Shown here: positions 1 to 63,798 of the stretch, in pieces
Position numbering within the stretch: position 1 is the stretch's first letter
Layout: every line of letters begins with the position of its first letter
Assembly (NCBI RefSeq): GCF_004010195.1
Contig: NC_057758.1
Location: forward strand, 4,312,710-4,376,507
DNA length: 63,798 nucleotides
Direction: 5' to 3'
From: Chiloscyllium plagiosum
Lineage: Eukaryota
Made by a program: the position numbers and the translations under genes
The notes under the pieces: generated by a model
What the model was told of the DNA's origin: nothing
The model's database searches: none
The model's input: only the letters and a program-made list of their open reading frames with translations

Positions 1-142
1 TCCCTCCTCCCGACCTTTTATCTTAGCCTGCCGGACACACTTTCCTCCTTCCTGAAGAAGGGTTTATGCCCGAAATGTCGATTATCCTGTTCCTTGGATG
101 CTGCCTGACCTACTGCGCTTTTCCAGTAACACATTTTCAGCT
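1..142 (+). mobile_element. Penelope-like element 3' tail (pLTR) fragment
   Basis: Matches the tail motif repeated across the window: cctgaagaagggtttatgcccgaaatgtcg...ggatgctgcctgacc...ttttccag. Confidence 0.75.
49..83 (+). ncRNA. Minimal type I hammerhead ribozyme motif (PLE-associated)
   Basis: TTC-CTGAAGA-A-GGGT TTAT GCCC-GAAA-TG-TC^GA: CUGANGA core, 4-bp stem II, GAAA and a GUC cleavage triplet. Confidence 0.6.
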
Positions 143-174
143 ACTTCCCTGATAATATGCCGATGCACATTGAG

Positions 175-530
175 TGTCTGTGTATGTGTATCTATATGTA
201 CCTGTCTTTGAGTGCCTGTTTGTGTGTATGTTTTGTTATGCATGCGTACAAATAATTGTGATTTTTCTTTGTTTATATATACGTGCGTGTCACTGTATGT
301 AGCTGTGTCTGTGTCTCTGTGTGTATGTGCGTCTCTGTTCGTGTGCATGTGTATATTTGACAAAGATAATCTGCCTGCAACAGGACACAATTTAAATGAA
401 GGAATGAAAACATGGTGGATCAATGGGTTAGACTCTCTCTCTCACACTGTCTCTCTCTCTCTCTCTCACACACACACACGCACACACGCACACACCCACA
501 CAGACTCTCTCTGTCTGTCTCTCTATCTCC
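175..530. repeat. Degenerate (TG)n, (CT)n and (CA)n microsatellite region
   Basis: Dinucleotide runs are visible directly. Confidence 0.85.
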
Positions 531-730
531 GTGTGTTCTTGTGTTTCGTGGTACAATGCCACCCTCTGTTAACCTTCGGAGATAACTGCAAAAACTAGCA
601 GAATTTCTTTTTCGGTGAAATCATCAAATCCTGGTAATTTCTCAGTTTACACATCTGATTTGGTTTTCGAAAAATGTCTTTGGGGACTCTGAGTTACGTT
701 GTGCAATCACTTGTGATATTAGCCATGCGA

Positions 731-1050
731 GATGAACAGAAGGAGATGAACGTGAATAATTGAAGGAAGTGAATTGTTTTACTGTTGTTATCCCGGGGAG
801 TTTTGCCTTACTATGGACAATGCTGATTGTTTATCCGATATTAAGATGCATGTATATCTTTGGTTACAGTACGACATGGACGCCTGACCTTTTCATTGTG
901 ACATATCTTTTGTGCTGCGTTTCCTGAGTTGCTGTAAAAAAAGTTGTCATTATGTTGTGTCTGAGACTAAGTTCACCAAGCAGTTGAAGAATATCCTGAA
1001 TTGTCTTTTAAACAAAAAGTTAAATGCATTAAACAGCGAGAATATTTAAA
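731..1050 (+). pseudogene. GPR139/142-like GPCR pseudogene, TM6-TM7 3' fragment
   Basis: With stops and frameshifts it reads EMNVNN*RK*IVLL / VIPGSFALLWTMLIVY / LRFLSCCKKSCHYVVSETKFTKQLKNIL, matching RRKSMILLFLISTNFVLSW and QLTSCCTNVCIYTVTLNKFRDHMK of the 58.7-kb copy. Confidence 0.7.
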
Positions 1051-1285
1051 ATACTTACAATCTCTGAAATCTTAGAGACTCGTTTTTTTTCATGAAATGA
1101 CTCACATATCGGTCACTGGTGCAGATTCCATCGCTCTACACCTGATTCTGTATCAAATGTTTACTTACCTCCGACATCACATCCCATAAGGCGTCATAAT
1201 GTGTACCAAATATTCCTCTTCATTGTGCTTGTTGGTGCTAGATCTCGTTCCGTTACTGAGTGCGGTGGCTTTTTTCATGGCAGAA

Positions 1286-1480
1286 AAAGGTGAGGACTGC
1301 ATATAGTGAAGATCAGAGTCGAGATTGTGTTGCTGCAAAAGCACAGAAGGTCAGGCAACATGCAAGAAGCAAGAGAATTGACGTTCCGGGCATAAGCCCT
1401 TATTGATGTAGGTCCTATGCCTGATTCTTCTGGTCCTCGGTTGCTGCCTGATCGGTTGTGATTTTCCAGTGCCGCACTAC
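1286..1480. mobile_element. Degenerate palindromic PLE-tail element
   Basis: A reverse-oriented tail (aaaagcacagaaggtcaggcaacat...gacgttccgggcataagccc) is followed by a forward tail (ctcggttgctgcctgat...ttttccag). Confidence 0.65.
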
Positions 1481-2721
1481 CACTTTTTCAAAGTAGCATA
1501 CAATTCTCACACCAATTGCCCTTCAGAAGGTGGCGATGAACTCCCTCACTTGAGGCACTGCACCTCTGTGCTGGGGTCAGATCATGCGACAGTGCTGTCA
1601 GGAAGCAATGCACACAGTTCTGTCCCCATTATTGTGAAGAAACGCCCATGTCGTTGTATGTCTTAATGCGTTCTGGTTTGAAAGTGACCATCAAGTTATC
1701 ACTAGATTTGCCGTCTCTTTTATTCTCTTGTTACTGTTCATGGCTGCAGAAAGTGCTGCCAAAGGGATCTTTGCGAGCCGCAACGGTGTATATTGTACAA
1801 GGTGCACACTGCTGCCCCTATGGGGATAGAGCAGATCGTCATTTTTCAAGTGTTCAACAGATTATTAATCAAACGGAAAATTGTATCCTACGTAGAATCA
1901 AGAGTTGATGCTATGGATGATGTAACACCAGGATAAATGTTGTTTTCAGGTTCAGCTAGAAATGAGTGGTGAACACAGGATATTACTTGTGCGACATTCA
2001 GTGATGGGAACATCAGTGTGAATCAAGGCCGTGGCGGCGGTTACTGTTAATTGACGTTCCGGGCATAAGCCCTTATTGATGTAGGTCCTATGCCTGATTC
2101 TTCTGGTCCTCGGTTGCTGCCTGATCGGTTGTGATTTTCCAGTGCCGCACTACCACTTTTTCAAAGTAGCATACAAATCTCACACCAATTGCCCTTCAGA
2201 AGGTGGCGATGAACTCCCTCACTTGAGGCACTGCACCTCTGTGCTGGGGTCAGATCATGCGACAGTGCTGTCAGGAAGCAATGCACACAGTTCTGTCCCC
2301 ATTATTGTGAAGAAACGCTCACGTCGTTCTATGTCTTGATGCGTTCTGGTTTGAAAGTGACCATCAAGTTATCACTAGATTTGCCGTCTCTTTTATTCTC
2401 TTGTTACTGTTCATGGCTGCAGAAAGTGCTGCCAAAGGGATCTTTGCGAGCCGCAACGGTGTATATTGTACAAGGTGCACACTGCTGCCCCTATGGGGAT
2501 AGAGCAGATCGTCATTTTTCAAGTGTTCAACAGATTATTAATCAAACGGAAAATTGTATCCTACGTAGAATCAAGAGTTGATGCTATGGATGATGTAACA
2601 CCAGGATAAATGTTGTTTTCAGGTTCAGCTAGAAATGAGTGGTGAACACAGGATGTTACTTGTGCAACATTTCGTGATGGGAACATCAATGTGCATCAAG
2701 GCCGTGGCGGCGGGTCCTGTT
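1376..2721 (+). repeat. Near-identical 673-bp tandem duplication (1376-2048, 2049-2721)
   Basis: Both units start aattgacgttccgggcataagccc and end gccgtggcggcgg...ctgtt. The duplicated ORFs at 1469 and 2142 are offset by 673. Confidence 0.95.
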
Positions 2722-3603
2722 TTTGATTTCATTTTGTTCGAATTCGGACTTTACTGAAAACGGTGTGAAACAAAGTTCCCTTGCTTTTTGTCAGCACAAG
2801 CCTGACAGTTCTCTGTGTCTTGCTGAATTTGAACCTACAGTGGTTCCGTAAAAATGTATCTGACCAAGCTCCTTTCTACAATTCTAGCTGTGACTAGAGA
2901 TGGAAAAGTAAGCAGCCAAAGGAAAGGGGATGTTCCATAATCTTCCATAATCCTTCCTCGATGATTGAGGAGACGAGCACGTCAGATTATATCCAAAGGT
3001 TGAGGCAATTGCATTCATTTTGCGTGATATGATTCATTCATTGTAGGATCACTGAGCTTTGTCTATCGCATTTAGAATACTTAAAACGGATCAGAGATGT
3101 TGTCTTCATATAAATAACTGTTTTATGATTTGTTGATCAGATACCCACATAAACTGTTGCATTTCACCTGCCCACCACATGATTTGCCTCTGTAGAGATA
3201 AAAACGTGATGTGGACTCCCAAAAATCGAGAGATTACATGTTTCTGAAAATAGCCCAGTGCCAAATTTACAAGCAGTTGCCAATGTGTATAACATCGTTG
3301 CCAGTGGCACCAACTAAGCAATTAACAGAGAAGAAATTATGGTAGTCCTGGCTGACATTTTTGCAACGGTGTTAGCCATGAGTGACCCCAGAAGACTCAA
3401 CGATAGCGATTATTGTGCATTTATTAGAGAAGGGCTACTTAGTACATCCTTGGATGTACAGAGCAGCAAAACAAACATCTGTGTTAGTAAGATTAGATTC
3501 TGACAGTTAAGAGTCTGACAGCAAGCATTTGGACAGACAGGTTTTGATTAAAAATAGTCAGCATGTTTTGGTGCGTGCGAGATCATGCCCCACAAGCTTG
3601 GGA

Positions 3604-4195
3604 GAACATAGAATGTAGAACAGCATAGTAATATACAGTCCCTTCGGTCCTCGATGCTTCGCCAGCCTTTTGTCATGCTCTGAGATCAAACAAACCTGCA
3701 GATCTTTCACTGAATCAACTTTCATGTGCTTATCCACGAGTCGCTTAAATGTCCCTAATGTATCTGACTCTACTCCACAGTTCGCAGTACAGTGCACGCA
3801 CCCGCCACTATCTGTGTAAAGAACGTACCCCTGACATCTCCCCTTAAACTTCTTCCAATCAGCTTAAATTTGTGACCCTCTCATGATAGACATCTCCACT
3901 CTGGGAAAATGCCTCTGGCTATCGTTACTTCTCAACACCTTGCACACCTCTATGAAGTCATCCTTCTTAACTCCAAAAGAGAAAAGTCTGAGCTGCGTCA
4001 CACTTTCTTTATAATACATGTTCTCCAGTTCAGACAGCATCTTTTACATCTCTGCTAAAGCTTCCACATCACTTCTGTAATGAGGCGAGCAGAACTGAAT
4101 ATAATATTCCAAGTGTGTTGAACCTGGGTTCTATAGAACAGTAGCATAATGTCACAGTTCTTAAACTCAATCCCCCTTGTAATGAAAGCCAACGT
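3604..4195 (-). mobile_element. CR1 LINE 3' end
   Basis: Tail repeat gaacatagaatgtagaac plus cccttcgg; upstream is a degraded RT C-terminal region. Confidence 0.8.
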
Positions 4196-4199
4196 AAAT

Positions 4200-6620
4200 T
4201 GTGGTTGCAGTGCCAAGAGGTTGAGAGTAGAGAGGCCAGAAATATGGTTTCAAGGTAGCAAGAGTTTACTGGTAAATAGGAAGGTCGTCTGAAGAAAGTC
4301 TACATCAATGCCAGGAGCATCCGGAATAAGATGGGTGAACTTGCAGCAGAGGTTGTTACCTGGGACTTCGATGTTATGACCATTTTAGAGACATGGATAG
4401 AGCAGGGACAGTAATGTTTGTTGCAGGATCCGGATTTAGATGTTTCAGAAAGAACAGATAAGATGGTAAAAGATAGGGTGGTGTGGCATTGTTCGTCAAG
4501 AACAGTATTACGGTGACAGACAGGATGCTTGAATACTCGTCTACTGACATAGTATGGGCAGAGGTTCGAAACAGGAAAAGAGACCTCACCCTTTGGGAGT
4601 TTGCTACTGGCCAGGTGTTAGATTTGGTAGTATGTGAACACTTTGGCGATGGTGACCACAATTCGGTTACGTTTCCTTTAGCGATGGAAAGCTTCAGTTG
4701 TATAACACAGGACATCAGTTATTGGTGGGGTAAAGGCAAATATGATGCGATGAAGCAAGTTTAATGATGCGTAAGATGCGGAAGAAAACTGCAGTGATGG
4801 GCGCAATTGAAATGTGGAGCTTATTCAAGGAACAGCGACTGTGTGTCAGGCAGGGAAGAACTGGGCGAACGAGGGAGCTGCGGTTTATTGAAGAGGTTGA
4901 ATCACTTGTCAAGCAAAAGAAGAAGACTTATGTTAGGATGAGACGGGAAGGGTCATTTAAGGTGCTTGAGAGTTACAAGTTAGCCATTGAAGACATAAAG
5001 AGAGAGTTCAGAAGAACCAGGAATGGTCATGAGACATCGCTGGTGGATAGGTCAATGCAAACCCTAAATCATTCTGCCGGTGTATCAGAAATAAAAGGAT
5101 AACTAGAGAAAGATTAGGGCCAATCAATGAAAGTTGTGGGAAGTTGTGTGTGGAGTCCAAGGAAATAGGGAAAGTGCTAAATATATAAGTTTCATCAGTG
5201 TTCACACACGAAAAGGACAATGTTTTCAAGGAGAACGCGGAGATATAGTCTAGTGGACGAGATGGGATTTATGTTCGCAAGGAAGAGGTCTTAGCTATTC
5301 TGGAAAGTCTGAAAATAAATAAGTACCTTCGACCAGATAGGATTTATCCGAGGATTTTCTGGGATGTCGGGGAGGAGATTGCAGAGTTTTTGCTTTGATC
5401 TTTATGTCGCTATTGCCTAGAGGATATTGCCAGAAGACTGGCGAGTAGCAAATGTCGTCCCTTTATTCAAATATGGTAGCGGGTGGAGTGAACCATAGAA
5501 ATTATGGTCCAGTGTGTTTTACTTTCTGTGTGCGTAGTGATGGAAAAAGGTTATAGAAGATAGAACTTATAATCATCTGGAGAGGAATAAATCGATTAGG
5601 GATAGTTAACACGGTTTTTCAAAGCGAGGTCTTGCCTCGTACACTTTATTGATTTCTTTGAGATGGTGAGAAAATGGGTAGATGAGGGTAAAGCGGTCGA
5701 TGTGGTGTATGGGGATTTCAATAATGATGTTATTTCCCCACAATAGGCTGCTGCACAAAATTGAGGTCGATTTAGCTGTTTCGACCAGAAGTTGGCCAAT
5801 AAAAGTAGACAGAGCGTGGTCATTGATGGAAATATTCATCCTGGAGTTCCGTTACTCGTGATGTACTGCAACGATCTGTTTCGGGCAACTGCTGATTATC
5901 ATTTTTATAAATGAGTTGGTGAACACATATGAAAATGGATTAGTGAATTTGCGGATGACACTCATGTCGGTGGTGTTGTGGATAGTACCGAATGAGTTAC
6001 TGGTTACATAGGGGCGTAGATAACCTGCAGAGCTGAGCTAAGTGGTGGCAAAGGGAGTTTAAAGCCGAAAGGTGGGAGTTCAATATCTTTGATAGGGGCA
6101 ACACGAATAAATTCGACTGGGCTAATGGTTAGATTCTTGGTAGTGTAGATGAGCAGAGTGATCTCGGTATCCATGTGGATNNNNNNNNNNNNNNNNNNNN
6201 NNNNNNNNNNNNNNNNNNNNNNNNNNNNNNNNNNNNNAGGATGTTGCCTGGTTTGTAGGGAAAGTACCATGAGGAAAGGCTGACCAGTTTGAGGCTGTTT
6301 TCATTCGAGAGAGGAAGGCTGAGAGGTGAATGAATTGAGACATGTAATGTAATCAAAAGTTTAGATAGGGTTAACAGTGACAGTCATTTTGCTGGAATAC
6401 TGATGGCTAGCACGAAGGAACATCGCTTTAAATTGAGGGATGATAGATGTAGGACAGATGACAGAGGTTGGTTTTTCACTCCTAGAGTAATAAGGGCGTG
6501 GAACGCACTGACTTCAACAGTAGTCGGCTCGCCAACTTTAAGGGCATTTAAATGTTCATTGATAAACATACTGATGAAAATAGAATAGCTTAGGGCAAAT
6601 AGGCTTCAGATTGGTTCCTA
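4200..6620 (+). mobile_element. Degraded CR1 LINE ORF2 (APE endonuclease and RT)
   Basis: YINARSIRNKMGEL, GGVALFVK, EHFGDGDHNSV, KAVDVVYGDF, FADDT and FFTPRVIRAWNAL, with many stops. Confidence 0.9.
6181..6237. other. Assembly gap (57 N)
   Basis: Run of n. Confidence 1.
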
Positions 6621-6679
6621 ATGGTTGGTAGCTTTATGGACTTTATGAAGGAATGGAAAGCAGATTAGTGGTGGCAAAA

Positions 6680-7390
6680 ATGGCGGAGACTGTTCTGTGG
6701 GATTTAGATTTAGGTAGCATGGGTTTCGGCTGAAGAGTTCATCTCTCTGCAACTTGATATTATTTTTTTGTAGAGGAGACAAGACAGTTGATGAGGGAAG
6801 GGCAATTAAAGGTTTTTTTTTACGTGGACTTTTACAATAACGTACGCATGGGAGGCTGGAACAAAATGGAGATTCTCGTGGGATCTTGGCTGTGCTGGCT
6901 AGACGGTCATAGAAAACAGAGTGGTGTGGTGGAAAGGTAGTATTCAGAACCGCGATAGGTAACTAGTATTTCGTTGCTATCAATGATGTGACCTTTGTTG
7001 TCTCTGTTCCATTTAAATTATCTGCAGGAAAATGTGGGGGATCTGATGAGGAAGTTTGCGGATGATAAAGAAAATTGTAGGCAGTGCTGAGAATTATCAA
7101 ATAATACACCGGGATACACCGGGCTATGGACAGGTTGCAGATTCTGATGGGGAAAAAAGGCAGATGTAGCTTAATCCGGAAAATGCAACTGGATGTATTT
7201 AATCAGATCAAATTCAGGTGTTAATGATAGAATATTTTATACAAGCGTATGCAGCGTTGACACGGAGACGGATTTGGGTGTAAACTTCTCCAGCTTCCTG
7301 ACAGTGCAAAATCGGGCAGATAAGGTGGTTACGAAGGTATAAATTAAGCTTGCATTCATCAGCTGAGGCATGGAGTATAGGGCAGAAGTT
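6680..7390 (+). mobile_element. Old CR1 RT fragment
   Basis: gttgatgagggaagggca, aagtttgcggatgat (KFADD). Confidence 0.65.
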
Positions 7391-7530
7391 ACATATTTTG
7401 TGGTTGCAGGGGAAGTTTTTATGACGCAGTGGGAGGGTGTCAGACGTGGATGAGGAATGAGCCAGGGTATGCCGGAGGGAATGATGTTTGTGGTAGGCTG
7501 ACAAGAGAGAGGTTGTTGCATCCCGCTGAA
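7385..7530 (-). mobile_element. Penelope-like element fragment (Cys-rich linker before GIY-YIG)
   Basis: HSLRHTLAHSS...NFPCNHKICNFCP resembles the PLE FPCNRxxCxTCP motif. Confidence 0.55.
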
Positions 7531-8424
7531 GGTAGTGGAAATTGTGGCTAATAATCCTGAAATAAATACCGGTCAGTATTGTTCACGAGAGGGCCAGACG
7601 CATTTCTTTGTTGATCAGTGACTTGACGAGAATTTTCTCAATTAGTCCTATTCAATAAATATTTGAGTTCTCCCCAATACATGAGCACTCGATTCATTCG
7701 TTAACTGAAACAATCATTAATCTGTTAATTTGTCATATCTTTTGTGGAAGCTTTCTGTGTACTACTTCGCTCTTGCATATCAATTATGAGCGCATTTGTA
7801 TAAACTGCAATGAAGGCATATCAATAAGGCTTGCTTAGATTGAGACTTTGCAAGAGCTTAGAGGCATTATAGAAATAGAAGAGCTTGAAAACCGTTCTAA
7901 AATTCTGACATTTGTTGAGGTCCAGTGCATAAAAAAATCTTCACTCAAATAGCAATTCAGATGAATACTGGACTCCTGTGAAATACTTCACTGATTATGC
8001 GAACAGAATGGTCAAAACGATGTTTGAATTTAAAACAATGGGAATACCGCTTGCAAGTGATGCCCTTGTATTATTTTCGTGTTTGAAACATTGGTAAATA
8101 ATCGTGCATTTTTCTATTGTTTTAATTGAAACTCATTCTCTTATTCTGCTGTTGTTGCGTCTACACTTTAGTTGAAACAAACATAAATTCAGAAGGAGAA
8201 GTCCGCGATTAGACAATTGAATGCGATAAAGTAAATAAACATTTCAGTGTACACAGCGCAGCATACATAGAGACACCCGTACAGATATATCTACTGATTT
8301 TTCTCAGGCAAATTTTTCACGATCTTTACTGTCCCACGAAAAGAACGAAAGATATTTGTGCTTTGAGACAACCATTGTCAACTCGAACTGAAATTCTTAA
8401 TGACATTGCAAAAGTATCTGTGAT

Positions 8425-8719
8425 TAGATTACATTACAGTGTGGAAACAGGTCCTTCGGGCCAACAAGTCCACACCGACCCGCCGAAGCGAAACCCACCC
8501 ATACCCCTATATTTACCCTTTACCTAACACTACGGGCAATTCACCTGACCCCGCACATCGTTGGACTGTGGGAGGAAACCGGAGCACCCGGAGGAAACCC
8601 ACGCAGACACTTGGAGAACGTGCAAACTCCACACAGTCAGTCGCCTGAGGCGGGAATTGAACCCAGGTCTCAGGCGCTGTGAGGCAGCAGTGCTAATCAC
8701 TGTGCCACCGTGCCGCCCA
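8425..8719 (-). mobile_element. HE1-type tRNA-derived V-SINE, near full length, with 7-bp TSD ctgtgat
   Basis: Reverse strand reads ggcggcacggtggcacagtgattagcactgctgcctcacagc...gggttcaattccc (A/B boxes), a V-domain and a taatct tail. ctgtgat occurs at 8418-8424 and 8720-8726. Confidence 0.92.
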
Positions 8720-9789
8720 CTGTGATGCTTCCTGAATCACATTCTTGCATCACAGTCTTTCAACTTTGACTCCTGAGTCCTCCCTCTCCACACGGAGCCA
8801 TTGTATTTTCTCTGTAACCTGATTTTCATTTCTAACCAGATATTTCCGTGAGAGGAATACCGAAATTGAACTGGTTACTGGGATTACTTGGCTCGTTATT
8901 TCAGGAGCCAGTAGACATAAGAGTTTATAAAACCTCCTTCTGTACTGTATTATACTATGCAGTGCATCATTTGTTTTCTTTTACTTCTGAACAAGAGGTG
9001 GGGCTGTTTGATGGAACAGCGGAACCGTGTCAAGATTGTTTTAGTTTGACTTTTAATCAAGTCACGTGTCTGCATTCAGGGAATCTTGTTTTTCGGCGGA
9101 TTGGACGAATGTTGTCGTAGTACCAAACACCGAGCTGGATGAACCCTGGAGGTTCAATCAGAACAAAGAATAATTAAATTTACTCTGATTTTAATTTGTG
9201 CAGATATGCTCTGGGAGTGTTTTTAAAAATTGTGTAAGGTGGGAAGTCTTATTTGTGTTTGACTTTCAGTGGATGTTTTAACAACTCCAATTTTCTGCCT
9301 GCTCCAATATCCTTTGACTCTGTTCCTCAAGGTCTGAACTCTCTTTTCTTAAAATGAATCAACTTTAAGTGCGTTAAAGCTTTGCTGTGTTTGTGCTGCA
9401 TTTATTTTAAGCACAGTATCACTTTTATAACTTACTCAACTGTTTTAATTTTCATGGCCATGCATATTTACTGCTGCAAAATGACAGCTATTCTAGTTAC
9501 TGCTGAACACTTTATTTGCAATGTGAAGTCAAGTATAGAAATGAAGTAGTAAATTGAAAGTTGTCTAATGTTGTCACACATGATTCCATCTTAGAGGCCA
9601 ATGTACCTGGGCACAAAAGGGGTAAGATGTAACGTCCTAAGAGAAACATGAGTTACAAAGCTAAGTATGCCTTCATAGAATATTAGAAAATTAAAGGAAT
9701 TTGCAACAGTTTACACTAAAGTTTCTCATAAATTAAACTTGGTATAAAGGAATAAGATGATTCATCCGCCCATCTCGCTCTGCTGTTTG

Positions 9790-10850
9790 CTTTCCATGCC
9801 ACCACCACATACAGAGTCGGTGCTATTGAAATTTCAGCCTCATCGGTCACTCCCAGTGCCTCAGGGTACATACATTTGTTGGGATAGTTGACATAATTTC
9901 CGGTTTTGTTTTTGATAGGTAGATAAATGGGAACAGGCTCTATATGTTTGTTAAAGGAGCTCTGATTGGAATTCCAGGCCTGTAGGAATTTCTGCGCATG
10001 TCTTTGTTTAGACTGTCCCAGGACATATATATTGTCCCAGTCAAGCTGGTATCCCTCTTCGTCTATGTGTGTGGATGCGAGTGGTACTTGCTCATGTTTC
10101 TATGTTGGCTAGTTGCTGCTCATGTAGCCTGGTGGCTAATGCCGTACCAGTTTGTTCAATCTAATTTTTGTTGCAGTCCTTGCAGGGTATATTTGTGAAT
10201 AACGATTGTTTCTTATGGCTGTGGGTACAGAGTCCTTCAAATCAAAAGTAGATGTTTCAGTGAGGTGATAGTCTTGTGGGTTAGCTTAGATTACTTACAG
10301 TGTGGAAACAGGCGATTTGGCCCAACAAGTCCACACCGGCCCGCCGAAGCGTAACCCAACCAGACCCATTCTCCTACATTTGCGCCTTCACCTAACACTA
10401 CGAGCAATTTAGCATAGCCAATTCACCTAACCTGCACATTTTTGGATTGCGCAGACACGGGGAGAATGTGCAAACTCCACACAGAGAGTCGCCTGAGGTG
10501 GGAATTGAACCCCGCTTTCCGGCTCTATGAGGCAGCAGTGCTAACCACTGTGCCCCCGTGCCACCCACGTTACTTAGGTACCGAGTGGCCGGAATAGTCT
10601 GGTCGTCATATCAGAAAAGCCTTTCAAGTATTTTACTATGGCAAGAGTCTCTGGGCTTATTGGGTCTTCCTGGTTATGTCTGTTCTGTAGATATCGACCG
10701 ACTACACTTATCCGTTACCCCTTATTACTGAACACGTTGCATAGGTGTTTATCGTCGACAAGTGATTGCGTGGTTTGGCTCGTTCAATTAACTTGATGAT
10801 GCAGCTCCGTTTGTGGGTGTTGGGATGGTTGCTTTGCAAGTTTAGTGTTT
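9790..10850 (-). mobile_element. Penelope-like retroelement (GIY-YIG endonuclease region), interrupted by a SINE
   Basis: IPCKDCNKN*IEQTGTALATRLHEQQLA...LDWDNIYVLGQSKQRHAQKFLQAWNS...NKHIE. Confidence 0.85.
10287..10568 (-). mobile_element. HE1-type SINE nested in the PLE
   Basis: Same consensus as 8425-8719; flanked by gttagcttag and gttacttag (imperfect TSD). Confidence 0.9.
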
Positions 10851-11164
10851 GGTCAATCTCTTTTATGTTGCAGCACTAGCCTCTGCTATTACGAAAATGC
10901 AAGGGTTAACATACGAAATAAAGTAGAATGTTTATCAGCATCATCGTATACAGACTTTTCCTATAACATCAAATGCTACATTTGTCGCTGGGCCGTATTT
11001 CGTTTTCGCCTTTTGGCAACAAATATTCAGAAACCGATCAAAAGTGGAGCCAACAGTCAAATGGAGAAAGCAACGTTGGGAAACATATGGATGAAGAAAT
11101 ATCACATGACATCCATTTCAACACCTCGTTCAACTCCCCCAACCTCATCTCCTTTCACCAAACA

Positions 11165-12990
11165 ACATTTCACACTATTGTCTTTGACTGGCCCTAATCT
11201 TTCTCTCTTCATTATTGTAATCCTGACATACATGTTTAAAGCTTTAGGGGTTTCTTTGATTATACCTTCCAACGACTTTTCATGACCTATCCTAACTCTT
11301 CTCAGCTGTGTCGTTAGGTCCTTCCGGGCTAACTTATAACTCCAAACCGCCCAACTGAGTCTTCATGTCTCATGTTTCCGGAAGCTTCTTTTTCCTCTTT
11401 ACAAGAGTTTCCAGTCATAAGTTCTCTCCACAGTACCTGATAGGCCCCACACTCTCTCTGATCATTCTCTTATTCCTCAACTAATTTTAAAATGCCTTCG
11501 GGTTTTCCCTAAGACTTCGCGCCAAGGCGTTTTCGTGCCTCCTCAATGCGCTACTCTGTCCATTTTTGAGTTCATTGCTAGGAACCTTTGAAAATCTAAA
11601 ACTTTGCAAGAACCTTCTTCCTCACCATTAAATAAGCTCCTCCTTCCTCTTGACGAGAAACATCTCTTCTCTTATCAACCAAGGGTCCTTCACCTTAACA
11701 TTCCTTGCCTGTCTCAGTGGGAAAATGGTATGCAACATTCGCAACAAGTGTTCCTTTAAATACCTCCATATTCCTATTGTGCATTTCACGGAGAAGATTT
11801 GCTCCTAATTTTTCCTCCACAGGGTCTGTCTAATAACAGTTATAATTTTCCCTCCCCCAGTTAAATTACATCCCAGACTGTCTGCTCCGAGCCCTCTTCA
11901 TGGCTGTGAGTAAAGGTCGGGTGGTTATGGTCACTGTCTCCTAAAAAGTCTCCCAGCGAGAGGCCTGAGACCTGACCTGGCTCGTTGCCTCGAAATAAAT
12001 CCAATATGGCGTCCCCCCACTTGGCCTAATTGCAGATTGAATCAATAATCCTTCCTGGGCACACTGACAAGATTAACTCCATCTCGATCATCTTCACTAG
12101 GGAGATTCCAGCCAATATTGGGAAGTTGATTTTCCCTCAACAATAACTGTTACTTCTGCACCTTTCCAAGATCTGCGATCCAATCTGTACTTCTGTCTCT
12201 CTTCTGCTATTTTTGGTCCGTGGAAAACACACAATAAAGTGACTGCTCCTTTTCTGTTACTGACTTCTACCAATACGAATTCATTAGACAACATCTCCTC
12301 AAGAAATAACCTTTCTGCAGCCGTGTTGCACACTCGAACTAAGAATGCTACTCCTCCATCTCTTTTACATCCCTCTTTGTTCTTTTTAAATTTTCTAAAC
12401 CCTCGAACATCCAGCAAGTCGGTGTTATGCCCAGAGCATCGTAGTTCCAAGTATTGATCAATGCTCTAAATTCATCACTGTTAACCCCCAACACTCCTTG
12501 CATTGAAACATACACACTTTAATGTATCTCTTTTTCCTATCTATTCTACGTTATTCGTGACAGACTCTCTGCATTCTATTTCTGCCCGTTCAACAAATAC
12601 CCTCTCGTCTGATAAATAGCTCAGATTCCCATTCCCCAGCTGAACTAGTTCTCAACTTTCCCAGAAGGCACCCCCATGATCAAAGTAACTTTAACCCTCC
12701 CTCCTGCACCAGCGCTGTAATCATGTATTTATTTGCACTCGCTCCCTGTTTCTCGCCTCAATTGCACCTGTCACTGGTAGTTATCCTGTGATGACTATTC
12801 TTCTCGTACTATTTTTTAGATTCCAACCGAGCTCCCCAAAATCACATTGTTGATTTTCATCCGTTTTCCGAGCTATGTCTCTGATGCCAACGCACATCAC
12901 GACTTCTGCCTGCTCACACGTCCCCTTCAGAATATTGTAGACTCTATCAGAGACATCCCATTTCTTGGCATCTGGAAGGCTGCCTTGAGT
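11165..12990 (-). mobile_element. Degraded CR1 LINE (ORF1 end and APE region)
   Basis: KRDGGVAFLVR...VEVSNRKGAVTLL in ORF 12097-12450. Confidence 0.8.
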
Positions 12991-13224
12991 GAATAATTAG
13001 CTAAAGCTAATCGACTGAAATTTCACAATCATTCGAGAAAATCTGAACTTTTCTTTTAAACCGAGACAGAAAACTTGCAGAAGTTTTATTTTACTAGGCA
13101 CAATGATCAAAATGATTCGAGGATCATTGTGTATGTGACTGAACTGTGCGTTTCACAGAGGTACGTTGTTCCCTGTTGCTCTTGCGGAGAGCGCTTAACA
13201 CAGTTTTGGAATATTTGCTTTCGA

Positions 13225-15960
13225 ATGAACATGATCTTGGTTTACTCAACCTCTTCATAGCTAAGGTCCAGCATATCCAGCAACATCCTGGTGAACCTAG
13301 TCTGCACTCTCTCCAAAGCATCCATTTCCTTTGGTAATGTGGCAAACAGTACAGCACACAGTATTTCAAATGCGGTCGAACCAAAGCTTTATATAACTCA
13401 AACATGACCTGCCAACTCTTGTACAGAATGCCCCGTCCAATGAAATAAATCATACCGTATGACATCTTAACTACCTGAATCTGAACATCCAGATTCCTCT
13501 GTACATCAATATTCCCAGTATTTTCCGATTTACTGTGTAGTTCAGTTTTGAATTGGATTTTCCAAAATGCATCACCTTCACTTTCCCGGATTGATCTCTA
13601 TCTACCATTTCTCTGCCCAACTCTCCAATCTCTCCATATTCTGCTGTATTCTCTGACAGTACCTTTCAATATCGGTTACTCCAACAATCTTTGTGTCATC
13701 CGCAAATTGCTAATCAACCACCGTTAATTTCCTCCAAAATGTTCATGTATATTACAAACAACAGTGGTCCCAGCACGGATCCCAGTAGGACAGTATTAAC
13801 TCACAGGTCTCTATTTGGAGATTCTCCCTTCTCCTTCTACACACTGTCTCTGTTGTCCAGCCAGTTCTCTATCCATTTAGCTAGTATACCCTGGACCCCA
13901 TGCGACTTCACGATCTCCATCAGCCTACCATGGGGAACTATACAATGCCTGACAAAAGTCCATGTATATTTCATCCTTCATCGATTAACTTTGTCAGTTC
14001 CTAAAAGATTTCAATTAAGTTGGTAAGACATGATCTTCCCTGCACAAAACCACGTCAGTGATCAATGTTAAGCCCGTTTTCTTCCAAATGGGAATAGATC
14101 GTAGATCTCAGTATCTTCTCCAGCAGCTTTCCTACTGCTGACGTCAGGAGCACTTTTCTACAATTAGTTCGATTATCCTTGCTTCCATCTTACACAGCAG
14201 AAAACCTTAGCGATGTTCCAGTCCTTCGGGACAATGACCAAGGATGCTGCAATGTTATCTGTTTTAAAGGCCTTAGCATTTTCCTCTTTCGATTCCGTCA
14301 GTAACCTGGCATAGATCCTACACGAATCTGGGGACTTGTCCACATTAATGCCTTTGAAAATACCCAGCAATTCCTCCTTCCTTATGCTGAGTTGACCGAG
14401 AATAATCAAACATTTATCCCTAACCTCAACATTCATCACATTCCCCTCCTGGGTGAATACCAATGCAAATACTCATTAAGAACCTTTCCCACTTTCTCTG
14501 ACATCAGGCATAATTTTCCTCCTTTGTTCTTGAGTGGGTCAATCCTTTCTCTAGTTATCTTCTTGCACCTTATGTAGGATTAAGAAAGGCTTTGGGATTT
14601 TCCTTAACCCTGTTTGCTCGAGATATGTCATGACCACTTTCAAACCCCTTAATTCCTTACAAATTCTGCTCCATCTCACTTCTAACACTAAGTGAATCCC
14701 AATCCCAATCAATGTTGGGCAAGATGAAATCTCACCATCGCCATCTAGTTGCTGCTACATCTTTCGACAATCTGTTTTCATATTTGAACCTCTATCTCAC
14801 GCTTGCTTTTGGGAGGCCTGTAGTATAAACCCAGCATTGTTATCGCACCCTTCCTAGTTCTGAGCTCTGCTCTTTTTGCGTTCCTGTTTGAGGCTTCCAT
14901 ATGCTCTCTTTCAGCTCAGCGTGATAGCATCTTTGATTAGTAAGGAAACCCCTCCTCACCGTTTAACTCCATCTCTATTCCAACTGAAACATTTATGTTT
15001 GGCGTGATTTTGTTGCCAATCACGCCCTTCCCTTTACCAGGTTTCAGTAATAGCAATATAATCACACTCCCAGGTACTAATCCAAGTCCTAAGTTCATAT
15101 ACCTTACCTACGACATTTCTTGCATGAAAGCAAATCCACCTCAAGCCACGTTTGCGTTCATCATCTCCTCCCTGTCTTGCATGCCACTTGGCCACTCTGA
15201 CTTCATTACGTTCCTTCGAGGCTTTAGTTACTGTCCACGATTCTCCGCATTTGATTCCCATCCCCATGCCACATTAGTTTAACCCCTCCCAGACAGTATT
15301 TGCAAAACCAGCCCAAAGGAAAATTGGTTCCAGTCCAGCCAGGTGCAGACTGTCCAATTTGTAATAGTCGCATGTCCCAAAGAACTGGTCCCAATGATCT
15401 GAAATCTGAACTCCTCCCTCCTGCACTGTCTCTCAAGTCACGCATTTATCCTGCCTATTCTTTAATTTCCACTCTGACTAGCTCATGGCATTGATAGCAA
15501 TCCTGACATCACGACCTCTGAGCTTCTACTTTTAACATGGTTCCTAATTCCCGAAATTCTGTTTTTAGGTCATCATCCCGTTTTGTTGCCTATATCACTG
15601 CTGCCCATATCCACCACGACACCCTTCCCATTGAGAGTGTTCTGCAACCGATCTGAGACATCGCTGACACTTGCACCTGTAAAGCAACATATCACTCAGG
15701 AGTCTCGTTTTCGACTGCAAAACCGCTTATTACACTCCTCTCAATCGAATTCCCTGAGACTATAGTCTTTCCAAACTTTTATCTGCCTTTCTGAACAGCA
15801 GAGTGCCACCGTGCCATGAATCTGATTGCTGCTGCCGTCACCTGGTGAACCAGCTCTCCCAACAGGATCGAAAAAGGGATACCTGTTTTAGAGGGAGATG
15901 CTCGCAGGGATCAACTGCATTACCTTCTTGCTCTTTCTCTGCCTTTTGGTCACTCATTTG
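13225..15960 (-). mobile_element. Degraded CR1 LINE with ORF1 esterase remnant, APE and RT
   Basis: WICFHARNVVGKVYEL...IAITETW; ELYKALVRPHLKYCV; VDKSPDSCRIYARLL; SGNH-like ORF1 remnant at about 15250-15750. Confidence 0.88.
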
Positions 15961-16097
15961 CTTTCTGCATTACAGGAAATCCTGTCGATTATTTTCAAGA
16001 TATTATATGTGGTGTCGGGTGTTTAACTTCTGTGAGGAGCTAGTGAAAAGTATTTTCTAGTTTGTGGGCCACTATGACTCCTCGCTGTCTGTATGTT

Positions 16098-16275
16098 ACT
16101 CTCTCTCTCTCTCTCTTTGTGTGTGTGTGTGTGTGCGTGCTTGTGCGTGTTTGTGAGTGTATGCATTTGCTCATGTGTCTATCCACATGCGCAACACATG
16201 GACGTGTCTGAGCGCGTGTGCCCGGACACACACACACATACACACACTTACACACATACACTAGCACACAGTAGC
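16098..16275. repeat. (CT)n/(TG)n/(CA)n microsatellite
   Basis: Visible directly. Confidence 0.9.
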
Positions 16276-16824
16276 ACACAGACATCAAGAAGTCATAGTT
16301 GCCCACAAACCATTAAACACCATATACCAGCACCTCACAGAAGTTAGAGAGCCAATACCCACATCCAAAAGCATGAATATAATCGACAAGCTTACCTGCA
16401 TGGACTACAGGTAAGCACAACATCGGACAAATATGTCAGAAATTGACCATACATATGCATAAACATCAGCTCACCATCGCCATTCACCACCAGTACTGTC
16501 TCTCATTTCCAACCACACAGACAATGAAGGACACAAACTCAAATGGTACAATGTAACATCCTACTGCAGGCAAAATAGAGCAATCCGTCAGAATACATTG
16601 AAGCCTGCATACCAATGAGCACTGAACCAATAAATGTACTGAACATGACCTAATACGCAGGCTAATCAGATACAGAACTGGAAGTGCCCGAAAATACAGA
16701 CACATAAATATCATTCGAGACAAACCAGAACCTATTCACCGCAGGTGCATTGATCACTTCATCCAATGAGACGTCTGCAGAAAAACACAGAGACTCGGTG
16801 ATAAATGTCTGACCGCACAGTAAC

Positions 16825-17150
16825 ACCCTCACACAAAGAGACACACTCAGTGACACGCACTCTCACGTCGTCTCGTACATTCACACACATACACACACAC
16901 ACACACACTCACACACACACGGACATACACGTACACATTAACAGCTAAACACGCAAAATCATGCACACTCGCAAAAAACACAGAAATACTCACAACCACT
17001 CAAACACAGTCACATCATACATATATACACAAACACACAAATTACACACTTACCGACGAACACCGCCACACACTCTCTCACAAACGTATGCACCCCCACA
17101 AACACATCTGAACATACCTATATATATCATATCTCAGACACACAAGGAAA
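16825..17150. repeat. CA-rich degenerate microsatellite
   Basis: Visible directly. Confidence 0.85.
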
Positions 17151-18544
17151 CATAATATACAGTAATACAATGTCGACAGTGTGGGAGGACTGATATTCTG
17201 GTACCCTGTATTATTCAGACTGCGTGTTGTGCACATTATTACAATGTACACTGTGTGATCTAACTGAGACACGGACACTCAGCAGAGTGCAATATGCATA
17301 ACATCGATTGTTCCTCTTGTATCCCTGATAAAGAAGTATTTTGTCAATTGTGTTGGCCTCCTGGATTTGTACCCATGAGTAGAAATTACTCTCCAACTCG
17401 TTCTCAACCAAATGTTTAGTCAAAAAGTGTCAACAGTAACAGGAAAGGTACTGAGTGCTCTTGTGGTTTGAAGGAAGAAAGTTTTCTGATCTTCTGACCC
17501 TTGATCTAGGAGGGGTGACTTCACATACCATGCCTCCACATGGAACCTTGGGCGCATAAAACCAATTTTGAAATCATTCCAATGATTTTTTTTTCAGATT
17601 ACAAAATGATTGTTTGTTGATGCCATGAATGACATGCGTGAAAACAATAAGTCTCTACTTTAACCCATGGCTATTGGGAAAGAAATGATGCATTTCGGTC
17701 TTTCAAACAGGCTGGGATATTACGTGTACAGCATCACTTCTCTTTTTCAGAAGGTTCTGCTGCAAGTTTCCATTCTGAACGCATATATACTTCCAACGCC
17801 GCATGGCATGACTGCTTCTACTCCCCTTCGCATTGCAGGTTGCTCCTAATCAACCTTGGAAGCAATTTACTTTTTTGTCCAACTGAATTTTCACACAGTT
17901 CCAATTGGAATATTTCTACCGGTGCCTGAAGCTTCCCAACTTCAAATATTTCACAGAATCGACCTTGAAGTTTGTTTCCTCCATCCCATCCCACCCTCAC
18001 TCTCTCGTTATGTTCCCTTTTGGTGTTTTTGTTCCATAGCCTCTACCTTATTATTTTGACTCTCTCTTTGTTTTCTCTCTCTATCTCATTTTCCGCGTCC
18101 TCTCTATCCTTTTGTGTTTGTCAATTATTTCCTCCTGTGTTTAACTTGCCTATTTTTATATATCACTATCTGCAAAAATTATTTCAGCTTTCAACATCTG
18201 TATTACCGCTATTGCATCGATGTTGGAGTTCATGGTGCAGAGCGATGCCAGAAATGAATTTGATTTATTTTGATTTATTATTGTCACATGTCCCTAAGTA
18301 TAACGACACGCTTGTGTTCTCTGCATTATGGAAGATCGCAACACACAAAGTCACAGGGATGGTTAAACAGAGTGATCACTATGAAGTTTCATTTGCAATA
18401 GTGTACAAAAGCAACGTCAGTTTGCGATTTGAAATTTGAGTTGTCTATTCAAAAGTCTGACATCGGCGGAAATAAGATGTTCTTGAACCTTTCAGTATGC
18501 GTTTTTAAATTTTTCTGCCTTCTGTTTGAGAGAAGAGAAAGAAT

Positions 18545-18850
18545 ACACTCAGTTCTTTTTCTCAACTTCGAAGAATCGAGGATGACGGGGCATCATTTTA
18601 AGCTTCGAGGGGATAGTATAAAAAGGAACCTGAAGCACCTGTTTTACACAGCGGGTGGTGCACATATGGAATAAGCTGCCAGTGGAAGTACGCATTTGTA
18701 CAAATGCAAGGATGGGAAATATTTTAAAGGATATGCAACAAGTGCAAGGAAATACGGCTTGCATGGATGGACATTTTGGTCGGCAGGGACCAGATTGGGC
18801 CAAAGGGGTCTATTTGTACGGTAGAACTCCATGAACTATATGATTCTGAA
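18545..18850 (+). mobile_element. CR1 3' end fragment
   Basis: ESRMTGHHFKLRG...FYT; ends ttgggccaaaggggtc. Confidence 0.7.
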
Positions 18851-19389
18851 AGATTGGAAGAAATTATTACTGGTGGAGTGGGTTGGGAGAAGGAACCTTT
18901 AATGGTGTTGACTGTTGTTCCCTGTCAACAAGAACTGTACATGGAGTCAATGAATTGAAGGTTGGCTTGTTTGTTGATCCGGACAGTGATCAGTATTTTA
19001 TCCAGTTTTCGGCTGAATAGTTGTGTCAAGGTGCAATGCACCCAGGCAAATTGTAAACGATTTGTCATTTTCTTTTCAAATGACTTTATCTGACATTGCC
19101 TCTCTATTCATACCATGGCACGTCCCAACTTCTCAAGCCTTCCATTGCCTGCGGTATGATGATTATCAGGTCAATCCACGACCATTCTCTTCCAATGGTG
19201 ACATGATTCTTATGACTTGCCGTGGCTTTTTTCAGTGTTTAGGTCTGAAGCGGAGGTCGTCGCCATCTTGCCTGACCCTCTTTATCAAGCTGCTGGGAAT
19301 CTATGCCCTCATTGTATAGGCAAACTCAGATATTTGTTCAAAGAAACAGCAGAGTATTAATGGCCAAATCGTCCTTCTATAATGCCATG

Positions 19390-19915
19390 GTTATGTGTTT
19401 GGAAGGTGTTGTCTAAGGATCTTTCCTAAATATCTGACGTAAGCAAAAATTGCTTCAGATGAGCATCGATTGATGCAGGGTGAATGCTTGTTGATGTGAT
19501 GGAAATCAAGTGGGCTGTTTATCTTGGATGGCTTCGAGCTTCTCGAGTGTTATTGGATCGGTTCTTACCCAGGGACTTCTACAGCATTACATCAGACTCC
19601 TGACGTTTGACTTGTTGATGGTGGGCAGGATGCAGAGCGTCAGGAGGTGGGCTACTCACTGCAGGATTCCTATTCTCTGACGTGCCACGACATTGAATGT
19701 TGTGATTTTCTGGTCAGAGGTACACCCTGCAGTCCCTTCCCCGCTACTTATGTTGACAGTATGGGACTCAGTGATTGTGATGCCGTTGAATGTCAAGTGA
19801 CGATAGATTGGTTCATGCTTGTTGCGGATGGTCAGCGTTTGATCCTTGTTTGGCATAAATATGATTTTCCATCGCTCAGCCAAGTCTGGATATTTTCCCG
19901 ATCTTGCAGAAATTT
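19390..19915 (-). mobile_element. Old non-LTR (CR1/L2-group) RT C-terminal fragment
   Basis: WKIIFMPNKDQTLTI...LTFNGITITES. Confidence 0.6.
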
Positions 19916-20029
19916 GGACTCATCAATTCTCCAGCTCCTCTGATGCTGCCTGACCTGCTGTGCTTTTTCAGCACCGTGCAGTCAACAACTGGTTGTGGGG
20001 TTTGATTAAAAAACTCTTCAGACCATCAC

Positions 20030-20482
20030 ATTCCCCCAAACCCTGACCATCCGAAGTCTGGAGGAAGAAGTCCTCATCTTGCAACTTGAGACACTGCAAC
20101 CGCAAGGATTTAATGTGGATTTCACCAGTTTCTTCATTTCTACCTTCCCCCTCCCGCTTTATCCCTTCCAAAGCCTCCAACTTCGCACTCCCATCGAGGT
20201 CTGGCCACATTCTTTCCGTGCTATCCACTCCACTCTCCTCTCCGAGCGATCACCTTTTCCTGACCTTCATCTGCCTGTTCCATTCTCAGCTACCTTTCCC
20301 CCAGCGACACACCCCTCCTATTTATCTCTCTGCCCCCTTGGCCAACAGGCTTCATTCGTCATGAAAGACTTACACACAAAACGTCGATTCCCCGGCTCCT
20401 CGGATGCTATCTGACCCGTTCTGCTTTTCCAGCACCACACTCTCGACCCTGATCTCTAGCATCCCCAGTCCACACTTTCTCC
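20030..20482 (+). mobile_element. Penelope-like element 3' end (GIY-YIG C-terminus and tail)
   Basis: RSLEEEVLILQLETLQPQGFNVDFTSF, then a pyrimidine-rich UTR and the tail aaacgtcgattcc...ggatgctatctgacc...ttttccagcaccacact. Confidence 0.8.
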
Positions 20483-23400
20483 CACAGCTAGTTGTTCGGA
20501 CTGGAGATCTGATCCGGTGGGTGTGGGATGACGGAGCACCTTAAGCAGTGCATTGTTTCATGCGCCTGCTCCCACGATTTAGCTTACTTGTATTTATTCA
20601 TTTTATCTTCAGCAAGACCGTCTCTCATTTCTGAGATGCACTTGCAGCTTGATTTCCTCTTTATTTAAATACTGCTGCTGGGAATAGAGATTGAAGTAAA
20701 TACCCAGTGGATGGGGTTATCAATAACGTTTACGCTCATTTTTGTTTTTATTTCATTGGGTGGACCTGTGTCCCTGTTCGGGCGAGCATTCTTTGCCCAG
20801 CACGAGCTGTCTTCGGTTTTTCTTGGTCCACAGCGTTCCATACATGTCCAGGTTTGGAGCGGTTCATTTCGTTTGAAATATCTTTCATCGACTTCGAGAG
20901 CATCACCGAATTGCCTTTAGTGATGCACAGTAGCTCCTAAAATAAAGGTGCGCCGATTTTTCGAATGCAGCAAGAGATCATAAATGTCCCCCATCTGTTC
21001 AGTTTACAGAGCTACACTAAAGGGAAAGATACAGACAGAGAGAGAGTGATAGAAAGAGATACAGAGGGTGAGACAGCGAGAAATACAATGAGACATGAAC
21101 AATTACAGTGCATGCTTCCAGCATTAACTGAATTTCAAAAGGAATTCGTTGTCTGCACAGAGACTGGGAAAGTGAAATAGAAAATCATATCAGCCTCTGT
21201 TCCATCCACCAAATTTCCCGAGATCTCTACATGGATATTTTTCCATCTGTCGCCATAGTTTAGGCAGTGTAGATTCGCTTTTCCAAATGGCCTCTTCTGT
21301 ACGGCTTTTGTTTTTTCAGTTTGTGAGTCCATCTCGGCCTCTCATCTTTGCTTTTATTTACTTCTGTCCAGAACTTTCTCGGTGTTCTCTCTGTCTTTTT
21401 CTGTCTTCACTCCTTTCTCTCCTTGTTTTTTTCCTCCCTCTCTGTCTCTATTTTTACCACTCAATCCGAAGCTGTGCCTTACTTGATTCCACTTCCTGTC
21501 TCCTGTCTCTCACTCTCTGCTTTTCTTCTGTCTCTTTCTACCACTGTCTCTACATGTGTTACACTGCTCTTTTCTCTTGATCTCATTCCAATTTTTTTCG
21601 TTATTCCCACGGTTTTCTCGTTCTTCCCTCACCATGTCTGCCCTGGCTTATGATATCTGTATGTGTCTATCTCTCACCCTGCATGATTCTTTTGTCCAGA
21701 TTCATAAACAGTGTTGATTATTTGTTGGTTTGTTGAATAAATTCTACCAAATGGCTCGGTTTTCTCGCCGGTCACCGTCCAGCTTTTCCACAGGTTGCAG
21801 GGAATGATCTATCGCAGAGTACGATGCAGCAGTTCAGTGTCTACCTGTAGGGACAATGCAAAAATCTGAACTGTTGAATATTCGAGCATCAGATTAAATC
21901 CTAAATATTGTAAAACAACGTGTGATGGTTTTGTAGATAATGCATTAAGAGAAGCTTCACACAGTCAAACATTGTGTCCGTCTGCCTTGAGAAGCAGCAG
22001 ACTTTTCAAGGGCTGTGATCGATTCTCAGTGAATCTTGCATTTTTTCAGTCCCCCAGTTAACCCGTTCTTGTCCACTAATTTGACTGTATTGCAGATGTG
22101 TTCAGGCATCCTTTATATTTATGAACATCACAGTCTAAGCTGTATGTAAACACAACGAAGAGAGAGGGAGTGGAAAAGAAACTCACAAGTATGGGATCCG
22201 TGTCATAAACGCAGTTCTGAGGATATTAGGACATGGCATATTTCTCCTTGCACAGGAAAAAGATGAGTGGCTCCAAACCCACGATGGTGTTGATCAGAGA
22301 TGATCAAGATAGACAGTTTCTCGATCGTAATTGAACAGAGAATCATGTGATGCGGAGTATTTCATAGACTTCAAGTGACTCGAGAAGCAACATACTCGAG
22401 ATAAAAAATATATTTATTTCTCAAAACACGGAGATGCATTCTGGAATTGCTGCCTGGACGTAAGTCGGACCCAGGTTCCATTTAGATTCTCAAAATGGGC
22501 ACTTAATGGAGATTTGACCAGAATGGATACATAAGGTTCTAGCGAAACCAAAGGGATTTCCATTCAATCATGACGCACCTTGAAAGAGACACTTCAAAAA
22601 GTTTAGATCGAGCGGCATCCTGCTGGACCCCGAGTGTTTTGTGATTTCGAGGACCATACGCCAAACATACAGCAAGCCTATTGACTAAAAGCAGAATGGA
22701 AGAGCAACTGCCCTTCACATTCTGGTGGTATTTGTCTGAGTGTGGCTTCAAGGATCAGGAGGGGAAACGGCGACCATGGGACCTAATTATTACAAATGTA
22801 TTTGTCACAGAGCAATGCAGTGTCACTCTGGAGGTCTGAACATTTCAGCAGAGGTTATCCACAGAATTGTGCCCTCGGCCCAGTTGCATTCATATCCTTC
22901 CCCAATGACCTTAAACGCTGTTTGAAATGTCACACATGTTTAAGACAGGGGTAATCGAGCAAACTCAGAGGAGTAAGAAATTCTCTTGCTCATCGGATTC
23001 TGCCTGAGCTGCTGTTCTGTTCCACCGCAATGCACTTAACTCTTATCTCCAGCATCGGCAGTACATACTTTCGCCTCATCTCACAAATTACAGACCTGCT
23101 CGCTTGGCATCAATAATGTGAAGACTGATGAGAGCCAACATGCACAATAAGTTAAAATATACACTATAAGGCAAGTAAAACAACATGTGACAGTCTACAT
23201 TGTTTTGTCAAGGGCAGGCCATGCCAGACAAAGCTGATTCAGGTATATGATGATGATACAAAGTCAGTATATGAGAGAATACTGAAAACGATGTTTTTGT
23301 TGTCGATTCAGAACGTATTTGCTACCGTGCCACTTAACAAATTGATTGGCAAATTGTAAATGTTTGGGATTGATTAGTCATTGGCAGCATGGATTAGAAA

Positions 23401-23734
23401 TTGCGAAAAGTTGGAAACAGAGGGTAATTAAGATAGTCATTGTCAGAACGGAGACAAGCTGAAGTGGCGCTCCCAGGGGATAACTTTGTGAATGCTTGGT
23501 ATTGTTTCTTAATTTGAGGATTCATTTCGAGATAGCTAATGAGGGTAAAATCCCTCAGTTTAGAAATGAGATTGATTTGAGTCAATAGTGAATCGTGAGG
23601 ATGTTAAGCACCCTCAGAGCTACATTAAAATAATAAAACTCACTCAACATGTATAAGTCTTTCCAGATGATTTTTTTTTTAAATTTCTGTTGGGAAACTG
23701 CCAATTCAACATGCTGGGGTGGATGCAATGCTTC

Positions 23735-23955
23735 ATGAAAAAGTGATCCTCTGGAAATGGACAGCGGGTCAGGCCACATCCGAGGAGCAGTAAAGACGTC
23801 GTTTTTGGGCATTCGTCAATCAGCAGTAATTCCTAATGAACGGATAATTCCAAACCGTCAAATCTCCTGCTCCTCTGATGCTGCTTGACCGGCTGTGCTT
23901 TTCGAGAACCACAATCTTCGTCTCTGAACTCCAGCATCTGCAGTTCTCAGTTTCT
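23735..23955. mobile_element. Degenerate palindromic PLE-tail element
   Basis: Inverted arms ggtcaggccacatccgaggagcag and ctcctgctcctctgatgctgcttgacc. Confidence 0.7.
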
Positions 23956-25069
23956 GTTGGGCGCAATACTTGTCAAACACGTGTATTCGTTAACTGAAAA
24001 TACTGTGTGTTCTTATAAATGAATGCTGGGCTTGGATCATCTCAGTATCGCTCCAAGGAGATCAGCTGAATATGTGGGGAGCACATCTCTTGGTGTTTGT
24101 GCTTCTGGTGCTGGAACAGCCCATCGAGTCTGAATGTGGATTAAGAGGACGGATGATTTTTGGGGGTAAGGAAGCCTTTCAGCCTTCAATCTGACGAGCC
24201 ACTCGGAGAGATGAGAGGCATTGACGAACCTGAAACGTCATTCAGGTGAACCAGGGATCTCCCTCAATTTGAATCTACTTGCATATCGTAGGTCTCGAAA
24301 AGATATGAAGCATCCTCTCTCAGTTTGTGGTTTCTGCCAAAAATGCCACAAAAAATCTCACTTTTATGCATGATTTTCAGCTACCAAGGAATGTTCTCCT
24401 TTTATCTTAAATCTTATATGTACTTCTAAGTTTTTATTACGAATGACAGTTCTGGTCTGAGCATTCATTCTTTATGCCAGAGCGTGAGCACAGAGCTCAG
24501 TCCCTGGCTCCACCTCCCCTGTTCTGATCACTGAAGAATTACAGTGTGCATTCTATGCCTGCATTCTCGATAACAGACCACAGTACACTACGGTGCACTG
24601 ACCATGTCGCTACCTCCCCTAATACACCACGCTGGTTTGCATTTTATAGGCCAGACCTCTATCTCCCCTGCTCAGACAACAGTAGGAGCACAGTACACTA
24701 TTCCTCTCCCATTTCCCTTCTCCCGAACACATTTGGAGCACCGTGCATTACGCCTGTCGACTTATACCCTGGAATTGCTTTCTTTCCTTTCATCTTCGGA
24801 TACGACAAAATTCCTGGGACCTGTTGAAATACTTTTTTTCAGAGCTATGAGCACGTAGTACCTAACGGATGTCTCTGAGGTTTGGGTGCTGCGTGATCAA
24901 AAGATGAAAACAACTGGGGAGTTGTCACTGTCGACTGTGCCATCACCACTCTAACAACAGGTCCAGCAATGGACAGATCGTCTCAGTCTTCAAAACATTA
25001 CATTTTCTTCCAACTAATTAAAATCACTTAATTTATCGCGAACTCGTCTCAATGTTGTATTTTGTTCCT

Positions 25070-25300
25070 TCAGTGGTGCGGAGTTGTCTCAGTACTCGCA
25101 ATTGGGCAGAGCCTGCTCCCTCAGCACTGATACTTCCAATTGTGCCATGTCTTCAGCACGGACCCTCCAATATTGCAGGAATCTCTCAGCGCTAACCCTC
25201 TAATAGTGTGCAGATCCCTCAGTAGTGACGCTCTAACAGGCTGGCACTCCTTCAGAACTGACCCTCTGTCAGAACAGAGCTCTTCCAGCACTGACCTTCA
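25070..25300 (+). repeat. Degenerate ~33-bp minisatellite (ctccctcagcactgaccctcc...)
   Basis: Recurrent cagcactga(c)cct units. Confidence 0.75.
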
Positions 25301-25587
25301 GGTGAGATGAGTGCGAATATTCTGGAGACATCAAGAGCAACACAGCTTTGCTTGCACAGTTTCTGGGTGATAAACTTCAGCTGTGGAGATTGGAGCATTT
25401 CGGAATTTTCTATGTAGATATACAAATGATTGAGCATGTGTAGGGTGTGGAGGGATTTGATCATGGTTGAAGGGGTTACTTCGATGGGGCAGCTGAGAAG
25501 AGCGGATGAGCTATTTTCTACTATGACTGAAGAACCAGAGCATATTAAGTGATGGGAAAATATAATGAACAACAGCACAGTCGTTTG

Positions 25588-25927
25588 GGGCAGCAGGGTG
25601 GTTCAGTTTTCTACACTGTTGCCTCACAGTACAAGGCATATGGGTTCCGTTGTAGACTTGGGCGACTGTCTGTGTGGACTTTACATATTCTCGCCATGCC
25701 TGCGTGCGTTCCAACTGGGTGCTCCTGTTTCCTCCCACAATGCAAAGATATGCAAGTTAGGAGAATTGGCCGTGCTAAATTGCACATAGTGTTCAACGAT
25801 GTGTAGATTAGTCAGGGCGAAATACAGGAAAACAGTGCTGTGGAATGGGTTTGGTGAGTAACTCTTCAGAGTGTCGGGTGGACGTGATGGGCGTAACTTC
25901 TTTTTTCCACACTGCAGGGATTCTATA
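25588..25927 (+). mobile_element. Older HE1-type SINE
   Basis: gggcagcagggtggttcag...ctgttgcctcacag...tttcctcccaca...ttccacactg. Confidence 0.8.
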
Positions 25928-26339
25928 AAAAAAAAGTCAGAAAAAATCAGTTTTTCAAAGAATGGAGTTTCCTTCTGGATTGGAGTCTCGTTGACTCTCG
26001 TTTGTCTTAAGATCCTTAATTCCAAACTTCACTCAAATTAACGCCTTACTGTGAAGGGTAATCACTTTCACCTCACCTCTTGTACTTATTCTTATTTGTC
26101 GAAGTGTGGATCAAAACTGTAATGAATTTAAGGCGAAATAATCACGGAGAGGAATGCTGGATTGACAAAGATTGTTGCTTTCTATGTTATACTTCTTGAG
26201 AGTGAAAGTATAAATTGTACGTTGCTTCTGAAGCAAATGCCCATGACAATATTTAACATCCAATATCTTTTAGGGCGAGGTTCACATTTCAATCAACAAC
26301 AATTGTATTTTGCAGCAACCGCCAAAACTGGGTGGGGGT

Positions 26340-27075
26340 TGGAAGGGCACTGAGACATAAATAACAGTATGCAGTTGGCAGTGGGGTAAGTTAATTTGTA
26401 AGATGACAGGTCAATGTAGGTGTGGGGTTATCATGACAGGTCGTTGGATAGGATGCAATGGATCGGTGGGAAGGAAGATGAACAAGTAACAACTGTCAAT
26501 ATAGCAGCGCCAGGTTGTAGCATTAATTTCGGATTCAGGTGAAGGGACAGCAGGTTTGCAAACTATTGAAGTTGATGTTAATTTTGTGTGGCGGTACGGT
26601 CCCAAGGTCGAAGACAAGACGTTCTTCTTCCAGTTGTCTGATGGTTTGTACTTCGTTGGCGTGGAGGTCCAGACTTTGCTTGTCCTTGGAGGAGTGTGAA
26701 TGGGGAGATGACGTGGTTGGCCACTGTGCTGTCGGTTTGTTTGGTGCATGTGTTCCTGGGAGGTTTCCAGAAAATCTCCATCGATTGCTGTCCTGTCCTC
26801 AATGTAGAGGAGACCACATCGAGAGCAACGGGCACAGTAGATGTGGTGGGTAGATGTGCAGAAAAATCTCTGCCAGATGTGAAAATGTATTTTGGGGCCT
26901 TGAACAGAGTTAATGGGGTAAAGGTTAATATCTTTTATGGCGGCAAGTGAAGGTTCCAACTTTGGTAGATGGGGTGCTCGGTCGCAACATGTGATTTGCA
27001 GAGAAACTGATATCTGTAGAACACAGGCACGGGTGCGTAGGGGAGTATACCTCTGGTGATGAGGTATAATATTAG
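26340..27075 (-). mobile_element. Penelope-like element GIY-YIG region
   Basis: QRFFCTSTHHIYCARCSRCGLLYIE in ORF 26411-26959. Confidence 0.85.
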
Positions 27076-27079
27076 GTGG

Positions 27080-28100
27080 CAGAGATTGGAATCGGACCTT
27101 AGGGACAGCATTTTCACACAGACGGTCGTGCGTGTAGGAAATGAGTAGCTACAAGAAATGGTGGAGGCTGGTAAAATTGTAATATTTCAAAGATAGGTAC
27201 TGGAATTGGAGGGTTTTAGAGGGATATTGGCCAAGTGCTGGCAAATAGGATTTTATTAATTTAGATTATCTGATTGTCACGGACGAGTTGGAAGGAAGGG
27301 ACTTTTGCTTTGTTATGCAGCTCTCTGACTGTCTGACTCTGTGTGAAGTCATTGACGTTAGCAGGTAGACGCAAGAGGAATAAATACAGTAACTGGCAGG
27401 ACCCTGAAGATCATTGATACGCAGACGAATCTTGGAATGCAAATCCATTGCTGCCTGAAAGTGACAACAAAACAGATAACGTGGTAAAGAAGACATGTGG
27501 AGTGATAGTCTTCATTAGTCATGACATTGAATACAAAAGTTGGCGAATTTTTCGGCAGCTGAATGAAAAATATAATTCCGTGACACTTGAAGTGTTGTGT
27601 GCAGTTCTGTTTTCCGCAGCATAGGAAAAACATGGAGGCCTTGGAGAGGCCGCATAAAAGACTTATTGGGATGCTACCTGGATTAGAGTGCATTTGCCAT
27701 GAGTAGAAGTTCAATAAACGGGAGAGTTAGGGGTTAGGTTGTGCCTTCACAGAGGTCGATAAAATTATGAGTGGCATGAACAGAGTGAATTGCACGGACA
27801 TCTTCATGGGGTTGAAATATCAGATACCAGGTTTAAGCTGAGAAGGATAAACTTTAGCGGATATATGTGAGGCAAGATTTTTTTATGTAAAGGAGGGTAA
27901 GTGCCTGGAACACACTGCCAGCTGGTGAGGACTGGTTAAAACAGATACGACAGCAACGTTTCAGAGAAATTTGGGCAGAAACTTGAGTACACGAAATAGA
28001 AGGTTTCTGACCATGTTCAGATGAATGGGATCATTTTAGAAACGCATCGTATATCTGCACAGACACGAAAGGTCTCAAGGGCCTGTTCTTTTGCTGTTTG
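27080..28100 (+). mobile_element. Two CR1 3' fragments
   Basis: ttttcacacagacggtcgtg...; cacttgaagtgttgtgtgcagttctg (HLKCCVQF). Confidence 0.7.
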
Positions 28101-30039
28101 AAATCATAATGGAGGAGCATGGCCATGAGACTGGAACAACAAGAATTTAAGCGGTCGGTTAGAGTGTGATATGGAGAGAGAGAGGGTGGAAAGGGAAGCT
28201 GAATTATGAAGAAGGATTGCGTGAGAGTGAGAGGAGAGCTGATGGACGTTTCAGTGGAAGTGATGAACGGAGAGAAGAATGATTGGTAAATAACTCACCA
28301 ACACCTTTCAGAGCCCTCGCATCTTTCTGAGCATTGGTGACGTGTTGGTGACTTGTATTTAACGTTTTAATCGAGGCATTATGTCCAGATATTTGTCCAT
28401 TAGAATGATGGACCCGTCTTTTATTAAATATGATAAAATAATCACCCTCACGACATGTCTGGATGAGGGGAACATTCAACGTCGATCCAGTGTTGTTACT
28501 CAAAATGACAGACGAGGCTCCCACAAAGCTGAGTGTGGGGTAATGGTGCAAACTGACTCTGAACAGTTCTTCATCTGAGCCCCAATGTAAGATGTGGTCA
28601 GCCGTTTATGTTGACTGAAACAGATTCCGATCTGTGCTGTTCATTCCCTTCAGAGCATCCATTATATGAAGTTCAATTCACAGACAGTCGGATTGGCTGC
28701 CCGAGGGAAGGGACATGTTGGAAGGTCAGCAAGGGGACTCCATTCCCATGCCACACGTACGAGTGAGATGTCGGAGAGTTAGGAGTCAACAGTGAGCACA
28801 TCCAGGACCAGTCACTTTGGGTCCTGGACACTGCTGCGCCATCATCTCTGAAGTTTGTGTCCTTCCAGTAAGGCAAGGATATACCAGGAATGCTCCTGAT
28901 CGGAGCTGGTACTTGGCGAGAAGCGAATGATTCCGTCATGCCGTCTGTGTTCGGGGTATACGATGTCAGGACGCTTTTGCCTTTTCCTAATTCTCCTCTC
29001 TTTCAGACAGTATGAACAGACATAGAAATCAGAATGAAAAATGAGTAACGGGCAAGGGACTGCAATCAATGCTATAAATTTCATTGCCACAAGTCAGAAT
29101 GTAATGCTTCATGGGTAACTAAATTAATTCAGTATAGCTGATCAACAAGGAATGCAGTTAGTATCCATCGCAGATCGCGAGGGGCGTGTAAGTGGAACCA
29201 TTCCCAATGAATCAATCATTACTCCTTCCACCAGCATACCCTTCAGGGCACACAACCATGTAAACTTCTCCTGGCTCATAGCGGTTTGCTCTGCACACCT
29301 CTCTGATAAATTCACAAGAGGGGAATCCATCTATACAACAGAAAGGGAGATAGTATTGACGCAACGGTCGAGACAGACTAACCCTGACGTCTGCTATCAC
29401 TGATACACACACAAACGAAAATGCTGTGCAATATTCCCATTGTCGTGCCCCTGAGAGTAAAGGAGAAGAGAAACATTGGAGCACAGTAAAGTAACGGTAC
29501 AAGCAGGCAGAATTTTCATGCCAAAATCTCTATGCTGGTCGAAAGATAAAGTCACCAATTTTAATTCAAAGTTCTAGGACCTGGTGTATATTGTTGCATT
29601 TTCCAGAGTTATCCGTCAGGATACAAGTTCAATTCGTGTGCATCCCTTCTGCACTCTCTCCAGACCAATGATGCTCTCCCTGTAATGTGCTGACGAGGTT
29701 TCCACAACAAACCTCCGGCTGTGTTCAAACCAATTCTTTACAGAACTCAGTGTTGAATCCTTATTTTCTCGACTACATCTACATCCAGGAAAAACAAAAA
29801 AAAGAAAAATCCAGCATATCAACTTTTCAAAGCTGACCTCACCAACCTGGCACAGTCTGTTTCAGGAGTGAAACTTCGTATTCTCTGAGAATAATAATGC
29901 TGGTTTCACACCCCACCATCTCCCCCTCCCAGCGCGTGATTATGTGCCATTCCAAGCGACAGATTGTTATCAATCTCCAAATTGGGAAAGTACATTTCCC
30001 TCGACCGTGTCATCAAGGTCCATAATCGACAGCAAAGGA

Positions 30040-30900
30040 AAAGGCCATTTGGCCCAACGCACCCTCCCAACTGTCTCATTATTCAAATTCTGTTTTCCAG
30101 CGCTTGGCCCATTTTGGTACATGACTTTGCATCGCAAATGCCGATTTGAATAGTTCGTTATATCTTGAGGGTTTTGCCACTTCCAAACTTAGACGAAGTG
30201 AATTTCTAACCCCCACAACCCTCTGAGTGAAAACGTTTTTCCTTACTTCTGCCATAAACTTTCTGCTGCTTACCTTTATCTCATGTTCCCTATTCATTGC
30301 TCCCCCAATGAAGGGCAATGCATCCTTCCTGTCTACTGTGTCTCTGCCTCTCATACATTTATATATCTCAATCACGTCCACTCTCAATCTCTTTCACTGT
30401 CTGTTGAAACCCTCTTCAACAATTGAGCCCAAGGCAATATCCTGGCAAATCCACATAACCACGGTACATCTTCTCCAGTAAAATTGCATATCTCATACGA
30501 TGTGCATTCTTGAACTGCACATAATATAACCACTCGAGATTATATTGCAGGAAATGTGCAGCAGTCTCGTCAGCAACCGAGGAGCAAAACTGATGCTTGG
30601 GCACAAGCTCTCCAACAAGCATATGCTTACTATGGACTGAACAATATTTTATGCTTGTGAAACATCACCTTTGTGAAAATTTGCACATCAGCTAATAATG
30701 GCAAGCATGATATTTAACATCTGAAACTTTAGATCTGTCTGTCAGGATATCTTATGAAGTCAATGAATATCTACTTCCATTTTCTTGTGATCGTTGATGA
30801 TTACACAGAGGCCTCCCAATCTTTTTCTTTGACCTTACTTTGTTGGGCCTAGCCAAGTGCATGTCCTCGCTCTTATTTGGCAGAACCGCATTTGTCACTA
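30040..30900 (-). mobile_element. Old CR1 3' fragment
   Basis: DVIEIYKCMRGRDTVD...VRKNVFTQRVVGVRNSL. Confidence 0.75.
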
Positions 30901-32579
30901 ATCGGCCTATCAATCCATGTTGGAGTCATCGAAGTAAGAGAGAGTAGGATCTTGAAGGATGAATGACCTTCCGTAAACCCATTCAGAAAAGCACACATCT
31001 TTAAAAAAATATCTCTCAAACACTCCTTCAAAAGCAGGCATCAGCTCGGCCAGAAACAGAAAATCAAGGAGGGTAAACATTGCTTTAAAATTTTCTCTTC
31101 GAGGTCCTCAGAGTCGCCATGAGCAGACACGAGTGCTCTTTTCACGGAGTCAGCGTCCAATCCGCATTTTGTAATCATCTCAGACAAAAGGGACTGATTC
31201 CACCTGCTATATGTTAAAGTGAGCACATGTTAAGTACTTAGTTCACCACCACTTTCAAATAACCATATCACTGAACTTCTGGGACTCTCTGTTCCGCAAC
31301 ACTGCCCCTAATGTCCTACCAACAGTGTAAGCCCTGCCCAAGTTTGGCTTACCAAAATGCAACACATTGCCTTCATGTAAAGATAGATACATTGGCCAAA
31401 ACGGAAACTGTGTTTTGAAGCTGGTGGACATTTGGTACACTAACGTTGGCAGTCCAAGGACATGATGCAGGTCTCGTCCGAGTAGGGGTTTTTACCCTCT
31501 TATGGATACGTTTGTCTCTGATCATTGTACACCTGCTGCACAATGTACACGACAAATAAATTAATCTGACCAGATTTTGAAGTTGAATATAAAAGAGTTT
31601 GACGATATTATCAAACAAAAGAGAGTGAGCTGTTGTTTAATGTCCAATGACACCTCAGTCCCCGCAGCTCACTGAAGTATGGCAGACAGGACCTAGACGA
31701 ACAGCAAGGCTGTTCCTCTTCAGAGGTAAATTAGTAATGAATGTTTCCGTCCTCTCGGTTTTGCTGGCAGTTTGACGGGACCAAGGTGGAGCGAGTCCCT
31801 GCCATGCATGTAGATTTATAGATGACAGAAATCTCTTGCTGATCATATGCGGAAAATTTGTCTCGCCATTGTAGTCACAAAGACTCTGAGGAGATCAGAG
31901 CAAAGATTGAGGAACACACGACCATCCCTCCTTGGTTTCCCGTTGCAGTTACAGTCCATCAGTGATGATAATGGAGGAGAGATTGTATCGCTCTGCTATG
32001 AAGATCAGCCATATCCAATTAGCAAACTACATAATCGTTCATTAAAGCTGTGTCTGGTCATTCTGTCTCTTAATCGGTAAAATGTGGGGCTGGAATAAAG
32101 CACCGCAGGTTAGGCAGATCTGAGGGACAAGTGTCGACATTATCAGGAGGACCTTATGCAGCACCCTTCATTCTACCTCTGAGGTCTACCTGACTCTTTA
32201 TTAGATACTGGCTGCTATTTGTCTTACCACTATGCTGGTGTGATGGTTCAATCCGTTCCAAAGTACAAGTGTCACACTCATGCTTGAATCTTTTCTGTAA
32301 TCGTGTGTATGCAGTTCAACCTCTTCTTTAATGGTCCACTCCAAGTATAAAACTTATACACACCGCGCCCTCAAAGGATCTCTACTTAGTCACTTCATAT
32401 TTCATACCTTCATGATGCCCCTCGGTAATATATAAACAAATGTGATTTCCAATTCATCCATGGACGCGTCCCTCTCTAATCTCGTTCAGTTGGTATTTTC
32501 TACGAGATACCTGGACCCCGTTAATTGCAGGCCTCCTGAACCATTGTGACATAATGCAGGAGATAATAAGAAAAGAAAA

Positions 32580-33060
32580 TTGAATCCTGACTTTTACTGC
32601 AAATCGACTGAATTATAAGAAAAATTGTTGTTACATTTATAAAGACTTCGTGAGACCACAGTTGGAGTATTGTGTACAAGTTTGGCTACACTTCTTGAGG
32701 CAATATGCGGTGGTAATGGAGGCAGATCAGAGGATGTTCCCCAAGTTGCTTCCACACATGAAAAGGCTGTAATAAAAGGAGTGTAAGTAACTTGGGCTTG
32801 AACAACAACCTCACGATGGATTTCAGAAGGATGTGTAGTCATCTGATTGAGATACTTTCAGTACAAACGGAATTGATAAGGTGGACATTGAAAAGAAGAT
32901 TCCTTTTTGGTGGGTTAGTTTCGACCAAGAGGGCTGTGATACAGAGGAAAAAGGCATAGGTTTCAAACTGAGATGGGAAATAACTGCATCTCTCAGAGTA
33001 TTGTGAGTCTGATGAGCTCACTTCCCCAGAATATATTTGGGGGAATTTAGAAGTAGAATG
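32580..33060 (+). mobile_element. Old CR1 RT C-terminal fragment
   Basis: LYKDFVRPQLEYCVQVW-like segment at about 32630-32690. Confidence 0.65.
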
Positions 33061-34473
33061 TGTACTGGATTTAGATTTAGAATTAGAAGTGGAATTTGTT
33101 GTCAAGTGTGCTCAAGCACAGTGATATAGAAGCAAAGTGAAAAGTATATAATGCCACCATTGCTGGCGCCATCTTAGATACAGAACTGTCTAATTGCAAG
33201 ACTTACATTTTATGACTAAAAGTAAGAAAATATAATTAAAAGTTCAACATGAAAGAATTTCTTCCAATAAAATAGCAAAATTAAGAAATAATGTCGAAAG
33301 GTCAAGATTGAATAGCAAGGAGCAGTGATTACATTGTCTCTGATTGGAGGTCAGAAGTGTGGCACTGGAAAATCACAGCATTATTTCCTAATTTTGCCAC
33401 CTATCAGCTGAAGCCTATGTACTGTCTAGATCTTCTTGCGTGAATATGGATTATTCCCGTAACTGAAGCGTCTTGGATTATTGCTGAACATCGTACAATC
33501 ATTGGCGAACGCAAACACTTACGACCCCATGACGTCCACCAAGACAAACACAAGAATATGCAGACTGTCCTGGAGGGGTTGAGCATGTTTCAGCCTGTAC
33601 TCATTGAGATTTTGAAGAATAAGATGGCACTTTATTGAATATGAATGGGTCTGAGGGGCTTGAAAGGGTACAAGTGGAGAGGTTAAGTAGGTTTTGGGCT
33701 GTATTTAATAGCGGTTAGGTGAATGAGATGAAGCCTTGCTTCAAAGATGCAAGATTCTTAGGAGACTTGACAAGGTACATATAGAGAGGTTGTCTTCATT
33801 TGTGGGAGAATGTGATAGATGGTCATCATCACAGAATGAGGACCTGATGGGCTGAAGAGAATCTTCTGTTGCTGTGCTGTGTGAATGTGTGAGTATCTCT
33901 ATGAGAAATGAAAACAGAACAGAAATACTGATAAATGCAAGAGTTTTCATTCACACCAATGCAGAAAGCTGAGGGGTAACTGTTCATTGGCAGCGACACG
34001 ATCGAGTAGAGACTGCATTTCGCTTCAAGCATAGTTTCGTGCTGACCATTTTCCCCTAGTGGGATCTCACAAGTGCTGGAAGCACTTCAAAATGAAGGAA
34101 CACTTCCCAATAGTTTCGAATAATTCGCTTCACAGGCTTTCAGTATGCTGCTTCTGTTATCTTTCCCACAGTATATGGGTGGTCATAGGTCAAGAGGGAG
34201 GAAGATATTTAGAATGACAGAATGTTGTGCCACAGATAGAGGCCTATTGTCCCATTGTGCCTGTATTCCAGTTCGATTCCCTCGAATCATTCTCCTGCCT
34301 TCCCTTCCATTCCTGCCTGCAGCATAATCCTAATAACCGTCAATTCTTCCTCTTGAATGCACCCTTCATTGGTGCACAGAACTTTACCTACGAAACTCTG
34401 TCAGAACGATCTAAGCTACTCGGAGAGGCAGGAGTGTGAGGCAGTCTTCTTCCACTTGACTCTCTTCCACCGC

Positions 34474-34687
34474 TGAAACTTTATTGCTGGAACAGCACAG
34501 CAGGTCAGGCAGCATCTAGGGAACAGAAGATTCGACGTTTCGGGCACACGGCCCTTCTTCAGGAAGAAGAAGGGCGTGTGCCCGAAACGTCGAATCTTCT
34601 GTTCCCTAGATGCTGCCTGACCTGCTGTGCTGTTCCAGCAATAAAGTTTCAGCTTTGATCTCCAGCGTCTGCAGACCTCAGTTTCTC
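34474..34687. mobile_element. Young palindromic PLE-tail insertion with 14-bp TSD
   Basis: Arms spanning 34472-34653 are near-perfect reverse complements. ctctcttccaccgc occurs at 34460-34473 and 34688-34701. Confidence 0.92.
34531..34565 (-). ncRNA. Intact minimal type I hammerhead ribozyme motif
   Basis: Minus strand: TTC CTGAAGA A GGGC CGTGT GCCC GAAA CG TC^GAA. Stem I is TTC/GAA, stem II is GGGC/GCCC, with a palindromic ACGT at stem III. Confidence 0.75.
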
Positions 34688-34769
34688 CTCTCTTCCACCG
34701 CCCCTTATGTGGAGACCAGAGTCCTGCCACGTAGCAATGAAGTATATATCCCCCAGACACAGGCATGGA

Positions 34770-35240
34770 GGCAGACCAGAGGAGATTTACGAGGGCTGAT
34801 CCCAGGTAGAGAGGGACTGTCCACTGAGATGAGGTTGCGTAGAATTCAGTCTGCAGTCATCGGAGTTTAGACTCTTAATGACTCTTAACTGAAACATGCA
34901 TGATTCTTTCTGGATTTGACAATGGAGAAGTGCAGCGGTTATTTCGCCTTTGAGAGAATATTGGTCGGTGTGTGTCCCCTTAGTGTAAGTAAGTCAATCC
35001 TTTAAGAGAGATCTGAAGGAATATCTTCTGTCAGATGTTAGTGTGGTTTTCATTACCACAGACGACTATGCGGCTGGTTCATTCAAAAAGGCGTTCAATT
35101 AGTAAGGGGGGTAAGTGTCTTTGGAAAAAGGAAAGGAGGTAGAGTGAAGTATGATCAGATCAACCACGATCTGTTTCAATGTTGGGGCGGACTCAATCGG
35201 CTCTACGGCCTAATTCTCCCTATGCTTCTTACGGTCTTAT
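34770..35240 (+). mobile_element. Old CR1 3' fragment
   Basis: Degenerate RT tail ending cggcctaattctccctatg. Confidence 0.55.
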
Positions 35241-36529
35241 GGACAGAAATAAAACTAAAACGTTTTGCTATTGCTCACATATTAAATATAGAAAAAGTTG
35301 ACTTGTCAATGATAAATCGTAAGATCTTCGAGACAAGTGCACAGATCCTTGTAAAAGCACTGGTTTAAAAGTACAGCAGGAATGAGGATAGGAAGAATTC
35401 AGCACGGAGTGGCTCAGGACGGTTCTCAGTATGTTCAGGGAATCCAGATCCTGCAGACCAGACATGCTCAGAAGTGTTTTCGGGCTGCAATTTCAGAGAT
35501 ACAGAGGGTTTGATGAACTGCAGGGGTATCAGACCGTGACGTAATAAACGTAGCTATCACAGGCAAGAACTTGTGGAATAGCAGCAGAGGTTGAGGAGTC
35601 AGAATAGACTCATTCGTTCTCCACCTCCTCCATTTTCGTCCATTCCCTGCATATCTCAACAGACGAAAGTCTAGATATTTTGGTGCACATTTTGGAAACC
35701 TATGGAAACGCCAATGGAGAAACAGAACAGATCTAGCAGAATTTATGAAGAGAGATAGAGAGAGATCAAAACAGCGTGCACATTTCAGACCAATCCAACT
35801 TTCTTCAGAATCCAACTTTCCAGAGTTTCTTCAGAATTTGACCGCGAAACGTGATGAGTGTTTCTGTTCACCTGGGACGCTGGCAGACCATCTTGGGTTT
35901 TTCAGCATTCCACATCCTCTCCATTCACCTCAAAATATATCCACACCTCCAAACATAACACACAGTTGCTCGAGTCTATCAGCCGTGAAGCGCTCTGTCA
36001 CTATCAGTGACATGAGTAACAAAATCAATGTTATTGCCACCCTCCACTGACCACGGCCAAGGCACAATATGAGGCACAGGAGCATGCGATTGGGTACTAC
36101 ATGAACAAACAGACGGATCAATGTTTAATCATCACACAGATGCGGTGGACATTGCCTCCACCTTCAACGTGCAAAAAAGCCAGACAACTGAGTGTGCCCA
36201 TCGTGAAAACAAAAATGATGCAGGCTTTTTACAATGTTCTGTCCAACTATTTGTGGATGTCCTGTCACACGTCAGTCACCACCGCTGGCTTAGGTGGGAA
36301 TCAACCTTTGTATTTTGGTCCGGAATTCCTGCCTGACTGCATTGCAGGAGCAGTGGAACAGAAAAAAACTCACTGAGCATGCAGTCAGCAGCCTTTCCTT
36401 TGTGTGCATTACCTTGAACCATTTGAGTTAAGTGGTTGCCATTTTCTTCCTGATTCATCAGTGGAGTATCAGTGAGAGTTGAGTTCACAACCATTTGTTC
36501 CGAGGGAAACAAAAGAAAGTTTCATGCAT

Positions 36530-38500
36530 TGGGAGAAATGAATACAGTGATCTTTTAATCCGTCCTACCAACTCTTCCCAATTGCAGGGCCAACTTTCTC
36601 GAACCATGTCCATGAAACACAAAGTCCCTCTGTGCTTGAACTACCCTCAAAGTTGTAATATTCAGTCTGCATTGTCTCTCCATCTTTCTTCTCCCAAAGA
36701 ACATTACCTCACATTTCTCTGCATTTAAATTAATCCGCCAGGCTACTACATATTTCACCAACTTGTCAAAGGCTCTCAATGGCTTCAGCTCAGTTCATTA
36801 TCCCACCTTGCTCCCTGTCATTTGCAAATTTCGAAATTTTGCCCTTAACACACATCTCCAAATCATTTATTTAAACCAGAAAATGCTAGGATCCCCACCC
36901 CTATCTCTGGAGAGCACCCACTTCAAGATCGTCTCCAAAATGAGAAACATTAACTGTATTTACACTTTGTTTACTGTCTTTAGTCAACTTGTGATCCAAC
37001 ATTTCTCATTTGCTGACCATCCTGTGATGTGGCCCCGTCACAAATTATTTCTGATTCTCCAAATACTGCAAACGACATTCACAGCACAACTCTGATTCAC
37101 TGTCCGTATCCCATTTTCAAAGAACGCATTCAAATTTGCCAGAGATGACGTGCCCTCAAGAAAACTGTTTACTATTCATTATTACCTGATTTTTCCCTCA
37201 GTCTATTTAATCGTATCTTATATTATCGCCTCTATCAGTTCCTTAAAAACTGACGCAAAACTGACAGGTCTGAAATTTCCAGGTTTATCTTCTGCTACTC
37301 TCTGTAACAACTGTGCCAAATTAATGATCTTCCAGTCCACTGAAATAGTTCAATGTTCAGACAGGACTGGAAACTTTCTATCAACAACTTCGTCATTTTC
37401 TCCCTGACTCCCTCAGAAGCCTGGATGCATCCCATCTGTGTCTGTTGCCCTCTTTCGAGTACATGCTGTCAACATTTACAGAACGTCTCTTATATGTATC
37501 ACTGTATTACTCGGTTATTCAACGCATACACGTTCAACTGGGCCATTTTCACTATCTTCTTATTTGTAAACACAGGCGCAAAGGATCATTTCGAAATTCT
37601 GCAATACCTGTTACTTCAGTCGAGACCATGCTCTGCTTATTCCTTATGAACTGGACTTTCACCTTCCTGAATAGTTTACTTCTAAATGTTTGAAAAACAG
37701 TTCACCATTTGGTTTTAGCACAGCCTCCTATCCGTTCCCATGCTTCCTCTTAACCATCCTTTATTTAAGGTCTAGCCTTTCTCCTGCGTTTGAGGTACTC
37801 TTCCTGATCACTATTGCAATCATTATTTCAGCATGCATCATATACCTTATGTTCTTCCTTATTTTCTCATCTCAATCCATGGGCAAAGAGGGTACTTTGG
37901 ATAGCTTTGGATAGCCCACATTTATTTATTTTCAGTCGGTACACAGAAACCACCCTATTCATTCTATTTTGAAATGTCATCCATGGTTTTCCTTGTGAAA
38001 TGATTTTCCAATTGATGTATTCCTGTTCCACTTAAAGATCACTAAAAATCTACCCATTTCCAGTCAATGATGGTAATTATTGACTGACGTTTATCCTTTT
38101 CCAATTTTAGATTGGATCTTATAATGCTGTGGTCGCTGTTTCCCCAATGCTCCCGGCCTCTGACATTCCCATCTTGGTCTGCTTGTTTTCCAAGGCTCAG
38201 ATCCAGTACGTTTCCATCGCTAGCAGGGCTGTAAATCTCCAGCTTCAGAAAGTTCTCCGGCACATATTGCGGACATTTGTCCCCTCCTGGTAACCACACT
38301 GTCGTTTTCTCCTAGTCTTCCCTCAGGTAATTGAAATTGCCAACAATCCCAACCCCACCAATCCTGCAGGGTTCTAAATTCTTCCTTCCAAATGTGACGT
38401 TCCACGTCCCACCCATTGCTTGGAGGTCGATAATAAATACCCAAAATAAGCCACCATTTCCTTTTTGATTATCACCTCACGTGCTGTTGTAACATCATAA
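36530..38500 (-). mobile_element. Highly degraded CR1 LINE ORF2
   Basis: GIYYRPP; NVLDLSLG...WGNSDHSII; WRINLNAEKCEVMFFG. Confidence 0.8.
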
Positions 38501-38510
38501 ATTTGTTTTG

Positions 38511-38845
38511 GGAGTGACATGGTGGCTCTGTATTTAGCACTGCTGCCGCACAGCACTAGGATCCCGATTTCGATTCCCAGCTCAGGCGAATCTCCGTTTG
38601 GAGCCTGCACATTCTCACCGCGTCTGCATGGGTTTCCACCGGGTGCTTGCTTTTCCTCCCACAATTCGAGGAAATGCAGGTCAGGCGAATTGGCAATGCT
38701 TAAATTACTGATAGTGCTGGGGCATTAGTCAGGGGTAAATATAGGGTAGGGAATGGGTCTGGGTGGGTTACTCTTTGGAGGGTGGTTTTGGACTTTTTGA
38801 GTGAAATTGCTTGGTTTGTATATTGTAGGTGCTAAACCTAATCTG
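38511..38845 (+). mobile_element. HE1-type SINE
   Basis: ggtggctctgtatttagcactgctgccgcacagc...ttcgattcc...gggtgggttactct. Confidence 0.82.
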
Positions 38846-39254
38846 TTGAGTATTCCACCACCCATTCCAAATGCATTGAATATAGTCCGAACCTACCCTA
38901 TTTTCTATCATGCGTCAGTCCTGCCATCCTGGCAATCGGTCTGCCAAATCTTCATCACACCCAATGCATATATAGAGCAAGCTCCTCACATAAAGAGCTC
39001 AAAACTAATTGCAACACATCTGGTGCTACTAAACAGGTTCAGCGCAGAGAGATCACTGCATTATCAGTGGGTCAGTCTGAATTAGTATTTGCTACCAGAT
39101 GGTCAGTCCCGAGATAGGGCACGTTGTCAATTTGTCAGTGCTGCGGAAGCGTCGGATATTCCGTAAAAAAGGAGGCAGTTATGTTAATAGAGTCACGACT
39201 GAGGGAGCCTCACACGTCAATGTGTAAGCACGGTAAGGGTGTGCACTGTTGGGG

Positions 39255-40440
39255 GAAAGGATGTAGATGTCATAACATGGGCATAAGTAAGGCGTTTCAT
39301 CAAGTTCCCCACGTTATACTGATTGAGAATGTGAATTCCCATGGGCACCAGGGTGTTCGAGCGAGATGGAGAGAGATCTGGCTGGGCAACAAGAAACGGA
39401 GAGTAGTAGTGGAAGGGAGTTTCTCAAAATGGAGACCTGTGACCACCGGTGTTCCACAAGGATCCGTGCTGGGATTGCCGTTGTTTGTGATAGATATAAA
39501 TAATTTGGAGGAAAGTACCAGCTGCCCAGTTAACAGGTTTGCAGATGACACTGAGATTGATGGAGTAACAAATAGTGAAGTGAATTGTCAGAGAACAGAG
39601 CAGAACATAGATAGATTCGAGGGTTGGACAAAAAAAGTCAGATGGAGTTCAATCCAAGTAAGTGCGAGGCGATACATTCGAGAAGATTCAATTCAAGAGC
39701 GAACTGTGCAGTGAGTAAAAAAGTCCTGGGGAAAATTGACATATGGAGAAATATGGGTTGTCAGGTCCATTGTTCACTGAAGGTGTCAATGCAGGTCAAT
39801 AAAGTGGTCAAGAAGGCATACAGCATGATTTCCTATATTGGACAAGGTGCTGCATACAAGAGATGGCAGGCCATGTTACAGTTGCATGGGACTTTTGCTC
39901 GGACACATTTGGAATACTGCATACGGTTCTGGTTGCCACATTACCAAAAGGACATGGATATTTTGGAGAGTGTGCAGAGGAGATTCACCAGCATGTTACC
40001 AGGTACATAGGATACTGGTTATAAAGAGAGGTACGTTGGTATTACTTTCATTGCAAAGACGAAGATTGGGAGGGATTCTATGACGTCGACAAAATCAAGA
40101 GTGGATTTGGAAGGTAAGATAGCAAGAAGCACTTTTCCAGAATGCACAGCTCAATTACTCGGGGTCACCAGATCAAACTGAGAGGGGAAGGATTCGGGCA
40201 AATATGCGGGGAAATTTCTTTATGCAGACCGTGGTGGGTGCCTGGAACGCGTTGCCAATGGAGGTTGTACAGGGGGGGAATGATAGCGTCATTTAAGATG
40301 CATGAATGGACAGGGAGCAAAGGGATATGGATCATTAGAAAATAGGTGTCACGTTGAGGTAGTGAATTTGGATCGGCTCAATTTGGAAGGCCGAAGGGAT
40401 TGTTCTTGTGCTGTAAATTTCTTTGTTCTTTGTTCTTTGT
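39255..40440 (+). mobile_element. 5'-truncated CR1 LINE (RT to 3' tail)
   Basis: SKAFHQVPH...GVPQGSVLGLPLFVIDINNL...RFADDT; EFNPSKCE; HLEYCIRFWLPHYQKD; tttgttc tail. Confidence 0.93.
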
Positions 40441-40469
40441 CATTGGGGCCGTGGGATTGAAGACTCACT

Positions 40470-40700
40470 CCATTGTCGGCTAGTCAGTGCTTCAGAAGTG
40501 GACATTGTGGAATGGAAAGTGCTAATGGAGCCCTGCAGTTATGGAGAGTCAGTGTTTTTCGAGCACCGTCTTGTCAGAATATCAGTCCTGAGGGAGCCCT
40601 GCACTGTCGTCGGGTCAGTACTGAGGGAATGACACATTGTAAAAGAGTCAGAACTTTGGTAGCAGCACAGTTTCTGGTTTCAGCGTTGAGGGAGCGCCTG
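40470..40700 (-). repeat. Degenerate ~33-bp minisatellite, same family as 25070-25300, inverted
   Basis: Units such as gagggagccctgcactgtcgtcgggtcagtactgaggga. Confidence 0.7.
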
Positions 40701-41419
40701 ACCGGCTCCACATAGAAACATCATGCAATGGACAACTAGGTTAATTCGGTTTCTGATTGTGACAAACTGTTATGTAGTAGGTATTTGCAAAGTAAGCACA
40801 CAACATTCTGAATCACAGAGAAAAAAAATCAGAATAGTATTGAACGTGAGTGTACATATTTCCTTTGGCCGTTATCACTAAGTGGTGGACTCCCAGTCAT
40901 TGCAGAAAGGGATGTTTAAAGGGCAGCACCCTTCCCTTATCTGTTTCCTTTCCAAGTGCAGTCGCAACTGGAGGTGAAACACAGAGTTTGAAGGAATATA
41001 ATTGCACTGAACAATTCAATGTCCAATTGCAGCACAACCCACACTGCTTTGCCATGCCATCTTCAGAAATAATACCATCTCCAACAAAATTAAACCAAAT
41101 CACCAAATGTAAATGCTTAACGATGTTTCCGTCGCTCACTGACACATTACCAATATCCTGTAGGTGACAATTGATAGCTAGCTACCAACAAGTCACAACA
41201 TAAATCTGAGGGCGACATTACCTTTGGCATCAATATTCAAAGCGCATTATTGAGTCCAGAATTAGCCAACCTGTTTGATTGACAATCCATTCACGCCATT
41301 AAACATTGACTCTCACCAACATCTCCAAACAGGGACAACTGTGTGTGCCAACGCATTGCTGTCACTCCTCAAAGCCTCTTTGGCAGCGCTTTCCAAAACC
41401 ATGAACGGTCCACACTCGA

Positions 41420-41870
41420 CTAACAAAAGCACGTTTCAAAACCGGTCAACTTTGTCGACATTCCTCTGTGGATTTTCCTCTGGATTTTCCTGGATCGTCT
41501 CTTCTTCAGTCTTCTGCTACGCACCTTTTCTATTTCAGAGAGCTATTTGGCTAGCAGTCTATACTTGTTGGTGTATGGCAGTTCTCCCCCGAAGTGTTCA
41601 AAATAACCGGTTTTATACCGGAAAACTGATCTTTACATGGATTGGTGTTGTCAAAAATCAAATTCGGTTGTGTTTTCGTATCTGGGGCACAGTTTAAACT
41701 AATTGGCCAAATTAAAATTTGTTTTTGTTCCATGACGACGTAAATACAGGTATTTGTTTCAAACAAATGTTACATTTTTACGATGTTCAGCACTCTCTGC
41801 GCTTTCAGTCAGACCTTGCTATCTTCCCTTCTCCCTTCAAGTTTCAGTGCACAACTACACCTTCATAACA
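41420..41870 (-). repeat. 3' LTR of the Gmr1-like element (distal end uncertain)
   Basis: Aligns by eye with 45490-45954; both begin TGTTATGAA on the minus strand. Confidence 0.75.
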
Positions 41871-44800
41871 TTTCCACTGAAGAAAATAATGGACCAACAT
41901 AATGAAAAGATGGCTTTTCTTCTGCTATCCATTAACCACGTTATGATGACATGCATATAACTTTAATCTAAGGTCACCTTAACCTCTTTCCATACATATA
42001 TGCGTGTGTGTGCGTGTGTGTGCATGCACGACATCTGCAATTGCATTCTTACGAATCACAACGCGTGATTTCTCCATTACAATTCTCTAATGTAAGATTC
42101 AATGTAATTGTTTTATATTCTTGTATTTAAAGCATTCAAAGAATGCAACAGCATTGTGATCTGAGTACACAATCATCTCCACACACTGCTCGTGACGTAA
42201 ACGACAACTTTTGTAAGTCCAGTACAAAACGTAATAGTATTTTTATGACTGTCGAGCATTTCCTCTGGTGGATGTTCCGTTTCATCAATAAGTAACCAAC
42301 AAGCAGTTCATTCCCACCATCATCGCCCTGCAGAAGTATAGATTCAACTCCGAAGTTACGAGCATCTTTTGCAAATTTGAAAGGTTTCAAAAAGTTGGGT
42401 TTAGCTAAAACTGGTGCCGTGGTTAATATGGCTGTTAAATGTTCGAATGCCTCCTGGCATTGCTCTGTCCACTGAAACTTTGTGATTTTCTTCAGCAAAT
42501 TGGTAAATGGTGCCACTAAACTGCTGAAAGTTGGAACAAAGTTCCGATGGAATCAGCTCTGTCCCAAGTATCAAGACAACTTTTACTTTGAGTTTGGTCA
42601 TGGAAAGTCCTTGACGACATTCGCCATTGCTTTCCGTGGGGTCAAGCTTCCATGAGCGACGATATGCACCAAGAAAGTAAACTCTGTTTTCGAGAATTCA
42701 GTTTTGTTTAAGTTTACAACTGGTTTTGCTTGTCACAGGCGTTCAAAGAACTCTGTCAACGGAAAGTGATCTTTCCAGGGCTTACTCATATCAGCCAAAT
42801 GGACTGCACAGTTTGTCAAAACAGGCACTACTCTGTTCATGAGTCTTTGGAATGTGGCAGGTGCGTTCTTCATTCCAGAATGCATCACTTTGAATGGACA
42901 TAGCCCATTCGGGGTTACAAATGCAGAAATGACTTTTGCTGTTTCGATAAAGTTACCTGCCAGGAAACACGCAATCAATCCAAACTGGTGATGTAACTAA
43001 ACTTTTCAACTTTCTCGAAGCAGTCCTGATATCTTGGCATTGGAAATGACTCCGATTTTGCAGCGGAGTTGACCTTCCAATAATCGATACAAAATCAATG
43101 TTTATCGTTCGATTTGTGAACTAATACAATCAGCGAACTCCACTTGACCCGACACAGTTCAAAGACAACCTCGTTGAGCATGGTCTCCACCTTATTTTGG
43201 ACCTGCCTGGCTTTTGAAGGATTAAGCCGATAGGGGTGTTGATTGATCGAAACAGCATCCCCGACGTCTATTTCATGTAGAATCGCATTACTCCTCCCCA
43301 TCTGATTTCTACATCTGTCCTCAGACAGCAGTAGCAAACTTTTCAACCTCCTAACATATCTAGTTTGCCCACTAATTTACTGACATATCCCCCTTCTCAA
43401 GATCTTCTTCATATTTTATACATATTTTAAACACATCAATATCCACAACATCTGGACTTGATTTCTCAATCCGCATGGCCGTGCCTAACGCCTGTTTCTA
43501 CAGTTATTCCTCTCTTCGTGTTATCTGGTGGAGACGAATGCAATCAATGATAACCCACGTGACAGGTTCTTCGAACAAGGGAATTGACAACAAAGGTACT
43601 AGTTTTAAGAACACATTTAGCGTACCTATCATTTGTCATGTATGAAGTGTACGACCAATGTTAACAACATTTCCTTTGCATCCAGGCCATTAAAAATGTT
43701 TTTGTACCTTAGCCTGAGCCTTTTTTACCACGAGATGACCTTCATGACTAAACACTACTGCTTGACTCTCTGCCTGTTCAGGTTTTTCCAACACGTCAAA
43801 CACAGTGTCTGCTAACTGAACCCGAACTGCTTCGTCTTTCTCTTTAGTTTTTGCTTCGTACTGTGACTTATACTATTAGGATATTGTGACTACACAATCT
43901 ATGAAAATACCAGGATATCTTTCTTCTAACTAGCTCCGTTTCTTGGTCTTGTTTGGGCTTTTCCACAACAACGAGTGTCACTCCCACCTCGGATCCTGCT
44001 AAATGATTCCCAAGAACAACCTGGATTCCTGGAACTGACACTCCATCACTCCCAGTGTTACTTTCCCAGTCTTGGGTTGGCATTCCAAACAAATTTACAC
44101 AGGAGAAGGTTACATTTCTGTCCATCTATCACACAAATTAACCTACTCTCGGGTAACAGACCAGAAAGTGCGCATTTCTCTAATCTCTTACTATTCGAGA
44201 CGCATAACATCATGTATCTCTCAACATTTCATATCATTTTCCCCCTGTTCTCTCTGAGTACAGTTTCCCCACAGAGGCGAATTCTAAAAGAGGCCAGGGA
44301 CTAACTCCATACCCAGACCCTGCCTACGCTGTGCATTTATCTGCAGCTCCTCAGCTCTTGGGGTTTCCTTCACTATTTTCCGGAATGCGATTGGCCTCGC
44401 TTCATTCACCACATCTTCTCCCAAAGTGTTTTTTCTCTACCGGCTACGATTGTGACTTTAGCGTCCTCATTAATAGTGGAAATGCCTGCGGCATTTCACT
44501 ACCCTTCTACCCTCTTGGACTTCTTTTGTTCACCCCTGGAAAAAAATCACCAGTGTTCGTTACTTGTGGTTACATAGTGCAGCACCACCCCTTCTCCCAA
44601 CATGTATTCCTCACAGGACGAAGTTCTGGTTCGAAACGTGTCATATGCGCCAACGTGTCTTCATCTGCTAATTCTGCTGCCCTTCCCAATGTCTGAACTT
44701 TCTGTTCCTCCACGTGAATACATGGTGAGGTTTTTCAACTCCTCTACCAGTATAATCTCCCTTAGAACATCATAGGTCTTATGTATCTTTAAAGCCCACA

Positions 44801-45234
44801 CCAACCTATCAAAATGACGATGTTTTATTCTTTCAAAGACAACATAATTCTGACTTGGTTCCTTCTTTACGTTTCTGAACAGCCGTCTATACGCTCTGGT
44901 ACCAATTAAAAAGCACTTAAATAGCATGTTTGACTTCTTCATAATCTCTTGAACCCCGCCTGAAAGCCTGAAAAATATCTCAATCGCTCTGCCTCCGAGA
45001 TTAGTCTGATCTAGCATTACCCAGAAATCCTCCGATCATTCCATCTGCCGAGACAATTTTGAAAAGAAATGAAGCATGTTTCGACATCTCTCTCAACAAG
45101 CTGTGGCAACGTTTTGATATGTTTACCTTCTCTTTGAATTTCCATTATGTTAATTTGTTACTTCTGACGAAGTTGCACCTTCTCCAGTTCAATATTTCTC
45201 TCTTTACCTCATCTAAGAATCTTTTCCCTGCAGG

Positions 45235-45370
45235 GACCCTGCCTCTATTCCTGATGAAAGGCTTTTGCCTGAAACGTTGATTTTCCTGCTCCTCGGATGC
45301 TGCCTGACCCGCTGCGGTTTTCCAGCAACACTCTAATCTAGAATCTGGTTTCCAGCATCTGCAGTCCTTT
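45235..45370 (+). mobile_element. PLE tail inserted in the Gypsy leader, with a hammerhead motif at about 45247-45282
   Basis: ATTC CTGATGA A AGGC TTTT GCCT GAAA CG TT^GA, followed by ctcggatgctgcctgacc. Confidence 0.78.
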
Positions 45371-45489
45371 TTATTTTAAACCGGTTTTATTTTTATGTCC
45401 AACAGAAAGCATTCAAACCATTATTTACACCTCCTTTCTCTTAAAGCTATCTTTTACCTCTCCCTGTACTGGTCTGATGAACACGTTTT

Positions 45490-45954
45490 TACAAACAAAG
45501 TCACTTTTCAAAATCGGTCAGCTTTGTCGATTTTAGTCTGTAGATTTTCCTCTGCATTTTTCTGGGTCGTTTTTGCCTTGGTCTTCTGCCGTACAACTTT
45601 TCTTATGAACGGTACTTTTCATAGAGCTATGTGGTTCACATTCTATACTTGTTGCTGTTTGGCAGTTATCCCCTTAACTGTTCAAAATGTCCGGTTTTAT
45701 AACCCATCGAATCATGTCATTATTTTGAAGTCATCAAAACATTAAATTACCAATTGGATTTTGGTAACGGGTATAAAATTCCATCTGATGAGCCAAAATT
45801 TGAATTTATTTTGTTTCATGTCAACAAATTCCACCTATATGCTTCAATCAAGTGTTACATTTTTACAATGTTCGGCATTCTCTGCGCTGTCGGTCAGTGC
45901 TTGCGAGCTTTGCTCTTTCTTAAAGTTACAGTACACACCTACACATTCATAACA
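45490..45954 (-). repeat. 5' LTR of the Gmr1-like element (inner end uncertain)
   Basis: Diverged direct repeat of 41420-41870. Confidence 0.75.
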
Positions 45955-46599
45955 GTGCTTTTGCAATATTCAACAAATATCGTACCTCTTAGCCATTTTT
46001 GACACAGTGTTAAGATGGCTGGTCTGACGAACTCAATTTTCCTGGCACTATTAACAACTCGATTCCAAGGCGAATTCCCCTGTTTAGGGCAATGTTCCTA
46101 ATATACATCCACATTGTTTATCTGAGATGACTTGCAGCATCAGCATCCAGTGGTATTCTCAAAACCTTTCTGGACATTCCATTGTAAAAAGAAACACCTC
46201 CACGTGGTTTAGTGTTATGGCGAAGTAAGACCTTTCCCACAACAGTGTCTCATCACGCGGTCATTCCTCTATCAAAATAAGATGCTTTCAAATTTGCCCT
46301 GATTCATATGCATATTTCGATTTAATCTAATTGCTCGTTGTCCTGTCCAATTAACCATCAATGGTCTCGTTTGAAGATAGTTTTAATCCTATCACTGCAG
46401 AGAGGAATTTTAAACACATTTTGGCTTCCCATTGTTTGCGACATAATATGCACACAAGTGAAAACTTGGCACAAAATCAACTGAAGAGAGGCAGATTCTG
46501 CACCATTGTTATGGTATATAACAGGTGCATCAAAACGTGAAGAAAATGAGGCACATAATGAGGCAGTAGATTTAATGCAGCATAAATAATTAGTTTCTT

Positions 46600-47470
46600 T
46601 TTACTGGTTTATCATTTAACAATAAGATAAAAGGGACAGTTCAGCTATCTTCTACTGCTGTCTTAACGGAATAAATGGCGCAGCAACACAGCAGGTGCAC
46701 GATTAAGCCAATTTCTCGTGCAAGGACAAGCATTCGTATGAATCTGTATTAAAAGAAATGCATAGTTATCCACAGAGAATAAAACATCCACATTCTACTA
46801 TAATAACGTTAAACCTGCTGAGATAACAAGCAATAAACTGAATGATTTCCTTTAATCCTCCGTCTCTGAGTCTCTGCAAACCTTCCCACTGCGGTGAGCC
46901 TCGGACGATTTTGCAGTCTGTGCTAGCCACGAAGATGACTCTGTTAGTAGAAAGGTCGTGAACTAGAATCAGAATAAAATAAATACATTGTGTTAAGAAA
47001 TGTTGGAGGATCTCGATTGTTGTCCATTCCACTGAAATTGTCGAGCGACCTGGAACAAAACAAAACCACGGAGCTTTCTGACGAGTGCACAGGCTTATGA
47101 ACATCAAATCCCAGAGAATGTTCATTATAAAACTCGAAGCAATCACTATCACCAAAACCTGATTGGCAGACGTCTTCGTGAAAGACTTCTTTTCCAACTT
47201 CTGACCAGAAATGACCACAAATAAATTGAGGAGAAATTGACAGTGAACCAAGTCTATGACAGCATAAAGCAGAGCAGTGTGAATATCACACAACGGAGCA
47301 GCCTTTAGCAAAAGAAAATGTTCTCCATAAGCGATAGGATTGTGCCTCATTTTCAGGTCAAAGATAATGATCAGTTTATCAGATGTTGAGATTGCCACAA
47401 GGTAGAAAGTGACATATGACGAAATGTTGTAATTCCCCAGAGAGAAAATCGGAATAATCAAGATGTTTCT
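46600..47470 (-). pseudogene. GPR139/142-like GPCR pseudogene (main exon)
   Basis: YVTFYLVAISTSDKLIIIFDL, LCDIHTALLYAVID and PWFC align with the 59-kb copy. After a frameshift it reads RDSETED*RKSFSLLLVIS and EIGLIVHLLCCC. The DRF motif is lost. Confidence 0.85.
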
Positions 47471-47554
47471 TGCAAGGAAGAACAGAAAATTGAAACCTCG
47501 GCATACGATCATTGAGGGTGCACAACCGTTTTAATATTCATTATTGCTGGTGGA

Positions 47555-48231
47555 TTATTTGATGCTTTGAAGATAATTAGCCGATTGCTCACTGGAAACA
47601 TTGCCTCTACAGCTGCTGTTTCGATTAGTGCAGGTGCAGTTTGCAGATGAACTGGAGCCGGAAAGTTGATTATGATTAGAAATATCGTTGGTAGCAATAG
47701 TCGATTTTTTTCTGTGGACTAGTTGTCGATCACAACAGTCTTCAATTGCGAACAATTATGTCATTAGTCCTATTACAGTTTAACAGTTTGGCCATCTGAA
47801 TAGGAAAAACAGAAACGATCAGATCCAGCGTCTTAGGAGCTCAAGCTTTTCGTGCAGGAAATGCCACCTTGACAATGAAAGAAAACTTATCTTCCCAGCA
47901 TCAGTTGCTCTGAGTTGCAAGTTTCAATGACGAAAGCAGAGACCTTCAATAACTGTACCAGACATCTTGTGCATCTTGTAAACCAGTAAACAGAAATCAT
48001 CAAGACAAGGAAGGTGGTGAAGCAATATTATGATCAGGACGAGAACCAACTCGTCTAATCCTATAAACTGAGACCACTGAATTGCTTTCACAATTTTCTT
48101 ATATTCATAAGAGCTATGATTGTTTCGTGTGTATGAGACTGCGTGCAGCGTTTCTGTTTGCAAGAAGATTCTTCTTTAAATTTGTAAGTTTTAAGCCAAT
48201 GATTCATTTTTGTAACCTTGTAATTAGTGTC
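47555..48231 (-). pseudogene. Possible 3' part (BAR C-terminus) of a decayed sorting-nexin-like retrocopy
   Basis: LKKNLL/QTETLHAVSYTRNNHSSYEYKKIVKAI resembles the SNX4/7/30 BAR pattern LKEYLxYxExLxAV; many stops. Confidence 0.3.
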
Positions 48232-48658
48232 TGTAATGGAAAATTGACAGAATTAACATTTACTGTGGAATCTGAAAGATAATGCTTTGCTAAATGTAAT
48301 ACTTTCCTGATCTTTGCAAAAACTTTGCTCAATTCTGAAGTCGAGGAGATGTCTTGAATTTGCTGATGTTTGTAAACATTCAACTTGGCCTTGTGAGCAG
48401 TCAAATTCAACAAAGAAGCTAAGGAAAACACAAAGACAGTTATGTCCACGGCAAGGGAATGAGAAATTAAGAACTCGAATGTTTCCCAGCCCTTGTTCCT
48501 GAGCGCATGATAAGAACTGTATAAAAGGAATATGTAATATTATTCATCGCCCTTATATTTTTGCCAAGTGCATTGGTCCTGCATGTAGCTGGTCAAAAAT
48601 AAAGCTTTTTCTTTGCTCTTTCTAGTAGTTGAGTTGAGTTGATTTAATTTCCACGGCA
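48232..48658 (+). repeat. ERV 5' LTR
   Basis: TGTAATGGAAAATT...CACGGCA, with a TATAAAA box near 48520 and AATAAA at about 48598. Confidence 0.88.
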
Positions 48659-48665
48659 GTAAACT

Positions 48666-48684
48666 TGGAGGCTCGTCCCGGGAC
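48666..48684 (+). promoter_or_regulatory. Primer binding site, tRNA-Pro type
   Basis: TGGAGGCTCGTCCCGGGAC compared with the canonical TGGGGGCTCGTCCGGGAT. Confidence 0.8.
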
Positions 48685-51600
48685 CCCAAGATTGGGTGAG
48701 ATTCTGAAGACTCCCAGGAGGCGCAGGCCCCAGCGCCTTGAAGGTATTTCACTTCATCTCAAGTGTTGAAATGGCAGCTTTGCGGGAGAGGACTGGGAAT
48801 CTGTAGATCGCCCCAGCGCCGGGCTTCGAAGCGAATGGGGTCGGGCTAAGAATCGTGGCTGAAGTAATCCTATGCAAAGACTCATTCTAAGAGAATAAAT
48901 GAAGCAGGAAACATGTCCAGTGAACTCTCGTGCAGTATTCAGCCGTACACGTCCATGCCAGATCAACGAACCTGCAAGCGGAAGAGAACAGAGACCTTAA
49001 TGCTTTTGTTGCAACGCTGGCAAAAGTGAAGGGAGGCATTCCCAGTGTGAATGGACATGACCAAAATTACTATGTGTAAACAACCACAAGGTGAGACAGT
49101 GTCCCAGTACCTGACGCGCCTCACTGAATTTCATAACGCACATAGTGGACAGAAACCACCCAAAGACATAACGGCAGCAGAAATCACACCATATGCACCA
49201 CACCTGAGGCACAGCTTCATCAATGGAATAAACCGAGACAGTGATAAAGGTAAAAGACACGTGTATTACCTGGGACACGGGAAAGCTGAATTTCTTAGAA
49301 CAACATGCGATACTTGCTGAAAAATCGCTTGGCCAAGAAAAGGGTAAGCGGACACGAAAGAGGGAACAGCAAGCACATAAGGCTCAGCTTAGTATGATAC
49401 AAATGCTTACTCAGCTGTTGGAGGGTGGTGCTGCTGGAGGAGAGGCGGGGTGGAGGTCACGCAAGATGAAATGAAGGGGGCGTGGAAGAGGCGCTGGCAG
49501 AGTCTTTCTTTGCGGAACAATGAAGCAACAGCCCAGGTAAACCGACTAGCCCTGAAAAGCCTAGGAGGGTAGCCTGACGTTTCCCTCAGATAGAAGTCTC
49601 GGACCGAAGATTAAATCGGTCCCTACTGAGTTGTGGGCAAAAGGTAAACATGATGTGGGGCTCATACGAAACTGTGAATCCATAAGGATAACCTCGAAGT
49701 CTGAGTATACTCCGTGCAGAGCACAATGCCCGTTAAAACCCGAGGCCATAGAAGGAATTACTCCAGTCTTTGAATCCCTCATAAAGGCTTGGTAATAATC
49801 CCTTGTGAAAACTCACCGGTGAGAATCCACATTTTTCTGGTCAAAACGCAAACATTCCAGGTGAACCGGAGGAGTGGATGACCGTTCAAGACCTGCAGGC
49901 AGACAATAACGCTGTTGTTCCCAACCCCGATACTATATTAGTTCAAATTCCACCGGACAGTAAATGGTTCTCCGTTGTGGATTTACCAAATGCCTTCTTT
50001 AGTGTATCAGACACACAGATAGTCAATTCCAGTTCGCTTTTTCATTCAAAGGGAAATCATATATTTCACGCGACGTTTTGAAGGTTACTGTGAGTCCCCA
50101 CCATATATAATGAGGCTCGACGCAGGAGTCTGGAGACTCTGGTTTTAACCACGGGGTCAGCGCTTCTGCAGTATGTAACGATTGCTTAATAGCAGCAGCG
50201 ACAGAGGAACAATGTGAGAAGGATACCCTTGAGTTGCTCTGCTATCTCGCGAGGGTAGGGCATAAAGCTAGTCTCGCAAAGCTACAATTTGTGTAACAAC
50301 CTGGTGAAGTTCTTAGGTCACTGAATATCTGAACATGGGAAAGCCATTGGTCAAGACAGAGTTCAAGCAATCCAGCAAATTCCACAGCCTCACACGAAGT
50401 AACAATTGCTACCATGTTTGGGCATGTGCTCCTACTCTAAAATGTTTAACTCACATTACGCAACCATTGTGGCGCCCTGAACTGGCACAGACCACGGCAT
50501 AGGGTTGCAGAACCAAAGTCCGTTGCACTCAACCTGAGAGGCCGAGACTGCCTTTGTTAAATTGAAAATGGCACTCCAAACTACACCTGCACTGGGGATT
50601 CCGAATCCACCAAGCCTTTTGCACAAACGGTAGATGGGAAGTGTGGCTGCATGACATCTGTGCTGTTGCAAGATCATGGGGGAAATTTGAGGCTCGTAGC
50701 ATATTTTTCGGCTGACCTAAACCCCGTAGCGGCAGGATTGCCTAAATGCCTGCGAGCCGTAGCTGTAGCTGAAAAGGCTGTTGCAGCATCAAGGGATATA
50801 GTCAGCTATGCTGGATTAACCCTATTCGTCCGACATGCAATATCCTTACTGCTTTCCGAGCAAAAGACCGCACACATGTTGGCATCACGTTGGCTCTGAT
50901 ACAATACTGTGTTATTGGAGATGCCTGACGTTACAATAAAGCGATGTAATTTCCTTAACCCTGCTAGCCTTCTCCCCAGAGAAGGAGACGGAGATCCACA
51001 TGATTGTGTCGTTGTAACTGATGAAATTTGCAGACCTAGACCAGATTTGCAGGATACAACGCTTCAGAATCTAGATATTGAGTTTTTGGTGGATGGGTCA
51101 TCATTCAGAAGCATGGAAACAGGCCAATATTGTGTTGGGTATGCTGTAGTGACTACCCACGAGGTAGTCAAATCGGGATCACTCCATTCACATATGTCAG
51201 CTTAAGCAGTGGAGCTAATTGCCTTAACAGAGGCCTGTAAATTGGCTGAGGGAAAGACAGTGAATATTTACACCGATAGCAGCTGCGCTTTTGGGGTTGT
51301 ACATGATTTTGGAATCCTGTGGAAACACAGGTGTTTCTTGACCTCCACGGGAAACCCATCACACATCGTGGCCTGATGTCTGACCATTTGGAAGAGGTCC
51401 TATTGCATAAATCAATCGCTGTATGTAAATGTGAAGCCCTCATGAAAAATAACGATTATATTTCTCAAGGCAATGCGACGCCAGTCTCACTAGCAAGGAC
51501 AGTCGCCAAGCAGCCACCAAGTGATGAGCTTGACATGTGTATGACAAAAATATGTACCCCAACAGCAGACGTGCGGGAGTTACAGTCATAGGCTGCGCCG

Positions 51601-52722
51601 GAAGAGAGGTATGAGTGAACAAGGGCAGGGTGCAGCGTGTGGGAATGGGTATGGTGTGGCTCCAATGGTAAACCTTGTCAACCACGATCATTATTCCCAT
51701 TCTATGCCAAACTGACACACGGTACGAACCAGGAGTCAAAAGGGGGGATATATGATAGTATTTCGGCACACTGGTACTCTTACGGATTTATTCATTACTC
51801 CCAGAAATATTGTGAATCATGTGTTATCTTTCCCACTAATAACGTGGCGGGGGGGGGGGGGGGGGGGGGGGGAGAGAGAGAGATGCAGATGAGTCAGGCA
51901 GCACACCCTTAACCCCAAAGACTCTTTGAAAATTTGCAGATGTATTTTATTGAACTAACACCCAGCAACGGGAAGAATTATTGCCAGGTAATAGTTGATA
52001 TGTTTTCTAAATGGGTTGAAGCGTTCCCCAAGTCTAAACAGGATGCCAGCGCATCGCTAACTGAAATAATTCAGAATTGGGGCATCCCTGAAAGGCTTAG
52101 TAGTGACATTGGAACATCATTTGTCAATAATGCCCTACAGCAGGTCAGGGATTACTTGAGAATAAATGTGAGACAACAATGTGCCTACCACCCAGCGAGA
52201 GATACGGCAGTGGAAAGAGAAAATGCTACCCAAAATATAAATTGACCAAATGTTGTAAGGAACAAGGGGTGACATGAACAAAGGCACCTTCGATTGTTCT
52301 ATTGTATATGAGATCTAGGAGGAGAGGAAGAGCCAATCTTAGCCCGTTTGAGATTTTGTTCGCTTGTCCACCCAATGCAGGAATTGTCCCAAGACCTAAG
52401 GTAAGACAGATAACAGACTACTGTGAGGATGAGATATTCTGTTACTTCATTAAACTCTCGAAACTTTTGTCTCACATAGAGAATCAAAAGAAAGCAGCAC
52501 CATCCCAACCAGCAGAAGGGAAACTGCGTGATCTATAACTTTGACACTGGATAGTGGTGAAAGAGTTCAGGATGAGAGTCTGGAAGCCGATGAGGAGGCT
52601 GGGACCGTTCCAAGTCCTCCTTACCATACAGACAGGTGTTAAGATCGCAAATTTATAGCTATCTGGCTCTGTATTGTTTTTAATCTGGCTCTGTACTTTT
52701 TATCCTTGTCATAAAATGATTT

Positions 52723-52735
52723 AATAAAGGGGAAA
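52723..52735 (+). promoter_or_regulatory. Polypurine tract
   Basis: aataaaggggaaa lies immediately before the TG of the 3' LTR. Confidence 0.75.
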
Positions 52736-53182
52736 TGTGGTGGAAAATTAACAAACTTAACATTTACTGCGAAATCTGAAAGAGAATACTTTGTTAAATC
52801 TAATACTTTGCTCAATCGTTAGGCAGACTGCCTGACTTTGCTGGGTTTTGCAAGCAGACAGCCTGGCCTTTCAAGTCGTGCAAGTAGTCGAATTCAGCAG
52901 AGTTAGGGAAGACATAAGGGCAGTAAGGAATTATATCAACAGCAAAGGAATGAGAAAAACAACTCCATAACAGGAAAGGAGCTCTACTGTTCCCAGCTCT
53001 TCTCCTTGAGCGTGTGATAAGGTTAAGCGAAGTATAGTATAAAGAGAATAAGTGAAAGCTGTTCAGGGCCCCTTACGTGACGCGTTTTGCCAAATGTATT
53101 GATTCCCGCTACAATGGTTACAATAAAACATTTTCTTTGCTCTTGCTCGCATTTGAGTCGAGTCGATTTAAGTTTCAGGACA
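52736..53182 (+). repeat. ERV 3' LTR
   Basis: TGTGGTGGAAAATT...CAGGACA; diverged copy of 48232-48658 with AATAAA at about 53122. Confidence 0.88.
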
Positions 53183-54070
53183 TTGAGTAAAACTGAATGA
53201 CAGCACAACATCAAAGGCTGTATTGTGCAGTTCTCTTCTTGTTCAAGTTTGTATGTTCTTTTTGACCTTAATACAGGCAAAAATATCAGCAAGGCATTCC
53301 CTTTTCTTTTGAAGCTTTCGAGTGACCTCCCCAAAATGCAATGCTGGCTTGCCCCATTTGAGATGGCCTGCATAGCGTGGTTTTGGAACAACCCTTTCCC
53401 GGGATGTTTCCCTGACCCCACTGCTCCACTGTGCGTTCTTTTATCCAATACCGTTTTTCCATGGCCGGGCCTGAGAAACGAATCCTTAACAGTTGCCATC
53501 GCGGTGGAATATGCAACTTTGAGTAGGAGACGAACGTACCTTGGTAGGGATTTCTATAAATTTAGCATATGTGTGCTAGCCCTTTATGGAAAACACAGGC
53601 TTCTTCAATGGGTCAGTAGCCTCATTAATCATGTTTTTAACCTCAGAGGGGGACAAAAGCTTCTGCCATATCGCTGACCATCAATCGTTTTCTCAGCCAC
53701 TCCAGATCCATGAACGCTCTGCCCGCCCAATGGATTTAGTGAGTGACGATGTACGAGTGTTTGATCTTGGACTCAAGTGACCCATGCCAGAGGATGAGTC
53801 AGAGGGCTTCTGGGCCTGCAAACGCACTCTTACTCGCGAAAGCATCCAAATCTTGGTGGTAGGTGAAGGTGATCTGCTGTTGAAGGAGTTACTGGGACTA
53901 ATTCAGCATCTGTTGCTCACTCTGGGTTTGGCCCAGAACGGTGCCCAAGAAACGACTGTTGGGTTGCCGTTGGTACAGAGGGCGAACGGACTCGCACATG
54001 GAGTCTTCGCTCTTGGCGATGGGCAGTGCAGGCTTCCAGGAGCGCCAGAGGCGCATTGCATGAACCATGC
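53183..54070 (-). pseudogene. Decayed intronless ORF, probably a PX-domain sorting nexin (SNX4/7/30-like)
   Basis: HGSLESKIKHSYIVTH...GRAFMDLEWLRKRLMVSDMAEAFVPL resembles the PX pattern RRYxDFxWLRxxL...VPPLP; multiple stops. Confidence 0.4.
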
Positions 54071-54327
54071 TTGTTGATCAGTGGGAAGGGAAGCAGGATG
54101 GGCATCAGCCACTGGGGAGACTGCATTGAACCATGGAGAAGTCGTGATCTAACTGGAGAATGGGCCCATATGTTTCAGTCAGACCAATGCACTTGTTTGG
54201 TCAGGAAGTACAAAATGGAGTCTGAGTCTAAAAATCCCAACACGGGCCAGCACGATCAGTAAAGAACTGCCAGTCAGACTGGCTCACACAGCACTCAGCC
54301 AGTTTTTCATCCTGGCCGTATATTTCC

Positions 54328-54405
54328 CTGTGGATTGTTGGGCCGAAGGGCCTGTTATTTCCACACTGTAAGTAATCTAATGTAATCTAATCTAATCTAA
54401 TCTAA
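54328..54405 (+). mobile_element. HE1/CR1 3' end with (TAATC)n tail
   Basis: tgttgggccgaagggcctg...ccacactgtaagtaatctaa...(taatc)n. Confidence 0.85.
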
Positions 54406-55324
54406 ATCCACTAACATCAATCAAACTTTTTCTGGCTTACCAACTGCCGGCTATCATCCATTCTAGTCCTAGATATCTATACATTTTCGAGGTAGTGGGT
54501 TCAGAGACGTGTAGTGTTCGTCATTGAGCGTGAAGTTGATGTGCATCGCTTCGAGTGACTTTGACTCACTATGACCAAGATGTAGACTGATCTTACATTT
54601 CCATCGTCTGTGTGTGTACGTTTGGCGGTGGGGATAGTCACTCAACAAATCTGACAATGGAATTAAGATTGGAAAACGCAGCATTAGGCCCAAAGTTCAG
54701 TCTTCGCTTCTGTTGGATTCAAAACCTCTTGATCAGCTGGAAACACGCGGACCATGACCTGGATAGTCGGTCTAAATTTGATGTGCTATCTGTTTCAATT
54801 CATCCCAAATCACTCAGTGTGAGAATGGCGTAGGAATAAGCCCAACAATGGACACTGGAACTCACTGCTTTATGTGCACATATATTTACCAGTGAGTGTT
54901 ATGGCCCTGGTCGCCGCATCATTCCATTCGTTGAGTATCATTGATGCAAATGAAGCCTGGATTTCCATTTCCCAGCTTTGTGGGTGTTGGTCAGTAACTG
55001 ATGGAAAAACCGGTAAAGCTGACAGATGAAGCATGTTGGTCCGCGACATGTCAGTGTACTTTGGAGCAGAAAACAGATTTTTCATTTCCGTGCAGTACTG
55101 TTTTTTTATTGCCTGTGGAAACGGATGACACTGGCAGTCTATGGAGTATTAGGTCAAAATATAACTTGAGGCTTTTCTGTTGCGTATGTTCATGTACGTC
55201 GGTCTATCAGTCTTAAATCTGATGAAAGAGCAGAAAGCACAAGGCATCAGATAGAGCCGAGTCGATGTTTGGTGCATGACACTGCAAAACTCTTGCATTG
55301 GTTGAAGTTTTCGTCTGAGGATAA

Positions 55325-55636
55325 TTAGATTAGATTACTTACAGTGTGGAAACAGGCCCTTCGGCCCAACAAGTCCACACCGAACTGCCACCCACCCATA
55401 CCCACACATTTACCCCTTTTTTAACCTAACACTATGGGCAGTTTAGCACGATCAATTCACCTGAACTGCACATCTTTGGACTGTGGGAGGATACCGGAGC
55501 ACCCGGAGGAAACCCACGCAGACACGGGGAGAATGTGCAAACTCCACACAGCCAGTCGCCTGAGTCGGGAATTGAACCCAGGTCTCTGGCGCTGTGAGGC
55601 AGCAGTGCTAACCACTGTGCCACCGTGCCGCCCCCC
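55325..55636 (-). mobile_element. HE1-type SINE, young and near full length
   Basis: Closely matches the copy at 8425-8719; (taatc)n tail. Confidence 0.93.
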
Positions 55637-55639
55637 ATG

Positions 55640-56200
55640 ATATTGCCTGCATTGTTATCGAGAATTCCGACACCTCGTGACAGTTGTAAATAAAGTGCCA
55701 TTTAGAGTTGGAGACTGAGGTCTATATTTCCCTGGATGGACGAGTACGCTCACACATGAATTGGAAATGGTAAATTCCATGCTGCAGCTGAGATGGAGAA
55801 ATTGCAGGATTTCTACTGTGTCTCGTCAATCTGAGAAAGATTTAGCTCCTGGTCAAAAGGAAAATCCATGAACCACATATATGACTCGAAAACTTTCACT
55901 GTGGTGTAAAATTGTTAATTTTATTGCTTGTCACAATTTGAGGTCTGAGGAAATTATTTCCCTAATGGGATCGAAAATTTCCAGACCTGGAGAAATATTT
56001 AATATTGTACTGGATGGAAATGGCGCCTGAGGCCTACATTTCCCTGCATGGAATAGAACACTCACACTCGAGCAGAAAATGATAAATTCAGCGCGAGACG
56101 CGAGATGGAGAAATTGCATGGTTCCTACTGTGTCCCAAATGAAAGTGAGCAAGTTTTTCTTCCTGGTCAGGAACAATATTAATAGGGAAGAGCAGACCCC
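55640..56200. repeat. Diverged two-unit tandem duplication, period about 313 bp
   Basis: gagatggagaaattgca...ctactgtgtc...tcctggtca occurs at about 55790 and about 56102. Confidence 0.75.
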
Positions 56201-56919
56201 AAAAAGCACTGCCAGTGAGAGATTATTTTCAACAGTACCACGAGGGAGGAGGCCTCATGCTATAATCAGATTGACCATTATAAAATCTCTAAAGGGTTCC
56301 ATTCACGGTTTCCATATCAACATCTGCCAAACATTAGCCAATGCATAATAATATTCACGGTGAACTACACTGTTCTGCATATACCCGCCTTCCAAACCCA
56401 GGGATACAATACTTTAGATACACTGCCCTTTGCCCCAGGACCAGAAGTAATGCTGCTTTAGACAGACTGCCCTTTACCCTGCTGATCAGGTTTCACAGTG
56501 TATTAGATACACTGTCCTTAATACCATTCATGTCTGGCAGTCATAGTGGAAGACTGGATAATGAAGCAGAAAGTGAGACAGATGGAGGAGGCAGTTTTGC
56601 TGCAGACAATTTATTCAGTCTCACCCTGTTGAATTGTCATTATGGGATTTAACAATGGACGGACTTTCATGGCGAGAAGGAACGAAATGCAAAATGACAA
56701 TTGCAGTTGATGTGAGTTAATGGCATGGTAGTCACATAAGTCGGTGCAACATTGAGCACCAAAGGGCCTCAACTATTTTATAATATTCAATGTAGAAAGC
56801 ATGATTAAATTTTAGCTGGCGAGCAAATAAAGACTGTAAAGCCCAGTGTTGAACATGGTAGCCATCGTTATATCCGGTTCACCGGCGTCCTGCACGCTGA
56901 GATTAGGATATATTGATTC

Positions 56920-57095
56920 CCCGTGCTCACTGCCCCAGTTTCTGTCAGTCCCAGATCTCATTGTCCTTGCCTGTCAATCCTAGAAATCACTATCTCCGTT
57001 GCTGCCTGCACAAGAGTTCATTGTCCCAGCCCATGTCAGCCTGAAAGATCAATGCCCGAATCTCCATCAGTACCAACACTCCCTGTCTCAGTCAT
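56920..57095. repeat. Degenerate ~30-bp minisatellite
   Basis: Recurrent tcactgtccc...tgtcag units. Confidence 0.55.
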
Positions 57096-58054
57096 GGTGA
57101 ATCGCAGAATCATAGCATCAGGCAGAATGGAAACAGCCCCTTGTGTCCAATGCTTCCATGAGGAAAAAAGGATCCAAGTTAAACTAATCACATTCGTTTC
57201 CATTTGGAATATATCCCTATCAGCCTTTTCTGTCTTTGAAACACTGTAATTGCACCGGCCTACTCCACTTCCTCCAACAACTCATTCCCTGAACACACTG
57301 CATTCTGTGATATAATGTTGCCCCTCAGATCCCTTCAATTTTAAAACTATGCACGCCAGCTGTATATTGCACTACACTCGGGAAATAACTTGAGTCTCGT
57401 GATGATCTGATTCTTTAACAAGATTATTTTATCCTTGGGATTGTTTCAAGGGAGGCCATAAATGCAGAGATGCAGAAATTTCTGAGAAGAGCCGAGTCTA
57501 ACAATGACAGAGTAGTGGACATTTCTCTTACTTCAAGATTTTTTCAGTTTCAATTCGGAGTAACAGTGAGAAGCTGCTTCCATTCAGAGAAAGATTCAAT
57601 GCTTCAATTGGCATCTCTATCTGAATCTCTTCTGCTTATAAAAACATGTGTTTCAAGTCACATTTTGCCAAAGCATACGTGTATGGAATGTTTCACTAAT
57701 TGTAAAATGTCCCCTGCCAATATGCAGCATCAAATCAGTTGGGTATTAAAATGATTAAGTCATTCTAAATTCTTTTTTGTTTTTGTTTGCATTTCAACTG
57801 TAGCTGAAATGAACACTTTTTCCCTCTAAAAACAACGTGGTTTGTCCATTTGCATCACATCTGGAATATCCATTCACTGCTTTGTTTACAGTCAGAAAAG
57901 TTCGAGTTTGCGTGACCTTCTTAACATACTTTGAGAGAGTCTGGTCTTGTGCATAATGCTATTCAGCAAACAGATTCCCCACAAGATTTAGTCAGCATCT
58001 ATAAGGTCATACATCAGCTTCCGATAGTTCATGGGAATAAGATTATGGCGACCT

Positions 58055-58410
58055 ACATTCCCTGATCCCGGGACAGACTGCATTGTGCGTGTTTATCAGT
58101 AAACTCTGGGATAGAGAAGATTTACAGCAGCACAAATGTATCACCGACCCCGTGGCGAAGACAGTGTGAACGTACTGCGTGTATCACTGATGTTGGGGAG
58201 ACAGCAGACTGACCTCACTTGATATGTATCACTGGCACCGGTTAAAAAAGCAGCCACATTAATACATGTGTGCGACAGACCTGGAGGGAGATCAATGTGA
58301 CCCCACTCTGTATGCGTCAATAACTCCGATGAGAGAGCAGAGTGACACCACTATGTTTGCACCGGTGACTCTCGGGAGAAGAGCAGACTGACAAACTGTG
58401 TCTGCTTATC
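58055..58410. repeat. Degenerate ~43-bp minisatellite
   Basis: Recurrent gtgtatcactga...gggagacagcagactgac units. Confidence 0.65.
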
Positions 58411-58489
58411 AAATGCTGATGCATGTTCCTTGACTGTTTCAGCGTCTGACTTTGACCGTGTGGGAATATGAACTGCAGTGATCCTGAAT

Positions 58490-58690
58490 TAGAAATGTCA
58501 ATTGGAATGTGTCATCTTCAAATGATGTTTAATTTTCAGGTTTTGTTTGCTTTCTCAACTTTACCTACCGACAATAGCGATCCTGTCTCAAGCTAAGTGT
58601 GGTTTCGTCAAATATGTGAACAATATAACTGGTGGACAGGACAATGGTAGGACCTTTGCTCACTATCTTTGACATCTATTTTTATTAAAA
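58490..58690 (+). pseudogene. Inverted partial duplicate of the GPCR intron end and exon 2 start
   Basis: TIAILSQAKCGFVKYV / LVDRTMVGPLLTIFDI matches AIAILSRDKCGLSKCV-LVAMAVADLLVNILDL. The upstream intron sequence also matches, but the acceptor AG is lost. Confidence 0.75.
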
Positions 58691-58707
58691 TAACTGTTTA
58701 TCATTGT

Positions 58708-59600
58708 TCAAACAATTTTAATATGTTTAATTGGATGATTCCAAATAGTCTTCATATGATCCCTGAACTTGTTCAACGTCACAGTGTAAATACAAACATT
58801 TGTGCAGCAACTCGTGAGCTGGCCGATGTATCCAATTTCTTGTACAAAATAATGGAGGAAAATTCCTGTCTTCACCATCCGCCAAACTCTTCTTGATATT
58901 ACAAAGAGCGTAATGATGGCCCATGACAGGACGAAGTTGGTCGAAATGAGAAAAAGTAAAATCATGGATTTTCTTCGACTTTTAATTTTTGCATCTGAGA
59001 AATTCTTCCCCTTTCTCAGGGTCTAGAATCTCATGCGGGCACTGTTGGCCATTAGGATTTGTCTGACACATAAAGCATTAAACATCACAGTCAAAAGAAT
59101 TGCCAAACAAGGAGTAAGAAGATAATGAATGATTTCGACTGTTGCCCAGAACTGAGATAATGCAATATTCCATCTCAGCTGACAAAACCAAGGAATATTC
59201 TGTAGCAAATACTGACCAGTTAACATAACATACCAAAACATATTCTTTGAAAGGCTCAGTATTGTCACTGTTCCCAATATCACAAATGCAATTTTCACAT
59301 TGCAATATTTGCGTTTCAGTTTCTGGTGGCTGATGGCCACAAATCTATCAATCGTGAAAGCAACAACATACCACACAGAACAGTCTGTGACTGCATTCAC
59401 AAGAATGGCATGGATATTGCATACAGGAATGGATTTCACGAACTGAAAATTTCTCTTATAAACAATTGTAATGTGCCTCAGTATCAGGTCAAGGATATTG
59501 ACCAGGAGATCCGCCACTGCCATGGCCACCAGATAAAGGGACACACATTTGGATAAACCACATTTATCTCGAGAGAGGATTGCAATCGCCAATACGTTAA
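58708..59600 (-). pseudogene. GPR139/142-like orphan class A GPCR, exon 2, with one in-frame TAG at 59023-59025
   Basis: Acceptor tttctcacag|TTAAC; YLVAMAVADLL (TM2), FTIDRFVAI (TM3), PWFC, RRKSMILL (TM6), SCCTNVCIY (TM7). ORFs 59023-59613 and 58708-58965 are in the same frame. Confidence 0.92.
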
Positions 59601-60064
59601 CTGTGAGAAACAAAACAAAACCTGAAGTTACAAATCAATTGAAGGTCAAGCATTCCATTTCACAGCAGAAAAGGAGCACAGTGATTACTATGAGGGAGCC
59701 ATTTAATAAAGAAATGAGGATTGACTGTTTCTCTCAGAGTGTTGTATGTCTTTGAAATACTTCATATGGAGCATTCTGAGCGTGGAAATACTTGTGTATA
59801 TTTAAGTCATAGTGGGATCAATATTTTAACCCTTTTTCTTTTTTCAAAGATGTTCTCCTGGAGAACAGCCATTCTGAATTCAAAGTGCGACTCGGCAAGG
59901 TCAATGCAGGGAGGATATTCCAGATGACCGCTGGAATTCAGAACGGGAAATACGGGATGTAGGTGAGGGACGTTTGTTGGTTGTGTCACAGTCATTAAAT
60001 GGTGTCATTAAATGTGAACTCTATTTTTTCTCTCTTTCTTGCTTGCCACAGATTCTGCCAGGCG

Positions 60065-60230
60065 AAAGTGAGGCCTACAGATGCTGGAGATCACAATCCA
60101 GATTATAGCGGTGCTGGAAATTCACAGCTAGTCAGGCAACATCCGAGCAGGAAAATCGACGTTTCGGACAAAAGCCTTTCATCGGATTCTGCCATACCTG
60201 CTGAACATCTCGAAGGTTTCTCCTAACGGT
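60065..60230 (-). mobile_element. PLE tail fragment with a mutated hammerhead motif
   Basis: Minus strand reads ccgatgaaaggcttttgtccgaaacgtcgatt. Confidence 0.7.
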
Positions 60231-61369
60231 CGAAGATAACACAGGAACGTTGAAGACAGTGTGTTCGCTGAAAAAAAATCACCAGTGAAGTAGGTAGTTG
60301 CTGACACCTTTCCCAAAGGTGTCAGTATACATTCCCAAAGTTGGGATTGATTTTGGATGTGTCTCATGTTGACGGAATCCAGGCAAAGATGATAAAGTCA
60401 TAAGATGCTGCTGACTGAAGTAAATGCTAATGAATAGTTCATTTTGCTTATTGGAACACGGATAGGAATTCAGAAGATGTTCCAATGCCGTCTGTCGCTC
60501 CTGGTTTCATTGTCCGCCATTATTTATAACTGTATTTGGCAAAATGGCATTTCTTAAATAGCATGTGTTGCTTTGGGATAACACAATTCCGTCAATCGTA
60601 TATACCTCGCGAAGTTTGAATTGTTAGTGCTTGATTGCTGTCTCTTTGCCAAGTCTACAATTCGTATTCCTCCATTTGCTGGATCCTGGTCTTGGCAAGG
60701 TCTTTGAACAGGTATTTTTCACAAGGTTTAGTCCCTCCTTTGAGTCCAATAATCGAATGAGGGTTTATTATTTCAGCGTTCACCTTCAGAAGTCCCTTTT
60801 GGTGCTTTCATGTTTCACCCCTGATTCTTCGAAATGGTAACTGGTTGGCATCTTTTCTTAAAATTGTGTATTTGTTTCGTATAAAAAAACATGTACCATC
60901 ACCTATTCATACAATGTGTGTCTGTCTGTTCCCAGTCTCCCTAAGACTGTGAGATCAAAGCAATGAACGACTCGAAATCTGAGACGAAAGCAGAAATATT
61001 TGAAGAAACGCAGCAGTCTGGCAGCATCTGTGACCCCCACTCCCGTTTCAGATAAGAGCACGCCGCTGACAGTGTTTCTGTCTCTGCTGTTGCTATGAGG
61101 ACCCAATGGGCTGCCTTACGAGTTTTATGCTCAAGTGGGCAAAGCGCCCTGCCTCTTAACTGGACTGGGCAAAAGAGGAATAATCATAAATCCCGCACAG
61201 TATTTGTGGAGTGAGTGTAGATGTGTGAGAAAGTTACCTTTCACATTTTCGCGACAGCGACTGCAATCATTCATTGACACATTTATTGTACGCCCTTTTG
61301 GCTGACTGCAAAGTTTATACTGAGTTATCATTCACACTGATCTAAACGATTCTCATAAATAGATGAGCT

Positions 61370-61700
61370 ACAAAACGCTGGGAATGTTGCAACAAGTCAC
61401 TCAACTTCCGATTTCCTCCAAAACTTGTCTGCTATCGAAAATGCACAAATCAGATGTGTGATGGAATACTCTTCACTTAACAGAATGAGTGCAGCTCCAA
61501 CAACACTCAACAACCTGACGCCATGCAGAACAAATCAATCAGCTTAGTTAGCAACACATCCGTAAACATCCTCTGCCAACGCTTAGTAGCAGAAGTATGC
61601 ATAATCTACAGAATGTACTGCAGAACTTCATCAACGACCCTCGGACTGCACCTTCCAATATCTTCCAGAAGGACAATGATAGCTGATACATAGAAAGCGA
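61370..61700 (+). mobile_element. Old LINE 3' fragment
   Basis: gtgtgatggaatactcttcac...gcagctccaacaacactcaa; related to the element at 19.4-19.9 kb. Confidence 0.55.
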
Positions 61701-62068
61701 GTTCCTGAAAGTGACTTCGGAGAAGCATTTTATTTTTAAAAAAGTGACAGAGATAAGGATTATAATGACATGCGTAATCAGCACATTATCAACGTCCAGA
61801 AAGGAGATTTGATAGCCAGGCTGAAACTCATGCTGGTATTCAGTGCATTTCAATTGGAATGGAGTGAGCTGGGCGAAACATTAGATCTGGGAATTGAACG
61901 ACCGCTGCTCGTGTTCTGTTGCATAATAAAACAGTTATCCAGTCAATCAAACCGACCAACGTCAGCGAACATTCAATATAAACATTTAAAGTGCTCGATC
62001 TCTCTCTATTGACAGACATCACCTTAACTCCGGTTCATAGACTAAATTCACTTGATAGAAGTACTTAC

Positions 62069-62153
62069 CAACGACACCAACAACAGCAAGGAAGGGATAG
62101 TAAATATGCTCAAACAGCAGGAGTACATGTCGTATTCGTTCGTAGACCGGCAT
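62069..62153 (-). CDS. Exon 1 of the GPR139/142-like GPCR (MPVYERIRHVLLLFEHIYYPFLAVVGVV)
   Basis: ATG at 62153, family-typical IYYPxLAxxG TM1 start, and a phase-1 donor G|GTAAGT that joins exon 2 in frame (G+TT AAC = VN). The intron is 59601-62068. Confidence 0.88.
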
Positions 62154-62544
62154 CCAATGTTAATTTCTAATGTAATAGGCAAAATGGGAAGTGACTTTAC
62201 AGTTTATCTTTGTGAATCTCTGGTCGGCTGTATATGGATTCTGTTCCATTCTTATAAAAGTCCAGTGTGTCCTTCTCGAATTGTGGTTGCTCGTCTACTT
62301 CTGTCAGAAACGCCGAACCGTGTTCATCACAGAGCTGAGGCTTCTCTCTGAGACGATGAGATCACAATTGGAAAAATTCCCTTGTGAAGAATACAGGAAG
62401 TCTCACCAGGGACTCAATGAGGATCTTTAGAGATTGACATTAATCACAGACTCCGAACAAACAGGTTCAACTAATATGTCTCAAATCTACATTCTTATTA
62501 TTCAGAGTGGCAGGAGCACATTCTGTCTACAGTCAGAGAGAGCA

Positions 62545-62820
62545 GCAAGGAGGCTGAGTGGTTATCACTGCAGCATTACAGAGCTGGGAATCCGTGTTCG
62601 ATTCCAGTGTCGGGTGTATAGTTTGTGCGTTCTCCCCGTGTCTTTATGGATTTGTTCTGTAATCCTCCCACAATACAAAGATGTGCATACGAGATGAATT
62701 AGCCATGTTAAATTAACATTCGTGTAAATGCTCAGCAGTTGAAGAATGGGCCAGGGTGGGATGATGTTTGTACGGTCAGTGTGGACTTAGTATGTTGAAG
62801 TGATTGTTTCCACATTCTCT
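62545..62820 (+). mobile_element. Old HE1-type SINE
   Basis: ggctgagtggttatcactg...gttcgattcc...ttctccccgtgtct...tgtttccaca. Confidence 0.7.
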
Positions 62821-63507
62821 GATTTACAAACAAGGTTTTGATCAAAACACAATGAACAGAGGAACTCTAAAATGCCTTCTGGCTTGTTTTACCTTGATTT
62901 ATGTCAGAGATGGTTTTGCAGAACTGCAACACATAAGCAGATAATTGGAGACATAACCCATGTATGTGCAGTATGTAGCGGGGGATGGAATTTTCTTAAT
63001 CAAATAAAACACATTATTCTGCCTTGCACAGAAAATGGAGGCAGACAACATTGGAGAAGCAGGACATTTGGCCCAATAAATCTAAGCCAACAAACAAAAA
63101 AAACTATATTAATCCCTTTTACCTGCATTTGGTGGACAACCTATTGTGCCCCCACATATTAAGTTCTCATGCAAATTCTTCTTAAATGTTTCGGGTATAT
63201 GTGACTCATCAGTGTCTCACGCAGCACAACATCTCTCAACGACTTTCTCCACATGTTAAACTAATGATCGAATGTCTCAGACACGTCTGCCATCGGTTGA
63301 CAACAATGGATGTGTTCCAGATTTTTCAGAACATAACAGAGAATATTGGATAGGAGTTATGGTTACATTTGACGAAACAAGTATAAATAGAAGTAATGCG
63401 TGGTAAGAACGGTGCAGTACAATGGAGTGCTTTGGAATGAAGGGGTAATCACAACAGTGATGCGACTGACGTGAGCTGAACAACTCCCAGTCAATACACC
63501 TCGATAG

Positions 63508-63710
63508 ATATAGAACATAGAACATAGAACAATACAGCACAGAACAGACCCTTCGGCCCACGATGTTGTGCCGAACTTTTGTCCTAGCTTAAGCACCCAT
63601 CCATGTACCTATCCAATTGCCACTTAAAGTTCGCCAATGATTCTGACTCTGCCACTCCACAGGCAGCGCATTCCATGCCCCCATCACTCCCTGGGTAAAG
63701 AACCTATTGT
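63508..63710 (-). mobile_element. CR1 3' end with (ATAGAAC)n tail
   Basis: atagaacatagaacatagaacaatacagcacagaacagacccttcggccc. Confidence 0.85.
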
Positions 63711-63798
63711 ATATCTTACATTATCATTCACTTCCCGGTGTATTGCACTCCATGTTGGACAGGGCGTGTGAGCAGCTTTGACACACATGTTTGAAACT

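Follow-up and report, generated by a model that had tools for sequence, protein, structure and literature searches.

Penelope-like elements (PLEs) that encode an endonuclease (EN+ PLEs) leave insertions with a recognizable architecture. In the published layout, a 5'-truncated copy adjoins a second, inverted 5'-truncated copy, and a tail of 30–40 bp is found at one end (PMC8557442); the same layout is summarised in PMC8969392. One described example has an inverted pseudo-LTR (pLTR), a 31-bp tail and a 9-bp target-site duplication (TSD) (PMC3846280). The tail length has been equated with the distance between two start sites of reverse transcription, and the purified PLE protein was reported to cut and extend both target strands (PMC11167929). 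For the Poseidon element of Anolis, reverse transcription is described as starting 111–118 nt into the ORF whose beginning is the hammerhead.

The hammerhead ribozymes of metazoan PLEs belong to the minimal type I (min-HHR), for which a single motif showed no activity and dimers showed weak activity; truncated PLEs with solo motifs, and pairs of motifs 100–700 bp apart on opposite strands, have already been reported (Cervera and De la Pena, 2014, PMC4209133). In vitro, the PLE hammerhead was described as protein-assisted and dispensable for insertion (PMC11167929). The non-LTR retrozymes, reported in one chondrichthyan, are non-coding, PLE pLTR-derived units with a type I hammerhead (bioRxiv 10.64898/2026.07.22.740005). 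Our literature search, which covered mainly papers outside subscription, returned no work devoted to shark PLE mini-palindromes or to PLE twin priming.

In the window (the whole stretch of DNA analysed, 63,798 nt), positions 34474–34687 are an ordinary remnant of a PLE and consist of two head-to-head copies of the element end. The following features were delineated at this locus:

34460..34473, unstranded: left copy of the 14-bp TSD; its last 2 bases also match the end of the short arm
34474..34565, minus strand: short inverted arm, a tailless, 5'-truncated PLE end whose start is 3 nt upstream of the hammerhead core
34531..34565, minus strand: minimal type I hammerhead motif (definition of PMC4209133)
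34561..34565, unstranded: unpaired 5-nt centre of the hairpin, bases that belong to the short arm only
34566..34651, plus strand: duplicated part of the long forward arm, starting two bases inside the core and lacking a functional core
34652..34687, plus strand: PLE tail of 34–36 nt, confined to the forward arm (2-nt ambiguity, start at 34652/4)
34688..34701, unstranded: right copy of the 14-bp TSD

The insert is 214 bp long and lies between two copies of a direct repeat that are identical at 14/14 bp. Exact repeats of at least 14 bp within 300 bp of each other occur twice in the whole window, and the other one is a CT-rich simple repeat. The arms align with 86/86 identical bases and a single 1-nt gap, located in the loop of helix II. 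The hairpin at 34472–34653, whose outermost two pairs involve TSD bases, has a fold energy of -186 kcal/mol (z = -24), and 0/200 shuffled sequences were equally stable. Both the TSD-bounded palindrome of ~215 bp and the near-perfect 182-bp hairpin proposed in the initial annotation are confirmed. There is no microhomology at the arm-arm junction (34565/34566); both arm ends adjoin the TSD with 1–2 nt of microhomology.

The locus resembles the insertion units of EN+ PLEs of the Penelope/Poseidon, Neptune and Nematis groups, as these are described in PMC3846280, PMC8557442 and PMC11167929, in its head-to-head inverted 5'-truncated copy, in the tail on one arm, in a TSD of variable length (14 bp here, 10 bp at a solo copy near 60.1 kb) and in the position of the hammerhead ~90–125 nt from the ends. 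That the copies are 5'-truncated is seen from reads of the family, which show the natural upstream continuation. The most diagnostic PLE feature is the extension of the long arm by 34–36 nt past the end of the short arm. The initial annotation, accurate overall, had left this single-copy extension (34652/4–34687) unnamed and had called the hammerhead motif complete. In contrast to the published units, the insert is only 214 bp long and has no coding sequence between its arms, and its target is a 14-bp, C/T-rich site; the TSD is longer than the 8–10-bp examples given in PMC3846280, and the C/T-rich target DNA differs from the AT-rich preference of the one PLE tested in vitro (PMC11167929). The published PLE anatomy, the tail and the TSD support the earlier reading of a non-coding, PLE-derived, TSD-bounded insertion. 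The insertion architecture itself has already been published, and the locus is a further example of a known PLE layout.

The hammerhead motif on the minus arm consists of the core (34562–34556), an unpaired A (34555), a 4-bp helix II (34554–34551/34545–34542), GAAAC-GUC with the cut site at 34534/34533, a 3-bp helix I and a 4-nt palindrome for helix III, which requires a dimer. It thus contains the elements of the min-HHR consensus: the CUGANGA and GAAA core, the NUH cut site, the palindromic 15.2–16.2, the unpaired base between positions 9 and 10.1 and the G10.1–C11.1 pair. The core, the unpaired base before helix II, the G–C closing pair and the palindromic stub that replaces helix III are shared with the metazoan PLE min-HHRs of PMC4209133. 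The differences from that set are the 3-bp helix I (4–5 bp in the Schistosoma families described there; helix II has 4 bp here) and the truncation of the partner motif, and no shark is named in the accessible text of that paper. The loop of helix II has 5 nt at this locus and 4 nt in about 99% of family reads. In family reads that run past 34565, the next base would form a fourth helix-I pair, so that the copy at 34531..34565 has lost one helix-I pair. The plus arm lacks the first two bases of the core, as had been noted earlier (truncated inside the core). No hammerhead was matched in Rfam at the gathering threshold or at E up to 10; the latter search gave seven weak matches to miRNA or lncRNA families, all under their gathering scores.

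The earlier claim of an intact ribozyme holds for the minus-strand core, which is an intact minimal type I core; it does not extend to helix I, cut to 3 bp, or to the predicted accessibility of the motif. When the full minus-strand RNA was constrained to the hammerhead fold, the computed penalty was 49.5 kcal/mol. In computed growing transcripts the hairpin already covered the core as the core emerged, and an isolated double-hammerhead dimer reached -11.9 kcal/mol against -19.8 kcal/mol for an alternative cofold; all these energies are nearest-neighbour estimates that leave out tertiary contacts and protein. According to this folding model, the hammerhead of 34474–34687 is probably sequestered inside the hairpin and inactive, because the antisense arm would be transcribed first on either strand and would pair with the emerging motif.

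Seven positions of the locus differ from the majority of reads; four of these belong to the duplicated part, where each arm has the departure at the mirrored position. The letter in loop II that the arms have in common is carried by <1% of reads. Under independent decay at that level, zero mismatches between the arms would be expected with P of about 3e-4; hence, both arms share one source. The identity of the arms may partly reflect arm-to-arm conversion; the older units of the window are without such homogenisation. The tail letter at 34681 occurs in no more than 1.8% of family reads and looks locus-specific; two contigs have their start exactly 30 bases ahead of it.

To place the insert among its relatives, we used a profile built from 8 window copies and accepted matches with E up to 0.05. 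It matched 20 places that make up 2.6% of the window length, the 8 seeds matching by construction. Three independent head-to-head units were recognized (near 1.3 kb, near 23.8 kb and at 34474–34687), each with a long arm and a short arm (3/3); a fourth head-to-head pair, near 2.1 kb, repeats part of the 1.3-kb unit as a tandem duplicate. The relatives and endonuclease-like pieces needed below are the following:

1287..1479, unstranded: older head-to-head unit with a long and a short arm, which differ at 17/59 aligned bases
20040..20483, plus strand: longer relative (71% identity over 104 nt); a peptide similar to a PLE endonuclease end precedes its module
23750..23954, unstranded: older head-to-head unit with a long and a short arm, which differ at 19/72 aligned bases
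26559..26900, minus strand: decayed frame with cysteines between GIY-like and YIG-like triplets, a motif recognized by eye and without database confirmation
60051..60194, minus strand: solo copy of the long arm that begins roughly at the core and has a 10-bp TSD

Cysteines between GIY and YIG have been described as a mark of PLE endonucleases (PMC8557442), and the end of the 26559..26900 frame matches the 20.0-kb peptide at 48% over 29 aa (E 8e-6, tblastn within the window). The assignment of the terminal module to a GIY-YIG element is therefore based on a visible motif and this within-window link, without a database match. A Pfam scan of the 119 stop-to-stop frames of at least 88 aa in the window gave 7 frames with a match, none of them to GIY-YIG; the short endonuclease-like pieces had no match in Pfam, a word-indexed protein search, the ESM Atlas or the PDB. 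A full phmmer search with the endonuclease remnant produced 2 matches, which we rejected as repetitive unrelated proteins. Within the window, no reverse transcriptase could be tied to the family of the module. Exact-pattern scans for the motif revealed no relatives in metagenome or viral contigs (0 loci in each). A scan for bacterial promoters, of no relevance to a vertebrate, was empty. Around the decayed frame, the region 26400–26950 (minus strand) is a putative endonuclease end of PLE type in a decayed state; directly downstream of it, no hammerhead module was detected. The tandem duplication at 1376–2721 has a length of 673 bp and 98% identity and copies part of the older 1.3-kb palindrome.

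In our view, the insert is very probably the dead product of a single retrotransposition event by an endonuclease-bearing PLE; the enzymology and the succession of steps, like the inactivity of the ribozyme, are our inference. The GIY-YIG endonuclease of the PLE would nick the two target strands 14 bp apart, giving rise to the TSD. Reverse transcription would then begin at two internal start sites on the element RNA, ~35 nt apart, which would place the short arm at one target end and the tail-bearing long arm at the other. Copying would end after ~90–125 nt, close to where the hammerhead has its front edge. The ends would become linked in head-to-head orientation; this could happen directly, or the short cDNA could first fold back and anneal to the tail-bearing cDNA. 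The hammerhead would be a passenger from the pLTR of the parent element. Since each arm has bases that the other lacks (the 5 nt of the centre and the 34–36 nt of the tail), simple fold-back of one target-primed cDNA is excluded.

A possible, albeit less favoured, route of the same PLE origin replaces the priming at two nicks by self-priming, an idea put forward for antisense strands by Arkhipova et al. (2013, PMC3846280). A long antisense strand (RNA or cDNA) would fold back, copy itself including the tail, and lose ~35 nt at the other end before integration. The perfect identity of the arms would follow directly; the polarity is as predicted, with the unpaired centre placed on the strand that opens with the antisense arm and finishes in the tail, and a 3-bp micro-palindrome is present at the centre, palindromes at inverted junctions having been noted in PMC3846280. 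However, priming on the micro-palindrome gives one GAA triplet too few, so that a 3-nt slip must be added, and both arm ends abut the TSD with their short microhomology, as target priming expects. In vitro, moreover, both strands were extended from a sense template (PMC11167929). The single locus cannot decide between direct joining of cDNAs, fold-back of the short cDNA and antisense self-priming with a 35-nt trim.

Extending the reading of a single PLE retrotransposition event, we would tentatively, and with more doubt than conviction, regard the mini-palindromes as single-event records of how inverted PLE ends form. One protein dimer would prime both target nicks at two reverse transcription starts of one short RNA, whose 5' end would coincide with an initiator-like site located 4 nt ahead of the core of the hammerhead. 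The short cDNA would fold back on a micro-palindrome that helix I forms together with the first bases of the core.

The position of the inversion raises the question of whether the hammerhead, by cleavage or folding, sets where copying stops and inverts; we consider this unlikely. Since the inversion is found at the motif's front edge, ~30 nt upstream of the cut site, it was not produced by cleavage; a template that had been cleaved would also be devoid of the core. Aligned arm starts in the window are suggestive in that 6/12 are within about -5 to +7 of the first base of the core, but a further 3/12 are near +23 to +29 and 3/12 run further upstream, and the ends of old copies are imprecise. 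An arm start at the cut site itself was also considered and dropped, as it agrees cleanly with just one copy in the window (23.0 kb). Among the raw reads, 5285, or 83% of the depth at 34550, continue past 34565 into shared upstream sequence, which also speaks against such a role. The consensus of these reads is similar to what lies upstream in the copy at window positions 1–50, with an agreement of 0.77 that is comparable, among the rows listed, to the values of reads that simply continue in a diverged subfamily (0.72–0.75). The joints listed centre near 34516/34609, ~45 nt downstream of the core, and are of a class favoured by 150-nt reads. Hammerhead mutants are reported to have left insertion in vitro unchanged (PMC11167929). 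The read data give no support for the inversion position as a family rule. The initial annotation had placed the inversion at the ribozyme, and this stands for the present locus and roughly for the two older units, with the specification that the front edge and not the cut site is concerned and that the read data do not extend the position to the family as a whole.

It is very unlikely that the palindrome is a non-autonomous mobile unit, MITE-like or retrozyme-like, that is copied as a whole with the hammerhead processing its RNA. Its compactness, inverted arms and bounding TSD are compatible with such a unit, as are the occurrence of the module in on the order of 1e4 similar copies and the rare loop variant present in both arms. 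On the other hand, the three units of the window differ in their centre and in the side that bears the tail, and the joints listed (15 of 89 joints, 24 of 22918 pieces) vary in their centre and in the letters between the arms. The hammerhead motif is also sequestered according to the computed folds. Retrozymes are tandem head-to-tail units with at least two complete motifs, as required in PMC4209133 and bioRxiv 10.64898/2026.07.22.740005, whereas 34474–34687 is a head-to-head arrangement with one complete core and contains no tandem units each with a complete hammerhead.

Of 24 listed runs, four were aligned to 34000–35200, providing contigs of the samples X4, X5 and X6 and raw reads of X10 (about 4% of the run). 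X1–X3 were left out as possibly being the source sample; X4 comes from the same study as that sample, and X5 and X6 from a second study. The right junction is bridged by X4 and X5 contigs with 37 bases of the tail. At the left junction, X4 and X6 contigs run 24 and 27 exact bases from the flank into the inverted arm, against a bridging rule of 31 letters. Three other samples (X4, X5 and X6) thus carry one or both junctions in contigs. The depth of the X4 junction contigs (16.6 and 16.2, flank 15.9) is as expected without an empty allele, and no joint that skips the insert is found among the 15 of 89 joints listed, so that the TSD is deduced from its two flanking copies. At 35141, the letter in the X4 and X5 contigs differs from that of the window. 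The raw reads of X10 scarcely touch the flanks and provide family-level information only, not a test of the locus. The summed read depth on the most conserved part of the arms is ~23,000, corresponding to similar copies on the order of 1e4 or more; for an assumed genome of 3–5 Gb the estimate is ~36,000–60,000, and it halves if reads with two places are counted twice.

A fold-back artefact of assembly, to which the unspanned centre of the insert (no listed contig or other piece covers it) would be congenial, is extremely improbable in view of the exact TSD, the asymmetric tail, the 1-nt difference between the arms, the fact that independent samples show the arms in opposite orientation at the two junctions, and the raw reads of another individual, which contain head-to-head joints of this family (48 reads with 36 starts at one joint). 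The artefact caveat raised in the initial annotation is in this way settled for the ends of the insert by the junctions in other samples, and persists for its centre.

One or two post-insertion changes in 235 bp correspond to 0.4–0.9% divergence, or ~1e5 to 4e7 generations, at a rate of 7e-10 per generation published for the epaulette shark (PMC10587355), which may be a species other than the host. Given this wide span and the junctions in the other samples, "young" can mean only younger than the neighbouring units, and it is in this sense that the earlier description of the insertion as recent holds: it is younger than its window neighbours, and its junctions are found in three other samples. 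As this locus shows, the identity of the arms says little about age in slow-mutating sharks.

Several other features of the window were recorded. An exon-like frame of a rhodopsin-family receptor (58790–59590, minus strand; Pfam 7tm_1, E 8e-12) has an in-frame TGA after ~200 codons and probably represents either a pseudogene or a stop allele. The opposite strand immediately downstream has an inverted, 73%-identical copy of the start of the receptor exon (58496–58673 versus 59488–59664). An old inverted repeat of 426 bp (15973–16398, 67% complementary) surrounds a CT/GT microsatellite and is unrelated to the hammerhead module. Other retroelement remnants detected with Pfam are RVT_1, two RNase H-like domains and one integrase core (39118–39711, 42139–42552, 50561–50896 and 51913–52242), and there is an assembly gap of 57 N at 6181–6237.

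In conclusion, the single locus matters little, being one of tens of thousands of PLE end fragments with a probably inert ribozyme. The bases specific to each arm (5 nt in the centre and 34–36 nt in the tail), together with the shared rare variant, constrain models of formation, and clean examples as a class bear on how PLEs make inverted ends and tails. If the mini-palindromes are indeed records of single events, the ~1e4 or more copies in the shark genome could, through their centres, loop polarity and arm variants, separate twin priming from antisense self-priming.
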